Assembly (NCBI GenBank): GCA_021498095.1 | Contig: JAIZWK010000001.1 | Location: 1,890,001 to 1,922,000, forward strand | Length of the DNA: 32,000 nucleotides | Reading direction: 5' to 3' | Source of the DNA: Candidatus Harpocratesius repetitus | Lineage (GTDB): Archaea; Asgardarchaeota; Lokiarchaeia; Sigyniarchaeales; Promethearchaeaceae | Shown here: positions 1 to 32,000 of the stretch, piece after piece | Layout of the letters: each line of letters starts with the position of its first letter | Position numbering within the stretch: position 1 is the stretch's first letter | Made by a program: the position numbers and the translations under genes | Notes under the pieces: generated by a model | What the model saw: the letters and a program-made list of their open reading frames with translations, nothing else | The model's database searches: none | Told to the model about the DNA's origin: nothing

Positions 1-97
1 CTTTTTTGATTTTGCCTTGTTTATTAACCGTAGTTTTCACAAGGTCTAAGACTTTAGTTTTAAGAGCATCCGGAATTTCTATATCGATGTAGGACAT
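1..97 (-). CDS. rpl7ae: 50S ribosomal protein L7Ae, 5' part only (runs off the window start)
   Basis: Not in the ORF track. Manual translation from ATG at 97: MSYIDIEIPDALKTKVLDLVKTTVNKQGKIKK(G), matching the archaeal L7Ae N-terminus that leads into GKIKKGxNE. SD-like GAGGTTGA at 112-105. Confidence 0.85.
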   Translation of the reverse strand, partial: MSYIDIEIPDALKTKVLDLVKTTVNKQGKIKK

Positions 98-104
98 TTG
101 TGTG

Positions 105-171
105 TCAACCTCATTCAAAGTTGCCTAAAAGGGCTTCTTATCATTATTTCATCGGTTAAACGCATTTAACC
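105..171 (-). promoter_or_regulatory. Candidate kink-turn / alternative hairpin in the rpl7ae 5' leader
   Basis: Minus-strand RNA UAACC-GAU-GA-A (158-148) can pair with U-GA-GGUUG (113-106): C-stem, 3-nt bulge, tandem G.A pairs. The non-bulged strand is the SD. A perfect hairpin GGUUAAA-UGCG-UUUAACC (171-154) competes for the same AACC. Confidence 0.5.
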
Positions 172-271
172 AATAAAAGAGCAAAAGCAACGTAAAAATA
201 AAATTTTTCGGTTTGGTTATACTTATTTTAACACTGATAAAATAAATAAGAGAAAGAATAAATCCTTTTTC

Positions 272-1198
272 TTATTTTTCTTCTTCTTCATCTTCTGGGA
301 AAATTCTCTTCGCACATTCTGGACAAAGAGAGTGGGTGAACTTAATATTTGAAATCGAAGAAATATATGATTCAATTTGATTCCAATATCCATCATCAGT
401 GCGAACTTTTTTACAGCTTGCGCATATGGGGATCATACTTTTAAGTTTATCAACTTCAAATTCTTTCTGTTTTTTCTCTGTTATATCGACATTACTTGCT
501 CGAATCCCCATGAATTCTCCCGTTTCTGAAATTATTTTAGTAGCAGTATGTGCAATCCAAACAATTTTGCCTGATTTACTTTTAATTCTAAATTCAATTG
601 TTTTTTTATTAAGAGAAAAAAAATTATGAAATAATGGAAGATCTTCAGGGAAAATAATTCGATCTAAAATATTTGGATCTGCATACCCTTCTTCTGGAGT
701 ATATCCTGTGATTGTTTCAAACGAAGGTGATATATACAGAAATCCTTTGATTGGGTGGTACCAATATTCCCAATTAACTGTATATTCGATAAAAAGGCGA
801 AATTTTTCTTCTGATTTAGCAATTTTTTCAAAATTTTCTGCGTTTTGTAAACTGAGTGCTAATACTTTAGTAACTAGAAGTGCAGGGGTAAGATATCGCT
901 TGCGATATTCTGGAAACTTGAAATCTTTCATATAAATAAATCCGAAATGATGTTCATTCCTTTTTATTGGGATAATTAATGCTGTTTCGTTCAATATCCA
1001 CACAAATGGTGTATTTTCAAGTTCACGACAGTGAGATTTTAAGTCTTCTGGAAGTTTCTTATAAAATTCAATAATTTTTGGTGCAAAAAGCATTTGAAAA
1101 ACTTCCTTGCTTTTTTTCAAAATGTTATCTTTTTTTGCAAATTGAGTGATTTTTGTAATCATATCTAATACAAATGCAAAGTCTGCAATCTGGTTCAA
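272..1198 (-). CDS. PAS/PAC sensor protein with an N-terminal GAF-like remnant and a C-terminal CxxC...HxxCxxC motif
   Basis: PAS signature (NWEYW...YISPSFETITGY...EFRIKSKSGKIVWI...GIRASNVDITEKK). The tail IPICASCKKVRTDDGYWNQIESYI...FTHSLCPECA is a conserved Cys-rich terminus familiar from anaerobe sensor proteins. No kinase domain. The TTG start is uncertain. Confidence 0.8.
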   Translation of the reverse strand: MNQIADFAFVLDMITKITQFAKKDNILKKSKEVFQMLFAPKIIEFYKKLPEDLKSHCRELENTPFVWILNETALIIPIKRNEHHFGFIYMKDFKFPEYRKRYLTPALLVTKVLALSLQNAENFEKIAKSEEKFRLFIEYTVNWEYWYHPIKGFLYISPSFETITGYTPEEGYADPNILDRIIFPEDLPLFHNFFSLNKKTIEFRIKSKSGKIVWIAHTATKIISETGEFMGIRASNVDITEKKQKEFEVDKLKSMIPICASCKKVRTDDGYWNQIESYISSISNIKFTHSLCPECAKRIFPEDEEEEK

Positions 1199-1251
1199 TT
1201 CTTGTTCATCTCTGTTTGAAAATGGATTTAAAAAATAAATTTTTTACAATT

Positions 1252-2277
1252 TTAATTTAGTGGATATTTTGCTGAATGATGGAAAAAATGGGAAATTGTG
1301 CTTAAGATTTCATCTGAAACAAAATAAGGAATTTCTCCATGATGATCTGAGACAATGAATCCTTTTCCAGGAGAAATTAAACTCATTAATGCCTTTAATT
1401 CTTTAATTACTTGTGCAGGGGTGGCATGCACCAGATGGATTCCACTAAGATTACCAACTAAAGCTACTTTTTTATCAACTATTTTTAAACTTTCTTTAAT
1501 TTTATCCTGTTTTGAAATACCTACTCCTGAAATGGGTAATTGTAATAACTCTGGAAGAACTTCTTGACAACGACTTGAAGCGAAATGGTAAACAATTGGT
1601 GCTTTGATTTTTGGAAGTATTTCTTTTGCTATTTGATAGCCTGTTTCAATAAATTTTGATTTAGGGATAATAAAAGGACTTGACATTGGATCAAAATAGA
1701 TGATCATAGTAGCTCCCGCTTCAATCTGTCGATTTGCCCAATCTATTGCATATTTTATATTTTTCTTCATTAAATCTTCAAATGTTGATAAATCTTGATA
1801 TAATAATTCTATGTATTTATTAAATCCCATCCGCATTATTGGAAAGGAAAATGGAGAAAGAATTCCTCCTACAACTGGAACTGAATCTCCGAAATATTCG
1901 TGAAGCCCTTTAATTGTTTTTAATGTTTCAATAAATTCAGGAATTTCATCAATTTGCGGTGGTTCTATTGAGATTATTGAATTTGGATTTGATAAGATAG
2001 GGCGCATTGAATTTGGAGGACCATCTGAAAAAAATTTTATTTTTCCTCCCCATGCTTTAAATTCTGCAGCAAAATATGATATCCCAATTACTGCATCATC
2101 TCTATATTGTTTCCAGAGTCTTTTTTGGCCTTCAATCATATACTCTGATTTTGAATAATATTCTTTAATTGATAAATTAAGAATCTTCGCACCATGATGT
2201 GTTAAATTAAGAATGAAAGGGATTCTATCGAGATCATGACATTGTACTGCTGCAAATATACGTTCCATTGAATTCAC
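1252..2277 (-). CDS. Uroporphyrinogen decarboxylase/MtaA-fold protein (methylcobamide methyltransferase-like)
   Basis: MERIFAAV...DRIP, VGGILSPFS, AGATMIIYFDP, LVGNL, PGKGFIVS. Start re-assigned to GTG at 2277 (GGAGG 7 nt upstream; TAGTG overlap with the upstream stop). The ORF-track extension to 2556 overlaps the corrinoid gene and is probably not real. Confidence 0.8.
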   Translation of the reverse strand: MNSMERIFAAVQCHDLDRIPFILNLTHHGAKILNLSIKEYYSKSEYMIEGQKRLWKQYRDDAVIGISYFAAEFKAWGGKIKFFSDGPPNSMRPILSNPNSIISIEPPQIDEIPEFIETLKTIKGLHEYFGDSVPVVGGILSPFSFPIMRMGFNKYIELLYQDLSTFEDLMKKNIKYAIDWANRQIEAGATMIIYFDPMSSPFIIPKSKFIETGYQIAKEILPKIKAPIVYHFASSRCQEVLPELLQLPISGVGISKQDKIKESLKIVDKKVALVGNLSGIHLVHATPAQVIKELKALMSLISPGKGFIVSDHHGEIPYFVSDEILSTISHFFHHSAKYPLN

Positions 2278-2948
2278 TATAATCCCTCCGATGTTGATGC
2301 TTGAGAAGATTGGATTGTTTGAAAATGTTGATCCAAAATAGGTATAATCGAATATGGCGACATTCCTGATCCATCTGCTCCTATTCTTTCCCATAGATCT
2401 GTTTGTAGATTGAATGGAGCACCTCCTACAAAAATTTTGATATTTGGGTTTATTTTGCGAAGAGATTGAATTGTATTTTTTAAATGCTTTGCTGATGCCA
2501 ACATAAGTGTCGATATCAATAGTAGAGTAATTTGCTTTGATGATACATAGTTGCATAACTCTTCTTCAGTAAGTCCAATTCCTAAATTAATAACTTGAAA
2601 TCCTGCCATTCGTAGTGTTGAATTTAAAATTAATAAACCTAGTGCATGATAATCTTCATAAACACAAGTATATACTTTTTTATTCCATTTTTGATTTCTG
2701 ATTGTATCATTATTTTTTGAATTTTTAAGATGTAATTCAATTTCCATTTCTATTAATTTTCCCGCCATATAAACTTGCGACAACGCAATTCTTTCTTGTT
2801 CCCACTTTTTACCTATTGATTCCATTACTGTACGAATAATTCCTAATATTTTTGGCAGTGTAAAATTTTGAGAAAGCATTTTTTGAAAAATATCATGAAC
2901 ATTTTGATAATTCACTTCAATTAATGCTTCCTCTAATTTTTCTTTCAT
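2277..2948 (-). CDS. Cobalamin (corrinoid)-binding protein, MtaC/MetH cap plus B12-binding domains
   Basis: Cap-domain motif (MESIGKKWEQERIALSQVYMAGK) and complete B12-binding motif D-Y-H-A-L-G ... S-T-L-M ... VGGAPF. SD AGGTG upstream. Confidence 0.9.
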   Translation of the reverse strand: MKEKLEEALIEVNYQNVHDIFQKMLSQNFTLPKILGIIRTVMESIGKKWEQERIALSQVYMAGKLIEMEIELHLKNSKNNDTIRNQKWNKKVYTCVYEDYHALGLLILNSTLRMAGFQVINLGIGLTEEELCNYVSSKQITLLLISTLMLASAKHLKNTIQSLRKINPNIKIFVGGAPFNLQTDLWERIGADGSGMSPYSIIPILDQHFQTIQSSQASTSEGL

Positions 2949-3131
2949 TGTTTACACCTATGCCATTTTCAGTTTTTGATCTTTATTTATAAATTAACTA
3001 GTATAAATATTCCAATTTTTTATTGAAAAGTAGATAAAAATGTGATATTTTTTTAATGAATAAGATGCGTTTTTTAAAAAGTATTAAAACAAAAAAATGG
3101 ATAGATAATTTTTGAATAAAATGAATTTCTC

Positions 3132-3314
3132 TTATTTCTCTCCGAAGTAATTGGTCCAACGAACTTTTCTGGCAGGTTTTCGGTATTTCAATCTCATAGT
3201 TTTGCATTTTTTAGTGCAGAATTGATAAATTGTACCATCATTTTTTACATATGTAGTACCAGTTCCTGGGTGAATTTCTTTACCACAATATGAACATTTT
3301 AATATTTTAACCAT
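3132..3314 (-). CDS. rpl24e: 50S ribosomal protein L24e
   Basis: CSYCGKEIHPGTGTTYVKNDG...FCTKKC...RKVRWT. Start placed at ATG 3314, after SD-like GGAAGTGA. Confidence 0.96.
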   Translation of the reverse strand: MVKILKCSYCGKEIHPGTGTTYVKNDGTIYQFCTKKCKTMRLKYRKPARKVRWTNYFGEK

Positions 3315-3361
3315 TTGAATCACTTCCATAAATTCAGAATTTTCTCATTTCTATTGAGTAT

Positions 3362-3784
3362 TTATTCCGAATCTGCCTCCTTTTTTGGAGTAAAGAGTTT
3401 CTCTTTACCATATTTGACAACAACCGTATTGATTTGGGTCATGTTATCGGTGATTTCATTACCTCGTACAATTTTTCTCTTCTTTTCACCTTTATGCTTG
3501 GGATGATAGCAAGGACCTTTGCTTAAAAGAATTCTTTTTTTTACTGGACCGTGCACGTCTCTGCGCATGGGAATTCCGCCAGCATCGCTACCACCAGTAA
3601 TTTTTAACTGATAGCCGGGTAATCCGATAATTCCACCATTAAAGGTTTCACCGATTGCTTTTCCAATTAAAGGTTGAAACTTGGTTGGCTCTAAAACTAA
3701 GACTTTGGTCTGCCCTCGAAATTCTTCTGGGGCATCTTTTCCTGCAGCGGAAATATTTATTTTATAAGTTCCTTCTTCGCTCAT
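3362..3784 (-). CDS. rps6e: 30S ribosomal protein S6e
   Basis: LIGKAIGETFNG...LPGYQLKITGGSDAGGIPMRRDVHGP...GEKKRKIVRGNEI...QINTVVV. Start placed at ATG 3784, after GGTGA. Confidence 0.96.
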   Translation of the reverse strand: MSEEGTYKINISAAGKDAPEEFRGQTKVLVLEPTKFQPLIGKAIGETFNGGIIGLPGYQLKITGGSDAGGIPMRRDVHGPVKKRILLSKGPCYHPKHKGEKKRKIVRGNEITDNMTQINTVVVKYGKEKLFTPKKEADSE

Positions 3785-3799
3785 AATTGTCACCACATT

Positions 3800-3827
3800 G
3801 TCAGGTTGTTATTGAAACAACCCAGAC
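3800..3827 (-). other. Stem-loop in the rps6e leader
   Basis: Minus strand GUC(U)GGGUUGUU-UCAAU-AACAACCUGAC: 11 bp including one G-U pair, plus one bulged U. It ends 15 nt before the start codon. Confidence 0.45.
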
Positions 3828-3992
3828 CGTCCCTCACGAGATAAAATTATACTCAATGTTAGTTTTAATCATCGTTCCTTAGTTTCAGGATTTTGAAGGA
3901 GTGGGTTCTAAATATTAAAATGCAGCAAAATAAAAAAAATTTTGGATTTGTGAAGTTATTATCGCAAATAGAAAATGGATTTACTTCCTTTT

Positions 3993-5786
3993 CTATAAAG
4001 CCCAATATTGAGATTCAATTTTCCGCATGATTTTTACATATTCAATTAAAACATCGACTGTATCAGGCGTTAATTCACTGCGATATTTTGTTCGTAACAA
4101 ACGAATATCTCCTTCAGGTGATCGAATAAATAATTTATCGGTTTCTTGGACATTTCGGCCTAATACAGCTCCTGTAATTGATATTGCGACTTCGTCACCT
4201 TTTTTAGCTGAATGAATTGGCTTGTTATTCATGGTAATTGAATGTAGAGTTCCAACCACTTTTCCATCTTGATTAATCAGTTTTTGTTTTGGAATAATTA
4301 CTCCTCCTTCAACACGGACTCCAACAACCATTGGATTTGATCTTCGGAAGATATACTGAGGTAGTATGCTAATTTTTCCTGGTAAAATTAAATCCTTCAT
4401 CGCTTTTGCTATTTCATCGTTTTTTCTCTTTTCCATATATTCAATATATTCTTCTACAATTTGATAAATCACTGGGCTTGAAAAAATTCGGATTCCTTGA
4501 TTTTGTGCTTCAATTTCAGCATCGGGGAGAATTTTAACGTTAAAACCGCATATTTGTCCTGAATATTCGTCAAGCTCTCGCGCAGCAACAGCATTCATTA
4601 TATCCTTTTTAGTGATTGCTCCAACTTGAGCCTTTCTTATTGGTATCTGATATTGATGAAACAAACCAGCTGCAGCTTCTAAAGAACCCAAAGTATCTGC
4701 TTTTAAAATAATTCCTTCTTCATCTGTGCTAATATTTATGGTTTCAAGTTCTTCTTCAACAGCTTTAATAACTTTTTCAAGATTTTCTTCAGAATCTACT
4801 GCTCTTATAGGTGATCCTGCAACCACATCTTCAATATTAGGTGCTAAAATCTTAACTCCTGCTGCAGCATAAACTACGTCATTTTGCTGGAATTTATTAG
4901 TTGGATCTCGAATTTCATCCATATCTTTTGGAGTTAACAAGGCACGCACATGAGTAGTAATTGGTCCATTTGTGCTTCCCACAACAATTGTCTGCCCTTT
5001 TGCTAGATGTCCATCGAATATAATTGTATCCAATGTCATTCCAAAACCTTGTTCTTTTTTTACTTCTAGGACAACACCTTGAGCAGGACCATCTGTATAT
5101 TTAATTTTATGTTGAAGATATTGTTGTACAATTCCTAATAAAACCATTAACAATGTTGGAATACCTTCTCCTGTTTTAGCACTTGTTGGAACAATAGCAA
5201 GATTTTTAGTGAAATCTGAAATTCGATCATAACGTTCTATTCCAGGAAATCCTTCTTCATAAAATAATCCAATTGTCTCATAAATATATTTGTCGAGAAG
5301 TTCTTTTGCCCATTTGCTTTGTTTATTGTAAGTTTGAATGAAATCAGCATTTGGGATTGATTTCCAACCATCAATTCGATCAATTTTATTTGCCGCGATG
5401 ATAAAAGGTACCTTGCGCTCCCGCAAAATTCGGACTGCTTCCCACGTTGTCTGCATTGGACCTGTTGGCATTTCAATCACTAAAATAGCAACATCTGCTA
5501 CTGCTCCTCCACGCTTTCGAAGGTTCATAAATGCTGTATGGCCTGGAGTATCAATAATTAATAATCCTGGAATGGTTATTTTTTCCCTAAGAGCTTTATT
5601 TGCTTTGCAAAAATCTAATATTTCAGACATTGGGAAAAAGGAGGCTCCGATATGTTGAGTGATACCTGCAGCTTCTCGCTGTTGTACAACTGTCCCCCGA
5701 ATATAATCGAGAAGAGATGTTTTTCCATGATCAATATGCCCTAAAACAGTAATAATTGGTGCTCGAATTTGTTTAGAATGTGACAT
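3993..5786 (-). CDS. infB: Translation initiation factor IF-2 / aIF5B
   Basis: IRAPIITVLGHIDHGKTSLLD, EAAGITQHIGA, DTPGHTAF, ANKIDR, ADTLGSLEA, FRRSNP. Confidence 0.98.
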   Translation of the reverse strand: MSHSKQIRAPIITVLGHIDHGKTSLLDYIRGTVVQQREAAGITQHIGASFFPMSEILDFCKANKALREKITIPGLLIIDTPGHTAFMNLRKRGGAVADVAILVIEMPTGPMQTTWEAVRILRERKVPFIIAANKIDRIDGWKSIPNADFIQTYNKQSKWAKELLDKYIYETIGLFYEEGFPGIERYDRISDFTKNLAIVPTSAKTGEGIPTLLMVLLGIVQQYLQHKIKYTDGPAQGVVLEVKKEQGFGMTLDTIIFDGHLAKGQTIVVGSTNGPITTHVRALLTPKDMDEIRDPTNKFQQNDVVYAAAGVKILAPNIEDVVAGSPIRAVDSEENLEKVIKAVEEELETINISTDEEGIILKADTLGSLEAAAGLFHQYQIPIRKAQVGAITKKDIMNAVAARELDEYSGQICGFNVKILPDAEIEAQNQGIRIFSSPVIYQIVEEYIEYMEKRKNDEIAKAMKDLILPGKISILPQYIFRRSNPMVVGVRVEGGVIIPKQKLINQDGKVVGTLHSITMNNKPIHSAKKGDEVAISITGAVLGRNVQETDKLFIRSPEGDIRLLRTKYRSELTPDTVDVLIEYVKIMRKIESQYWAL

Positions 5787-6101
5787 AAGAATTCCTCCTT
5801 TGAAACAATTGAAATAAGTGATAATAATTCATTAATTTTTTCTTAACTTTGAAATCTCCTTAGTTTTTTTTTATTTATCATTTTATCGATGATTGAACGT
5901 AATAAATTTATACACTTGCAATTATTGTGCAGATAAAAAAGAGATTTTGTACACCAAATGAGAAAAAATAATTTAAACATAGTTTTTTACATTGTTCTTT
6001 GATTTCACTAAAAGGATAAATATTTTAGAGTGAAACGAAAATCTATAATTTAATAGTAAATAAGAATAGTGTAAGAAAGTTTTGTAAAGAAGGAATAAAA
6101 T

Positions 6102-9100
6102 ATGTCTCTGAAAGAAAGAATCCCTAAAATTTATGAGCATTATGGCCTTTCTGAAGCTGAATTAGATGTTTATACAGTAATTTTAAAATATACGCAAGTA
6201 ACAGTTTCAGAAATTGCAGGAATTTTGAATAAAAACAATTTAATGGAAATTCAACCAATTGTGGATAAATTAGAGCAGTTAAAATTCATTCATAAAATTC
6301 CTGGAATAGTAGATCGATATATTCCCCTCGAACCTTATTTAGAACTATTTGAAAAGGAAGCGCTACATTTTCGAGATGTTATTTCTGAAATAAAAGACAA
6401 TGTTTTAAGCGATCAAGCTTCACGATTTGAAAATTTAGAGGATAGTGAAAATTCAACCACTGAACAAGTGAATTCATATGTTGAAACTCAAATTTCTGAT
6501 GTTTTTCGAGAAAGTGATCAACAAGATGTTGAGAAAAAGACTTTAATAGAAAATGCCATTAATCGATATACTGAAACAAGTAAATCATTAGAACAGCAAA
6601 TTGAACAATCTACTTTTCAAGCAAGAGATCAATTTGAATCCACTCGTGTGGAATACACTGAAAAGGTTAAAAATACTACAGAAAATGCAAGAGATAGATT
6701 AAAAGAATCTTGTAAAAATTTAGAAGATGAAATTCAAAAGGGACTGTTTTTAGCTAGAGATCGATTTCAAGAAACTACTTCTAAAGTAGAAGATGAAATC
6801 CAAACTATCATGTATAATAGTCGAGATCGTTATGAAAAAACATCATTAGACTTAGAAAAAGATTTACATGAGCATATCGATCATAATTATGATCAATTTA
6901 AAACTGCAGTTAATTCACATGATACACAAGTAAATCAGATAATAGATGATCACATTACCAAGTTTAAAACAGATAAAGATAATTTTAATGCTCAAATCGA
7001 TGATTTCACCACTTCACATAAAACTCAATATCAAGAATTTGAAGTTGAAATGCATGGAATGATTGATGAATTAAATCAAGATCTAAAGCAAATTGCTGAA
7101 GAGTTTAAACAAACTTATGATAACACTACAGTAGATCACAAAAATACATGGAACCAAATTGTTGATGATATTTTGAAAGATTTTTCTGAGCGTGTTGATT
7201 CTTTAGAAAATGAGTGCAAACAACAATTGGATGAACATGTGGAATTACATAAAGAAAATGTCTCTGAACTGCATCCAAAAGTGAAGGAAACACTAGAAAA
7301 ATACCTAATGCGGATGAAGAATGTAGTTGATGATCTAAAAAATGAGTTTTCTAATTTGCTTACTAATCAAATTGAAAATAATAAGCTTTATACTGAAAAA
7401 ATTCAAAATGATATAAAAGAAAGAGTCGAAACACGCCACAGTGAATTAGCTGGTCAAGTACTTGCTTTCAAAAATGCTGCCATAGAATTGATGGATAATC
7501 TTAAAGATACAAGCGATCGATATGAAGGTTTGGCTCATGATCTTGCAAAACGCGGTAGTGCATGGAAAGCTTTGCTTTTTGGTAAACATAAGAAATTCTT
7601 AGAAAACTATAAAGAAATCCAAGAAAGAGTTGGAAAAATATCAGGTTCAATGAAAGCAAATTTTGAAGAAAGTACTGCTAATTATATCCAAAAAACAGGA
7701 GAAACAACCACTCAAATTAAAGAAGATATTGATTCGATTATCTCAACAGAAGTTCAAAAAATGACTTCAGATATAAAAGCTTTAGACACAAAACAAAAAG
7801 AAACATTGGGATTAGAATTAGGTGATCTTGCTCATGATCTTAATGAAGAAACCACATTACTTTTCCAAACTAATGTTGAACATTGTCAAACAACAACGAC
7901 TCAGCTTAAAGATAAGTTAGAAAATTCTCTACATACTCATCATGATGATTTTGAATTAGCTTTTAATAAACACAGACAAAATGTTCTTAAATTCAGCGAT
8001 GAAAGTAATTCAACTGCTAACGGCAAAATTGATCAATGGTATACTTCAATAGATTCTCGCCATGCATCTGGAAAACAAAAAGTTACTGGTATTGTGCAAG
8101 CACATGATCAGAATGTGGCAAATTACAAGCAACAAGTTATTTCTAACAATAATGAACATACAACATTATTAGCTACTGAAATGAGTGAATTCAAAAACCA
8201 ACAAAGGAAAGTATATGACACGCAACTTGATACCATTCGAAAGGATTTTGATTCAACTAAACAGACAATTTCTCAAAGTTTGCATAATCAAATTCAGCTT
8301 ATCAAAGACGATGTTCACAATTTAAATTCCATGCAACATCAAAAATTAGATGAACAAATTCAGCTGGTTAAAACAGAATTTGAAAAATTAAATGATTTAC
8401 AACATCAAAAATTAGATGAAGAAATTGCACTTTTTACAGAAGAAGTTGCTCAAATTAATAAGGTTCAACAAGAACAGATTGATAATCATATTGCTAAATT
8501 TAAAGAAATTATCCAATCACTTGATACAAAGCAAAAGAATGATATTGATTCACAAATTTCGTTAGTTACTGAAGAGTTTAACAAATTAGAGAATGATCTT
8601 CATGTGTTGTTAGAAAAACGGAAAGCTGATTATCAAGAAAAACTTAACAATTTGAAAACCGACTTGATTAAAACAATTCATGAAAACATCCAAGACACAA
8701 AGGATGCTATTGCTGATTTCACGCTTAACTTTATGAATTCAATTGATGAAGCAGTTGAAATTGCCGAAGAAGATGTAGATGAATTAAGTGCGATCAGTGA
8801 AGCTTCTCGCAACGTTCCTTCTTTAGGTCGAAGTGCAACTTGGCATGTATTTGGAACACAAGCATTAATTGAATCTATAATTGCTTCAATGAAACGAACA
8901 AAAAGCACCATAACAATCATTACTCCAACTGTAGAACCAAAAGTATTGGAAGCACTTTCACAAGTCGCTTATGAGAAGAAATCCGCGCGATTTTTATATA
9001 CTACAAATTGGGATTTAGGAAAATATGGTCCTATTGTTGAAAAAATGAAAGTTTTCGGAAATATTCAATTTAGGAATCTGAAAGGTGCTAACGACTTTTA

Positions 9101-9254
9101 TGCATTAGCTCGTGATGGTGAAGAAATTGTTCTCTGTCCTAAAGCCAAAGATGAAAAAGATCTTATTGCTATTGTTTCAATATTAGAAGGCTATGCACAG
9201 ATTTTCGGCAGTTTTATTTATCCAATATTCCAAGCCAATTCACGACCTATATAA
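6102..9254 (+). CDS. Giant TrmB-like protein: N-terminal wHTH, ~830-aa helical/coiled-coil rod, C-terminal TrmB/PLD-like domain
   Basis: N-terminus GLSEAELDVYTVIL...TVSEIAGIL...LEQLKFI...RYIPLEP (TrmB HTH). C-terminus WHVFGTQALIESIIASMKRTKSTITIITP...DGEEIVLCP (TrmB effector-like). The middle is Q/E/K-rich helix without ATPase motifs. Confidence 0.75.
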   Translation: MSLKERIPKIYEHYGLSEAELDVYTVILKYTQVTVSEIAGILNKNNLMEIQPIVDKLEQLKFIHKIPGIVDRYIPLEPYLELFEKEALHFRDVISEIKDNVLSDQASRFENLEDSENSTTEQVNSYVETQISDVFRESDQQDVEKKTLIENAINRYTETSKSLEQQIEQSTFQARDQFESTRVEYTEKVKNTTENARDRLKESCKNLEDEIQKGLFLARDRFQETTSKVEDEIQTIMYNSRDRYEKTSLDLEKDLHEHIDHNYDQFKTAVNSHDTQVNQIIDDHITKFKTDKDNFNAQIDDFTTSHKTQYQEFEVEMHGMIDELNQDLKQIAEEFKQTYDNTTVDHKNTWNQIVDDILKDFSERVDSLENECKQQLDEHVELHKENVSELHPKVKETLEKYLMRMKNVVDDLKNEFSNLLTNQIENNKLYTEKIQNDIKERVETRHSELAGQVLAFKNAAIELMDNLKDTSDRYEGLAHDLAKRGSAWKALLFGKHKKFLENYKEIQERVGKISGSMKANFEESTANYIQKTGETTTQIKEDIDSIISTEVQKMTSDIKALDTKQKETLGLELGDLAHDLNEETTLLFQTNVEHCQTTTTQLKDKLENSLHTHHDDFELAFNKHRQNVLKFSDESNSTANGKIDQWYTSIDSRHASGKQKVTGIVQAHDQNVANYKQQVISNNNEHTTLLATEMSEFKNQQRKVYDTQLDTIRKDFDSTKQTISQSLHNQIQLIKDDVHNLNSMQHQKLDEQIQLVKTEFEKLNDLQHQKLDEEIALFTEEVAQINKVQQEQIDNHIAKFKEIIQSLDTKQKNDIDSQISLVTEEFNKLENDLHVLLEKRKADYQEKLNNLKTDLIKTIHENIQDTKDAIADFTLNFMNSIDEAVEIAEEDVDELSAISEASRNVPSLGRSATWHVFGTQALIESIIASMKRTKSTITIITPTVEPKVLEALSQVAYEKKSARFLYTTNWDLGKYGPIVEKMKVFGNIQFRNLKGANDFYALARDGEEIVLCPKAKDEKDLIAIVSILEGYAQIFGSFIYPIFQANSRPI
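6621..6884 (+). repeat. Intragenic 66-bp (22-aa) tandem repeats, block 1
   Basis: ARDQFESTRVEYTEKVKNTTEN / ARDRLKESCKNLEDEIQKGLFL / ARDRFQETTSKVEDEIQTIMYN / SRDRYEKTSLDLEKDLHEHIDH, starting at 6621, 6687, 6753 and 6819. Confidence 0.8.
8289..8618 (+). repeat. Intragenic 66-bp (22-aa) tandem repeats, block 2
   Basis: QIQLIKDDVHNLNSMQHQKLDE / QIQLVKTEFEKLNDLQHQKLDE / EIALFTEEVAQINKVQQEQIDN / HIAKFKEIIQSLDTKQKNDIDS / QISLVTEEFNKLENDLHVLLEK. DNA similarity is visible (caacatcaaaaattagatgaa occurs twice, 66 bp apart). Confidence 0.85.
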
Positions 9255-9328
9255 AAAATAAATATTGTTGCTTTTTTTTTCTTTTTCTTATTTGTTCCTG
9301 CGATAAATGCTAAATATAGTAGATTGAA

Positions 9329-10336
9329 TTAAAAAATAGCACCAAAAACCAAATAGCATAACATAGACAAAATTGCAGCTACAGGAAAAGTAATTATCCA
9401 ACTTAGAACCATTTTACGAAACGATTTTTTATCAGGTCGTTCACCTTTAACCAGGCCTGCTCCAATTACTGCGAAAATCAGAATATGGCTACCTGATACT
9501 GGTAGTCCTAAGATTGTCGCCAAAAATATTACGATACTGGTAGAAATTTGAATACTGAAGGCATCACTCGGGCGCATTTCAATTAAATTATTACCAACAT
9601 TTGCAATCACATTTTTTCCTACAATGATTAATCCTGCAGCTAATACCATACCAGTTAAAGCCACTAACCAGAATTGAAGGCTTGGATCAACATCTCCACT
9701 ATTCACTAATCCAAACAAAATTCCAAGCGCATTTGCTGAATCATTTCCCCCACGAGAGATTTGAGTCCAACACACTGAAATTATCAACAACCATATAAAT
9801 GATTTTTCTGTACGTTCAAGCCCATCTAATCCTTTCAATCTTACCTTTATGAATTTTTTAACAACTAATTGAATAAGGTAGGCACCTAAAAATCCCAAGA
9901 TCGGAGAAATTACCCACCCTAAAGCAACATCTCCCATTTTACTCCAATTAAGAGTATTCACAAACGATACAGAATTTTGAATACTATACATTACAGCAAT
10001 TCCAAATACAGATCCAACTACTGAATGTGTTGTTGATATTGGAGCCCCAAATTGAGAAGCAACGACCAACCAGATGGATGTACTTACCAAAATAGCCAGC
10101 ATCATGGAAATTTCATATTGTACAGTCGTACCTAACAAATTTTTACCTATTGTTTTCCCTACTTTTGCTGATAAAAGTAATACTCCAATAAATACTAAAG
10201 ATCCTCCTAAAATGATTGTTGTCTTAAGTTTTAAGGCACGACTACCAACAATTGTAGCCATAGTTTCATCATTAGCTCCAATTGCGAAAGCAAGTGCCAT
10301 CATAAGCACCAAAAGAACGATTACAAGAGTCTCCAC
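9329..10336 (-). CDS. pit: Inorganic phosphate transporter, PiT family
   Basis: Both PiT signatures are present (GANDETM and GGNDSANALG), together with PISTTHSVVGS and LPVSGSH. Multi-TM. Confidence 0.93.
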   Translation of the reverse strand: METLVIVLLVLMMALAFAIGANDETMATIVGSRALKLKTTIILGGSLVFIGVLLLSAKVGKTIGKNLLGTTVQYEISMMLAILVSTSIWLVVASQFGAPISTTHSVVGSVFGIAVMYSIQNSVSFVNTLNWSKMGDVALGWVISPILGFLGAYLIQLVVKKFIKVRLKGLDGLERTEKSFIWLLIISVCWTQISRGGNDSANALGILFGLVNSGDVDPSLQFWLVALTGMVLAAGLIIVGKNVIANVGNNLIEMRPSDAFSIQISTSIVIFLATILGLPVSGSHILIFAVIGAGLVKGERPDKKSFRKMVLSWIITFPVAAILSMLCYLVFGAIF

Positions 10337-10397
10337 ATTTGTTCCTTCCTGGGTTTTATTTTAAAATTATTTTAGCTAATCCTAATTCTTCTAGAAG

Positions 10398-11051
10398 TTA
10401 TAATGAATATTTACAGATGAAACTAAAGATTTGATCTGCGAATTCTTCTCCTCTGTCTGCAACTTTGGCTAATGATTTTATTAAATCTCTTAAATAAGAA
10501 AATTCTAAAAAGTTCTTATTAATTTTATAATTCTCTTCTAATAGTTGCCAGTGTATTTCACGAATTTCTCTTCGTAAATCGGTGATCTGTTTAATATGTG
10601 GAGATGTTTTTGAAAAATCATCAAAAACAGTTTGGATCAGTAATTTTAATTCCGTACCTATAAATGCATTATTTTTAGTTATTATCCTTAACTTCTCTTT
10701 AATATTCAAAGGTATAGAAGGATTAAATTGAAGAAGCTTTCGAACAACAATCTCACATTCATCTACAATTTTATCCATTTGTTCGATGATTTTTAACCTA
10801 TCCATGCGCGAAAATACCATTGTTTCTTTAGAGAATAAGCGTTCTATCATTTTTGAACGAAGAGCATCTTGTTCTTTCTCAATTTTAATGGTTTCATGTG
10901 CTTTTTTTTCTTTTTCTTCTTCATTTCCTTCAATATAAGCATCTAGTGAAGCACTCATAGCATGAAAGGCTTTTTCTAATAAATCACTATCTTGATCAAA
11001 TAGAATGCGCAGTTTAATCGGTGCTTTTTTTGACATAAACATATTTCTCAA
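10398..11051 (-). CDS. DUF47 / PhoU-like phosphate transport regulator
   Basis: All-helical protein with EKEQDALRSKM, DRLKIIEQMDKIVD and KVADRGEEFAD. It lies immediately upstream of pit, the usual DUF47-PiT pairing. Confidence 0.88.
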   Translation of the reverse strand: MRNMFMSKKAPIKLRILFDQDSDLLEKAFHAMSASLDAYIEGNEEEKEKKAHETIKIEKEQDALRSKMIERLFSKETMVFSRMDRLKIIEQMDKIVDECEIVVRKLLQFNPSIPLNIKEKLRIITKNNAFIGTELKLLIQTVFDDFSKTSPHIKQITDLRREIREIHWQLLEENYKINKNFLEFSYLRDLIKSLAKVADRGEEFADQIFSFICKYSL

Positions 11052-11111
11052 TTGTTCTTATTAATATGATCTTTATGAAATATCAAAAAGAAGATATCCA
11101 AGAGAAGAAAA

Positions 11112-13448
11112 TTATGAGTGTAAAGACTTTTTGTTAGAATCTTTTTGCTTAATTGATGTAAGGACTTGTTTTAACTGGTCAATTGTATAAGGTTTTTTCA
11201 AAAATCCATCAAATCCATACTCTCTAAAATTTGCAATTATAGGATCCGTAGAATAACCGCTTGAAACAATAACAGGTATGGTTGAATCGACCTCTTTTAT
11301 CATTTGAACTATTGTTTCACCACCTACATCTCCTGGAATAGTAAGATCAGTAATGATCACATCAAAAATTTCATTTGAATCTAAGGATTTTTTTAATTGA
11401 ATCAAAGTTTCTTTACTGGAATAAACAGATACTAAATTTATTCCTAGATGATCGCAAAATCGTTGCATAATATTATGAATTGATTTATCATCATCGAGGA
11501 AAAGAATTTTTTTAATTTGCATGATTGGTAACAAGGATTTTGGAGAAGACGCAGAGATTTGCTGCTTTTTTAATATTGGTAATAAAATAAGGAACACGGT
11601 TCCTTCATGCTCAATTGAACGAAATGTTAGAAAACCTTCATGATTTTTAATAATTGAATAAGCTGTGGCTAAACCTAATCCTGATCCTGTGGGTTTAGTT
11701 GAAAAATATGGTTCAAATATGTGCTTTTGAAGATCATTAGGAATTCCTTCTCCAGTATCTTCAATTTCAATCTGAATATATTCTCCTGGTGTTAAAGGAA
11801 TGACATCATCGTATGAAATTTTCACCGTATGGGCTCTAACATATAAATTTCCTCCATTAGGCATCGCTTGGAGTGCATTTATCACTAAATTATTAATTAC
11901 CTGCGACACTTGAATTCCATCAATCTGAGTATTAGGTAGATTTTTCGAAATTTCAAAATGATACTTTACTTTTGATCCCCTAAGAACAAATTTCGTAGTA
12001 TCATAAAGAATGTCTTTAATTGATTCAAATTTTTTAACTGGAACTCCACCTTTTGAGAATGTTAAAAGTTGATTTGTCAAATCTCTTGCTCTAAATGTTG
12101 CTTTTTCTAAATCCGCTAACAATTCTGAATTCTCTTTATTTTCTTGTTTTTTACAGTTCAATTGTAAAAGATTAATTGTTCCTAAAATACTTGTCAATAT
12201 ATTGTTAAAATCATGAGCAATTCCTCCAGCTAAAAGACCAATTGATTCAATTTTTTCTCTATGGATCTGTTCTTCAATTTCTCGTTTTCGACGTGAAATA
12301 TCCCGAATTATTGCTGTAGCATTAATCACTTTATTTCCTTTATATGAAAATCTGGAATTAATTTCAACGAAAATTTTCTCACCGTTCTTTTTAATCATTT
12401 CAATCTCATAGAAAGTTCGAGTTAGGTGACCTGAAAATTTAAGATCTCCCATTTTATCCATGCGATCCCAATATTGATTATCAACAAATTCTCGAAAGTC
12501 ATGACCAATCATCTCATTCCGAGAATAACCCAATATTTCTTCACAAGCAGGGTTAATTTCGATTACAATACGCTCTGTATTAACCAAAATAATCATGTCG
12601 CTTGCATCTTCAACAATTTTGCGATATTCATTTGCCTTATCTTCTGCAATTGCTTCTGCTAATTTTTGTGCTGTAATATCTCGAAATGTGGTTAAATATT
12701 CTCCTTGACCAATTTTTATTTCTTCTAATATTGCCCATTTTATTTCTCCATTATGGCATACAATTTGTCGTTCACGGGCAATATCTGATGAATCTTGATG
12801 TTTATCTCCTTCTACTTTGACTTGTGCTCTGTATTTTGGATCAGGATATGCCAATTCGATCCATTTTTGATTATTAGGGATATCTTTAAGGGTATAACCA
12901 AAAGTTTCTTCAAATTTTTTATTTACATATAATATTTCTTGATTTTGATTTGAAATCACAAGAGGAATAGGTAAATGATGAACAATTCGTTGATAACGCT
13001 CTTGTGTTTGTTTCAGAGATTGTTGTGTTTGGAATTTTTCTGAAATATCTTCTAAAATAGTTATAAAATATTCTTCTGATATTGGAATATCTTGGAAAAT
13101 AATTGATTTGATTGTTCCATTTTTACATTTTACATGTTGTAATCTTTTAGGTGTTGTATCTTCGAGTATCTTATTAAAGTGGTTTAGAATTTCAGGAATT
13201 GTATCTTGAATTATCTTTCGGTAATCTTCTTCAGGATATGCTTGTTCTTCCCACATTTTTGTCGTTGAAACATCTTCTAGTGTATAACCTAATAAAATTG
13301 TAAATTGAGGATTTACATATAAATTATGATCTTCCTTATCTGAAATGACCGCAGCATAAGGAAATTTGCTTAAAAAGTATTTTATAGCCTCAAATGATGG
13401 ATTTGATTTATTCATCGTAAATAGTTTCCTTATTTTTTGCAGAATCAA
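11112..13448 (-). CDS. Cytoplasmic hybrid histidine kinase: 3 PAS + HisKA + HATPase + receiver
   Basis: H-box LAGGIAHDFNNIL, N-box QVINNLVINALQAM, DTGEGI, FEPYFSTK, GSGLGL. Receiver LFLDDD...TDLTIPG...SGY...KPY. Three YVN/IN PAS starts. The start could be ATG 13415. Confidence 0.93.
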   Translation of the reverse strand: MILQKIRKLFTMNKSNPSFEAIKYFLSKFPYAAVISDKEDHNLYVNPQFTILLGYTLEDVSTTKMWEEQAYPEEDYRKIIQDTIPEILNHFNKILEDTTPKRLQHVKCKNGTIKSIIFQDIPISEEYFITILEDISEKFQTQQSLKQTQERYQRIVHHLPIPLVISNQNQEILYVNKKFEETFGYTLKDIPNNQKWIELAYPDPKYRAQVKVEGDKHQDSSDIARERQIVCHNGEIKWAILEEIKIGQGEYLTTFRDITAQKLAEAIAEDKANEYRKIVEDASDMIILVNTERIVIEINPACEEILGYSRNEMIGHDFREFVDNQYWDRMDKMGDLKFSGHLTRTFYEIEMIKKNGEKIFVEINSRFSYKGNKVINATAIIRDISRRKREIEEQIHREKIESIGLLAGGIAHDFNNILTSILGTINLLQLNCKKQENKENSELLADLEKATFRARDLTNQLLTFSKGGVPVKKFESIKDILYDTTKFVLRGSKVKYHFEISKNLPNTQIDGIQVSQVINNLVINALQAMPNGGNLYVRAHTVKISYDDVIPLTPGEYIQIEIEDTGEGIPNDLQKHIFEPYFSTKPTGSGLGLATAYSIIKNHEGFLTFRSIEHEGTVFLILLPILKKQQISASSPKSLLPIMQIKKILFLDDDKSIHNIMQRFCDHLGINLVSVYSSKETLIQLKKSLDSNEIFDVIITDLTIPGDVGGETIVQMIKEVDSTIPVIVSSGYSTDPIIANFREYGFDGFLKKPYTIDQLKQVLTSIKQKDSNKKSLHS

Positions 13449-13671
13449 TTATTTACTGTTTATTCCCATGATAATTGTTTGTTGTTATTTTTATTTTTTT
13501 TTACATTAACGATGTAATTGGTTTTTTATAGTTTTTCTTGTCTTGAAATTTTTATAAAATCTCAATTTTGATTCAATTTCGGTAGAATTGTTCATATTTT
13601 ACTTCTTTGCAGGGGTGCATTGCAATTTTGAGAGATAAAGGGAATAATTTAAAAGCTACGCTTTCTTACCC

Positions 13672-14982
13672 TTGGATATGATCTCAAATCTTCGGGGAAA
13701 TCCATCGGCTACCACCGATATCGGAAAAATTATTCCCAATCAGATTAATCCACAGTTACTTTTAGATATTGCGGAAGTGGTAGATCCTTTGGTTTCCCAA
13801 AAATTGCCTCAGAAGCGAAGTGGATTTTCCTACACCATCTTCGTTTTATTTGCATGTTGTATGCAAATTTTAAGACTTTCGCCCCGACACACATCAGAAA
13901 TTTTCCAAGAAAAGTGTTCTCGCGCTCAAATTTCATTTCAATCCTACTCAGGTACCAAATTTTCAAATGGCAAACAACGGAGATTCTTCCCTGATCAACC
14001 TGCTTTTTCTCGATGTCTCCAAACCTTGTCTAAGTTAGATTTAGTTGAAGAATTTTGGAATTCTGTACTTTTAACACATATATTAATTCTCAAATCTTTG
14101 AAAATTGTAGGTTCAGATCTAAAGTTAATAGCAGATTATACTGATACACCGTGCAAGAAAAATGAAGACGATCCATATTGTTTCGGAAAAAAAGAAGGTA
14201 AAACAGTTCATCGAACGCTTAGTTTTTCCGTTATTTCAGGTGATTTTCATCAAATGATTGCTAATTTCAAGATTAAAAAGCGTCAAGATAAACTCCTCTT
14301 GTTTCACAATGTCCATGAGATGCTAATTTCTAACTGCTTTTCCATAAAATATGTTATGCTTGACAGAGGTTTTTATCGTAAACGAATACTAAAGTTCTTT
14401 CAGCGGAAGCACATAACCGTGATTATGCCAGGAAGAAAATGTACGCAGACAAAACAAAAAATTATGAACTAATTGAATGGAATTGGCAAAAAATACTGCA
14501 AAGGTGTAATTAAGGGTAAATACGTAAAAAAAGAGGGGTTTTCACCCATTAAATTCGATCTTCTGCTTGTTGCTAAACGCAGATTTAATTTAAAAGAAAT
14601 CATTCAAGATTTTAATCAAAAAAAGATCAGTGAACAAGTCGCCAGCAGCCGTATTTTTCCCCTAATTGTTATGTTCTGCTCAAAATCAGGCATAAAAACC
14701 CTACACGGCAATGAGAATTATATCCGAGATCTTTATCGCCAGAGATGGTTGATAGAAATCGCATTTCGTGAAATGAATCGGTTAGGTATTGCACAAAAGG
14801 TGCAAGATCGCAATATCCGGCTGAATATTATGGGAATGCGGTGCTTCTTGTACAATATATGGCAGACACAACGATTTCTAACAAAGAAAAGCGATCCTTC
14901 TGCAGCAGATTTAGAATTGAATGAATTTCTTAGAAAAATCATGCATAATTTACGCATTTACCAACATTCCATCCAAATTTAA
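13672..14982 (+). mobile_element. IS4-superfamily (ISH3-like) DDE transposase, interrupted by an in-frame TAA at 14470-14472
   Basis: Two consecutive same-frame ORFs (266 + 169 aa). Catalytic-type motifs IADYT, MLDRGFY and the IS4-type YRQRWLIEIAFR. Terminal inverted repeats not confidently found. Confidence 0.85.
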
Positions 14983-15321
14983 AATTTGTCGATCAGAAAT
15001 TTAGAACTTTTTTTATCAAGTTCAACTATAATTTGATTAAAAATAGTCAAAAATCGACCCATAATTATATTTTCTAAAGTTCATTTTTGCCGACTGAAAT
15101 AATTCTTGGATAAGTTTGATTATTGTCGGAAGATGAAAGATTAAAATTGGAATTCTGTCAAAAATAAAGAAGTTGCTAGAACCTCATAAATTCTTAAAAT
15201 GAAATAATTCCTTACTTTTATAATTTTTAATCGTCTTTTTTTTAAGAGATTTATACAAAACAAAATTAATTCATAATATTTTTACCATCAAATTACTATT
15301 TATCTTTTGGTGCTATATAAA

Positions 15322-16047
15322 ATGGAAAACAATAAAGCAATTCAAGTTAATGACGGTATATATTGGGTTGGATTTGGAGATCCTAAAGCAGGTTTTTCTA
15401 ATAATCCATACTTGCTGATTGAAGGCGATTCGGTTGTTTTATTTGATCCTGGCTCACGTCTTCCAGAACATTTTAATATTGTTAAACAGAAAATCGAATC
15501 CGTTATTCCAATAGAGAAAATTAATTATATCGTTGTTCATCATCAAGATCCAGATTTGGCCGCTTCAATTCCCTTATTTGAAGATATTATTGGCGTGGAT
15601 AATTTTGAGATAATTTCCACTCTTAGAACCTCATTACTTTTACCATATTATGGATTTCGTACAGAAATCACAACAATTGAAGATGGGGATATCTTACAAT
15701 TAGATAACGGAAGAGAATTGATGTTTATTACATCTCCCTATCTTCATTTTGCAGGTGCGCATGTCTCATATGATATGAAGACAAAAACGCTCTTTTCTAG
15801 CGATATTTTTGCTGCCTTTTCAGTAGATTGGCATCTATATGCTAATGAAAATTACATCGAAGCCATGCGGATATTTCATGAACCATATATTGCACATAAG
15901 TCTGCTATAGAAAGTTTTGCAAATAAAATCAAGGATTTCGAAATTAAAATGATCTGTCCGCAACATGGATCAATTATCAAAGAAGAATTTATTCCAAAGT
16001 GTGTTGAAGCACTTTTAAATTTCGAGGTGGGGTCATGGCTGATTTAA
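15322..16047 (+). CDS. Stand-alone MBL-fold di-iron protein, ODP (oxygen-binding di-iron protein)-like
   Basis: HHQDPDL in place of HxHxDH, PYLHFAG, LFSSDIF, ICPQHG, and NPYLLIEGD...LFDPG. No flavodoxin domain, so not FprA. Start ATG 15322 preferred. Confidence 0.85.
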   Translation: MENNKAIQVNDGIYWVGFGDPKAGFSNNPYLLIEGDSVVLFDPGSRLPEHFNIVKQKIESVIPIEKINYIVVHHQDPDLAASIPLFEDIIGVDNFEIISTLRTSLLLPYYGFRTEITTIEDGDILQLDNGRELMFITSPYLHFAGAHVSYDMKTKTLFSSDIFAAFSVDWHLYANENYIEAMRIFHEPYIAHKSAIESFANKIKDFEIKMICPQHGSIIKEEFIPKCVEALLNFEVGSWLI

Positions 16048-16370
16048 ATTTAGATGATAAAAAACTAATGGATTTTATAAATTTAATGGTCACCCGTGGA
16101 TTAGGTTTATACGGACAGGAATTAATGGCTAAAATTTGCTATGAATCTGGTATTGCTTTAACTGATCAGAATGAAATTGACTGGTTAGAAGATAATCACA
16201 TTCAAGCAGTGAATAAACTACTTGTTAATTATGGTTCTCGTAATCTTCCTGCAAAAATGACAGCTATTGTATTAGCCAGACAAAATCAAATTCCTGTACC
16301 AGAAGAATTATTGACGAAGAGAAGCTCAAAAAAGAGAAGAAGTATTTTCAAGCGATTTCGGAGAAAATAA
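16035..16370 (+). CDS. Small hypothetical helical protein coupled to the ODP gene
   Basis: Strong SD GAGGTG, 13-nt overlap with the ODP gene end, protein-like composition, basic C-tail. Confidence 0.8.
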   Translation: MADLNLDDKKLMDFINLMVTRGLGLYGQELMAKICYESGIALTDQNEIDWLEDNHIQAVNKLLVNYGSRNLPAKMTAIVLARQNQIPVPEELLTKRSSKKRRSIFKRFRRK

Positions 16371-16465
16371 TATTTCAACAGAATATATTAAATATTTATA
16401 ATTTTTTTTAATTCAATTTATTTTTTTAACCATTTTAATTAAAGTTATTATAGGAACTACTTGCA

Positions 16466-17713
16466 ATGCATCAAAAATACCAAGTCGAAAAAGCTTTTGT
16501 ATTTGACCAATACGGCTTAGCTAAAGTTATGTTTGATTTTAACCAAAATCAATTGGTACTTGATGAAATCCTCTTATCTGGATTTCTAAGTGCTATTGAT
16601 GGTTTTTCTCAAAATATTTTCCAGAATAAATCCAGTCATTTTGTTATTGATACTGGTTCACAAAAAATTTCTCTATTCAAATCTGAAGGATTGATTATTG
16701 CTATAATCTCAGATCAAGATTTAATATTATATAAAGATCAAATTCTCTCCCTTCTTTCTTATTTTGCTTCAAATTATCCAATAGATTCAAATTCACGCCA
16801 AGATCCAGAACTATATGAAGATTTTAAAATTAAGCTTATCTATATTTTATTTCAAAAACCAATCTCAGTGGATTGGATTCCTGTTTTAGATATTAATGAT
16901 CAAAATATATCAGAATGGAAGCATCTTCAACAAAAATTCCCAATATTAACAGAAGTCGATGGTAAAACAGAGATCCAAAATCTTCCAGGGTTTTCTCGAG
17001 ATCAAGAACAGACTATTTTAGAAGTTTTTAATTATTGTTCCTATCAACAAATGCTACATTTTGATATGATGATTGAAGAACGCGATTATGTATGTGGAAG
17101 CGAAAAGCTTATTGATCTTCTTAATGGCAAATCGAATGAATATAAAATTTTAAAAAACAAATATCAAAGCTTTGAATTCATCGATCTATTATCTGATTTA
17201 AAATCTCATCAAGCAGTATTTCGATTACAATCTAAATATGGTAAAGATATCTTGGATGTTCTTAATGGTTTAGAGCAATCCGGATATATTATATTGATTC
17301 CTGATAACCAACGTAAAATTTTGCTGCTAGTTGATTTAGTTGAAGAATTTTTACAAATTTTACAGTCAATAGTTAAACCAAAGAAATTTTCCGTAGATCT
17401 TCGCTTTTTACTAGATAAGTTAGATTTTCCTGAAATTACTTCTCGCATTCAAATTGATTCACGCCCAATTTGGATAAAAAAGGATGATATATTGAGCCAA
17501 TATTCAACTCCTAACGAAATGGCTCATTTCATGGATATTTGGATTACATTTGAGCGTACATTGGTTGATTTCTATTATTCAAAATATAAACGACAATTGA
17601 ATACAATAATACATGAAAAACTGATTAATCATTATCTTAATATTATTCATCCGCAAGATTTGAATATTTTAAATCCGTTTTTGACAGCAATTGAGGGTGC
17701 CTGCTTAGATTAA
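16466..17713 (+). CDS. Longin-like N-terminal domain protein with probable winged-helix modules
   Basis: KAFVFDQYGL...DEILLSGFLSAIDGFSQNIF...LIIAIISD fits the longin pattern common in Asgard archaea. DWIPVL...ILTEVDGKTEIQNL resembles the post-longin DG-xx-I helical module. Confidence 0.65.
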   Translation: MHQKYQVEKAFVFDQYGLAKVMFDFNQNQLVLDEILLSGFLSAIDGFSQNIFQNKSSHFVIDTGSQKISLFKSEGLIIAIISDQDLILYKDQILSLLSYFASNYPIDSNSRQDPELYEDFKIKLIYILFQKPISVDWIPVLDINDQNISEWKHLQQKFPILTEVDGKTEIQNLPGFSRDQEQTILEVFNYCSYQQMLHFDMMIEERDYVCGSEKLIDLLNGKSNEYKILKNKYQSFEFIDLLSDLKSHQAVFRLQSKYGKDILDVLNGLEQSGYIILIPDNQRKILLLVDLVEEFLQILQSIVKPKKFSVDLRFLLDKLDFPEITSRIQIDSRPIWIKKDDILSQYSTPNEMAHFMDIWITFERTLVDFYYSKYKRQLNTIIHEKLINHYLNIIHPQDLNILNPFLTAIEGACLD

Positions 17714-17749
17714 CTTATCTAATAAAAAGTTAATTAATGATTAAAGCAA

Positions 17750-17771
17750 TATCTTGCAGAAATGCAAGATA
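17750..17771. other. Perfect 9-bp inverted repeat with a GAAA centre (hairpin or operator)
   Basis: TATCTTGCA-GAAA-TGCAAGATA between the longin gene stop and the PAP2 gene, just upstream of a TTTATATA box. Confidence 0.55.
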
Positions 17772-17814
17772 CCTTAAGCTAATTTTTATATAGTTTCTTG
17801 ATGAATAAATATTT

Positions 17815-18918
17815 ATGCCAACAAATGAATTATCACATTCCAATTATTCTACCAGTCCACACCATCGACTTAATTCGAAGAACATTTGGATTATTAGCTC
17901 AATTATTGCTGCAATTGTTATTATCGGAATCGTTTTAATAAAAATTGGCTTCAATGAGCCCCTTTACAGCCAGAATCCAACTATTTATTCGATTTTTAAA
18001 GTGATTACTGAATTCGGTGGTGATTATGCCTATATTTTCTTCTTTTTATTGATTTACCTCACAATTGATAAAGAATTTGCCGAAAGGATTATCTTTAATT
18101 TTCTGATTTCACTCAACTTTACAAATTTCTTTAAACTTACATTTCAAGATCCGCGTCCAAGTACAAGCACAATTGAAGCAAGTTATGGTTTTCCAAGCGG
18201 GCATACTACAGGAACTCTCTCTTTTTGGGGATATGTTGCTTTAAATGTGCAGGAATTTGAATCAAAACGGTCTAAGTGGCTGGTTGGAATAGGAACAACT
18301 TTGTTAATAATATTAGTCCCAATTTCAAGATTAGTGATTGGTGTGCACGATTTAGGTGATATTATTGGAGGCGTTGGTTTAGCGGGGTTTTTACTCTTAT
18401 TGTATTCATATTGGGAACCAAAAATTAGTGTTGCACCTTGGTCGATGGGAAAACGAATCTGGATTGGAGTCATCTCTGGTCTTTTAATGTGGTTGATTTG
18501 CTCTCTTTTACTTTATTGGATTCATCCTAGTGCTTTATGGGAACAAGTAGAAGATATGGCTCAACCTGCTGGTCTTTTTATTGGATTAAGTATTACAATT
18601 CCTATCGAACACCATTACATTCAATATAATCCGAAAGCACTTTCAGTCAATCAGAAAATTATTGCAGGAACAATTGGGATTGTTATTGGGATTGCATTTT
18701 ATTTTGGATTAAGCATTTTATTCGGACTCTTTCCTGATACATGGAATCCTATCATGAGGGGAGTTCGCTATTTTCTTTTTGCCATTGTACTCGGTTTAGG
18801 TCTTCCAAGCTTTTTCGTTTGGTTATTTGAATATTTGAAAAAATCAAATGAAAAGAATTTGGTAGAAATTTCTACAGAAGATTCTACAAAAGATTCGAGA
18901 AAAAATTCTGAAAATTAA
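17815..18918 (+). CDS. PAP2-family membrane phosphatase
   Basis: All three PAP2 motifs: KLTFQDPRP, FPSGH, SRLVIGVHDLGD. Multi-TM. Confidence 0.92.
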   Translation: MPTNELSHSNYSTSPHHRLNSKNIWIISSIIAAIVIIGIVLIKIGFNEPLYSQNPTIYSIFKVITEFGGDYAYIFFFLLIYLTIDKEFAERIIFNFLISLNFTNFFKLTFQDPRPSTSTIEASYGFPSGHTTGTLSFWGYVALNVQEFESKRSKWLVGIGTTLLIILVPISRLVIGVHDLGDIIGGVGLAGFLLLLYSYWEPKISVAPWSMGKRIWIGVISGLLMWLICSLLLYWIHPSALWEQVEDMAQPAGLFIGLSITIPIEHHYIQYNPKALSVNQKIIAGTIGIVIGIAFYFGLSILFGLFPDTWNPIMRGVRYFLFAIVLGLGLPSFFVWLFEYLKKSNEKNLVEISTEDSTKDSRKNSEN

Positions 18919-19805
18919 AGTTCATACATCTTTTTTATAATTTCAGGAATTAATAACCGCTTTATTTCTCTCTTTTTTTCTTTATCTACTTTAGTTCGCC
19001 CACTAAACAGCGATTTTTTAGTAATGGTATTATCTGAAACTAATAACAAGGCTCCTGCAGGGATTTTTGCTTCCTTCATTATATGAAAAAAGATTGCAGT
19101 TTCCATCTCAATTCCAATGCATCCCATGTTCACAAATTCTTCAATATGTGCAAACTGCCCTACAATTGTATCACTACTGAATATTTTCCCCAAATGTAAT
19201 CCGATCTTCTCTGAATGCTTCTCATCCTGTATTGAATTCTGTTTCTGGATTATAGAATTTGCAGCAATTTGAAGTTTGGTCGTGATTTGCGAATCCGGTA
19301 TTGAAATTTGACCAAAATAATCTTTTTCACTAAGCCGGTTTGGTGAAAGATAGCGTGAAAAACCTAAACCTGATATTGATTCAGTTGGTATTGCAAGATC
19401 ACCAATATTAAGATGAGGAACTAAGCCACCAAGTGAACCAATAAACAAGACTTCTTCACAATGAACTGATGGGAGTGTGAGCAAAAATGCAATATCTCCA
19501 AATAATGGTGCCCCTATACCCGTTTTTATGAATGTAAACGATGTTTCATCCAAAGAAATCTGCCATACACGATTAGTAACAAGCGTTTTTTGATCAGGCC
19601 AAATTTCTTTAAAAAATTCTGGTTCCCAATAGGGTGCCATAATCACTTTTGAAAGAATCTCATCTGGTTTGCATCCTAAAAAGGATTGGATAATTTGATG
19701 ATCGTTTATATTGTATTTCTGCAAGCTTTTTGATAACCATCGGGACATCGAGCTATTTTTATATTCATTCATTATTAGTAAAGAAAATATTTTTAATGAT
19801 TTCAA
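18915..19805 (-). CDS. Nucleoside phosphorylase family protein (PNP/UDP)
   Basis: TGIGAP, LFIGSLGGL...IGDLAIP, GKIFSSD, GCIGIEMETA, LVSDN. The start may be ATG 19772. Its stop overlaps the PAP2 stop. Confidence 0.88.
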   Translation of the reverse strand: MKSLKIFSLLIMNEYKNSSMSRWLSKSLQKYNINDHQIIQSFLGCKPDEILSKVIMAPYWEPEFFKEIWPDQKTLVTNRVWQISLDETSFTFIKTGIGAPLFGDIAFLLTLPSVHCEEVLFIGSLGGLVPHLNIGDLAIPTESISGLGFSRYLSPNRLSEKDYFGQISIPDSQITTKLQIAANSIIQKQNSIQDEKHSEKIGLHLGKIFSSDTIVGQFAHIEEFVNMGCIGIEMETAIFFHIMKEAKIPAGALLLVSDNTITKKSLFSGRTKVDKEKKREIKRLLIPEIIKKMYEL

Positions 19806-19927
19806 TCTTTGGAAGAAGATTTACATTCGGTTGATGAATATTTTTGATTTCAATTTAAAATTGGAATAAATAATGATCACTTTTATAAATAGGAGTATTT
19901 AAATTTGTAAAACACAATATTGTAGAC

Positions 19928-20539
19928 ATGGAAGCGCAACCGTCATCTAATTTAGGTAAAAGCGGATTGGAATTAGATAAACTTGATGAAGCTTTAAAAT
20001 TAGTTCGTACAACTAAAACTAATATATCACATCTATTTAATGAACTTGAAAGAGTGATTTCTACGACTAAACTGGACATAATTGAATTACGGGAACAGCA
20101 AGAATATTTAGAAGAAGAAAAGATTCGATTACAAAAAAAAGCTCAAGATCAACAAAAAGCTATCTCTGGTTTAACACAAGAACAGCATCAACTACTCGAA
20201 GAATATGCAAACGTCAAGCTTGAACTTGAAAAACTCACAAAATTAGCAAGTGGGGATGAAAATGTGAGTATTCAAGACATGCGCGCCACTTTAGCCATAT
20301 ACACATCCTTATTCAGTGAAGTATATTCCACAGAAGCTCATTTTAAGATTTTACTATTGTTACATGGTGAATCAGGAGAAATGACTATAGAACAATTGAA
20401 AAACGCATCAGGTATTGGGGGGGCGATCATTCTTCGAGCTTGTCACGAACTACATAAAGCCAATTTGATTCATTTTGATTTTGAAACAAAAACTGCTACT
20501 CTCGTTAATCGCCTATTTCCAGAACGTAAATCAAATTAA
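19928..20539 (+). CDS. Coiled-coil protein with a C-terminal winged helix
   Basis: Heptad-rich N-terminal half, then HFKILLLLHGESGEMTIEQLKNASGIGGAIILRACHELHKANLIHFD (wHTH pattern). Confidence 0.7.
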   Translation: MEAQPSSNLGKSGLELDKLDEALKLVRTTKTNISHLFNELERVISTTKLDIIELREQQEYLEEEKIRLQKKAQDQQKAISGLTQEQHQLLEEYANVKLELEKLTKLASGDENVSIQDMRATLAIYTSLFSEVYSTEAHFKILLLLHGESGEMTIEQLKNASGIGGAIILRACHELHKANLIHFDFETKTATLVNRLFPERKSN

Positions 20540-20599
20540 GAAGATGAAAAATTATAACTTATCAAAAAATTCAAAAAGAATAATTAATTTTATTATAAT

Positions 20600-20706
20600 G
20601 GGTCCGTAGTCTAGCTTGGATAGGGCGGCAGCCTTCGGAGCTGCATGTCAAGGGTTCAAATATTAAATTTTCTTTTAGAAAATTATTGAAAATCCCTCCG
20701 GGCCCA
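20600..20706 (+). tRNA. tRNA-Arg(UCG), intron-containing (exons 20600-20660 and 20693-20706)
   Basis: Acceptor GGGTCCG/CGGGCCC, D-arm GTCT..GGAT..GGGC, anticodon stem GCAGC/GCTGC with loop CT-TCG-GA, T-arm AAGGG-TTCAAAT-CCCTC after removing 32 nt, discriminator A. CCA is not encoded. Confidence 0.93.
20661..20692 (+). other. 32-nt tRNA intron at position 59/60 with an hBHBh' motif
   Basis: Central helix TTCA(20655-58)/TGAA(20687-90), 3-nt bulges AAT(20659-61) and AAT(20691-93), intron stem AATTTTCT/AGAAAATT. Cleavage after the second bulge nucleotide restores TTCAAAT exactly. Confidence 0.9.
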
Positions 20707-20918
20707 TTTTTATTTATTAGTTTTTTTTTGATATTTTTAATAAAAAAATAATTCCTTTTTTGTAAAAACCTATTTTTCCCATGATATGATGTTCTAGCAA
20801 TTTTTTTTATCTTAATCAAATTTTATCTTTTGAGACAAAATTTTCGATAATACTTCTATTTGATACAAACTTTTTTAATTTTAATTTACGGGTTTTAAAT
20901 TGTCTTTGTCATAAATAC

Positions 20919-22262
20919 CTAATCATTTATTACCCATTTCCAAAAAGGTATTATCTGAATCTTTTTAGAAGATTTGAATTTTTTTTGAGTTTTGAGTTCT
21001 ATTGGATGATTTTCTTCATCAAATGTAATGATTAGAAGTTCACAAGTAGGATATTGTTCTGAAAATTTAACTAGAGAGCGGGTTTCACGGGAATATGTAT
21101 TAGAATCTTTTAATGAATATGATACTTGCAATGCTTGAATTGGAATATTTCGTTCTGTGATTATAAAATCAATCTCCCAATCATTAGATGATCGCCAGAA
21201 ATAAAGATGGATTATTGGATTGTTAGAAACACGTCTTTTCAATTCCAGAAAAACTTGATTTTCCAATTGTTTAGTTGTTGAATCAATCAAAAATAGTTGT
21301 AAAAATCCTGTATCACTTAGATAGAATTTAGATATATTTGTTGAGCTTTGGTGCACTTTTGTAGAAAAACGTGGTAAGCTGTGAATAAAGGCTACATCTT
21401 CAAGCATACTGAAATATTCATAAAGCGTATTTTTATCAATTTTCACACCTTGAGAGCGAAATGTGTTATAAATTTTATTTACGCTTATGGATTTGCAAGA
21501 ATTCCGAATTAGAAAATGGATTAAGTTTTTTATCATTTTTGTGTTTCGGATACGATATCTATCAATTAAATCCCGATAAATGGTCAAATCAATGAGATCA
21601 TGTAGAATTCTTGTTTTTACAAGAAAATCTGAATTGAGGACAACTTCAGGAAATCCTCCAAATTCTAAATATTCTTTGATTAACGTTAAAATCGTTGCCT
21701 TTTCTTTAGTTGAAAAATGGGTTAAATTTGGTGATATGTTCTTGAAAATAAGGAATTCTTTAAAAGAAAGTGTGGAAATGAATGTTGTTAAAGTTCTACC
21801 TCGTAGATGTGTGGAGATTTCTTTACTTAACAGTTTGGATGATGAACCTGTAATAAAGATGGGAAAAGCATAATCATCATGAAGTGCACGTAGAAATCGT
21901 TCCCAATACATAAGATTTTGAGGTTCATCAATGAAAAAATATAAAGTGCTTTGGAGTGTATTAGAAAAAAGTGACCAATAAATTTCTAAAAGGCTTTCCA
22001 AATCATCAAATTGAATGCTACTTAGAAGTGGATGTTCAAAATTAAGGTAAATGATCTGTTCTTTGGAAATATTATGCTTTTCAATCAATTCTTGCATTAT
22101 TTGGAAAAAAAAGTATGTTTTACCTACTCGACGAGGTCCAATTAAAACTTGAATTCTTGTTGATGGTTGAAGAAGGATATTTGAATAGTCACGTGGGAAA
22201 ATGGTAGGGAATCTTCTTTCAGAAAAATCTAAAAAATATTTCCTAATTTGTTCTGGATTCAT
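20919..22262 (-). CDS. AAA+ ATPase (AAA_14) with C-terminal DUF4143
   Basis: Walker A GPRRVGKT, Walker B FFIDEPQ, ITGSSS, GGFPEV, KFYLSDTG, ENQVFLEL, EIDFII. Confidence 0.93.
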   Translation of the reverse strand: MNPEQIRKYFLDFSERRFPTIFPRDYSNILLQPSTRIQVLIGPRRVGKTYFFFQIMQELIEKHNISKEQIIYLNFEHPLLSSIQFDDLESLLEIYWSLFSNTLQSTLYFFIDEPQNLMYWERFLRALHDDYAFPIFITGSSSKLLSKEISTHLRGRTLTTFISTLSFKEFLIFKNISPNLTHFSTKEKATILTLIKEYLEFGGFPEVVLNSDFLVKTRILHDLIDLTIYRDLIDRYRIRNTKMIKNLIHFLIRNSCKSISVNKIYNTFRSQGVKIDKNTLYEYFSMLEDVAFIHSLPRFSTKVHQSSTNISKFYLSDTGFLQLFLIDSTTKQLENQVFLELKRRVSNNPIIHLYFWRSSNDWEIDFIITERNIPIQALQVSYSLKDSNTYSRETRSLVKFSEQYPTCELLIITFDEENHPIELKTQKKFKSSKKIQIIPFWKWVIND

Positions 22263-22296
22263 ACAGTATATAAAAAGAAATTATGATATTAAAATA

Positions 22297-22395
22297 TCTG
22301 TACATACCCAGAAAAAAAAAGAAAAAAAATCTGTACATACCCAGAAAAAAAATGATAAAATTTCTGTATAAGCCCAGAAAAAAAAATAGATAAAA
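22297..22395. repeat. Three 33-bp tandem repeats, each with a TCTG-N8-CAGA palindrome
   Basis: TCTGTACATACCCAGA at 22297 and 22330, TCTGTATAAGCCCAGA at 22363, each followed by an A-tract. Confidence 0.85.
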
Positions 22396-22451
22396 AACGA
22401 TCTCACATTTCTTATTTTATCAACTATTCATACAATTCATTCTGGGTTAAT

Positions 22452-22790
22452 TTAAAATGGATAAAATAGATCTTCCAACCAAAACTTTGCAACAGTGCCT
22501 ACCTTCTTAAGAATCAAATCTGACTCAATTTTTCCCCCAAGAGTTCGTTGGAACATTTTTACAATTTTATGAAGTTCATCATGCTTATCTCTATCTGAAA
22601 CATGGAATAAAGCGGATATTTCTTTATGATTTTTTTCTTCCCATTCGTTAAGTATCCGTTCACAAGATTTTCGGATGGATTTTGGATCGATTTCTGTGAT
22701 ATCGCTAATTCTTTTTACCATTTTTGCAAATTTTTCTACTTGGGTGGATTTGCTGATAAATAAATTTTTCATTATGCTATTTTCCTCCAT
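22452..22790 (-). CDS. Hypothetical helical protein
   Basis: 112-aa ORF with ATG start and protein-like composition, no overlap with long genes. No family recognised. Confidence 0.65.
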   Translation of the reverse strand: MEENSIMKNLFISKSTQVEKFAKMVKRISDITEIDPKSIRKSCERILNEWEEKNHKEISALFHVSDRDKHDELHKIVKMFQRTLGGKIESDLILKKVGTVAKFWLEDLFYPF

Positions 22791-22985
22791 TGATGTTGAT
22801 TATTATTGATGAATATTTTAATCGAGATGAAATGTATAAAGGTTTGTATGGGTGGAAGTGAGAAGTATAAAAAAAATAATAAAGCAAAAAGAATGAAAAA
22901 TAAGAATCTTAAGAAAGTAGCTTATGGAGATTGTGAATAAAATGGATATGATCTTTTTAAAGTATTGCTTACTTATTTGGCAATT

Positions 22986-24350
22986 ATGAGTCTTCATCAA
23001 TTATCATTACGAGATAAAAGAAAATTTTTTGTTGTAATACTAAGTATTTTTGCTCTATTTCCTGTTTCTATGCTAAATGTTTCTGCTTATACTACGATTT
23101 CTAACAGTGTTATTCAACAAGATGATTGGAAAGTAAAAAAAGGAATGGAATTAAAATACACACTTAATATTCAAAAATCAGACCTGAACTCTTCATTTTT
23201 TAATAGTATTGTCAATGAATATCAGTATGAAAATTTGAGTAAAAATTTCTGGGGAACACCTCAAATTACAGTCAGAATTGATGAAATTCCATTAAATATG
23301 AGTTTTAGGGATATATGTTTCCAAATTCTCCAACTATCTGGCCCTATTCCCGTTTCTCAGCAAATTGATGATAATTGGAATCAAAAATCAAATATAATCC
23401 TCCCCTTTGTTATTCCTATAAATTACTGGGATCATTTAACAGATGAATTCAAATCTTTACCTAATGTAATGGATGTAGACCAAAGTTATTCTTCATATAC
23501 AGGTGAATATAGCTACAGTATCCATCAAGCTAGTATGTTAGATGGAAAAATTACTCATTTCTACTATTATCCAACATGGCAAGATGATGACGGAGTTTTA
23601 CAAGCTATTACGATTGAGTTAGTGAATCATTATCAGCATGATCAAATAGAATTTGTATTATCAGGTCAAACTAACTTTGTTTCTCCTAATAACACTGTTG
23701 TTATAATTATTTATGGGATATTAGCTATTATTATCATTTTAGGATTACAGTTTTATCAAAAAAAACGATTGAAAGAAAAAAGAATCATAATTGAGCAAGA
23801 AACTAAATTGGAAAAAGAACATGGGATAACACATGAGCGTCGAGGTGAATTAGAACATCTACTCCAGAATCTATCTGTTTTTAAACAGAAACATACTAAA
23901 CGATGGACTATTTCAAATTTAATCTCTCTTGGAATTGTGATTGGGGCTATTAAAATACTTGAAAACATTAATCCAAGTGCAAATGATGAAGTGCCAATTA
24001 TATTGACAATCTCAGGTGGAATATTTATTGCAGGTATATTAGTTTCTTGGCTTTCGATTCCATTATTTCAATTTGGGAAAAGATTATTTCCATTAGATAG
24101 CCAAAAACAAGGAAAAATGATCGATCCAAGCCCATTGCTCGTCGTTATTGGAACAATTGCTGTAATTTTAGGTGTCTCTAGTCTTCAAAGTTTAGAAACC
24201 ATTTCTTCTTTGCAAGGAAAATTAGTGATTGCTGGTGAATCATTATTATTAATAGGCATTGTGTTGGTATTTTTCTCTCTACTTAATCCTTGGCATCGGT
24301 TCAAAATATTTGAAGAAGAAATTAAACATCAATTGACTAATGCATTGTAA
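22986..24350 (+). CDS. Membrane protein: signal peptide, extracellular domain, then about 5 TM helices
   Basis: Hydrophobic N-terminus ending LNVSA, ~210-aa polar domain, TM VVIIIYGILAIIIILGLQFY, basic linker, then four more hydrophobic segments. ATG 22986 preferred over TTG 22965. Confidence 0.75.
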   Translation: MSLHQLSLRDKRKFFVVILSIFALFPVSMLNVSAYTTISNSVIQQDDWKVKKGMELKYTLNIQKSDLNSSFFNSIVNEYQYENLSKNFWGTPQITVRIDEIPLNMSFRDICFQILQLSGPIPVSQQIDDNWNQKSNIILPFVIPINYWDHLTDEFKSLPNVMDVDQSYSSYTGEYSYSIHQASMLDGKITHFYYYPTWQDDDGVLQAITIELVNHYQHDQIEFVLSGQTNFVSPNNTVVIIIYGILAIIIILGLQFYQKKRLKEKRIIIEQETKLEKEHGITHERRGELEHLLQNLSVFKQKHTKRWTISNLISLGIVIGAIKILENINPSANDEVPIILTISGGIFIAGILVSWLSIPLFQFGKRLFPLDSQKQGKMIDPSPLLVVIGTIAVILGVSSLQSLETISSLQGKLVIAGESLLLIGIVLVFFSLLNPWHRFKIFEEEIKHQLTNAL

Positions 24351-24408
24351 AAAAAATGAATTTTCCATAAATTTCATAGATATCAAAAAAATAAGGAGAT
24401 AAAAACAT

Positions 24409-25068
24409 TTGGAAGAAGAATTATATTTGTTAAAACTAAAGGATGTTAAAATGGCTGGAGATCGTTTAGCTGAAATATTCTTCGAAGATCCTACGAGCAT
24501 CTATGGATTACCTGATATCAATAAACGCCAAGACAAATTAAGGTATGCATTTCGATCAATTGCCCATGTTTGTTTAAAATATGGCTCGTTATATGCAACA
24601 TCACCTGATCTTGAAGGATTAATTGGATTTCTAAATGTATCTAATTACAATCAATTTGAACGACGATTTATTCTCAGTAGTATAAAAAAAGGTATATTTA
24701 GAATGGGACTTGGGACAATTCACCGCCTCAGTCTTTTTGGGAAAGAAATAAAAAGAAATCATATACTCTATAAATTAAAGTCAATAAAACTAATTACAAA
24801 CCAATCAAAAACTGCAAAAATTTTTCATCCATATATCTATCTAATGGTAATTGGTGTTCAAAAAGATCATCGAGGTAAAGGTATCGGAACTAAAATGCTT
24901 AGATTTGTTATTGATGAAAGTGAAAATCAGCAGCTTCCCATTTTTTTGGAAACTGAGTTGGAGCAAAATGTTCGCTTTTATGAAAAAAATGGTTTTAATA
25001 TTGTAGAACAAGTAAATGTTAAGAAAGCAGGAGTGACTATATGGTTTATGAGCAGAGAATTAAGTTAA
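24409..25068 (+). CDS. GNAT-family N-acetyltransferase
   Basis: YIYLMVIGVQKDHRGKGIGTKML (motif A) and FLET...NVRFYEKNGF. SD AAGGAG before the TTG. Confidence 0.92.
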   Translation: MEEELYLLKLKDVKMAGDRLAEIFFEDPTSIYGLPDINKRQDKLRYAFRSIAHVCLKYGSLYATSPDLEGLIGFLNVSNYNQFERRFILSSIKKGIFRMGLGTIHRLSLFGKEIKRNHILYKLKSIKLITNQSKTAKIFHPYIYLMVIGVQKDHRGKGIGTKMLRFVIDESENQQLPIFLETELEQNVRFYEKNGFNIVEQVNVKKAGVTIWFMSRELS

Positions 25069-25139
25069 AATAATAAAATAGTTGGATTTTGTAAATAAGA
25101 TGAAAAAAAAGGAAAAAAAAAACTTCTAATTAGTATGTT

Positions 25140-26615
25140 TTAGTATATATGTTCCATTAATTGAAACCAACCCGCTGATGTTGCCCAAGGAACGTGTGTA
25201 CTACTATAGGCAACAGGGAACCAATAACCAGAAGATTTAGGACAATAAATACTCAATCCATGACAATAATCATAACTTGTTTGCCAATTTGTTTTACTTG
25301 TATGACAAATAACTTGATTTAGTATATCTATTATATTTTGAGCTTGGATTCGAATATAACTCGAATATGGATGAGTTGCACACATTTCTAGAAAATCTAT
25401 AACATCATATATTTGATCATCGGAACATTCTAGCATAACATGTTTTCCTCTATCATCAGGCATATTTTGAAGAGAATTAATAAATGTTCTCGTTATCTCA
25501 TCAAACATGAGCCCTCCTGTTCTCATTTCACTGCACATAGCGCTAAATTTTGATGTAAGATCAGACCATTTAGTTAAATCACACGTTACTAAAATTTGGA
25601 CTTTTGATGTCTTCAGTTCAATATAATTAACAATTTCATCACAAATGCTATTTGCTAATGTTTTAGGTGTCTGAAAGAGACTATTTTTTAGTAATTCTAA
25701 AACTCCAACGATATTTGATTGACTATCATAAAATACAAGAGGATGCGCATAACCGTCATTAGATGAGGTACCTGAAAGCATAAATTCAGTTCCAACATAA
25801 TAATCCACTTTACCTGCCAAACCTCCAACAAATTCGATTGCCCCCGCAAAACAATTCCCTGCAACAAGAATATCAATATTTTTTCCAGAAAAAGCTGTTG
25901 CTAATTCTCCAGCTGTTAGTAAATTCTGTTCTCTTTCATGTAAGCCATAAAAATCTTCTACTTTATCTACTCCAGTTGGCATTATTCCTCCAGGAGAATT
26001 TGGAAATTGCTCTTTTGAGAATTGACTATGGCCATGTCCTGTAAAGCAAAAAACATAATTATTCGCAGGACAGTCTTCTTGACTATCATCAATAAAGCTT
26101 TCTAAAGTATCTGCAGAAGACATAAAGTTTGCAATAATTGTTGGTTCTTTATTCTCAATTATAATGTCCCCATTTATGATCTTAATGAATTTACTATGTT
26201 GATCTATAAAAGAGTATTCAGTCGATTGTCTATAGTTATCAACCATCATAGTAATATAGACATTATTCCAAAAAGTGGAAAGATCAGATAATTCACAAAA
26301 ATTCATAATTTGTTGATAAATCTCATTTAAAGCAGTTTTTGTAAATGAAATTCTCTCAAGTTGCAAATCTACGTATTCTTCAGCTGAACAATACCACATA
26401 ACAGTCCATTGTTTAGTTCGCGGATTTGGAATATCCCTATTATATGGATAAGGATCATTTGAGTCAATTACACCGTCTCCATCTGAATCAATAGGTTCAG
26501 GAGGAGGTGGAAAGAAAAAGAGTGCTGCCTTAACTGTACTTGGAAAAATAGTCATTAATAGACACAAACCTATTAATATCTTAATTGTGCTCTTTGCTAA
26601 CTTATAACTTTTCAT
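25140..26615 (-). CDS. Secreted clostripain-family (C11) cysteine peptidase with a Ca-binding DxDxDG motif
   Basis: Signal peptide ending VKA, DSDGDGVIDSNDPYP, WTVMWYCSA, NYVFCFTGHG, DILVAGNCFAGAIE, YYVGTE, GLSIYCP. The start could alternatively be 26633. Confidence 0.8.
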   Translation of the reverse strand: MKSYKLAKSTIKILIGLCLLMTIFPSTVKAALFFFPPPPEPIDSDGDGVIDSNDPYPYNRDIPNPRTKQWTVMWYCSAEEYVDLQLERISFTKTALNEIYQQIMNFCELSDLSTFWNNVYITMMVDNYRQSTEYSFIDQHSKFIKIINGDIIIENKEPTIIANFMSSADTLESFIDDSQEDCPANNYVFCFTGHGHSQFSKEQFPNSPGGIMPTGVDKVEDFYGLHEREQNLLTAGELATAFSGKNIDILVAGNCFAGAIEFVGGLAGKVDYYVGTEFMLSGTSSNDGYAHPLVFYDSQSNIVGVLELLKNSLFQTPKTLANSICDEIVNYIELKTSKVQILVTCDLTKWSDLTSKFSAMCSEMRTGGLMFDEITRTFINSLQNMPDDRGKHVMLECSDDQIYDVIDFLEMCATHPYSSYIRIQAQNIIDILNQVICHTSKTNWQTSYDYCHGLSIYCPKSSGYWFPVAYSSTHVPWATSAGWFQLMEHIY

Positions 26616-26689
26616 AATTATTTCACTTTTCATCTAGATTCTAATATCAAAACTTAAAAAAAAGAAAAACAAATTACTGAATTAAATAA

Positions 26690-26709
26690 TTTGTTATTAT
26701 CATAACAAA
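26690..26709. promoter_or_regulatory. Palindromic operator candidate TTTGTTAT-N4-ATAACAAA
   Basis: Perfect 8-bp arms in the divergent gap between the peptidase and the wHTH gene. A third TTTGTTAT half-site is at 26751-26758. Confidence 0.55.
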
Positions 26710-26802
26710 ATATTTATCAAAACATATTTAAATCTTTTGAAAAAACAATATTTGTTATGAATAAGTTTTTATATATCAATCGTATTTCACTAAATAAGGG
26801 AT

Positions 26803-27228
26803 ATGGCTTCACTAGATGAACAAAATAATTTGCAATTTGATATTTCTATTTTAACTTTGTTTAAATTAATTGACTATATTGAATTACTAGCAAATAACCC
26901 TGAAGGTCTTTCAAGAACAGAAATTCGTAAAATGCTTCCTATTTCTTCAACACCTGAAATGAATTGCACAGAAACTTTATTTAAAGCAGGGTTCATTGTA
27001 AATGCAAAAATATTGAAAGGTAAGAAATTTAAATTAACAAAGAAAGGAATAGATTTTTGGAAATTACTTCAATCTCTTGATATTTTTATAAAAAAAAGCA
27101 CTAATAAATCAACTGCCTCAAATGAAGAACTCCTAATTTTAAAAGATGCAAAACAAATTATGGAGAAATATATAAAAGCACTTGAAGAAAAGAATCATCA
27201 GATCAAAACTCTAAGTGATTTATTTTAA
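26803..27228 (+). CDS. Winged-helix transcriptional regulator
   Basis: IELLANNPEGLSRTEIRKML...LFKAGFI...KKFKLTKKG (wHTH with LTxKG wing) and a C-terminal coiled coil. Confidence 0.75.
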   Translation: MASLDEQNNLQFDISILTLFKLIDYIELLANNPEGLSRTEIRKMLPISSTPEMNCTETLFKAGFIVNAKILKGKKFKLTKKGIDFWKLLQSLDIFIKKSTNKSTASNEELLILKDAKQIMEKYIKALEEKNHQIKTLSDLF

Positions 27229-27277
27229 AAGAATGGTTAGATTTTTATACTTTCCAAATTACACTTAAGTCAATCCT

Positions 27278-28003
27278 ATGCAAATGATTCATATACTTGA
27301 ATTGCTATTTTCAGTGATTTCAACTATTCTTGTGTTTACTTTTTCATGGATTACTTATCGGATGAATAAATCTAAATGGTTGAATCGTTGTTTTGCACTT
27401 TATGGCTTATTTTTGGGAATTGGATTTATTTTTTATGGCATTTATCATTTAGCATTGCATTCTCCTTCCTTGATTATTATCGTTATGATTACCTCTCATA
27501 TTATGTATAATATTGGATTTTCTTTTCTTTTTATTTCTGTATTTGTAGTTCAATATATTAAGATTTCCAACATTCCATTAAAAATATGGGCATTAATTTT
27601 TGGATCTTGCTTTATTTCTTGCATTGTTTATGTAATATTTCCCCCAATATTAAATAAAATAAAATTTGAAGAATTGATTGTTGATACTATAACACCAGTT
27701 CCTGCATTTATTATAACGAATTTTTATAGAGTGTGTGTGATTTTTTATATTACAATTCGTTTTCATCAATTCATCAAAATATCTCCCAATTTTTCTGCAA
27801 AGAGAAAGTTTATGTATTTTAAATATGGAAATTTCTTTTTTATTGGCGGATTAGCTTTAAATTTTATTGGTGGAATATTAACATCGTTTTTTGAAATTGT
27901 TGGTTTGACGATGGTTGTGATTACATTTATTTATTACATTATTGGATTCAATCAAGATCAAAAAATTAAGCAGATTTCCCAAAGTCCATTATTAACAAAT
28001 TAA
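27278..28003 (+). CDS. Stand-alone ~7-TM membrane protein (HisKA_7TM-like)
   Basis: About seven hydrophobic segments by eye, K-S-K-W-L-N-R after TM1, no cytoplasmic output domain. Confidence 0.7.
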   Translation: MQMIHILELLFSVISTILVFTFSWITYRMNKSKWLNRCFALYGLFLGIGFIFYGIYHLALHSPSLIIIVMITSHIMYNIGFSFLFISVFVVQYIKISNIPLKIWALIFGSCFISCIVYVIFPPILNKIKFEELIVDTITPVPAFIITNFYRVCVIFYITIRFHQFIKISPNFSAKRKFMYFKYGNFFFIGGLALNFIGGILTSFFEIVGLTMVVITFIYYIIGFNQDQKIKQISQSPLLTN

Positions 28004-28069
28004 TGAATAAACTCGCTTTTTTTAAAAAAGAAAAGCAGAATAATGAAAACCAAAAAGAAAGAGTAAAGA

Positions 28070-29044
28070 TTATTTCCATGTATCATTAAATACTCTATAA
28101 AAATTACCAAATGCTATTTTCTCGAGATCTTGGCGGCTGTATCCATGTTCTAATAGATAATCATAAAATTTTGGCATCTTATCCACTGAATCAAGACATT
28201 TTGGTACATTTGTTCCATCATAATCGGTACCAATGCCCACTGTGCTTATATCCGTTAATTCTACAATATGATCGAGATGCTTTAATATAACATCAAAACC
28301 TATATTTGGGTCGGTATGTGAAAAATCTTTTGGCGATACTTTAGGATCAAGAAATGCTGTGCCCCAATTCAAACCAATCACACCGTGGTGTTCATGAATG
28401 GCAATAATCTGTTCATCAGTTAAGTTTCTGCCGATATTACATATTGATCTGGCATTTGAGTGAGATGCCATTACTGGTTTCTCGATAATTTCCATTACAT
28501 CCCAAAAAGATCGGTCATTTAGGTGAGATACATCAACTGTAATTCCCAACTTTTGAGCTTCACGGATAAAGTCACGTCCTTCAGCAGTTAACCCTCGATC
28601 AAGTTGAGGAGACCTAAAAAGAAAACCAGTTCCGAATTGATTCACATTTGCCCATGTAATTCCTGTAGAACGCAAACCTAAACGATAAGCTAAGCGTAAA
28701 GTCTTTAATTCTGAATCAAAACCTCCAGCACCTTCCGTATGTAAAATTGCCCCTATTGAATTTGATTTTTTAACTTTATCAAAATCATCAATTTGTTTTA
28801 TATGAATTAGGTGATTGTTTGGATTATCAATTTTTTGAAACCATTCGTCCATTCCAGATAAGATATGATAAGGTGCTGCTGCTGGATAGATGGCAAATAG
28901 AGCAAATCGGAGATTGTTGCGATACATTCTTGGATAATCGCATATTCCTTTTTTTGATTCAGTTGCAAATGTTCTCCATTGATGTTTCAAAGCCATAAAT
29001 GTATCAATATGACCTAAAATAGTCAGAGGATATGATTTTTCCAT
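28070..29044 (-). CDS. Membrane dipeptidase family (M19) peptidase
   Basis: HTEG, GLRSTGITW, NQFGTG, VDVSHL, ASHSNAR, RNLTDEQI, GIGTDYDG. Confidence 0.93.
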   Translation of the reverse strand: MEKSYPLTILGHIDTFMALKHQWRTFATESKKGICDYPRMYRNNLRFALFAIYPAAAPYHILSGMDEWFQKIDNPNNHLIHIKQIDDFDKVKKSNSIGAILHTEGAGGFDSELKTLRLAYRLGLRSTGITWANVNQFGTGFLFRSPQLDRGLTAEGRDFIREAQKLGITVDVSHLNDRSFWDVMEIIEKPVMASHSNARSICNIGRNLTDEQIIAIHEHHGVIGLNWGTAFLDPKVSPKDFSHTDPNIGFDVILKHLDHIVELTDISTVGIGTDYDGTNVPKCLDSVDKMPKFYDYLLEHGYSRQDLEKIAFGNFYRVFNDTWK

Positions 29045-29148
29045 AATTTTTTATCACTAGTTGATGAAAAAACGTATTACTCAAAAAGATTTTGATTAAT
29101 CATTATTAACTCTTGCATTCTTTGATTTATTTATTTTAATATTCTTTT

Positions 29149-30168
29149 TTATAATTTTTCTTTTATCCAGTGAAGAATTTTTGTTAATACGATCGTTTCT
29201 TGACCTCGTAAATAATGATCTCCCTCGTTAAGAATCAAAACATTTTCAGGAAGCAATTTCAAGCGCGCTTGAAGAGGTAAAAAATGTGCTTCATACAATA
29301 ATACATTATCATTACGGGCATGAACAATTCGGATTTTATCTTTGTATTTTTTCGAATTTTCAGAGGTAAAGAAAGCTTGTGGAGAAATAAGTGGATCAAA
29401 ACTCGTAATTTTTTTTACTTTAATTTGTGAGTTGATAAATAAGCGAATAACCCATGGTTCAGTGAAAATTTTATGGCTTTCGGGGGTATTTTGGAAAGTT
29501 TTCCATGAAAAATATGGTGAAAGAGCAATGACCATGCGAATTCTCTCATCTTTAAGCCCTTGTGTTAAAACTAATCCTCCGCCCATCGATGTACCGATTG
29601 CAGCTATACGATTATTATCTATTTCTGAAATATTGCAAACATAATCAACGATTCGTGAAAAGTCAGGAAAAATTCCTGTTGATTCAGTAATATACCAATC
29701 ATCAGAATGAAATGCAGGATAATTTTTGAGAGTCTCTCCATGACCTCGTGCATCAACTAGCAATACAGCATATCCTGCAGCAGCAAGCGGGGCTGCTAAA
29801 GAAAAGTTTCGTTCTTTTTTACCTAAAACTCCATGATGCATGATTATTACAGGAAGTTTTTCTTGTGATTTTCGAGCTGAATGTTTCAACATCAGTAATA
29901 ATCCAGATAAATGCACTTCATCAGTCATAGGAATTAGGATTTTCTCCGTTTTAATATTAAGGGCGTCCAAATCAACTAAATTTGCCCAGTCTCCATCCAT
30001 CATTGTAAAATAGTTCCATAAAAACAATCCAAAACTTGCTATACTGGAAAGGAAAACTATAGTTGCAAATAAACAAGTTATCCATTTTGCAAAAATAAGT
30101 GTTAGAATCCAAAACATCAAACTACAAAGTGTAGCAATTGCTACAAATCGCAATCTTTCGAAATACAT
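29149..30168 (-). CDS. Alpha/beta hydrolase with two N-terminal TM helices
   Basis: HHG, DARGHGET, nucleophile elbow GTSMGG, HARNDN, GDH. Confidence 0.88.
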   Translation of the reverse strand: MYFERLRFVAIATLCSLMFWILTLIFAKWITCLFATIVFLSSIASFGLFLWNYFTMMDGDWANLVDLDALNIKTEKILIPMTDEVHLSGLLLMLKHSARKSQEKLPVIIMHHGVLGKKERNFSLAAPLAAAGYAVLLVDARGHGETLKNYPAFHSDDWYITESTGIFPDFSRIVDYVCNISEIDNNRIAAIGTSMGGGLVLTQGLKDERIRMVIALSPYFSWKTFQNTPESHKIFTEPWVIRLFINSQIKVKKITSFDPLISPQAFFTSENSKKYKDKIRIVHARNDNVLLYEAHFLPLQARLKLLPENVLILNEGDHYLRGQETIVLTKILHWIKEKL

Positions 30169-30296
30169 TATTAATTCTCCATTTCTATTGATTATTATTT
30201 TTTATTTTATTACTTTTTACTGTTAGCTTTTCATTGCTAAAAATTGTTTATTGGTTTTCCTTATTTAATTTCCCTACTTTTTTCCATCAAAGTATT

Positions 30297-31298
30297 TTAT
30301 TTTGAGATTCGCAGTACTGCTGCACCAGAAAATCGACTATATTTTAAATCTTCTAAAGCTTCATTTGCTTCAAAAAGCGAATATTCATTAACTTCGGTCA
30401 AAATATGCGTTTTTTCAGCAAATTTCAAAAATTCTATTGCATCTTCACGAGTTGTATGAGCCACACTCCGCAAAGTTCGCTCGTAATAAATCTGATCATA
30501 TGAAAAGGATGGTATATCAGTTAAATGAACTGCGTTTATTGCAAGTGTTCCTCCTTTATCTACGCAATTTAATGCTCGTAATACAATCTCTCCAACAGGA
30601 GCGAAAGTTATTGCACTGTCAAGCATTTTTGGAGGTTGTTGATTTGGATTTCCCACCCATGTTGCACCCAATTCTCGAGCGTGTGATTGATGATTGGGAG
30701 ATCGTGTAAAAACATAGGTCTCACAATCCATTGCTTGAGCAATTTGTAATACGATGTGTGCAGAAGCACCAAACCCAAACAAACCGAGGCGCTGTCCAGG
30801 TTGAATGTCACTCAATTTATAAGATCGATATCCAATGATTCCGGCACATAAGAGTGGTGCAGCATGTAGATCAGAATATAATGAAGGAATTTGATATGCA
30901 TAAGCTTCGTTAACTGCGATATATTCGGCAAATCCTCCATCTGCAGTGCATCCTGTAAAAATTGCACTACTACATAGATTTTCTTTTCCAGTCTTGCAGT
31001 ATTTGCAATTAGAACAGCTAGAATTAAGCCATGCAACGCCAACACGACTTCCTATTGTATGCATTGTAACTTTGGGACCTATATCTTTCACTATTCCGAT
31101 AATTTCATGTCCTGGAATTCTGGGATAGGTTGTCATTGGTAAATCTCCTTCGACCACGTGTAAATCTGTATGACAAACACCGCAAGTTCGGATTTTTATT
31201 AAAATATCTTTAGGACCAATCATGGGTATTGGTATTTCTGTTTGTTTTAGCGGATGACTCTCAATTTTTCGAGGTTGATCGATCTTCATTATTTCCAT
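30297..31298 (-). CDS. adh: Zinc-dependent alcohol dehydrogenase (MDR family)
   Basis: CGVCHTDLH, PGHE, structural Zn CSNCKYC...ENLC, APLLCAG, GLFGFGASA. Confidence 0.95.
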   Translation of the reverse strand: MEIMKIDQPRKIESHPLKQTEIPIPMIGPKDILIKIRTCGVCHTDLHVVEGDLPMTTYPRIPGHEIIGIVKDIGPKVTMHTIGSRVGVAWLNSSCSNCKYCKTGKENLCSSAIFTGCTADGGFAEYIAVNEAYAYQIPSLYSDLHAAPLLCAGIIGYRSYKLSDIQPGQRLGLFGFGASAHIVLQIAQAMDCETYVFTRSPNHQSHARELGATWVGNPNQQPPKMLDSAITFAPVGEIVLRALNCVDKGGTLAINAVHLTDIPSFSYDQIYYERTLRSVAHTTREDAIEFLKFAEKTHILTEVNEYSLFEANEALEDLKYSRFSGAAVLRISK

Positions 31299-31353
31299 AA
31301 TGTTACACTCGTGAGAAAATTACATTTTATTCATTTTAAAAGATCCTTTTTTG

Positions 31354-31376
31354 GTTGTGCAATAATATTGCATAAC
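31354..31376. promoter_or_regulatory. Near-perfect 23-bp palindrome next to a TATA box in a divergent promoter
   Basis: GTTGTGCAATA-A-TATTGCATAAC (one mismatch), immediately followed by TTTATAAATA. Confidence 0.6.
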
Positions 31377-31427
31377 TTTATAAATATAGTTTCTATATAC
31401 TGCATAGAGTGTTATAAGTGAGAAGAT

Positions 31428-31796
31428 ATGATTGTAAAGCAAATTGATCTTCCTGAATTCAACATAATAATTCCACCAGAAGTGCTTGAATTTTTAAAAC
31501 AACGAGAAATTGTGCAAATTTATATCGATGTACGATTGGAAGAAGAACCTTGTATTCAAATTTATACACCTACAGTTCGATTGGAATCAATGAGTTCCAA
31601 ATCTGGCGAAAAATCCAAATCTTCTCAATATCCAGTAAAACAAGAGAAAAATGGTATAAATTTTAATTTTTCTCAAGATTTTGTCCAACGTTTTTCACTT
31701 AATTCAACTGTTGAATTAAGGCTGAAAGGATTTTTTCGAAAACGTGTTGATATTGGGAATATCGATCCTATTCTGATAAATGTATGTAAAGTATAA
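31428..31796 (+). CDS. Small HesB-like / CC-Se-motif-like protein
   Basis: Pattern IIIPPEVLEFLK...IYIDV...PCIQIYTPTVRL...KNGINFNF...ELRLKGFF resembles HesB-like folds. Single Cys in the motif. Confidence 0.5.
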   Translation: MIVKQIDLPEFNIIIPPEVLEFLKQREIVQIYIDVRLEEEPCIQIYTPTVRLESMSSKSGEKSKSSQYPVKQEKNGINFNFSQDFVQRFSLNSTVELRLKGFFRKRVDIGNIDPILINVCKV

Positions 31797-31867
31797 TCGT
31801 ATTTATAACAATTTATCTTCTCAAACTAAGAAAAAATTTAAACAACTCACTAAATGCTGTGATTATC

Positions 31868-32000
31868 ATGGCTAAATCAAAATATCAAAAAAATGCTAAA
31901 AAAAATCTAAATCGAAATAAAAGTAAGCAAAAACGCCCTGTTTACTATGATGAGAATATAAAAACCAAAAAAACACCAGCGATTGCTATTTTTATGCTAT
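31868..32000 (+). CDS. Partial ORF: Lys-rich N-terminus leading into a probable TM helix
   Basis: MAKSKYQKNAKKNLNRNKSKQKRPVYYDENIKTKKTPAIAIFML..., open to the window end. Confidence 0.55.
   Translation, partial: MAKSKYQKNAKKNLNRNKSKQKRPVYYDENIKTKKTPAIAIFML

Follow-up and report, generated by a model that had tools for sequence, protein, structure and literature searches.

Three consecutive genes of an Asgard archaeon, coding for a corrinoid (cobamide-binding) protein, a protein of the URO-D/MtaA fold and a sensor, probably form a cytoplasmic sensor based on a B12 protein, here without DUF1638 or a kinase, and not a route of methyl catabolism, as judged from sequence comparison. The genes lie in a stretch of 32,000 nucleotides, referred to here as the window, from the single-contig 4.36-Mb genome of a Harpocratesius-like organism. 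All three are on the minus strand (Table 1), in agreement with the co-oriented genes described in the first-pass annotation. The same gene order recurs in many bacteria and archaea with different signalling outputs, and for this reason the trio most likely turns B12 chemistry into a signal and does not serve feeding. The first-pass annotation had likewise suggested that it may be a signalling unit rather than a catabolic pathway, a view supported by the linkage of these genes to varied outputs and by the lack of MT1 or RACE neighbours. The cassette is widespread in anaerobic bacteria and Asgard archaea, the window having a reduced form: the gene order and the motif of the URO-D clade are there, DUF1638 is missing in front of the GAF head of the sensor, and PAS with a zinc ribbon takes the place of a histidine kinase or GGDEF output.

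Table 1. The corrinoid/URO-D/sensor trio: feature, position in the window, strand and description
Corrinoid (cobamide-binding) protein gene	2948..2277	minus	223 aa; helical cap (B12-binding_2) and Rossmann B12-binding domain
URO-D/MtaA-fold protein gene	2277..1252	minus	341 aa; GTG start; cassette-specific clade, D-x-H-G-E/D-I-P motif
Sensor gene	1198..272	minus	308 aa, TTG start; GAF-like head, PAS and zinc ribbon
Sensor aa 1-135, predicted divergent compact GAF domain and signalling helix	1198..794	minus	F-P-E-Y-x-x-R-Y-L at aa 95-103
Sensor aa ~140-245, PAS domain (PAS_3/PAS_9 type)	781..464	minus	Pfam, NCBIfam
Sensor aa ~245-308, Cys4/His zinc ribbon	466..272	minus	C259, C262, H289, C292, C295

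The corrinoid protein is matched in Pfam by B12-binding_2 (E 2e-7) and B12-binding (E 2.6e-19). It had been annotated as keeping the full DxHxxG/SxL/GG motif, and we could map this motif to D99-x-H101-x-x-G104 (the His-on DxHxxG), S146-x-L148 and G175-G176, with D99, H101, G104, S146, L148, G175 and G176 invariant in 12 cassette orthologues. No score above the curated NCBIfam cut-off of TIGR02370, MtbC, MtgC or MtaC was reached (65.3 against 215.3 for TIGR02370, 53.1 against 350 for MtbC, and 34.4 against 420 for MtaC), and neither Pfam nor NCBIfam reported a helix-turn-helix or other DNA-binding domain in this protein.

The product of the second gene belongs to the URO-D family (PF01208, E 6.6e-49 in Pfam) and aligns to MtaA 4ay7 (E 6.5e-10), in keeping with a URO-D TIM-barrel fold. 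MtaA-type enzymes pass methyl groups to zinc-activated thiols. In the window protein the MtaA zinc motif, H-x-C...C, is replaced by H-F-A-S-S-R-C and D-H-H-G-E-I-P, so that H-I-C-G of 4ay7 aligns with H-F-A-S, and D-H-H-G-E occupies the position of the C-terminal cysteine. This replacement, together with NCBIfam scores far under the cut-offs (PRK06252 83.9 against 244, MtaA 80.6 against 400, TIGR01463 77.9 against 235.4, MtbA 48.4 against 600, and the HemE model TIGR01464 53.6 against 302.95), justifies the earlier description of the protein as atypical for MtaA. D-x-H-G-E-I-P is common to the archaeal and bacterial members of the cassette URO-D clade, in which the MtaA zinc ligands are absent and identity is about 40% from Asgard archaea to Bacteroidota and Firmicutes; a URO-D paralogue outside the cassette (L040) retains both zinc cysteines. 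In a quick tree, the window protein clusters with cassette sequences of Lokiarchaeia, which are placed among those of bacteria. The backbone of this tree lacks resolution, and we consequently do not infer which way the gene may have passed between the two domains. Bacterial members of the clade, for instance in Anaerolineae and Marinilabiliales, bear the name 'methylcobamide--CoM methyltransferase MtbA', which is likely to be a systematic misannotation; neither of these two groups is known to use coenzyme M.

The first two genes overlap at TAGTG, with TAG at 2279-2277 and GTG at 2277-2275, and a Shine-Dalgarno-like GGAGGG run is found just 5' of the GTG. A database gene call from the same or a near-identical genome (P0283) places the URO-D start three codons later, at an ATG. 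Since the closest relatives have ATG where the window has GTG, with an ATGA overlap, we take the overlapping GTG as the better start, in agreement with the overlap first annotated. A gap of 53 bp containing an oligo-T run separates the URO-D and sensor genes, so that co-transcription of the sensor with the URO-D gene is not certain. The trio is the conserved unit, because the flanking genes differ between families: ribosomal genes in the window, HAD and ADP-ribosylglycohydrolase genes in f2, and a DAO oxidoreductase gene in f9.

The third gene had been read as a PAS sensor without a kinase, ending in CxxC...HxxCxxC. This reading fits the match to PAS_3 at aa 154-230 (E 2.4e-12 in Pfam; TIGR00229 E 3.1e-12), the LOV and PAS structures matched by this region in a fold search, the absence of HisKA and HATPase_c from the window sensor in Pfam and NCBIfam, and the mapping of the C-terminal residues to C259-x2-C262...H289-x2-C292-x2-C295. 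What does not stand is any suggestion that a sensor lacking a kinase lacks an output, as the zinc ribbon at its C-terminus is an output-type domain with a wide distribution. It is covered by no Pfam or NCBIfam model and retrieved only unnamed clusters from the ESM Atlas, all scoring below 0.9; at E <= 0.01 it is found in 136 proteins, and among the 118 listed from lineages other than that of the window identity is 49-69%. The ribbon is always C-terminal, after REC, PAS, GAF, HAMP, Cache or 4HB_MCP domains. It ends 15 of the best 150 GAF-head proteins, two of which, of about 420 aa (P0024 and P0040), consist of DUF1638, the head and the zinc ribbon, as confirmed with Pfam.

The N-terminal domain of the sensor, which carries FQMLFAP at aa 34-40, is by its predicted structure a divergent GAF fold. 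The AlphaFold model of the whole sensor has a pLDDT of 87.6; matches to PAS dominated the fold search with the full-length protein, and the head was therefore folded alone (pLDDT 89.9, pTM 0.81). This predicted model matched the GAF domains of PDE6 (3jab_B; VIA Z 14.1, rmsd 2.9 over 135 residues) and KdpD (4y2f_A; Z 13.2), almost all of the VIA matches listed being GAF domains, and Foldseek matched it to the GAF domain of Lcd1 (5w10; E 4.7e-4). Pfam finds no GAF family on the window sensor at E <= 0.1, and NCBIfam is likewise blank for the head. Across the family Y102 is the single invariant residue, L37, G86 and L115 are almost invariant, and no cysteine is conserved. The head of the window sensor is short, with a core of about 95 aa, and may not keep a ligand pocket, a point that we count against its being part of a sensing unit.

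A word-based search with the N-terminal 135 aa returned one near-identical protein only, and the family emerged with a profile of this domain, which collects 987 protein clusters and matches the window sensor with an E of 1.9e-44. The GAF head is usually preceded by DUF1638 and followed by varied outputs, such as histidine kinase, GGDEF, PAS or zinc ribbon; among 95 matches we counted DUF1638 in 60, HATPase_c in 48, HisKA in 44 and GGDEF in 20, in addition to PAS, GAF, REC, STAS and GerE. The Asgard sample comprised 400 genomes, and matches were taken as independent in the five genomes left out of profile building. These five hold six strong head matches, one of them a solo extra copy and the others directly 3' of a cassette URO-D gene; the corrinoid gene is visible in four of the latter, the fifth being cut at the contig end. 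In G089, G094 and G315 a sensor orthologue comes after the URO-D gene. The outputs of Asgard cassette sensors are PAS with zinc ribbon, DUF1638-HisKA-HATPase or histidine kinase, and HisKA/HATPase_c occurs at the homologous sensor position in bacteria as well as in Asgard archaea of f2 and f9.

The order corrinoid, URO-D, sensor was found in every informative context, that is, in 12 Asgard genomes, in all seven of the look-ups that started from the sensor, which include Dethiobacter alkaliphilus and a pilin-bearing bacterium, and in all three informative ones that started from URO-D (Alkalibacter, Marinilabiliales and a 299-kb metagenome contig). Bacteria with GGDEF outputs are among these contexts from the wider database. 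The first-pass annotation had asked whether homologues of the sensor N-terminus consistently adjoin corrinoid and URO-D genes while their outputs vary, and this is the pattern observed, in five of six strong Asgard matches and in 7/7 and 3/3 contexts elsewhere; the GAF head was found almost only 3' of corrinoid and URO-D genes. Furthermore, no MT1, MT2, RACE or transporter gene adjoins the trio in about 20 contexts. Pairs accompanied by MT1 or RACE genes and lacking a sensor, named beforehand as the observation contrary to a signalling role, were not seen for the cassette URO-D clade, and the only related pairs without a sensor (L038 and L039) come from a divergent branch without the DxHGE motif. 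DUF1638 had no match anywhere in the host genome, nor in five further genomes of Asgard archaea with a cassette sensor that lacks it. Three f9/f29 kinases (L063-L065), which match the head profile weakly (E ~1e-4) and have no URO-D neighbour, were rejected as members and are considered generic GAF kinases.

These observations bear on the possibility that the trio is an ordinary small methyltransferase system, with the acceptor enzyme encoded elsewhere and the third gene acting as a substrate-responsive regulator, which we consider unlikely. In such a system the URO-D protein would demethylate a substrate, such as a methoxylated aromatic, methylthiol or methyl halide, and load the methyl group onto the corrinoid protein. 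MtsA, MtvB and MsmS are precedents, and in Methanosarcina sensor kinases adjoin corrinoid methyltransferase genes. The corrinoid protein has all the cobamide ligands, the URO-D protein is as highly conserved as expected of a working enzyme, the host genome codes elsewhere for pterin-binding proteins of 441 and 612 aa, putative methyl acceptors, and cassette-bearing f9 genomes carry RACo genes elsewhere. However, besides the neighbourhoods just described and the loss of the thiol-methylation zinc site from the URO-D protein, the whole single-contig host genome gave no match for RamA/RACo, MtrH or MttB, and the URO-D gene of the cassette is the only one found in it; RACo was not found in two further cassette-bearing Lokiarchaeia genomes either. 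The cassette genes themselves include no MT1 or RACE gene, as first annotated. CbiD and CobS were not found in the host; this speaks against its making cobamides, which it probably imports, and a high-flux B12 pathway is accordingly unlikely. The outputs also speak against this alternative, since they include GGDEF and hybrid kinases with no conserved DNA-binding partner, and a GGDEF or zinc-ribbon output is unlike what a dedicated single-operon regulator would carry. No methyl-transfer pathway could be assembled from the genes found in the host.

Nevertheless, the URO-D protein is conserved highly enough to suggest that it works as an enzyme, and some catalytic methyl transfer probably occurs. 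Enzymes of the URO-D family can be substrate:corrinoid methyltransferases in O-demethylase systems, and MtsA carries out both half-reactions, so that an enzyme made of the corrinoid and URO-D proteins alone is conceivable. Strict co-occurrence of the three genes would also be expected if the GAF head sensed a small-molecule substrate of the pair.

It is still less likely that the sensor itself is the substrate, the pair methylating or demethylating one of its residues, perhaps a cysteine that binds zinc in DUF1638 or in the ribbon, as in an Ada-type switch where the methyl mark sets the output. Methylation of zinc-activated thiols is what MtaA-type enzymes do, and the cassette URO-D protein has lost its own zinc ligands while its partners carry conserved cysteine clusters, four cysteines in the DUF1638 family consensus and Cys4/His in the zinc ribbon. 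Yet many cassettes, such as those with f9 kinases, have neither DUF1638 nor zinc ribbon, the GAF head, as the sole constant part, is without a conserved cysteine, and no methyl donor is known. A sensor of light or of B12 supply of the CarH/AerR kind, reporting upper-ligand photolysis or cobamide availability with the URO-D protein as scaffold only, is very improbable: B12-binding domains do sense light and B12 in CarH and AerR, the corrinoid protein weakly matches the CarH model NF052513 (E 4e-7) and a host in which CbiD and CobS were not found probably imports cobamides, but the CarH match reaches 29.6 bits against a cut-off of 400, the named carriers include anaerobes that live in the dark (cable bacteria, Dethiobacter and Lokiarchaeia), and a scaffold needs neither about 40% cross-domain identity nor a conserved D-x-H-G-E.

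According to the B12-protein-based sensing that we favour, for which all the support is comparative, the signal would reside in the cobamide of the corrinoid protein, as its methylation, as the state of its cobalt (Co(I), Co(II) or Co(III)) or as its presence or absence in the protein. The URO-D-like partner, which is related to MtaA and has lost the thiol-activating zinc site, would dock on the corrinoid protein and set or edit the state of the cobamide; the divergent GAF head would read the corrinoid/URO-D pair, and the change would pass via the long helix and the PAS domain of the sensor to the C-terminal zinc-ribbon output. We infer, as the first-pass annotation did, that the pair reports the methylation or redox state of cobalt to the N-terminal domain of the sensor, and likewise that the three proteins touch, what is signalled and what the output does. 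When the GAF head was co-folded with the corrinoid and URO-D proteins, using a separate alignment for each and no controls, the score was 0.00, which speaks neither for nor against binding. More tentatively, the cassette may be a non-photic, enzyme-coupled B12 switch, in which a methyl donor or an oxidant in the cell makes the URO-D-like enzyme set or remove a methyl group or a redox state on a dedicated corrinoid protein; a specialised GAF head would read this state and act on kinases, on c-di-GMP synthases or on a universal output of the zinc-ribbon type. The GAF head alone would then suffice, without DUF1638 or a known reactivase, and the cassette would be an undescribed input module common to bacteria and Asgard archaea.

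Several known systems resemble parts of this arrangement. In the MtaC/MtaA, MtbC/MtbA and MtsB/MtsA pairs of methanogens, a small corrinoid protein made of a cap and a Rossmann domain and carrying DxHxxG likewise stands beside a TIM-barrel partner of the URO-D fold, whereas the window pair has no H-x-C...C zinc site and scores far under the MtaA and MtbA cut-offs, no MT1 or RACE activator was found near the trio and no RACE in the genome, and a signalling protein invariably comes after the cassette pair. CarH/LitR and AerR/PpaA use a B12-binding domain as the signal-perceiving element, as proposed for the cassette; there the domain is within the regulator or antirepressor, has no methyltransferase-like partner and responds to light or B12. 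In the cassette, by contrast, the B12 protein stands apart from the sensor; its partner is an enzyme-like protein, and its gene precedes those of GAF-headed sensors. In H-NOX/HahK and NosP/NahK operons a small cofactor protein encoded just 5' controls a kinase or diguanylate cyclase without an obvious ligand domain, and the range of outputs is similar to that of the cassette, which differs in its cofactor (cobamide, not haem), in the constant presence of a second, enzyme-like protein, and in its receiver, a specific GAF variant usually with DUF1638. The MsmS/RdmS kinases beside MtsD/F/H genes in Methanosarcina are comparable in description, being GAF/PAS sensors near archaeal corrinoid methyltransferase genes; they bind haem, constitute transcription units of their own with Msr regulators, and govern true catabolic enzymes. 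The mec dichloromethane cassette was rejected as a relative, its kinase having a PocR input and the cassette carrying MtrH and RACo genes. Genetic data from Phaeobacter link DUF1638 to the function of a B12-binding protein that stands alone (bioRxiv 10.1101/192971; PMC12478193). Stand-alone DUF1638 proteins (PF07796), such as PGA1_c13340 of Phaeobacter inhibens, which occurs with a split methionine synthase and a RamA-like protein, are thus tied to a separate cap and B12-binding protein, while in most cassettes DUF1638 is fused before the GAF head (60/95) and the window sensor is without it.

A literature search found no description or published name for the corrinoid/URO-D/DUF1638-GAF sensor cassette. 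If the sensing reading is true, cobamide chemistry would serve signalling in the dark cytoplasm, in addition to catalysis, riboswitches and light sensing, by means of a module found across many phyla of bacteria and in the archaeal lineage nearest to the eukaryotes. The window would add that the constant receiver is the GAF head and not DUF1638, that the module works in genomes without detected corrinoid reactivase or cobamide synthesis genes, and that its outputs include a very strongly conserved zinc ribbon not covered by any family model.

The three co-oriented open reading frames described at this locus by the first-pass annotation proved to be real, and Pfam- and NCBIfam-type models returned the domains given in the table. 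The reported overlap of the first two genes holds as well: a single G is common to the TAG stop of the corrinoid protein gene and the GTG start of the URO-D gene, and GGAGGG lies directly upstream of this GTG. The database gene call starts the URO-D protein at an ATG three codons downstream. Since the closest relatives have ATG at the GTG position, inside an ATGA overlap, sequence comparison makes the overlapping start the better choice. The sensor gene follows after 53 bp with a TTG start, and from this codon on the first residues of the sensor agree with the consensus of its domain family.

Features of the cassette (window positions)
Feature	Position	Strand	Description
Corrinoid protein gene	2277..2948	-	223 aa; B12-binding_2 + B12-binding domains
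URO-D-family protein gene	1252..2277	-	341 aa
Sensor gene	272..1198	-	308 aa; PAS domain, kinase domains absent
Cys4/His zinc-ribbon module	272-466	-	last 65 residues of the sensor; C259, C262, H289, C292, C295

When the URO-D protein was searched against 301 genomes of the phylum, close relatives were found in nine other genomes, all nine with a corrinoid gene directly upstream. In two genomes from the window's genus, the gene immediately downstream encodes a full-length sensor orthologue. A different family has a histidine kinase of 585 aa there, with residues 208-356 resembling the sensor N-terminus and an N-terminus of its own weakly matching DUF1638, and three genomes from a third family have histidine kinases of 400-424 aa. 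When 400 genomes of the phylum were searched with a profile of the sensor head (residues 1-135), six strong matches came from five genomes that had contributed no sequence to it. Five of the six directly follow a cassette-type URO-D gene, with the corrinoid gene visible in four and the fifth at a contig end; the remaining match is an additional copy of 193 aa standing alone, and its genome carries a full cassette as well. Three weak matches (E about 1e-4) were rejected as members because they are ordinary kinases and lack a neighbouring URO-D gene.

Among 1.84 billion representative proteins, the head profile matched 987 clusters at E <= 0.001, of which 465 reached E <= 1e-10; in most matches the head begins near residue 205. 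DUF1638, a fusion partner of the head in the majority of members, occurred in 60 of the 95 matches scanned, HATPase_c in 48, HisKA in 44 and GGDEF in 20, and PAS, GAF, REC, STAS and GerE domains were also present. All seven contexts fetched from the sensor side, including Dethiobacter alkaliphilus AHT1 and a contig that carries genes for type IV pilins, have B12-binding_2/B12-binding, then URO-D, then sensor, usually with overlapping genes; among them are GGDEF-type sensors, some with and some without DUF1638. From the URO-D side, where pairs accompanied by MT1 or RACE genes and lacking the sensor would have told against a signalling role, three of four contexts hold the full trio and one ends right after the URO-D gene. 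The earlier remark that MT1 and RACE are missing beside the pair extends to every context fetched, none of which has MT1, MT2 or RACE genes adjoining the trio. Head homologues thus sit beside corrinoid and URO-D genes while their outputs vary, as had been predicted, in Asgard and bacterial contexts alike.

The corrinoid protein keeps the motifs attributed to it (D99-x-H101-x-x-G104, S146-x-L148 and G175-G176), which are invariant in 12 orthologues. Its partner was rightly called an atypical MtaA-fold protein: it falls far below the cut-offs of the curated MtaA, MtbA and HemE models, and its zinc ligands are gone. Aligned to MtaA (4ay7), it has H-F-A-S in place of the zinc motif H-I-C-G, and D-H-H-G-E-I-P at the position of the C-terminal cysteine ligand. 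The bacterial cassette proteins share D-x-H-G-E-I-P and lack the zinc cysteines. Both cysteines are kept in a non-cassette paralogue from another Asgard genome (L040), so that the loss is specific to the cassette URO-D clade. Members of this clade (P0294, P0303, P0355, P0364) bear database names including 'methylcobamide--CoM methyltransferase MtbA', and those named MtbA occur in Anaerolineaceae, Marinilabiliales and Lokiarchaeota. Use of coenzyme M is not known from these organisms and, the zinc ligands being missing too, the name is probably a misannotation.

A search with the window URO-D protein recovered 210 relatives at E <= 1e-10, the listed ones about 40% identical, and among the matches listed are Anaerolineae, cable bacteria, Marinilabiliales, Alkalibacter, Eremiobacterota and others. 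In a quick tree the sequences of two Lokiarchaeia families (f1 and f2) cluster with a support of 91 amid bacterial clades whose branching order is unresolved, and those of a further Asgard family (f9) form a separate long branch; the tree shows no direction of cassette transfer. Many f2 genomes (L012-L030) also have URO-D-like regions (identity about 25%) as part of ~560-aa open frames, presumably fusion proteins from a different URO-D clade.

A Pfam search gave no match in sensor residues 1-135. Folded alone with an 80-row alignment (pLDDT 89.9, pTM 0.81), this region is predicted to adopt a GAF fold: the VIA search listed almost exclusively GAF domains, with Z 14.1 for that of PDE6 (rmsd 2.9 over 135 residues) and Z 13.2 for that of KdpD, and Foldseek concurs. 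Seven aligned sequences have this one domain in common, ending in F-P-E-Y-x-x-R-Y-L. The CxxC...HxxCxxC motif noted at the other end of the sensor is present as the five zinc-ribbon residues of the table. The ribbon is highly conserved and has no Pfam model; a search returned 136 proteins at E <= 0.01, and the 118 listed from outside the window's lineage are 49-69% identical. Judged by domain order, it is an output-type domain: it stands C-terminally behind REC, PAS, GAF, HAMP, Cache, 4HB_MCP and other input domains, and also ends response regulators. The same ribbon ends 15 of the 150 top head proteins; of these 15, P0024 and P0040 (~420 aa) consist of DUF1638, head and ribbon, with no other output domain by Pfam. 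The only other copy in the host genome (G000:C1:1119413-1119589 = L076:1890-2657, minus strand) is fused to a VUPS domain (vitamin uptake-like sensor, PF20973).

Three elements stay constant: a carrier that binds cobamide, a conserved MtaA-like partner that lacks the thiol-activating zinc, and the special GAF head; what lies behind the head varies. This is the pattern of an input module, and we consider it fairly probable that the corrinoid and URO-D proteins are the signal-perceiving part and the GAF head their receiver. The proposal of a signalling unit is supported by the comparative test; mechanism and signal we infer. In the window, the signal would pass from the GAF head through a long helix (model residues 96-139) to the PAS domain and the zinc ribbon, and the sensed state of the cobamide could be its methylation, redox state or loading. 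In Phaeobacter, genetic evidence links DUF1638 to the function of a B12-binding protein that stands alone, and DUF1638 co-occurs with a RamA-like protein (bioRxiv 10.1101/192971; PMC12478193); together with its fusion to most heads, this fits a direct contact between sensor and corrinoid protein.

High conservation of the enzyme-like URO-D protein would also suit a methyltransferase of two proteins whose neighbouring regulator senses the substrate. We hold this to be unlikely, as pathway partners are missing, GGDEF and zinc-ribbon outputs occur, and the cassette flanks are variable. That the pair methylates the sensor itself would accord with the lost zinc site and with the cysteine clusters of DUF1638 and the ribbon, and is more doubtful still, the GAF head, the only constant part of the sensor, having no conserved cysteine. 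Least likely is a sensor of light or of B12 supply in which the URO-D protein serves as a scaffold. The mec cassette was rejected as the same system because its kinase is of the PocR type and it includes true pathway genes, unlike the cassette of the window. Literature searching, including the zinc-ribbon motif as text, found no published description of the cassette; its new features here are an Asgard host, a sensor and a genome that both lack DUF1638, the lack of a kinase, and an output through a zinc ribbon.

The window has a G+C content of 30% and archaeal genes. On its 5' side the cassette is flanked by aIF5B, S6e and L24e and on its 3' side by the first part of an L7Ae gene; all are on the minus strand, and the cassette thus lies between co-oriented translation genes (1-97 and 3132-5786, minus strand); S6e is likewise upstream in G089, of the same genus. 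The nearest database proteins, from Candidatus Harpocratesius sp. (Promethearchaeaceae, an Asgard family), are 90% (sensor) and 87% (URO-D protein) identical. The host genome is a single 4.36-Mb contig, estimated from marker genes to be 93.6% complete. The cassette's is the sole URO-D gene found in it, and RACo/RamA, MtrH, MttB and DUF1638 had no match across the contig. CbiD and CobS had none either, so the host probably imports finished cobamides. Several B12-binding proteins are nevertheless encoded in the genome, among them a MetH-like ORF of 820 aa (C1:3196682-3198157) whose C-terminus lacks a reactivation-domain-sized segment; there are two further pterin-binding ORFs. From its gene content, the organism looks like a cobamide auxotroph without a known corrinoid reactivation system. 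DUF1638 was not found in five further Asgard genomes whose cassette sensors are DUF1638-free, nor RACo in two other Lokiarchaeia genomes with the cassette; RACo is present outside the cassette in three f9 genomes.

In three f9 genomes a divergently encoded DAO-family FAD-dependent oxidoreductase of 437-438 aa lies just upstream of the cassette (L034:5972-7285, L035:1894-3204, L037:5869-7182), an arrangement that may reflect either synteny at the family level or a link in function. The cassette proteins of G094 (L032, compared with the window and L031), which is listed in the same genus as the window, are only 36-44% identical to those of the window, and its URO-D protein groups with that of G315, from another genus; these sequence relationships suggest cassette paralogy or exchange within the family. 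G315, a 6-Mb single-contig Lokiarchaeia genome with a full cassette, also has a second, stand-alone GAF-like head of 193 aa (L061:7376-7954; G315:C1, about 2376450-2376848), with no corrinoid or URO-D genes nearby.

Follow-up and report, generated by a model that had tools for sequence, protein, structure and literature searches.

A TrmBL2-like protein with a long, apparently folded-back helical rod points to a possible fixed-length chromosomal spacer in Asgard archaea

What is a TrmB-type DNA-binding protein doing with some 825 residues of helix between its two domains? The question is raised by a 1050-codon gene in the 32,000-nucleotide stretch of the Candidatus Harpocratesius repetitus genome that was analysed here (the window). 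A first-pass annotation had read the gene as a TrmB-type winged helix-turn-helix (wHTH) and an effector-like domain split by a continuous helical region, and had proposed that this region folds back on itself to reunite the two ends.

5787..6101, strand not assigned: AT-rich intergenic region of 315 nt shared with the divergent aIF5B gene, the presumed promoter
6102..9254, + strand: whole gene (wHTH, hairpin rod and PLD-like domain, 1050 aa), monocistronic, a real open reading frame

The start codon is backed by the near-invariant N-terminus M1-S2-L3-K4-E5 among 105 homologues. Full-length orthologues are almost confined to the window's order in our genome sample, occurring in 68 of the 75 genomes there, and distant paralogues with rods of up to ~1,600 aa are found across the Asgard archaea. 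It should be noted that the NCBI taxon names on some 751-aa members (Thor-, Heimdall-, Hod- or Hermod-archaeota) disagree with this near restriction to one order. The gene is single-copy and adjoins aIF5B, SecY or ribosomal genes, which, with its presence in 68/75 genomes, we count as a housekeeping character. Its neighbors vary from relative to relative, and comparison of the gene neighborhoods of the window and its relatives revealed no conserved operon partner.

A TrmBL2-type pair of terminal domains

6102..6335, + strand: TrmB-type wHTH, aa 1-78 (Pfam, AlphaFold2, VIA, invariant residues)
8835..9251, + strand: C-terminal PLD-like domain, aa 912-1050, of the TrmB/TrmBL2 middle-domain type without the HKD motif (VIA, Foldseek, PF11495)

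The wHTH proposed for aa ~1-75 was confirmed by both sequence and structure. Pfam TrmB (PF01978) matches aa 13-78 at 27.1 bits, above the gathering threshold of 25.6, and is precomputed on many homologues too; residues 1-105 of the AlphaFold2 model match archaeal wHTH regulators at Z ~10 (VIA). The model has helices at 7-59 and wing strands at 63-66/72-75, and G15, F62, R72, P75, E77 and P78 are invariant in the homologue alignment.

Single-sequence and profile searches of the C-terminal domain against the PDB returned chance-level matches only, so its identity was taken from fold comparison instead. By VIA it matches TrmB 2f5t (Z 16.9, rmsd 2.2 Å, 128 aa), 3qph (Z 16.3) and TrmBL2 5box (Z 15.3), a natural mini form described below reaches Z 17.4 by structure, and the top Foldseek matches are TrmBL2. 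PF11495 is weakly matched in 7 of 53 homologues (best E 1.4e-5), and a Pfam search gave no match to it in the window protein itself. The fold of the PLD/Nuc/Zucchini superfamily is matched at Z 12-14 without its catalytic motif: HxK(x)4D was found in none of 53 C-domains, nor in the window protein. The alignment with 2f5t spans chain residues 110-239 only, and the window protein ends at aa 1050, directly past the PLD-like domain, with the sugar-binding subdomain absent. The effector-like domain that had been placed from aa ~914 is therefore TrmB-like by structure and by the weak PF11495 matches, but it corresponds to the PLD-like N-subdomain seen in TrmBL2 rather than to a sugar-binding effector domain. 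Existing annotation of the family reads only "hypothetical" or "TrmB sugar-specific regulator", the latter misleading because the sugar-binding part is absent.

The protein has the TrmBL2-type set of wHTH and PLD-like domain, with the sugar-binding subdomain missing. TrmBL2 (PDB 5bpd, 5box, 5bpi, 5bqt) and TrmB (3qph, 2f5t) likewise combine a TrmB-type wHTH at the N-terminus with a PLD-like domain that has no HKD motif, and TrmBL2 also lacks the sugar-binding subdomain, whereas TrmB sensu stricto has one. In the Thermococcales, TrmBL2 is a chromatin protein; it forms filaments, and it stalls Smc-ScpAB. Such chromatin proteins bind DNA non-specifically as filaments; their domain set is matched here, but with a linker that sequence and model show as a probable hairpin and not as one helix. 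By this analogy, DNA binding by the two domains of the window protein is probable.

The helical rod and its paired arms

6336..7547, + strand: N-arm (aa 79-482), a coiled-coil helix of hendecad (11/3) type whose core is a-d-e-h (period, core pattern, AlphaFold2)
6579..6842, + strand: repeat expansion in the N-arm (aa 160-247), made of four 22-aa units that are missing stepwise from shorter homologues (self-match, indels)
7599..8810, + strand: C-arm (aa 500-903), likewise a hendecad helix, running antiparallel to the N-arm (period, AlphaFold2)
8295..8558, + strand: repeat expansion in the C-arm (aa 732-819), made of four 22-aa units that mirror those at aa 160-247 (self-match, indels, DNA repeat)

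The region between the two domains is helical over ~825 aa, with P392 the single proline within aa 79-905; AlphaFold2 places helices at 79-163, 229-482, 495-727 and 808-903, and the sole clean break at 483-494. The hydrophobic period is 3.66 in the N-arm (power 330 at 3.667 vs 4 at 3.5) and 3.67 in the C-arm (power 338), and this 11/3 period runs unbroken and coherent, with a narrow a-d-e-h seam, across ~400 aa of each arm. Self-matches at offsets of 22, 44, 66 and 88 residues mark two repeat blocks at aa ~144-260 and 730-830, accompanied in the DNA by a 66-nt tandem repeat at 8334-8470; these blocks coincide with the two regions (aa 160-247 and 732-819) in which paired indels are concentrated. 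The model has pLDDT <50 in both, where the alignment is thin. The first-pass annotation had described an uninterrupted helical region, a break at aa 484-499 near its midpoint and two mirror-placed 22-aa repeat blocks, and all three were recovered, the break coinciding with the mirror centre of all indels.

The strongest pattern is in the lengths of the arms. We measured the N-arm from P78 to G485 and the C-arm from G494 to W914 in 105 homologues, leaving out partial or contig-edge sequences (P0006, P0008, P0024, P0026, P0055) and one very distant sequence (P0111). Twelve length classes result, the shortest at 257/270 aa (N/C) and the longest at 407/420 aa; the C-arm exceeds the N-arm by 13 residues in 11 of the 12, and the two lengths correlate at r = 0.99999 (n = 105). 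Parsimony on a tree from indel-free columns gives at least 19 length changes per arm, all concurrent, with no unmatched arm counted alongside them. The indels are of 11n or 11n+7 residues and mirrored about aa ~489, and the 13 best anti-diagonals of covariation all lie at i+j = 971-985, giving a pairing rule of i+j≈978. Arms varying in length independently had been named beforehand as the outcome that would speak against a fold-back; the opposite was found.

The AlphaFold2 prediction of the monomer, a check that had been proposed with the fold-back, also folds back and brings the terminal domains together. Over 305 residues its centre (aa 322-654) superposes on the chemoreceptor hairpin 2ch7, and a longer stretch (aa 247-715) does so on Rad50; Rad50 and Smc entries are among the structural matches. 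Residues 67-75 align together with the C-domain, which puts the wHTH next to it. Natural mini forms of 316 aa retain reference aa 1-112 and 852-1050, the whole rod missing symmetrically, and are modelled as a helical hairpin (pLDDT 83) in which two helices of ~40 aa each are joined by a short Asp/Gly-rich turn. A two-copy prediction of this form, made with an alignment, scored 0.38 against a mark of 0.42 (one control, 0.65). Arm co-variation, a conserved centre and the AlphaFold2 model support the antiparallel rod rejoining the TrmB domains.

Hairpins of this kind are known elsewhere. Chemoreceptors (MCPs) have a long single-chain antiparallel hairpin whose length evolves by symmetric two-arm indels into discrete length classes (PMC5907407), but with a heptad unit of 7 where the window protein has a unit of 11 (or 11+7). 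The window protein, in contrast, has a DNA-binding head at the base, neither a transmembrane segment nor a CheA/CheW context, and no Pfam match to the MCP signalling domain at E<=1. SMC, Rad50 and MukB likewise combine a DNA-binding head, a ~40-60 nm intramolecular antiparallel coiled coil, a specialised apex and a conserved arm discontinuity (cf. the SMC elbow), but the window protein has a hendecad period and is without their ABC ATPase head, hinge domain or zinc hook, so that coiled-coil geometry alone is in common. As had been proposed from the first, the protein is without an ATPase: Pfam and NCBIfam detect no ATPase family in it, and the Walker motif G-x4-GK[ST] is absent.

Apex, knuckle and what the rod may do

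7548..7598, + strand: apex/turn, aa 483-499, a Gly-flanked loop of hydrophobic and aromatic residues with a polybasic patch after it (helix break, conservation, charge)
7227..7304, + strand: N-arm side of a "knuckle", aa 376-401, with H379 and H383 in the core, A387, L390 and the invariant P392 (conservation)
7848..7907, + strand: C-arm side of the knuckle, aa 583-602, with G591, D/H594, C595 (core "a" position) and T598 (conservation, pairing rule)

The turn lies at the mirror centre of the indels as a Gly-x(4-8)-Gly breaker whose loop varies in length and in which G485, G494 and K495 are each at least 90% conserved. At least two aromatics are present in 105/105 sequences, the mean net charge is +5.6 as against -1.5 for the rod, and the apex is the most basic 20-aa window in the entire rod; the central motif and basic/aromatic tip first noticed in the single sequence are kept in character among homologues. 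A simple score found no basic/aromatic apex at the predicted centres of distant paralogues, so that either the motif is restricted to the present group of orthologues or the scoring heuristic is too crude.

The explanation that we favor, at a probability of about 0.4, is a DNA-bound spacer of fixed length with its apex on a second surface. A TrmBL2-derived protein would have had its wHTH-to-PLD linker helix replaced by a single-chain antiparallel hendecad coiled-coil hairpin. In TrmBL2 (~264 aa) this link is a single helix, with ~55 residues (~66-122) from wHTH to PLD-like domain, whereas the hairpin here is 2 x ~405 aa and that of the mini forms 2 x ~40 aa; 208 residues of 5bpd align overall at an rmsd of 27 Å because the hairpin linker juxtaposes wHTH and C-domain otherwise than in TrmBL2. 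An arm of ~405 residues would give a rod of ~60 nm here; the common form, at 751 aa, would have one of ~38 nm. At the base of the rod, wHTH and PLD-like domain would make up one head, binding DNA like TrmBL2; the rod, presumably stiff and of a length fixed per lineage, would act as a spacer or ruler; and the far end would be the conserved Gly-flanked loop, predicted to expose aromatic and hydrophobic residues beside the polybasic patch. The apex might attach to another surface, for which the anionic cytoplasmic membrane is the likeliest candidate, and the protein would then keep chromosomal DNA a fixed distance away from the membrane. Exposed aromatic or hydrophobic and basic residues at a coiled-coil end or in a short amphipathic helix bind membrane in DivIVA and in the motifs of MinD/FtsA, but there is no sequence or fold homology to these, and the motif here is an internal hairpin loop for which membrane binding is only inferred. 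We hold the membrane to be a possible partner, at rather less than even odds. Against the spacer as a whole, a basic/aromatic apex could equally bind DNA, RNA, protein or another apex, its motif is not seen in the distant paralogues, no membrane-related gene lies consistently beside the gene among the relatives' neighborhoods, and the model has low confidence in the repeat blocks and is biased towards folding back because AlphaFold2 was run on a monomer.

The apex might instead be a self-association or DNA-binding module (cf. the Rad50 hook and SMC hinge), the same hairpins then bridging DNA at fixed spacing, tip to tip or tip to DNA, as an ATPase-free chromatin scaffold or roadblock with no membrane tether. 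Conserved exposed hydrophobics at an apex are often an interaction surface, the polybasic patch could bind DNA, the model of the rod can be aligned with the coiled coils of Rad50, and the nearest relative, TrmBL2, is itself a filament-forming chromatin protein that stalls Smc-ScpAB. However, we found no Cys or other known hook motif in the apex, and the paralogues do not have the motif in common; of the competing explanations this seems the least unlikely.

A second special point in the rod is the knuckle, marked, on the evidence of the alignment, by P392 and a conserved core cluster. The core His/His/Cys next to P392 is at least 95% conserved, C595 faces H383 by the i+j≈978 rule, and pLDDT dips at aa 376-401. 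It could be read as the sensor of a signal-responsive transcription factor, in which the rod transmits as in chemoreceptor hairpins, the His379/His383/Cys595/Asp-or-His594 cluster binds metal or senses redox, and register shifts alter head geometry. Single-domain TrmB proteins can be thiol-based regulators, according to a preprint (bioRxiv 10.1101/2022.03.05.483106), and a 12-nt inverted repeat (5998-6009/6029-6040) flanks a TATA-like stretch in the presumed promoter upstream of the gene. Yet a sensor has no obvious need for a 38-60 nm rod or for lineage-fixed lengths, no conserved target operon was found next to the gene among the relatives' neighborhoods, and the metal site is deduced from sequence alone, which leaves a sensor somewhat less likely than a bridging apex.

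Less likely still is an extended antiparallel homodimer, with two ~120 nm helices head to tail forming a dumbbell that has composite wHTH/PLD-like heads at its ends and the basic/aromatic motif in the middle, as a DNA-DNA bridging ruler. Equal paired indels and i+j≈978 covariation fit such an intermolecular dimer equally well, and TrmB-family proteins dimerise via the linker helix. But a variable-length Gly-x(4-8)-Gly breaker sits exactly at the mirror centre, AlphaFold2 breaks the helix there, the mini forms have a short turn between their helices, and, to our knowledge, the long prokaryotic antiparallel coiled coils so far described (SMC, Rad50/SbcC, MukB, chemoreceptors) are intramolecular hairpins; we consider it likely that the arms pair within a single chain. 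An apolipoprotein- or perilipin-like lipid binder, with 11/22-mer amphipathic helices that would unfold from the rod to rest flat against a lipid surface, is highly improbable: the 11/22-residue periodicity and a Pfam Apolipoprotein match (PF01442, 60.7 bits against a 90-bit cut-off) speak for it, but the seam is narrow, at ~3-4 positions in every 11, and many core residues are polar, which is typical of coiled coils rather than of a broad class-A lipid face, and strict arm-length pairing would go unexplained if helices acted singly on lipid. Homology to apolipoprotein A1/A4/E was rejected, the sub-threshold match reflecting periodicity only.

A candidate ruler in the Asgard archaea

The gene points to an undescribed fixed-length chromosomal spacer or tether; no description of this architecture was found in the literature searched. 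A broader claim, that the Asgard archaea have a dedicated family of ATPase-free "ruler" proteins with a TrmBL2-like head on DNA and an apex reaching the membrane or another structure at 38-60 nm (>100 nm in the paralogues), is one that we regard as speculative and on balance unlikely. For the evolution of long antiparallel coiled coils, the series of paired 11-residue indels offers an unusually clean natural experiment. If the spacer is real, it would represent a class of structural proteins associated with the chromosome and distinct from histones, Alba, SMC and the ordinary small nucleoid-associated proteins, consisting of a DNA-binding head and a rigid rod of lineage-fixed length and apparently confined to the Asgard archaea. 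The Asgard archaea are the closest prokaryotic relatives of eukaryotes. Such a ruler would set nucleoid-to-membrane or DNA-to-DNA spacing in a lineage ancestral to eukaryotes, as a prokaryotic functional analogue of chromatin-envelope tethers. Since Lokiarchaeia are now cultured, localisation, ChIP and cryo-ET on DNA-membrane spacing are feasible, and such work would bear on cell architecture before eukaryogenesis.

The TrmB-like head and the helical rod

The window (G+C ~30%) comes from a closed Asgard genome of 4.36 Mb. Its features relevant here are, in window coordinates:

6102-9254 (+), gene encoding the 1050-aa rod protein
7227-7304 and 7848-7907, within the rod gene, the conserved "knuckle" (aa 376-401 and 583-602)
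5998-6040, 12-nt inverted repeat (83% complementary, 19 nt apart)
1252-2948 (-), MtaA-like URO-D methyltransferase gene beside a B12-binding corrinoid protein gene
13672-14982, adjoining ORFs of 266 and 169 aa

The start of the rod gene is supported by the almost invariant N-terminus of its homologues, and the closest protein match, which shares 94% identity, carries the name Candidatus Harpocratesius sp. The gene is monocistronic and lies in housekeeping surroundings that are not the same between relatives; in the window these comprise aIF5B, ribosomal protein S6e, the MtaA-like/corrinoid pair, a PiT phosphate transporter, and PAS kinases. The inverted repeat lies about 60-100 nt ahead of the start codon, with a TATA-like AT stretch between its halves, and may be an operator or a chance occurrence in AT-rich DNA. 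The methyltransferase–corrinoid pair suggests use of methyl compounds; as listed, the URO-D ORF probably begins too far upstream, given that it shares ~280 nt with its neighbor. The 169-aa ORF has a weak DDE transposase match, and probably forms, with its neighbor, a split or degraded IS element.

The TrmB-type wHTH that the first-pass annotation had placed at the N-terminus is recovered by Pfam at aa 13-78 (27.1 bits, cut-off 25.6). Pfam assigns nothing to the final 140 residues of this protein itself, and PF11495 (Regulator_TrmB) is touched by 7/53 homologues. In the AlphaFold2 (AF2) model (pLDDT 73), residues 912-1048 can be laid over the N-subdomain of TrmB's effector region (2f5t, Z 16.9, rmsd 2.2 Å over 128 residues; 3qph, Z 16.3) and over TrmBL2 (5box, Z 15.3), with a poorer fit to PLD-fold nucleases (Z 12-14), and none of the 53 C-domains examined carries the catalytic HxK(x)4D motif. 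The annotated effector-like domain is TrmB-like by fold, but lacks the sugar-binding subdomain, as the protein stops where this would start. Since the fold matches and is cut off at this point, the modeled head is TrmBL2-like and not a sugar sensor.

Between the head domains, the N-arm (aa 79-482), apex (aa 483-499), and C-arm (aa 500-903) form the rod, with just one proline between aa 79 and 905. The hydrophobic period is 3.66-3.67 residues in each 66-aa window, phase-coherent along each arm (power ~330 at 11/3 vs <10 at 7/2), and folding the sequence modulo 11 reveals a narrow a-d-e-h seam in each arm. By this periodicity the rod is a hendecad coiled coil; a sub-threshold Pfam match to Apolipoprotein over the rod is for this reason considered spurious. 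The model has helices at 79-163, 229-482, 495-727, and 808-903, and its clean break at 483-494 agrees with the single obvious break annotated near the midpoint; low confidence is limited to two repeat blocks, where few homologues carry residues.

Paired arm lengths and the probable fold-back of the rod

A word-based search retrieved 110 homologues, which range from 666 to 1052 aa and concentrate at lengths of 751, 831, 848, 961, 1006, and 1050 aa. In the alignment of 107 sequences, each N-arm indel has a C-arm counterpart of equal length: pairs of 22/22, 44/44, 55/55, 66/66, and 88/88 at aa ~160-247 vs ~732-819, pairs of 11/11, 18/18, 22/22, 51/51, and 62/62 at aa ~254-325 vs ~647-722, and insertions of 11/11 and 22/22 at position 295 vs 675. 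Every indel size fits 11n or 11n+7, and the pairs mirror each other about aa 485-490. Arm lengths were also counted without reliance on gap placement, between invariant anchors (P78 to G485, G494 to W914); the arms then sort into 12 length classes (257/270 to 407/420 aa), 11 of which have a C-N offset of 13 and one of which has 15 (r = 0.99999). A tree built from indel-free columns places at least 19 length changes on each arm, both arms always changing together. This bears out the expectation that homologues gain or lose repeats equally in both arms. The 1050-aa form of the window's genus is the longest class, with a stepwise gain of four 22-aa units per arm, to which the two annotated 22-aa repeat blocks correspond. 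The 13 strongest covariation anti-diagonals (MI with APC, Neff 34) lie at i+j = 971-985, and the same scan shows no conspicuous parallel offset.

The predicted monomer also folds back, as had been proposed: aa 322-654 align with the chemoreceptor hairpin 2ch7 over 305 residues and aa 247-715 with Rad50, and the two ends are adjacent, since wHTH wing residues 67-75 and the C-domain co-align onto single PLD domains. An extended intermolecular antiparallel dimer, with no fold-back, would likewise yield paired indels and covariation; against it stand the Gly-flanked breaker, whose loop of 5, 6, or 9 residues is located exactly at the mirror center, and the fact that the long antiparallel coiled coils known from prokaryotes are, to our knowledge, hairpins within one chain. 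We consider it probable (roughly 0.8) that the rod folds as an intramolecular hairpin.

Distribution, relatives, and mini forms

In the window's order, full-length matches occur in 5/6 and 63/69 genomes of its two families, and outside it they are nearly absent; long forms were found only in Promethearchaeota in the Atlas search. Some 751-aa members carry NCBI names of Thor-, Heimdall-, Hod-, and Hermodarchaeota, whereas the full-length matches among species-representative genomes fall nearly all within one order, suggesting mislabeled MAGs or conflicting taxonomies. Other Asgard lineages encode several distant paralogues per genome matching the head only (frames of 477 to 1916 aa). The C-domain profile retrieved only 273 clusters from 1.84 billion representatives, and all organism-named clusters looked up (5/5) are Asgard.

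The source genome encodes one orthologue and a second, very divergent protein of the same plan (943 aa; G000:C1:3655095-3657926 (-), equivalent to L013:1096-3927 (-)), in which a TrmB wHTH scores weakly (19.9 bits) and a helical rod rich in Ser/Thr/Asn, with the same sub-threshold Apolipoprotein match, precedes a TrmB-like C-domain. The period is 3.62-3.69 in all rods tested. Four Lokiarchaeia proteins of 188-192 aa (P0122, P0124, P0127, P0268) consist of a stand-alone PLD-like C-domain behind a basic, probably disordered N-terminus, and might act as free partners of the rod protein's head or compete with it.

Two tandem mini genes on the ENA metagenomic contig k141_830479 (L012:1861-2811 and L012:2914-4527) encode 316 and about 537 aa, retaining reference aa 1-112 and 852-1050 with nothing in between, and carry only a hairpin of roughly 2 x 40 aa. 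In the product of the second gene, a Lys/Pro-rich extension containing Cys-x2-Cys is added at the C-terminus. The 316-aa model (pLDDT 83) comprises the wHTH, helix 82-118, a turn, helix 124-167, and the PLD-like domain, and the helix pair aligns with known helical hairpins. All parts of TrmBL2 align with this protein, but their spatial arrangement differs (rmsd 27 Å).

Apex, knuckle, and a possible tether

The apex retains G485 and G494-K495, has at least two aromatics in 105/105 sequences, and is the rod's most basic window (mean net charge +5.6 vs a rod average of -1.5); in build it resembles an element that binds a membrane or a partner. Conservation in both arms peaks ~95 residues from the apex, at the knuckle, where the core residues H379 (d), H383 (h), and C595 (a) are each at least 95% conserved, with C595 opposite H383 by the arm-pairing rule (i+j≈978). 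The knuckle also holds the invariant P392, D/H594, and the small pair A387/G591, and resembles a kink at which a metal or redox site may be buried.

Rod length is fixed within lineages, as in the chemoreceptor heptad classes (PMC5907407), which argues that distance matters. The head would bind DNA, by analogy, and the rod would be a spacer or tether anchored there, with the membrane as the most likely target of the apex. The basic apex could instead mediate DNA bridging; a metal- or redox-sensing regulator, as the knuckle might imply, is a further alternative. This architecture was without description in the literature searched; the complete paired-indel series, arm-length statistics, mini forms, apex statistics, and His/His/Cys knuckle are new. 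We favor the rod protein as a DNA-anchored spacer or tether, whose apex may reach toward the membrane.

Follow-up and report, generated by a model that had tools for sequence, protein, structure and literature searches.

The ODP sensors of bacteria are stand-alone proteins of some 240 aa that lack a flavodoxin domain and have a signalling partner, whether encoded alongside or fused, in the form of a chemoreceptor, a cyclase or a GGDEF enzyme. In Treponema denticola, the ODP (TDE2498) is an O2 sensor that is genetically coupled to a soluble chemoreceptor (TDE2496) (bioRxiv 10.1101/2020.03.11.986844). Here we describe an archaeal locus in which a protein of the same build is accompanied by none of these partner types, but instead by a small Asgard-only protein and a longin/winged-helix protein.

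The latter calls for comparison with NPRL2 and NPRL3 (yeast Npr2 and Npr3), the longin subunits of GATOR1/SEACIT, which serves as a GAP for the Rag GTPases. Hallmarks of these subunits are a GP motif before strand 2 and the catalytic arginine finger, Arg78 of NPRL2 (PMC12290439). NPRL2-like longin proteins of Asgard archaea have already been published as asCOG families (Liu et al., bioRxiv 10.1101/2020.10.19.343400) and one has also been noted for Lokiarchaeum ossiferum (PMC9834061). The main text of the former source mentions no ODP, no partner resembling the small protein described below and no operon that joins both proteins to a GTPase gene.

The window analysed here is a 32,000-nt stretch of contig JAIZWK010000001.1 of Candidatus Harpocratesius repetitus. 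Positions 15322-17713 hold three co-oriented ORFs on the + strand: gene A, the ODP (15322..16047, 241 aa from an ATG), gene B (16035-16370, 111 aa) and gene C (16466-17713, 415 aa). An alternative TTG start of gene A, upstream at 15307, is less likely because gene A homologues align from residue 1-5. Genes A and B have 13 nt in common (16035-16047), and a Shine–Dalgarno-like GAGGTGGGG (16024..16032, + strand) is placed in the last part of gene A with 2 nt between it and the ATG that starts gene B, so that the gene order, overlap and strong ribosome-binding signal given in the initial annotation can all be read from the DNA. The gap between the end of the ODP gene and the start of B is similarly short in 26 non-redundant related loci (-12 to +39 nt), a pattern that fits translational coupling. 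The 95-nt spacer between B and C (16371..16465, + strand) is AT-rich, with runs of T9 and T8, and may represent a partial archaeal terminator or an internal promoter. A nearby hybrid PAS histidine kinase, considered as a further member of the unit, is also present in one other locus (L004) and was rejected as it is absent from the rest.

Gene A matched the Pfam family PF19583 with 186 bits (E 8.9e-55; cut-off 27.2), compared with 26.8 bits for Lactamase_B; the ODP domain covers residues 26-216 of the MBL-fold protein and no other domain, flavodoxin included, was found with Pfam. Its best matches in the PDB were the ODPs 6qrq (E 5.6e-25) and 6qnm (E 1.4e-18), ahead of the flavodiiron proteins at 3e-14 or weaker. 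The H74-Q75-D76-P77-D78 (HQDPD) motif, H142, D161 and H215 have identical counterparts in the aligned 6qrq and 6qnm, and gene A thus shares its Pfam family, ligand set and motif with the T. denticola type of sensor. Among 23 Asgard sequences none of these residues varies except P77, itself present in at least 90% of rows. Judged by its sequence, gene A is therefore a true stand-alone ODP with a complete di-iron ligand set, as the initial annotation had proposed, and it may bind and sense O2 and/or Fe(II). It is the sole ODP of its genome, which encodes a separate flavodiiron-like protein (419-aa frame) elsewhere. The nearest longer relatives, at 43-55% identity, are bacterial fusions of an ODP with a class III cyclase or with GGDEF and REC domains, in which the ODP serves as the input domain.

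Of 400 Asgard genomes searched, 26 encode a close ODP, never more than one each, and about 25 of these 26 carry the triad of A, B and C. Gene B adjoins the ODP in 21 of the 26 at the level of sequence, and profile comparison added one further genome, with the order C-ODP-B. The triad spans at least seven GTDB families in the orders A-B-C or C-A-B and between unrelated flanks, such that every related locus examined had the same three genes together next to differing neighbours. In all 26 non-redundant loci the ODP gene is directly upstream of B, mostly overlapping it, and B and C are adjacent throughout. The cultured Lokiarchaeum ossiferum also has the genes (NEF87_004971, NEF87_004972 and their upstream neighbour). 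The points on which the initial annotation had staked its proposal in advance were thus borne out: the MBL protein grouped apart from FprA and hydrolases, gene C begins with a longin domain (see below), and the three genes occur together elsewhere.

The product of gene B consists of a conserved helical core with a small hairpin (aa 1-92; 16035..16310, + strand; model pLDDT 86.6), which includes the motifs RGLGLYG, NLPAKMTAIVLAR and IPVP, followed by a polybasic, K/R-rich tail with Phe (aa 93-111 and stop codon; 16311..16370, + strand). The tail has a net charge of +11 and is predicted to be disordered, with low pLDDT. Alignment revealed it in the ODP-linked B proteins, and it is missing from three GTPase-linked copies inspected (two free, one fused). 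The B family is tiny and confined to Asgard archaea, and 1.84 billion representatives include only 30 clusters of it at 50% identity. No family in Pfam or NCBIfam matched it, and Pfam searches with longer B-containing proteins returned nothing informative. Comparison of the model with solved structures yielded no convincing fold for B, with no Foldseek match at E 0.001 or better and a best VIA score of Z 6.2; the N-terminal subdomain of H-NOX, entertained as a possible fold, reached only Z 5.6, within the background for helical proteins. A weak AlphaFold DB match had pointed to the C-terminus of gene C itself, in which hhalign found no similarity. Likewise, neither single sequences nor a 28-row alignment showed any similarity of gene B to the 120-aa linker of bacterial ODP-cyclase fusions or to a 581-aa ODP protein.

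In the structural model, the N-terminal domain of gene C (aa 1-135; 16466..16870, + strand) is a longin fold, with the order beta-beta-alpha-beta-beta-beta-alpha-alpha (E7-14, E19-24, H34-53, E57-62, E67-73, E76-82, H87-103, H114-128), although pLDDT falls below 50 in helix 1 (residues 28-51). It aligned with the longin domain of VAMP7 at Z 11.5 (VIA-align; rmsd 2.8 over 117 residues), the topologies matching, and with Sec22b, TRAPP and sigma-adaptins at Z 10-11; an unbiased search of 48,161 chains returned the same top longin matches. The longin assignment of the initial annotation is therefore upheld, and this is also the best-conserved part of the C family. The helix/strand pattern then indicates two winged-helix-like modules (aa 136-285; 16871..17320, + strand). 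Residues 131-202 aligned with 8hkr_B (Z 7.9), and residues 206-279 with region 114-177 of PriA (6dgd_A; Z 7.3, rmsd 2.5), which we take to be a winged-helix domain. Apart from a weak match of residues 227-285 to the winged-helix family MCM4_WHD (E 0.27), no Pfam family was found at E up to 1, and none matched in NCBIfam. A helical bundle is predicted to complete the protein (aa 286-415 and stop codon; 17321..17713, + strand). The genome holds no second full-length homologue of gene C.

The predicted order of an N-terminal longin followed by C-terminal parts that contain winged helices resembles that of NPRL2 and NPRL3, as the initial annotation had pointed out. In support of this layout, the best full-length Foldseek matches of gene C were NPRL2, NPRL3 and Npr chains of GATOR1 and SEA (E 8e-7 to 8e-4 over 340-400 columns), headed by an NPRL2/NPRL3 match at E 7.9e-7 over 346 columns. 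In VIA, NPRL3 chains aligned over 231-265 residues with Z 8.5-9.6 and a SEA-complex chain over 266 residues with Z 7.6, and the helical bundle falls inside the full-length alignments from both methods (8fw5_C 6..409, 8adl_S 6..407). Over their full length these alignments are loose (TM 0.23-0.26, with high rmsd values of 7.6-12.8). At the level of sequence the likeness did not hold: Pfam returned no match to the NPR2/NPR3 families, and a profile built from nine homologues, run against PDB sequences, recovered no NPRL chain at E values up to 10 and gave chance matches only. Instead of the GP motif, the C family conserves G17 and P19 as G-x-P, while the window's own protein reads G-L-A, and no Arg is conserved across all C proteins. 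The neighbourhoods of the loci contain no second NPRL-like gene and no DEPDC5-like gene. In contrast to NPRL2 and NPRL3, moreover, the partners of C are B and the ODP, and the GTPase linked to its family is of the Ras rather than the Rag family. DENN structures aligned with the longin part of gene C and not beyond it, DENND1B and C9orf72-SMCR8 matching residues 1-130 only.

The published Asgard NPRL2-like proteins share the layout of gene C, a longin with an NPRL2-type C-terminal part, as far as the source describes them. Their occurrence in most Thor and few Loki MAGs, again as given there, matches that of B and C, seen in 63 of 89 genomes in GTDB family f31 and in few of the window's own family. 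It is probable on this partial comparison that the gene C family is the published one. Our searches of the literature for ODPs in Asgard archaea found no paper on the ODP link. Thus the suggestion in the initial annotation that the combination is new has to be narrowed, for NPRL2-like longin proteins of Asgard archaea had been published; it is the combination with an ODP and B that appears to be undescribed.

B and C also occur without an ODP, either as neighbours or as fusions, of which both orders exist: C::B (519-531 aa) and B::longin (P0176). At about 43 of 53 such loci a Ras-family GTPase gene comes next, within 210 nt downstream of C-B. These arrangements, with fusion in both orders or a GTPase gene, are new here. 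The GTPases matched PF00071 at E 1e-41 to 1e-46, and with E 1e-46 for Ras compared with 2e-4 at best for Gtr1/RagA they are classed by profile as Ras-like, not Rag-like. No GTPase gene stands beside an ODP-type triad at any such locus, and none of the 28 Ras-like genes of this genome is within 85 kb of the triad, the nearest being about 85 kb away. There is also no locus at which an ODP and a GTPase both adjoin B. The link to small GTPases foreseen in the initial annotation is therefore backed indirectly, through the ODP-less sister modules, and not by the ODP operons themselves. All GTPase-linked copies come from family f31 and the C proteins of A-B-C loci branch as a clade of their own in the tree, so that any transfer of function from one type to the other is an extrapolation. 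Since the labels of this tree merged the A-B-C and C-A-B types, we drew on its clades and left label statistics aside. The clades also differ in their longin residues: Arg66 (YGxR) is present in 43 of 48 rows of a C clade in which 46 of 48 rows are GTPase-linked, whereas the A-B-C clade varies at position 66; in the ODP-linked clade all 11 rows keep K/R72.

A direct contact between the ODP and B is hinted at by co-folding, the check that the initial annotation had suggested. The pair gave an ipSAE of 0.50 (runs 0.50, 0.54 and 0.39) compared with 0.01 for the best control, with partner pLDDT of at least 79 and at least 91% of contacts in common between runs. This is a weak pass: in calibration 58 of 80 solved complexes attained the mark, as did 2 of 110 mismatched pairs, and scores of 0.60 or under comprised 7 of the 80 solved complexes together with both mismatches that passed, such that the tool regards a pass in this range as wrong in most cases if the pairing was not likely beforehand.

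Taken together, we favour the view, with a probability of roughly one half, that A, B and C form a single signalling assembly, in which an O2/Fe(II) sensor is docked through B on a longin scaffold from a GTPase-linked family. Gene A would bind O2 and/or Fe(II) at its intact di-iron centre, and gene B, made in step with the ODP by translational coupling, would dock on it and bind C as well. Gene C, with its longin, tandem winged helices and helical bundle in the manner of NPRL2/NPRL3, would act as scaffold or output subunit. Because the ODP-less copies of B and C occur next to a Ras-like small GTPase gene, an output of this type, though unproven, seems the likeliest: the assembly would control, or be controlled by, a small GTPase whose gene lies at another site in the genome. 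The complex may be anchored to the membrane by the polybasic tail of B. It could also be that the ODP takes the place of the GTPase as a two-state switch on the C-B platform, no GTPase being involved, with oxy/deoxy or iron-loaded/apo states corresponding to GTP/GDP in the sister modules and the signal passing through the winged-helix and helical parts of C to another partner. Such recruitment of a gas- and iron-binding protein as switch subunit, on a longin platform whose other versions use a Ras-like GTPase, would agree with the alternative gene orders (C-B-GTPase as opposed to C-ODP-B or ODP-B-C), with the absence of loci having both beside B, with the conservation of Arg66 in the mostly GTPase-linked clade and its variability in the A-B-C clade, and with the co-fold score of 0.50 against 0.01. 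We nevertheless consider it unlikely, given that the ODP gene is upstream of B and overlaps it but the GTPase gene is downstream, which means that the two positions are not equivalent.

Two further explanations are less likely still. Archaeal winged-helix proteins are usually transcription factors, and the triad might be an O2- or iron-responsive regulator in which the longin takes the signal from the ODP and B, the winged helices of C bind DNA and the basic tail of B (+11) aids nucleic acid binding; one structural relative of gene C carries an ArsR-family annotation, and about half of the members of its look-alike Atlas clusters have HTH_47 or TrmB. Against this, gene C is acidic throughout (pI about 5), with a net charge of -9 in the first winged-helix module, no conserved target or flanking genes accompany the triad, and the sister modules are paired with GTPases rather than regulated operons. 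The winged-helix modules of NPRL2/3, for their part, mediate protein contacts, and on balance DNA binding seems distinctly improbable. We see still less in favour of the ODP being an enzyme or iron handler, for scavenging O2, NO or peroxide or for iron storage or delivery, to which B and C would be assembly, targeting or protective partners outside any signalling chain. The di-iron MBL core is common to ODPs and flavodiiron O2/NO reductases, and the Lokiarchaeia host is probably an oxygen-sensitive anaerobe. Yet gene A lacks a flavodoxin or any other domain for electron input, no redox partner gene accompanies it, its motif is HQDPD rather than the H-x-E-x-D-H of the reductases, its closest fused relatives are signalling enzymes, and the genome has its separate flavodiiron-like gene.

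If the ODP has, against this likelihood, been recruited as the switch subunit in place of the GTPase, oxygen or iron status would pass straight into a GATOR1-like module in Asgard archaea, and the system would be a forerunner, among prokaryotes, of the nutrient and stress sensing that stands upstream of longin/GTPase signalling. Asgard genomes contain hundreds of longin, roadblock and small-GTPase genes, and the operon ties one such eukaryote-like family to a type of sensor with known ligand chemistry (O2, Fe(II)). For the way in which the archaeal ancestors of eukaryotes dealt with oxygen, an O2 sensor encoded with eukaryote-like parts would matter even without a GTPase output. The C-B-GTPase operons of Thorarchaeia, meanwhile, provide a matched system for a GAP, GEF or scaffold role of NPRL2-like archaeal longins. 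They are analogous to an Asgard operon of a Roadblock (LAMTOR1-like) protein, a Rab-like GTPase and a DENN protein (bioRxiv 10.1101/2020.10.19.343400): on that description, both operon types combine a regulator of the longin/roadblock superfamily with a small partner and a Ras-superfamily GTPase, and both are conserved in Asgard archaea, although gene B is helical and does not have the roadblock fold. Under the switch-subunit reading, gene B would be a new adaptor fold, which bacteria may also attach to ODPs. As an unverified lead in this direction, an Atlas shape search returned a cluster of 369-aa bacterial ODP-family proteins as nearest to gene B, with a TM of 0.66 over 98 residues.

Genes A, B and C lie together on the forward strand at 15322-17713 of the window, in a genome represented by a single contig of 4.36 Mb (G+C 30%). 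The window also includes genes for archaeal S6e and aIF5B. Among named relatives, the one closest to the proteins studied comes from Candidatus Harpocratesius (Lokiarchaeia; 87% identity). The coordinates and the 13-nt overlap between gene A (241 aa) and gene B (111 aa) recorded in the initial annotation agree with the sequence, and the three-gene observation is confirmed. GAGGTGGGG is sited 2 nt ahead of the gene B ATG. Gene C (415 aa) starts after a 95-nt AT-rich gap downstream of gene B (16371-16465), which carries T9 and T8 runs. These could form a leaky archaeal terminator that would keep C at a lower level than A and B. AT-rich DNA also lies 3' of gene C (17714-17814).

On sequence comparison, gene A is assigned as a stand-alone oxygen-binding di-iron protein (ODP), as had been proposed for this metallo-beta-lactamase-type (MBL) protein. 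It scores 186 bits against Pfam PF19583 (cut-off 27.2) and only 27 bits against the generic MBL model. The best PDB matches are two solved ODPs (E 5.6e-25 and 1.4e-18), with flavodiiron proteins ranked behind them (E 3e-14 or weaker), and gene A has no flavodoxin domain. In the printed alignment HQDPD is common to gene A and the solved ODPs, where the flavodiiron protein 4dik_A has H-T-E-P-D, and residues H74, Q75, D76, D78, H142, D161 and H215 are invariant across 23 Asgard ODP homologues. This is the only ODP gene in the genome; a separate flavodiiron-like frame is located elsewhere. Among longer proteins, the nearest relatives are bacterial fusions (43-55% identity) in which an N-terminal ODP precedes a class III nucleotidyl cyclase, or GGDEF and receiver domains, and ODP domains of the gene A subtype thus act as input to signalling enzymes. 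The ODP of T. denticola senses oxygen and is coupled genetically to a soluble chemoreceptor (bioRxiv 10.1101/2020.03.11.986844). Both fusion types form large families (P0056-P0175; ~545 aa with the cyclase, 575-677 aa with GGDEF and receiver) hosted by Spirochaetes, Abyssobacteria and others, and have a conserved linker domain of 120-140 aa, with no assigned fold, between ODP and output domain. A third bacterial group (~580 aa) joins the ODP to ~340 aa matching no Pfam family.

The co-occurrence of the three genes extends well beyond this locus. The order ODP-B-C was found for all six C homologues whose contigs were looked up, among them Lokiarchaeum ossiferum, with unrelated neighbouring genes; it also occurs on Thor- and Helarchaeota contigs, and one divergent contig has C-ODP-B. 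A survey of 400 Asgard genomes gave B in 78 of them and a close ODP in 26, in single copy every time. In 26/26 non-redundant loci (tblastn, fetched loci) the end of the ODP gene falls between -12 and +39 nt from the start of B. Profile comparison recovered C-ODP-B (probabilities 97% and 96.5%) in one of four genomes of GTDB family f13, whose B is very divergent. Distribution is patchy, with both of the other two genomes of the window's own genus lacking the triad.

Gene C matched no Pfam or NCBIfam family, and the first search gave only nine sequence relatives, from which an AlphaFold2 model was built (mean pLDDT 80.8; residues 28-51 poorly modelled). In this model, residues 1-130 follow the strand and helix order of a longin domain. 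They superpose on the longin domains of VAMP7, Sec22b, TRAPP and sigma-adaptin with Z 10-11.5, whether Foldseek candidates or an unbiased set of 48,161 chains were compared, in keeping with the longin call made earlier. Two winged-helix-like modules and a final helical bundle follow; residues 206-279 match region 114-177 of PriA (6dgd_A; Z 7.3), which we take to be its winged-helix domain. With the full-length model, all ten Foldseek matches at E < 0.001 were chains of GATOR1 or SEA-complex entries (best E 7.9e-7 over 346 columns), which from their chain length we take for NPRL2, NPRL3 or the equivalent yeast proteins. In VIA-align, two NPRL3 chains aligned with Z 8.5-9.6 (231-265 residues) and a SEA-complex chain with Z 7.6 (266 residues), all with high rmsd. 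A likeness to the suggested NPRL2/NPRL3 layout is therefore supported at the level of fold, but a profile search of PDB sequences gave no sequence-level membership of those families.

Gene B represents a small new family and is strongly conserved, at 55-76% identity where gene C shows 37-60%; its profile recovered only 30 clusters from 1.84 billion representatives. The model (pLDDT 86.6) is helical with a small hairpin, and structure searches gave no convincing match to any solved fold. B proteins linked to ODP have a polybasic C-terminal tail (net charge +11 in the window copy), which is missing from all three GTPase-linked copies inspected. A co-fold of the ODP and B, with an alignment supplied for each chain, scored 0.50 (runs 0.50, 0.54 and 0.39; best control 0.01), with partner pLDDT of at least 79 and contact agreement of at least 91%. 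The tool's calibration set had 80 solved complexes, of which 58 reached this mark, and 110 mismatched pairs, of which 2 did; scores of 0.60 or below came from only 7 of the 80 complexes plus both mismatches that passed, and the tool rates the result as weak support. Since strict gene adjacency made the pairing likely beforehand, we count the predicted ODP-B contact as modestly supported. The B profile search also picked up P0203, a giant protein of 2303 aa in which a DUF6242 domain occurs along with three B-like stretches around residue 2050.

B-like sequences also occur in 63/89 genomes of GTDB family f31, taken as Thorarchaeia from names seen among its members. The copies examined there without an adjoining ODP either lie downstream of a C-like gene or form the C-terminal part of a fusion with it (519-531 aa). 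The reverse B::longin fusion exists in P0176, and the occurrence of both fusion orders is an argument for binding between B and C. About 43 of 53 ODP-less loci have a Ras-family GTPase gene (171-174 aa; PF00071, E 1e-41 to 1e-46) on the same strand and at most 210 nt downstream; the rest mostly have short flanks, or the GTPase gene 1.4-3.5 kb off. In the tree of C proteins the A-B-C type stands apart (support 97/88), and a second clade (99/97) contains every GTPase-linked protein together with one of C-ODP-B type. Neighbourhoods and tree therefore show a B/C family with one GTPase-associated branch and others associated with ODP. The proposed GTPase link thus gains indirect support from these paralogous operons, but no locus has both ODP and GTPase beside B; the 28 Ras-like genes of this genome are all at least 85 kb from the triad. 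In some Thorarchaeial genomes a C-B-GTPase module lies 3 kb from a triad (L046 9958-12274, where the C-like gene is split into ORFs of 167 and 282 aa). At another Asgard locus (L055 2470-5564), two tandem C-B units precede one GTPase gene, and many f31 genomes have one fused and one unfused module.

GAP-type eukaryotic longins have an arginine finger and, ahead of strand 2, a GP motif (PMC12290439). The C family retains G17 and P19, a G-x-P arrangement that reads G-L-A in the window copy. Arg occupies position 66 in 43/48 rows of the second clade, 46/48 of which are GTPase-linked, and the A-B-C clade keeps K/R at position 72 instead; both positions were placed by alignment, and equivalence to NPRL2 Arg78 is not implied.

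NPRL2-like proteins, a longin with an NPRL2-type C-terminal part, are described in most Thor and a few Loki MAGs, as is a separate Roadblock/Rab-like GTPase/DENN operon in Asgard archaea, by Liu et al. (bioRxiv 10.1101/2020.10.19.343400), whose main text mentions neither lactamase nor di-iron proteins. 'NPRL2-like longin domain' is among the enriched families of L. ossiferum (PMC9834061). Text searches, with thin coverage of subscription journals, found no paper linking ODP with Asgard, which is not proof that none exists. The triad brings together two things already known, sensing by ODP and the NPRL2-like longin proteins of Asgard archaea, through the new adaptor family B. The initial interpretation, an O2/Fe-sensing module with a longin/GTPase-type output, is partly supported; we infer the signal, protein contacts and output.

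A hybrid kinase gene (PAS-PAS-HisKA-HATPase-receiver; 11112-13448, reverse strand) lies near the triad, as does a similar one at L004 8079-10298 (reverse strand), adjoining a Roadblock + Arf/Ras fusion protein; absent from the other loci, it was rejected as part of the unit. Between the kinase gene and the ODP operon, 13672-14982 (forward strand) encodes a DDE transposase as two ORFs of 266 and 169 aa, both with weak PF01609 matches, separated by one in-frame TAA (14470-14472). Decay of an IS element to a pseudogene, or read-through of the stop codon, may account for the split. Further upstream, 6102-9254 (forward strand) encodes a 1050-aa protein that combines a TrmB winged helix at its N-terminus with a long helical region resembling apolipoproteins.

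Follow-up and report, generated by a model that had tools for sequence, protein, structure and literature searches.

We find that window positions 20600–20706 (plus strand; the window being the whole 32,000-nt stretch of DNA analyzed here) very probably hold a functional tRNA-Arg(UCG) gene, apparently the only one of this Promethearchaeaceae archaeon, in which an intron between T-loop positions 59 and 60 would be excised by the splicing endonuclease EndA and the exons joined by the ligase RtcB. Base-by-base reading of the pre-tRNA gives a 107-nt body in three parts. Exon 1 (20600–20660, tRNA positions 1–59) comprises the acceptor 5′ strand, D-arm, anticodon arm, variable loop, T-stem 5′ strand and T-loop positions 54–59 (TTCAAA); it is followed by a 32-nt intron (20661–20692) and by exon 2 (20693–20706, tRNA positions 60–73), which supplies T60, the T-stem 3′ strand CCCTC, the acceptor 3′ strand CGGGCCC and the discriminator A73. 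CCA is not gene-encoded, exon 2 ending at A73. The intron is 91% A+T, matching the 32 AT-rich T-loop nucleotides that had been noticed in an earlier examination of the letters alone (hereafter the sequence-only reading).

The locus contains every element of a class I tRNA. The acceptor stem GGGTCCG/CGGGCCC pairs 20600–20606 with 20699–20705 (A73 being 20706), the D-arm (GTCT/GGGC) carries A14, G18G19, A20, and A21, and the anticodon arm (GCAGC/GCTGC, 20628–20632/20640–20644) presents the loop CTTCGGA with anticodon TCG at 20635–20637; a variable loop of 5 nt leads to the T-stem AAGGG/CCCTC (20650–20654/20694–20698). Between G53 (20654) and C61 (20694) lie 39 nt rather than the usual 7, i.e., seven T-loop bases plus the 32-nt insert. 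In-silico removal of 20661–20692 leaves a 75-nt form with the T-loop TTCAAAT restored, as the sequence-only reading had expected of standard cleavage; the predicted mature tRNA reads ...GGGTTCAAATCCCTC... and keeps U8, A14, G18G19, A20, A21, U33, C35, G53, T54-T55-C56, A58, and C61. ARAGORN calls this excised 75-nt sequence tRNA-Arg(tcg), with both exons in its cloverleaf, which upholds the assignment of an interrupted tRNA-Arg(UCG) to 20600–20706. One blemish is visible, an A–C mismatch at the first T-stem pair 49:65 (window 20650/20698), a position that is G–C in the orthologue of one relative (G007). Downstream, a T-rich trailer on the same strand (20707–20729, with TTTTT at 20707–20711 and T9 at 20721–20729) is likely, from its sequence, to be an oligo-T archaeal terminator, and similar T-runs follow several other tRNA genes of the same genome. 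No alignable TATA/BRE element was seen by eye in the 50 nt of AT-rich DNA upstream of the target and of 19 other tRNA genes.

The intact gene escapes the usual detection tools. ARAGORN called no tRNA in the whole intact window, and Rfam gave no match at gathering threshold at the intact locus, its tRNA model reaching at best 15.7 bits in a partial match to exon 1 only (20600–20658). This silence, together with an 82-codon ORF that runs antisense across the tRNA gene (window 20571–20819, minus strand), is what could be said for a chance resemblance, in which a GC-rich patch in AT-rich spacer merely looks like a tRNA gene. We hold that explanation to be exceedingly unlikely; excision yields a full cloverleaf with all invariant bases, exon 1 shares 78–92% identity with tRNA-Arg(UCG) genes from over 10 related genomes (the two together refuting it in practice), and no Pfam family was detected in the minus-strand ORF, which is likely to be called as a gene in error where an annotation overlooks the tRNA. 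With ARAGORN and the Rfam tRNA model, the forecast that standard annotation may overlook this gene was thus borne out. The consequence of such an omission is a genome that seems unable to read a common codon, and in which a spurious 82-codon ORF may take the place of the tRNA.

The means by which the insert could be removed is apparent in its pairing with the T-arm. A central helix H forms between T-loop bases TTCA (20655–20658, tRNA positions 54–57) and TGAA within the intron (20687–20690), a pairing also present in the minimum free energy (MFE) and centroid folds. Helix H is bordered by two AAT bulges, a 5′ one placed by the bulge-helix-bulge (BHB) register (20659–20661) and a 3′ one that is a 3-nt bulge in both folds (20691–20693). 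Outside these lie helix h, which is the T-stem (GGG/CCC and beyond), and helix h′ (AT/AT, 20662–63/20685–86, two A-U pairs), followed by a 2-nt bulge and an 8-bp intron hairpin (20666–20673/20677–20684, loop TTT). The arrangement is therefore that of an hBHBh′ motif, with a 4-bp H, two 3-nt bulges and at least 2 bp in each of h and h′, of which h′ is weak; direct reading and a BHB scan agree with the elements named in the sequence-only reading. The term “textbook” given to the motif there is true by pair count and not by stability. RNAfold returns the T-stem, H, the 3′ AAT bulge, and the intron hairpin in both MFE and centroid folds (z = −2.7), while in the MFE fold h′ beside the 5′ bulge is dissolved into an internal loop and H is lengthened to 5 bp. 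The full combination (H 4/4 with h′ 2/2) arose in only 0.16% of trials when the intron was shuffled 200,000 times.

The BHB cleavage rule, whereby each bulge is cut after its second base (Marck & Grosjean, 2003, as cited in PMC4090602), predicts cuts after 20660 and after 20692, hence an intron at 59/60. Cuts from 56/57 to 60/61 would all yield an identical mature tRNA and an identical intron circle, because A-runs occupy both borders with a T after each cut; since neighboring cuts give the same product, it is the cleavage rule alone that assigns the site to 59/60. A functional intron used in another register within 56/57 to 60/61, or through a relaxed motif (for instance an HBh′ form that dispenses with the weak two-pair h′), would draw on this redundancy, on the 5-bp H and lost h′ of the MFE fold, and on the use of the neighboring 58/59 site by relatives. 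We nevertheless consider it improbable, as 59/60 is the one register that provides H 4/4 with two 3-nt bulges (58/59 would force G53 to pair with A), and a BHB scan of GC-rich islands genome-wide found the 59/60 intron to be the only full-score 4+2+2 solution at the locus. The position originally proposed is accordingly retained as the sole register with a complete BHB, with the qualification that its neighbors lead to the same RNA.

Processing at 59/60 would then run as follows. The transcript would consist of the 107-nt body, in which T-loop positions 54–57 would pair with the TGAA near the intron 3′ end to create the 4-bp BHB helix, held between the T-stem (h) and the intron hairpin (h′). 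A heterotetrameric (αβ)2 EndA would cut after the second base of each AAT bulge, RtcB would join the exons into the 75-nt tRNA with T-loop TTCAAAT, and CCA would be added after splicing.

The host genome encodes the enzymes that this route calls for. Two tRNA_int_endo paralogues are present, EndA α (210 aa) and EndA β (230 aa), in addition to an RtcB ligase (E 6e-168). The two EndA genes lie at L001:1459-2091 and L002:1444-2136, both on the minus strand. The best PDB match of EndA α is the Aeropyrum pernix (A. pernix) catalytic subunit 3P1Z_B (E 9e-33), to which it aligns end-to-end with the Tyr/His/Lys triad in register; in 3AJV_B, a His-to-Ala mutant of the same A. pernix subunit, the His column likewise matches that of EndA α. 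In its N-terminal part, the α loop “IRKPK” sits ungapped on the crenarchaea-specific loop “VEKPR” of A. pernix, with the Lys conserved. EndA β has F and A in the columns of the Tyr and His of M. kandleri α, and looks from its sequence like a non-catalytic structural subunit. EndA α shares 64% identity with the Promethearchaeum syntrophicum MK-D1 protein and 60% with the Ca. Lokiarchaeum ossiferum one; as both genomes also belong to the same family as the host in our relatives panel, the host is a Lokiarchaeial Asgard archaeon.

The comparison with the (αβ)2 EndA of A. pernix (PDB 3P1Z, 3AJV) is close in that both enzymes derive from two paralogous genes, with an α subunit carrying Tyr/His/Lys and an aligned Lys-Pro loop and a β subunit devoid of catalytic residues, the host enzyme being known from its sequence alone. 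Host EndA β is closest to M. kandleri β and M. jannaschii EndA rather than to crenarchaeal β. Asgard EndA has been described as (αβ)2 with an L1 loop linked to broad substrate specificity (PMC5829648), and the host pair agrees with that description. The α/β pair with its triad and loop, the RtcB ligase and at least three further T-loop introns (below) all lend indirect support to the suggestion of the sequence-only reading that the EndA of this organism may process T-loop introns.

We also sought to establish how far the cell depends on this one gene. The genome is 4.36 Mb in one scaffold (31% GC, 10 N that look like a join of two contigs, 93.6% completeness), and no second tRNA-Arg(UCG) was found in it by ARAGORN with or without introns, by the Rfam tRNA model run genome-wide, by a BLAST search with the gene as query, by BHB-excision scans or by a scan for the UCG anticodon arm; the gene is apparently single-copy. 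CGA accounts for 27.8% of Arg codons, is the second most used of them, and is present in 1653 of 1697 long ORFs. Reading of CGA (Arg) through inosine-34 is not known from archaea. Since the codon is common, a second tRNA-Arg(UCG) was not found, and a route through inosine-34 is not known for Arg in Archaea, the gene must yield a working tRNA, which is probably the sole decoder of CGA and so of 28% of Arg codons.

The need for a working product renders unlikely the reading of the locus as an insertion-inactivated pseudogene, in which this copy lost its function to the 32-nt AT-rich insert and CGA is read by a different tRNA. That reading could appeal to the absence of a T-loop insert from both congeners (G001 and G002) and most of the family, and to the A49–C65 mismatch in the T-stem. 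Against it, the remaining cloverleaf is intact, a random insert would seldom produce a strict BHB in the right register (the 0.16% given above), and the one-scaffold genome offered no substitute by any search method for reading so frequent a codon. The sequence-only reading had named an intact tRNA-Arg(UCG) elsewhere as the sign of such an inactivated copy, and none emerged from the genome searches. We judge inactivation very unlikely, and a spliced, functional tRNA-Arg(UCG) remains our interpretation of the locus.

Orthologues of the gene vary in whether and where they are interrupted. Those recovered with exon 1 include the tRNA-Arg(tcg) genes of G002, G003, G004, G007, G008, G010, G011, and G028. 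The gene is uninterrupted in four members of the same family (G003, G004, G008, and G010) and in one of the sister family (G028), and a further member of the same family (G011) has a 37/38 intron only. Within the genus, G001 carries ~34 nt near 42/43 and G002 carries ~31 nt in the D-loop, each with an intact T-loop; the G002 locus (L009, G002:C132:2349-4074) is syntenic with ours in its upstream gene (85% identity), the tRNA-Arg(UCG) lying in the opposite orientation. Three congeners, the host included, thus interrupt orthologous tRNA-Arg(UCG) genes at three sites (D-loop, ~42/43, and 59/60). The exception to this pattern of relatives that are intronless or interrupted elsewhere is G007 of the same family, which combines a 37/38 intron with a 30-nt insert at 59/60 whose central helix has 3/4 pairs; its intron sequence is unlike that of the host (G000) outside the BHB-constrained parts. 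In the sister family, tRNA-Arg(CCU) and tRNA-Arg(GCG) contain 30–31-nt introns at 58/59, and another tRNA contains 59/60 introns.

T-loop introns cannot be aligned between genes or between genomes, and their H-helix pairs were compared by eye. Among BLAST matches to the intron half in relatives, only L016 and L028 are T-loop introns; L019, L021, L024, L029, and L031 were rejected as AT-rich non-tRNA sequence.

The differing sites among relatives indicate that the intron position of tRNA-Arg(UCG) shifts at species level, in keeping with a published account in which Asgard tRNA genes gained introns repeatedly and often on terminal branches (bioRxiv 10.64898/2026.10.13.758758). Given that the T-loop lacks an intron in both congeners and most family members, the 59/60 intron is either young or often lost. 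A more specific proposal, which we offer as a speculation with the odds against it, is that this intron is a very recent species-level gain amid ongoing intron turnover in the family, and that T-loop introns may persist by breaking up the T-arm/acceptor att segment used by mobile-element integrases. Were it true, these genomes would be a natural system for studying the arrival of archaeal tRNA introns and the reasons for their retention; as it stands, the congener comparison illustrates fast intron turnover without revealing a new mechanism.

At the locus itself, a search of the genome for further copies of any stretch of 14 nt or more from 20590–20730 gave only AT-rich matches no longer than 16 nt, with nothing to indicate an integration site or a transposed intron family. 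The neighborhood is an ordinary one, in which the flanking genes encode PAP2, a phosphorylase, a 203-aa protein, and an AAA_14/DUF4143 ATPase, among which no integrase or mobile-element signal was found.

The interrupted T-loop is not confined to this gene: elsewhere in the genome, at least three tRNA genes carry an intron in that loop. One of these is a 30-nt intron at 59/60 (G000:C1:1695179-1695208) whose H, TTCG/CGAA, differs from TTCA/TGAA by a compensatory change. The tRNA gene that contains it (G000:C1:1695090-1695235, plus strand) is interrupted at least once more, in the D-arm/anticodon region, and the “Ile(GAT)” call that ARAGORN makes for 1695090–1695235 after two excisions looks unreliable. 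The tRNA-Leu(UAA) gene has a T-loop intron best read as 58/59, and tRNA-Asp(GUC) has one of 28 nt; two introns each were seen in Asp(GUC) near 4189695–4189845 and Leu(UAA) near 785570–785697.

Interruption is also extensive in the remainder of the tRNA set. With introns allowed, ARAGORN reports no more than 36 tRNA genes in the entire genome and miscalls several of these, and many isoacceptors emerge only after BHB excision. The excision scan, which permitted up to two introns, recovers many of the missing isoacceptors and not all of them; its automatic ranking is sometimes wrong, and only hand-checked cases are cited here. Excision of a BHB in the D-arm region is needed for Trp(CCA) near 1474094–1474116, Thr(UGU) near 1531769–1531785, and Val(GAC) near 3658151–3658174. 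D-arm introns also interrupt tRNA-Arg(GCG) and tRNA-Arg(UCU) of the host. Several isoacceptors were recovered neither by ARAGORN nor by BHB-excision scans with up to two introns, and these probably carry three or more.

Introns of this kind have precedents. According to the review in PMC4090602, which draws on Marck & Grosjean (2003) and Sugahara (2008), T-loop BHB introns (53/54, 56/57, and 59/60) were first cataloged in Crenarchaeota/Thermoproteales and Nanoarchaeota, and 59/60 is listed there among the non-canonical archaeal tRNA intron sites. Asgard genomes in which 92–95% of tRNA genes contain introns have been published (PMC11291895), and a 2026 census reports that 37/38 and the T-arm are where called introns cluster, their motifs often being strong and canonical (bioRxiv 10.64898/2026.10.13.758758). 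The view that non-canonical sites are best known from Thermoproteales and a few other lineages, with which the sequence-only reading framed its claim, is therefore dated, both the 59/60 site and the richness of Asgard tRNA introns being on record. As these are already published, the present gene is a sound example of a known intron kind and not a new one.

The likenesses and differences can be stated closely. The gene shares with crenarchaeal and nanoarchaeal T-loop introns the 3-nt bulge/4-bp helix/3-nt bulge core with h and h′, the cleavage rule, the 59/60 site and the use of T-loop bases as the exon half of the motif. It differs from the crenarchaeal cases in its host, a mesophile-like Lokiarchaeial Asgard of 31% GC, and in an intron that is 91% A+T; unlike the transposed intron families of Thermoproteales, no sequence-related copies of it were found in other tRNA genes of the host genome. 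With the published Asgard tRNA introns (PMC11291895; bioRxiv 10.64898/2026.10.13.758758) it has in common the superphylum, a background of many non-canonical and multiple introns, T-arm introns with an often strong canonical BHB, a lineage-specific (terminal-branch) presence, and a widespread EndA. Those papers center on other classes, whereas our host belongs to the family of MK-D1 and Lokiarchaeum. From that family, the gene contributes a clean example to the accumulating record of Asgard tRNA genes with heavy interruption.

The pattern scan for T-loop introns returned, in addition, two repeat families that were discarded as false matches. One is a dispersed repeat of at least eight near-identical copies on both strands (for example G000:C1 positions 81167–81260, 1173179–1173356, 1486010–1486103, 2092318–2092495, 2323331–2323508, and 2845868–2846045), probably the terminal part of an IS or transposase gene; the other occurs at 2262668, 2512841, 3264144, 3284439, and 4007696 (G000:C1). 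The genome has many repeats, and large GC-rich islands in it resemble two 16S/23S rRNA gene sets.
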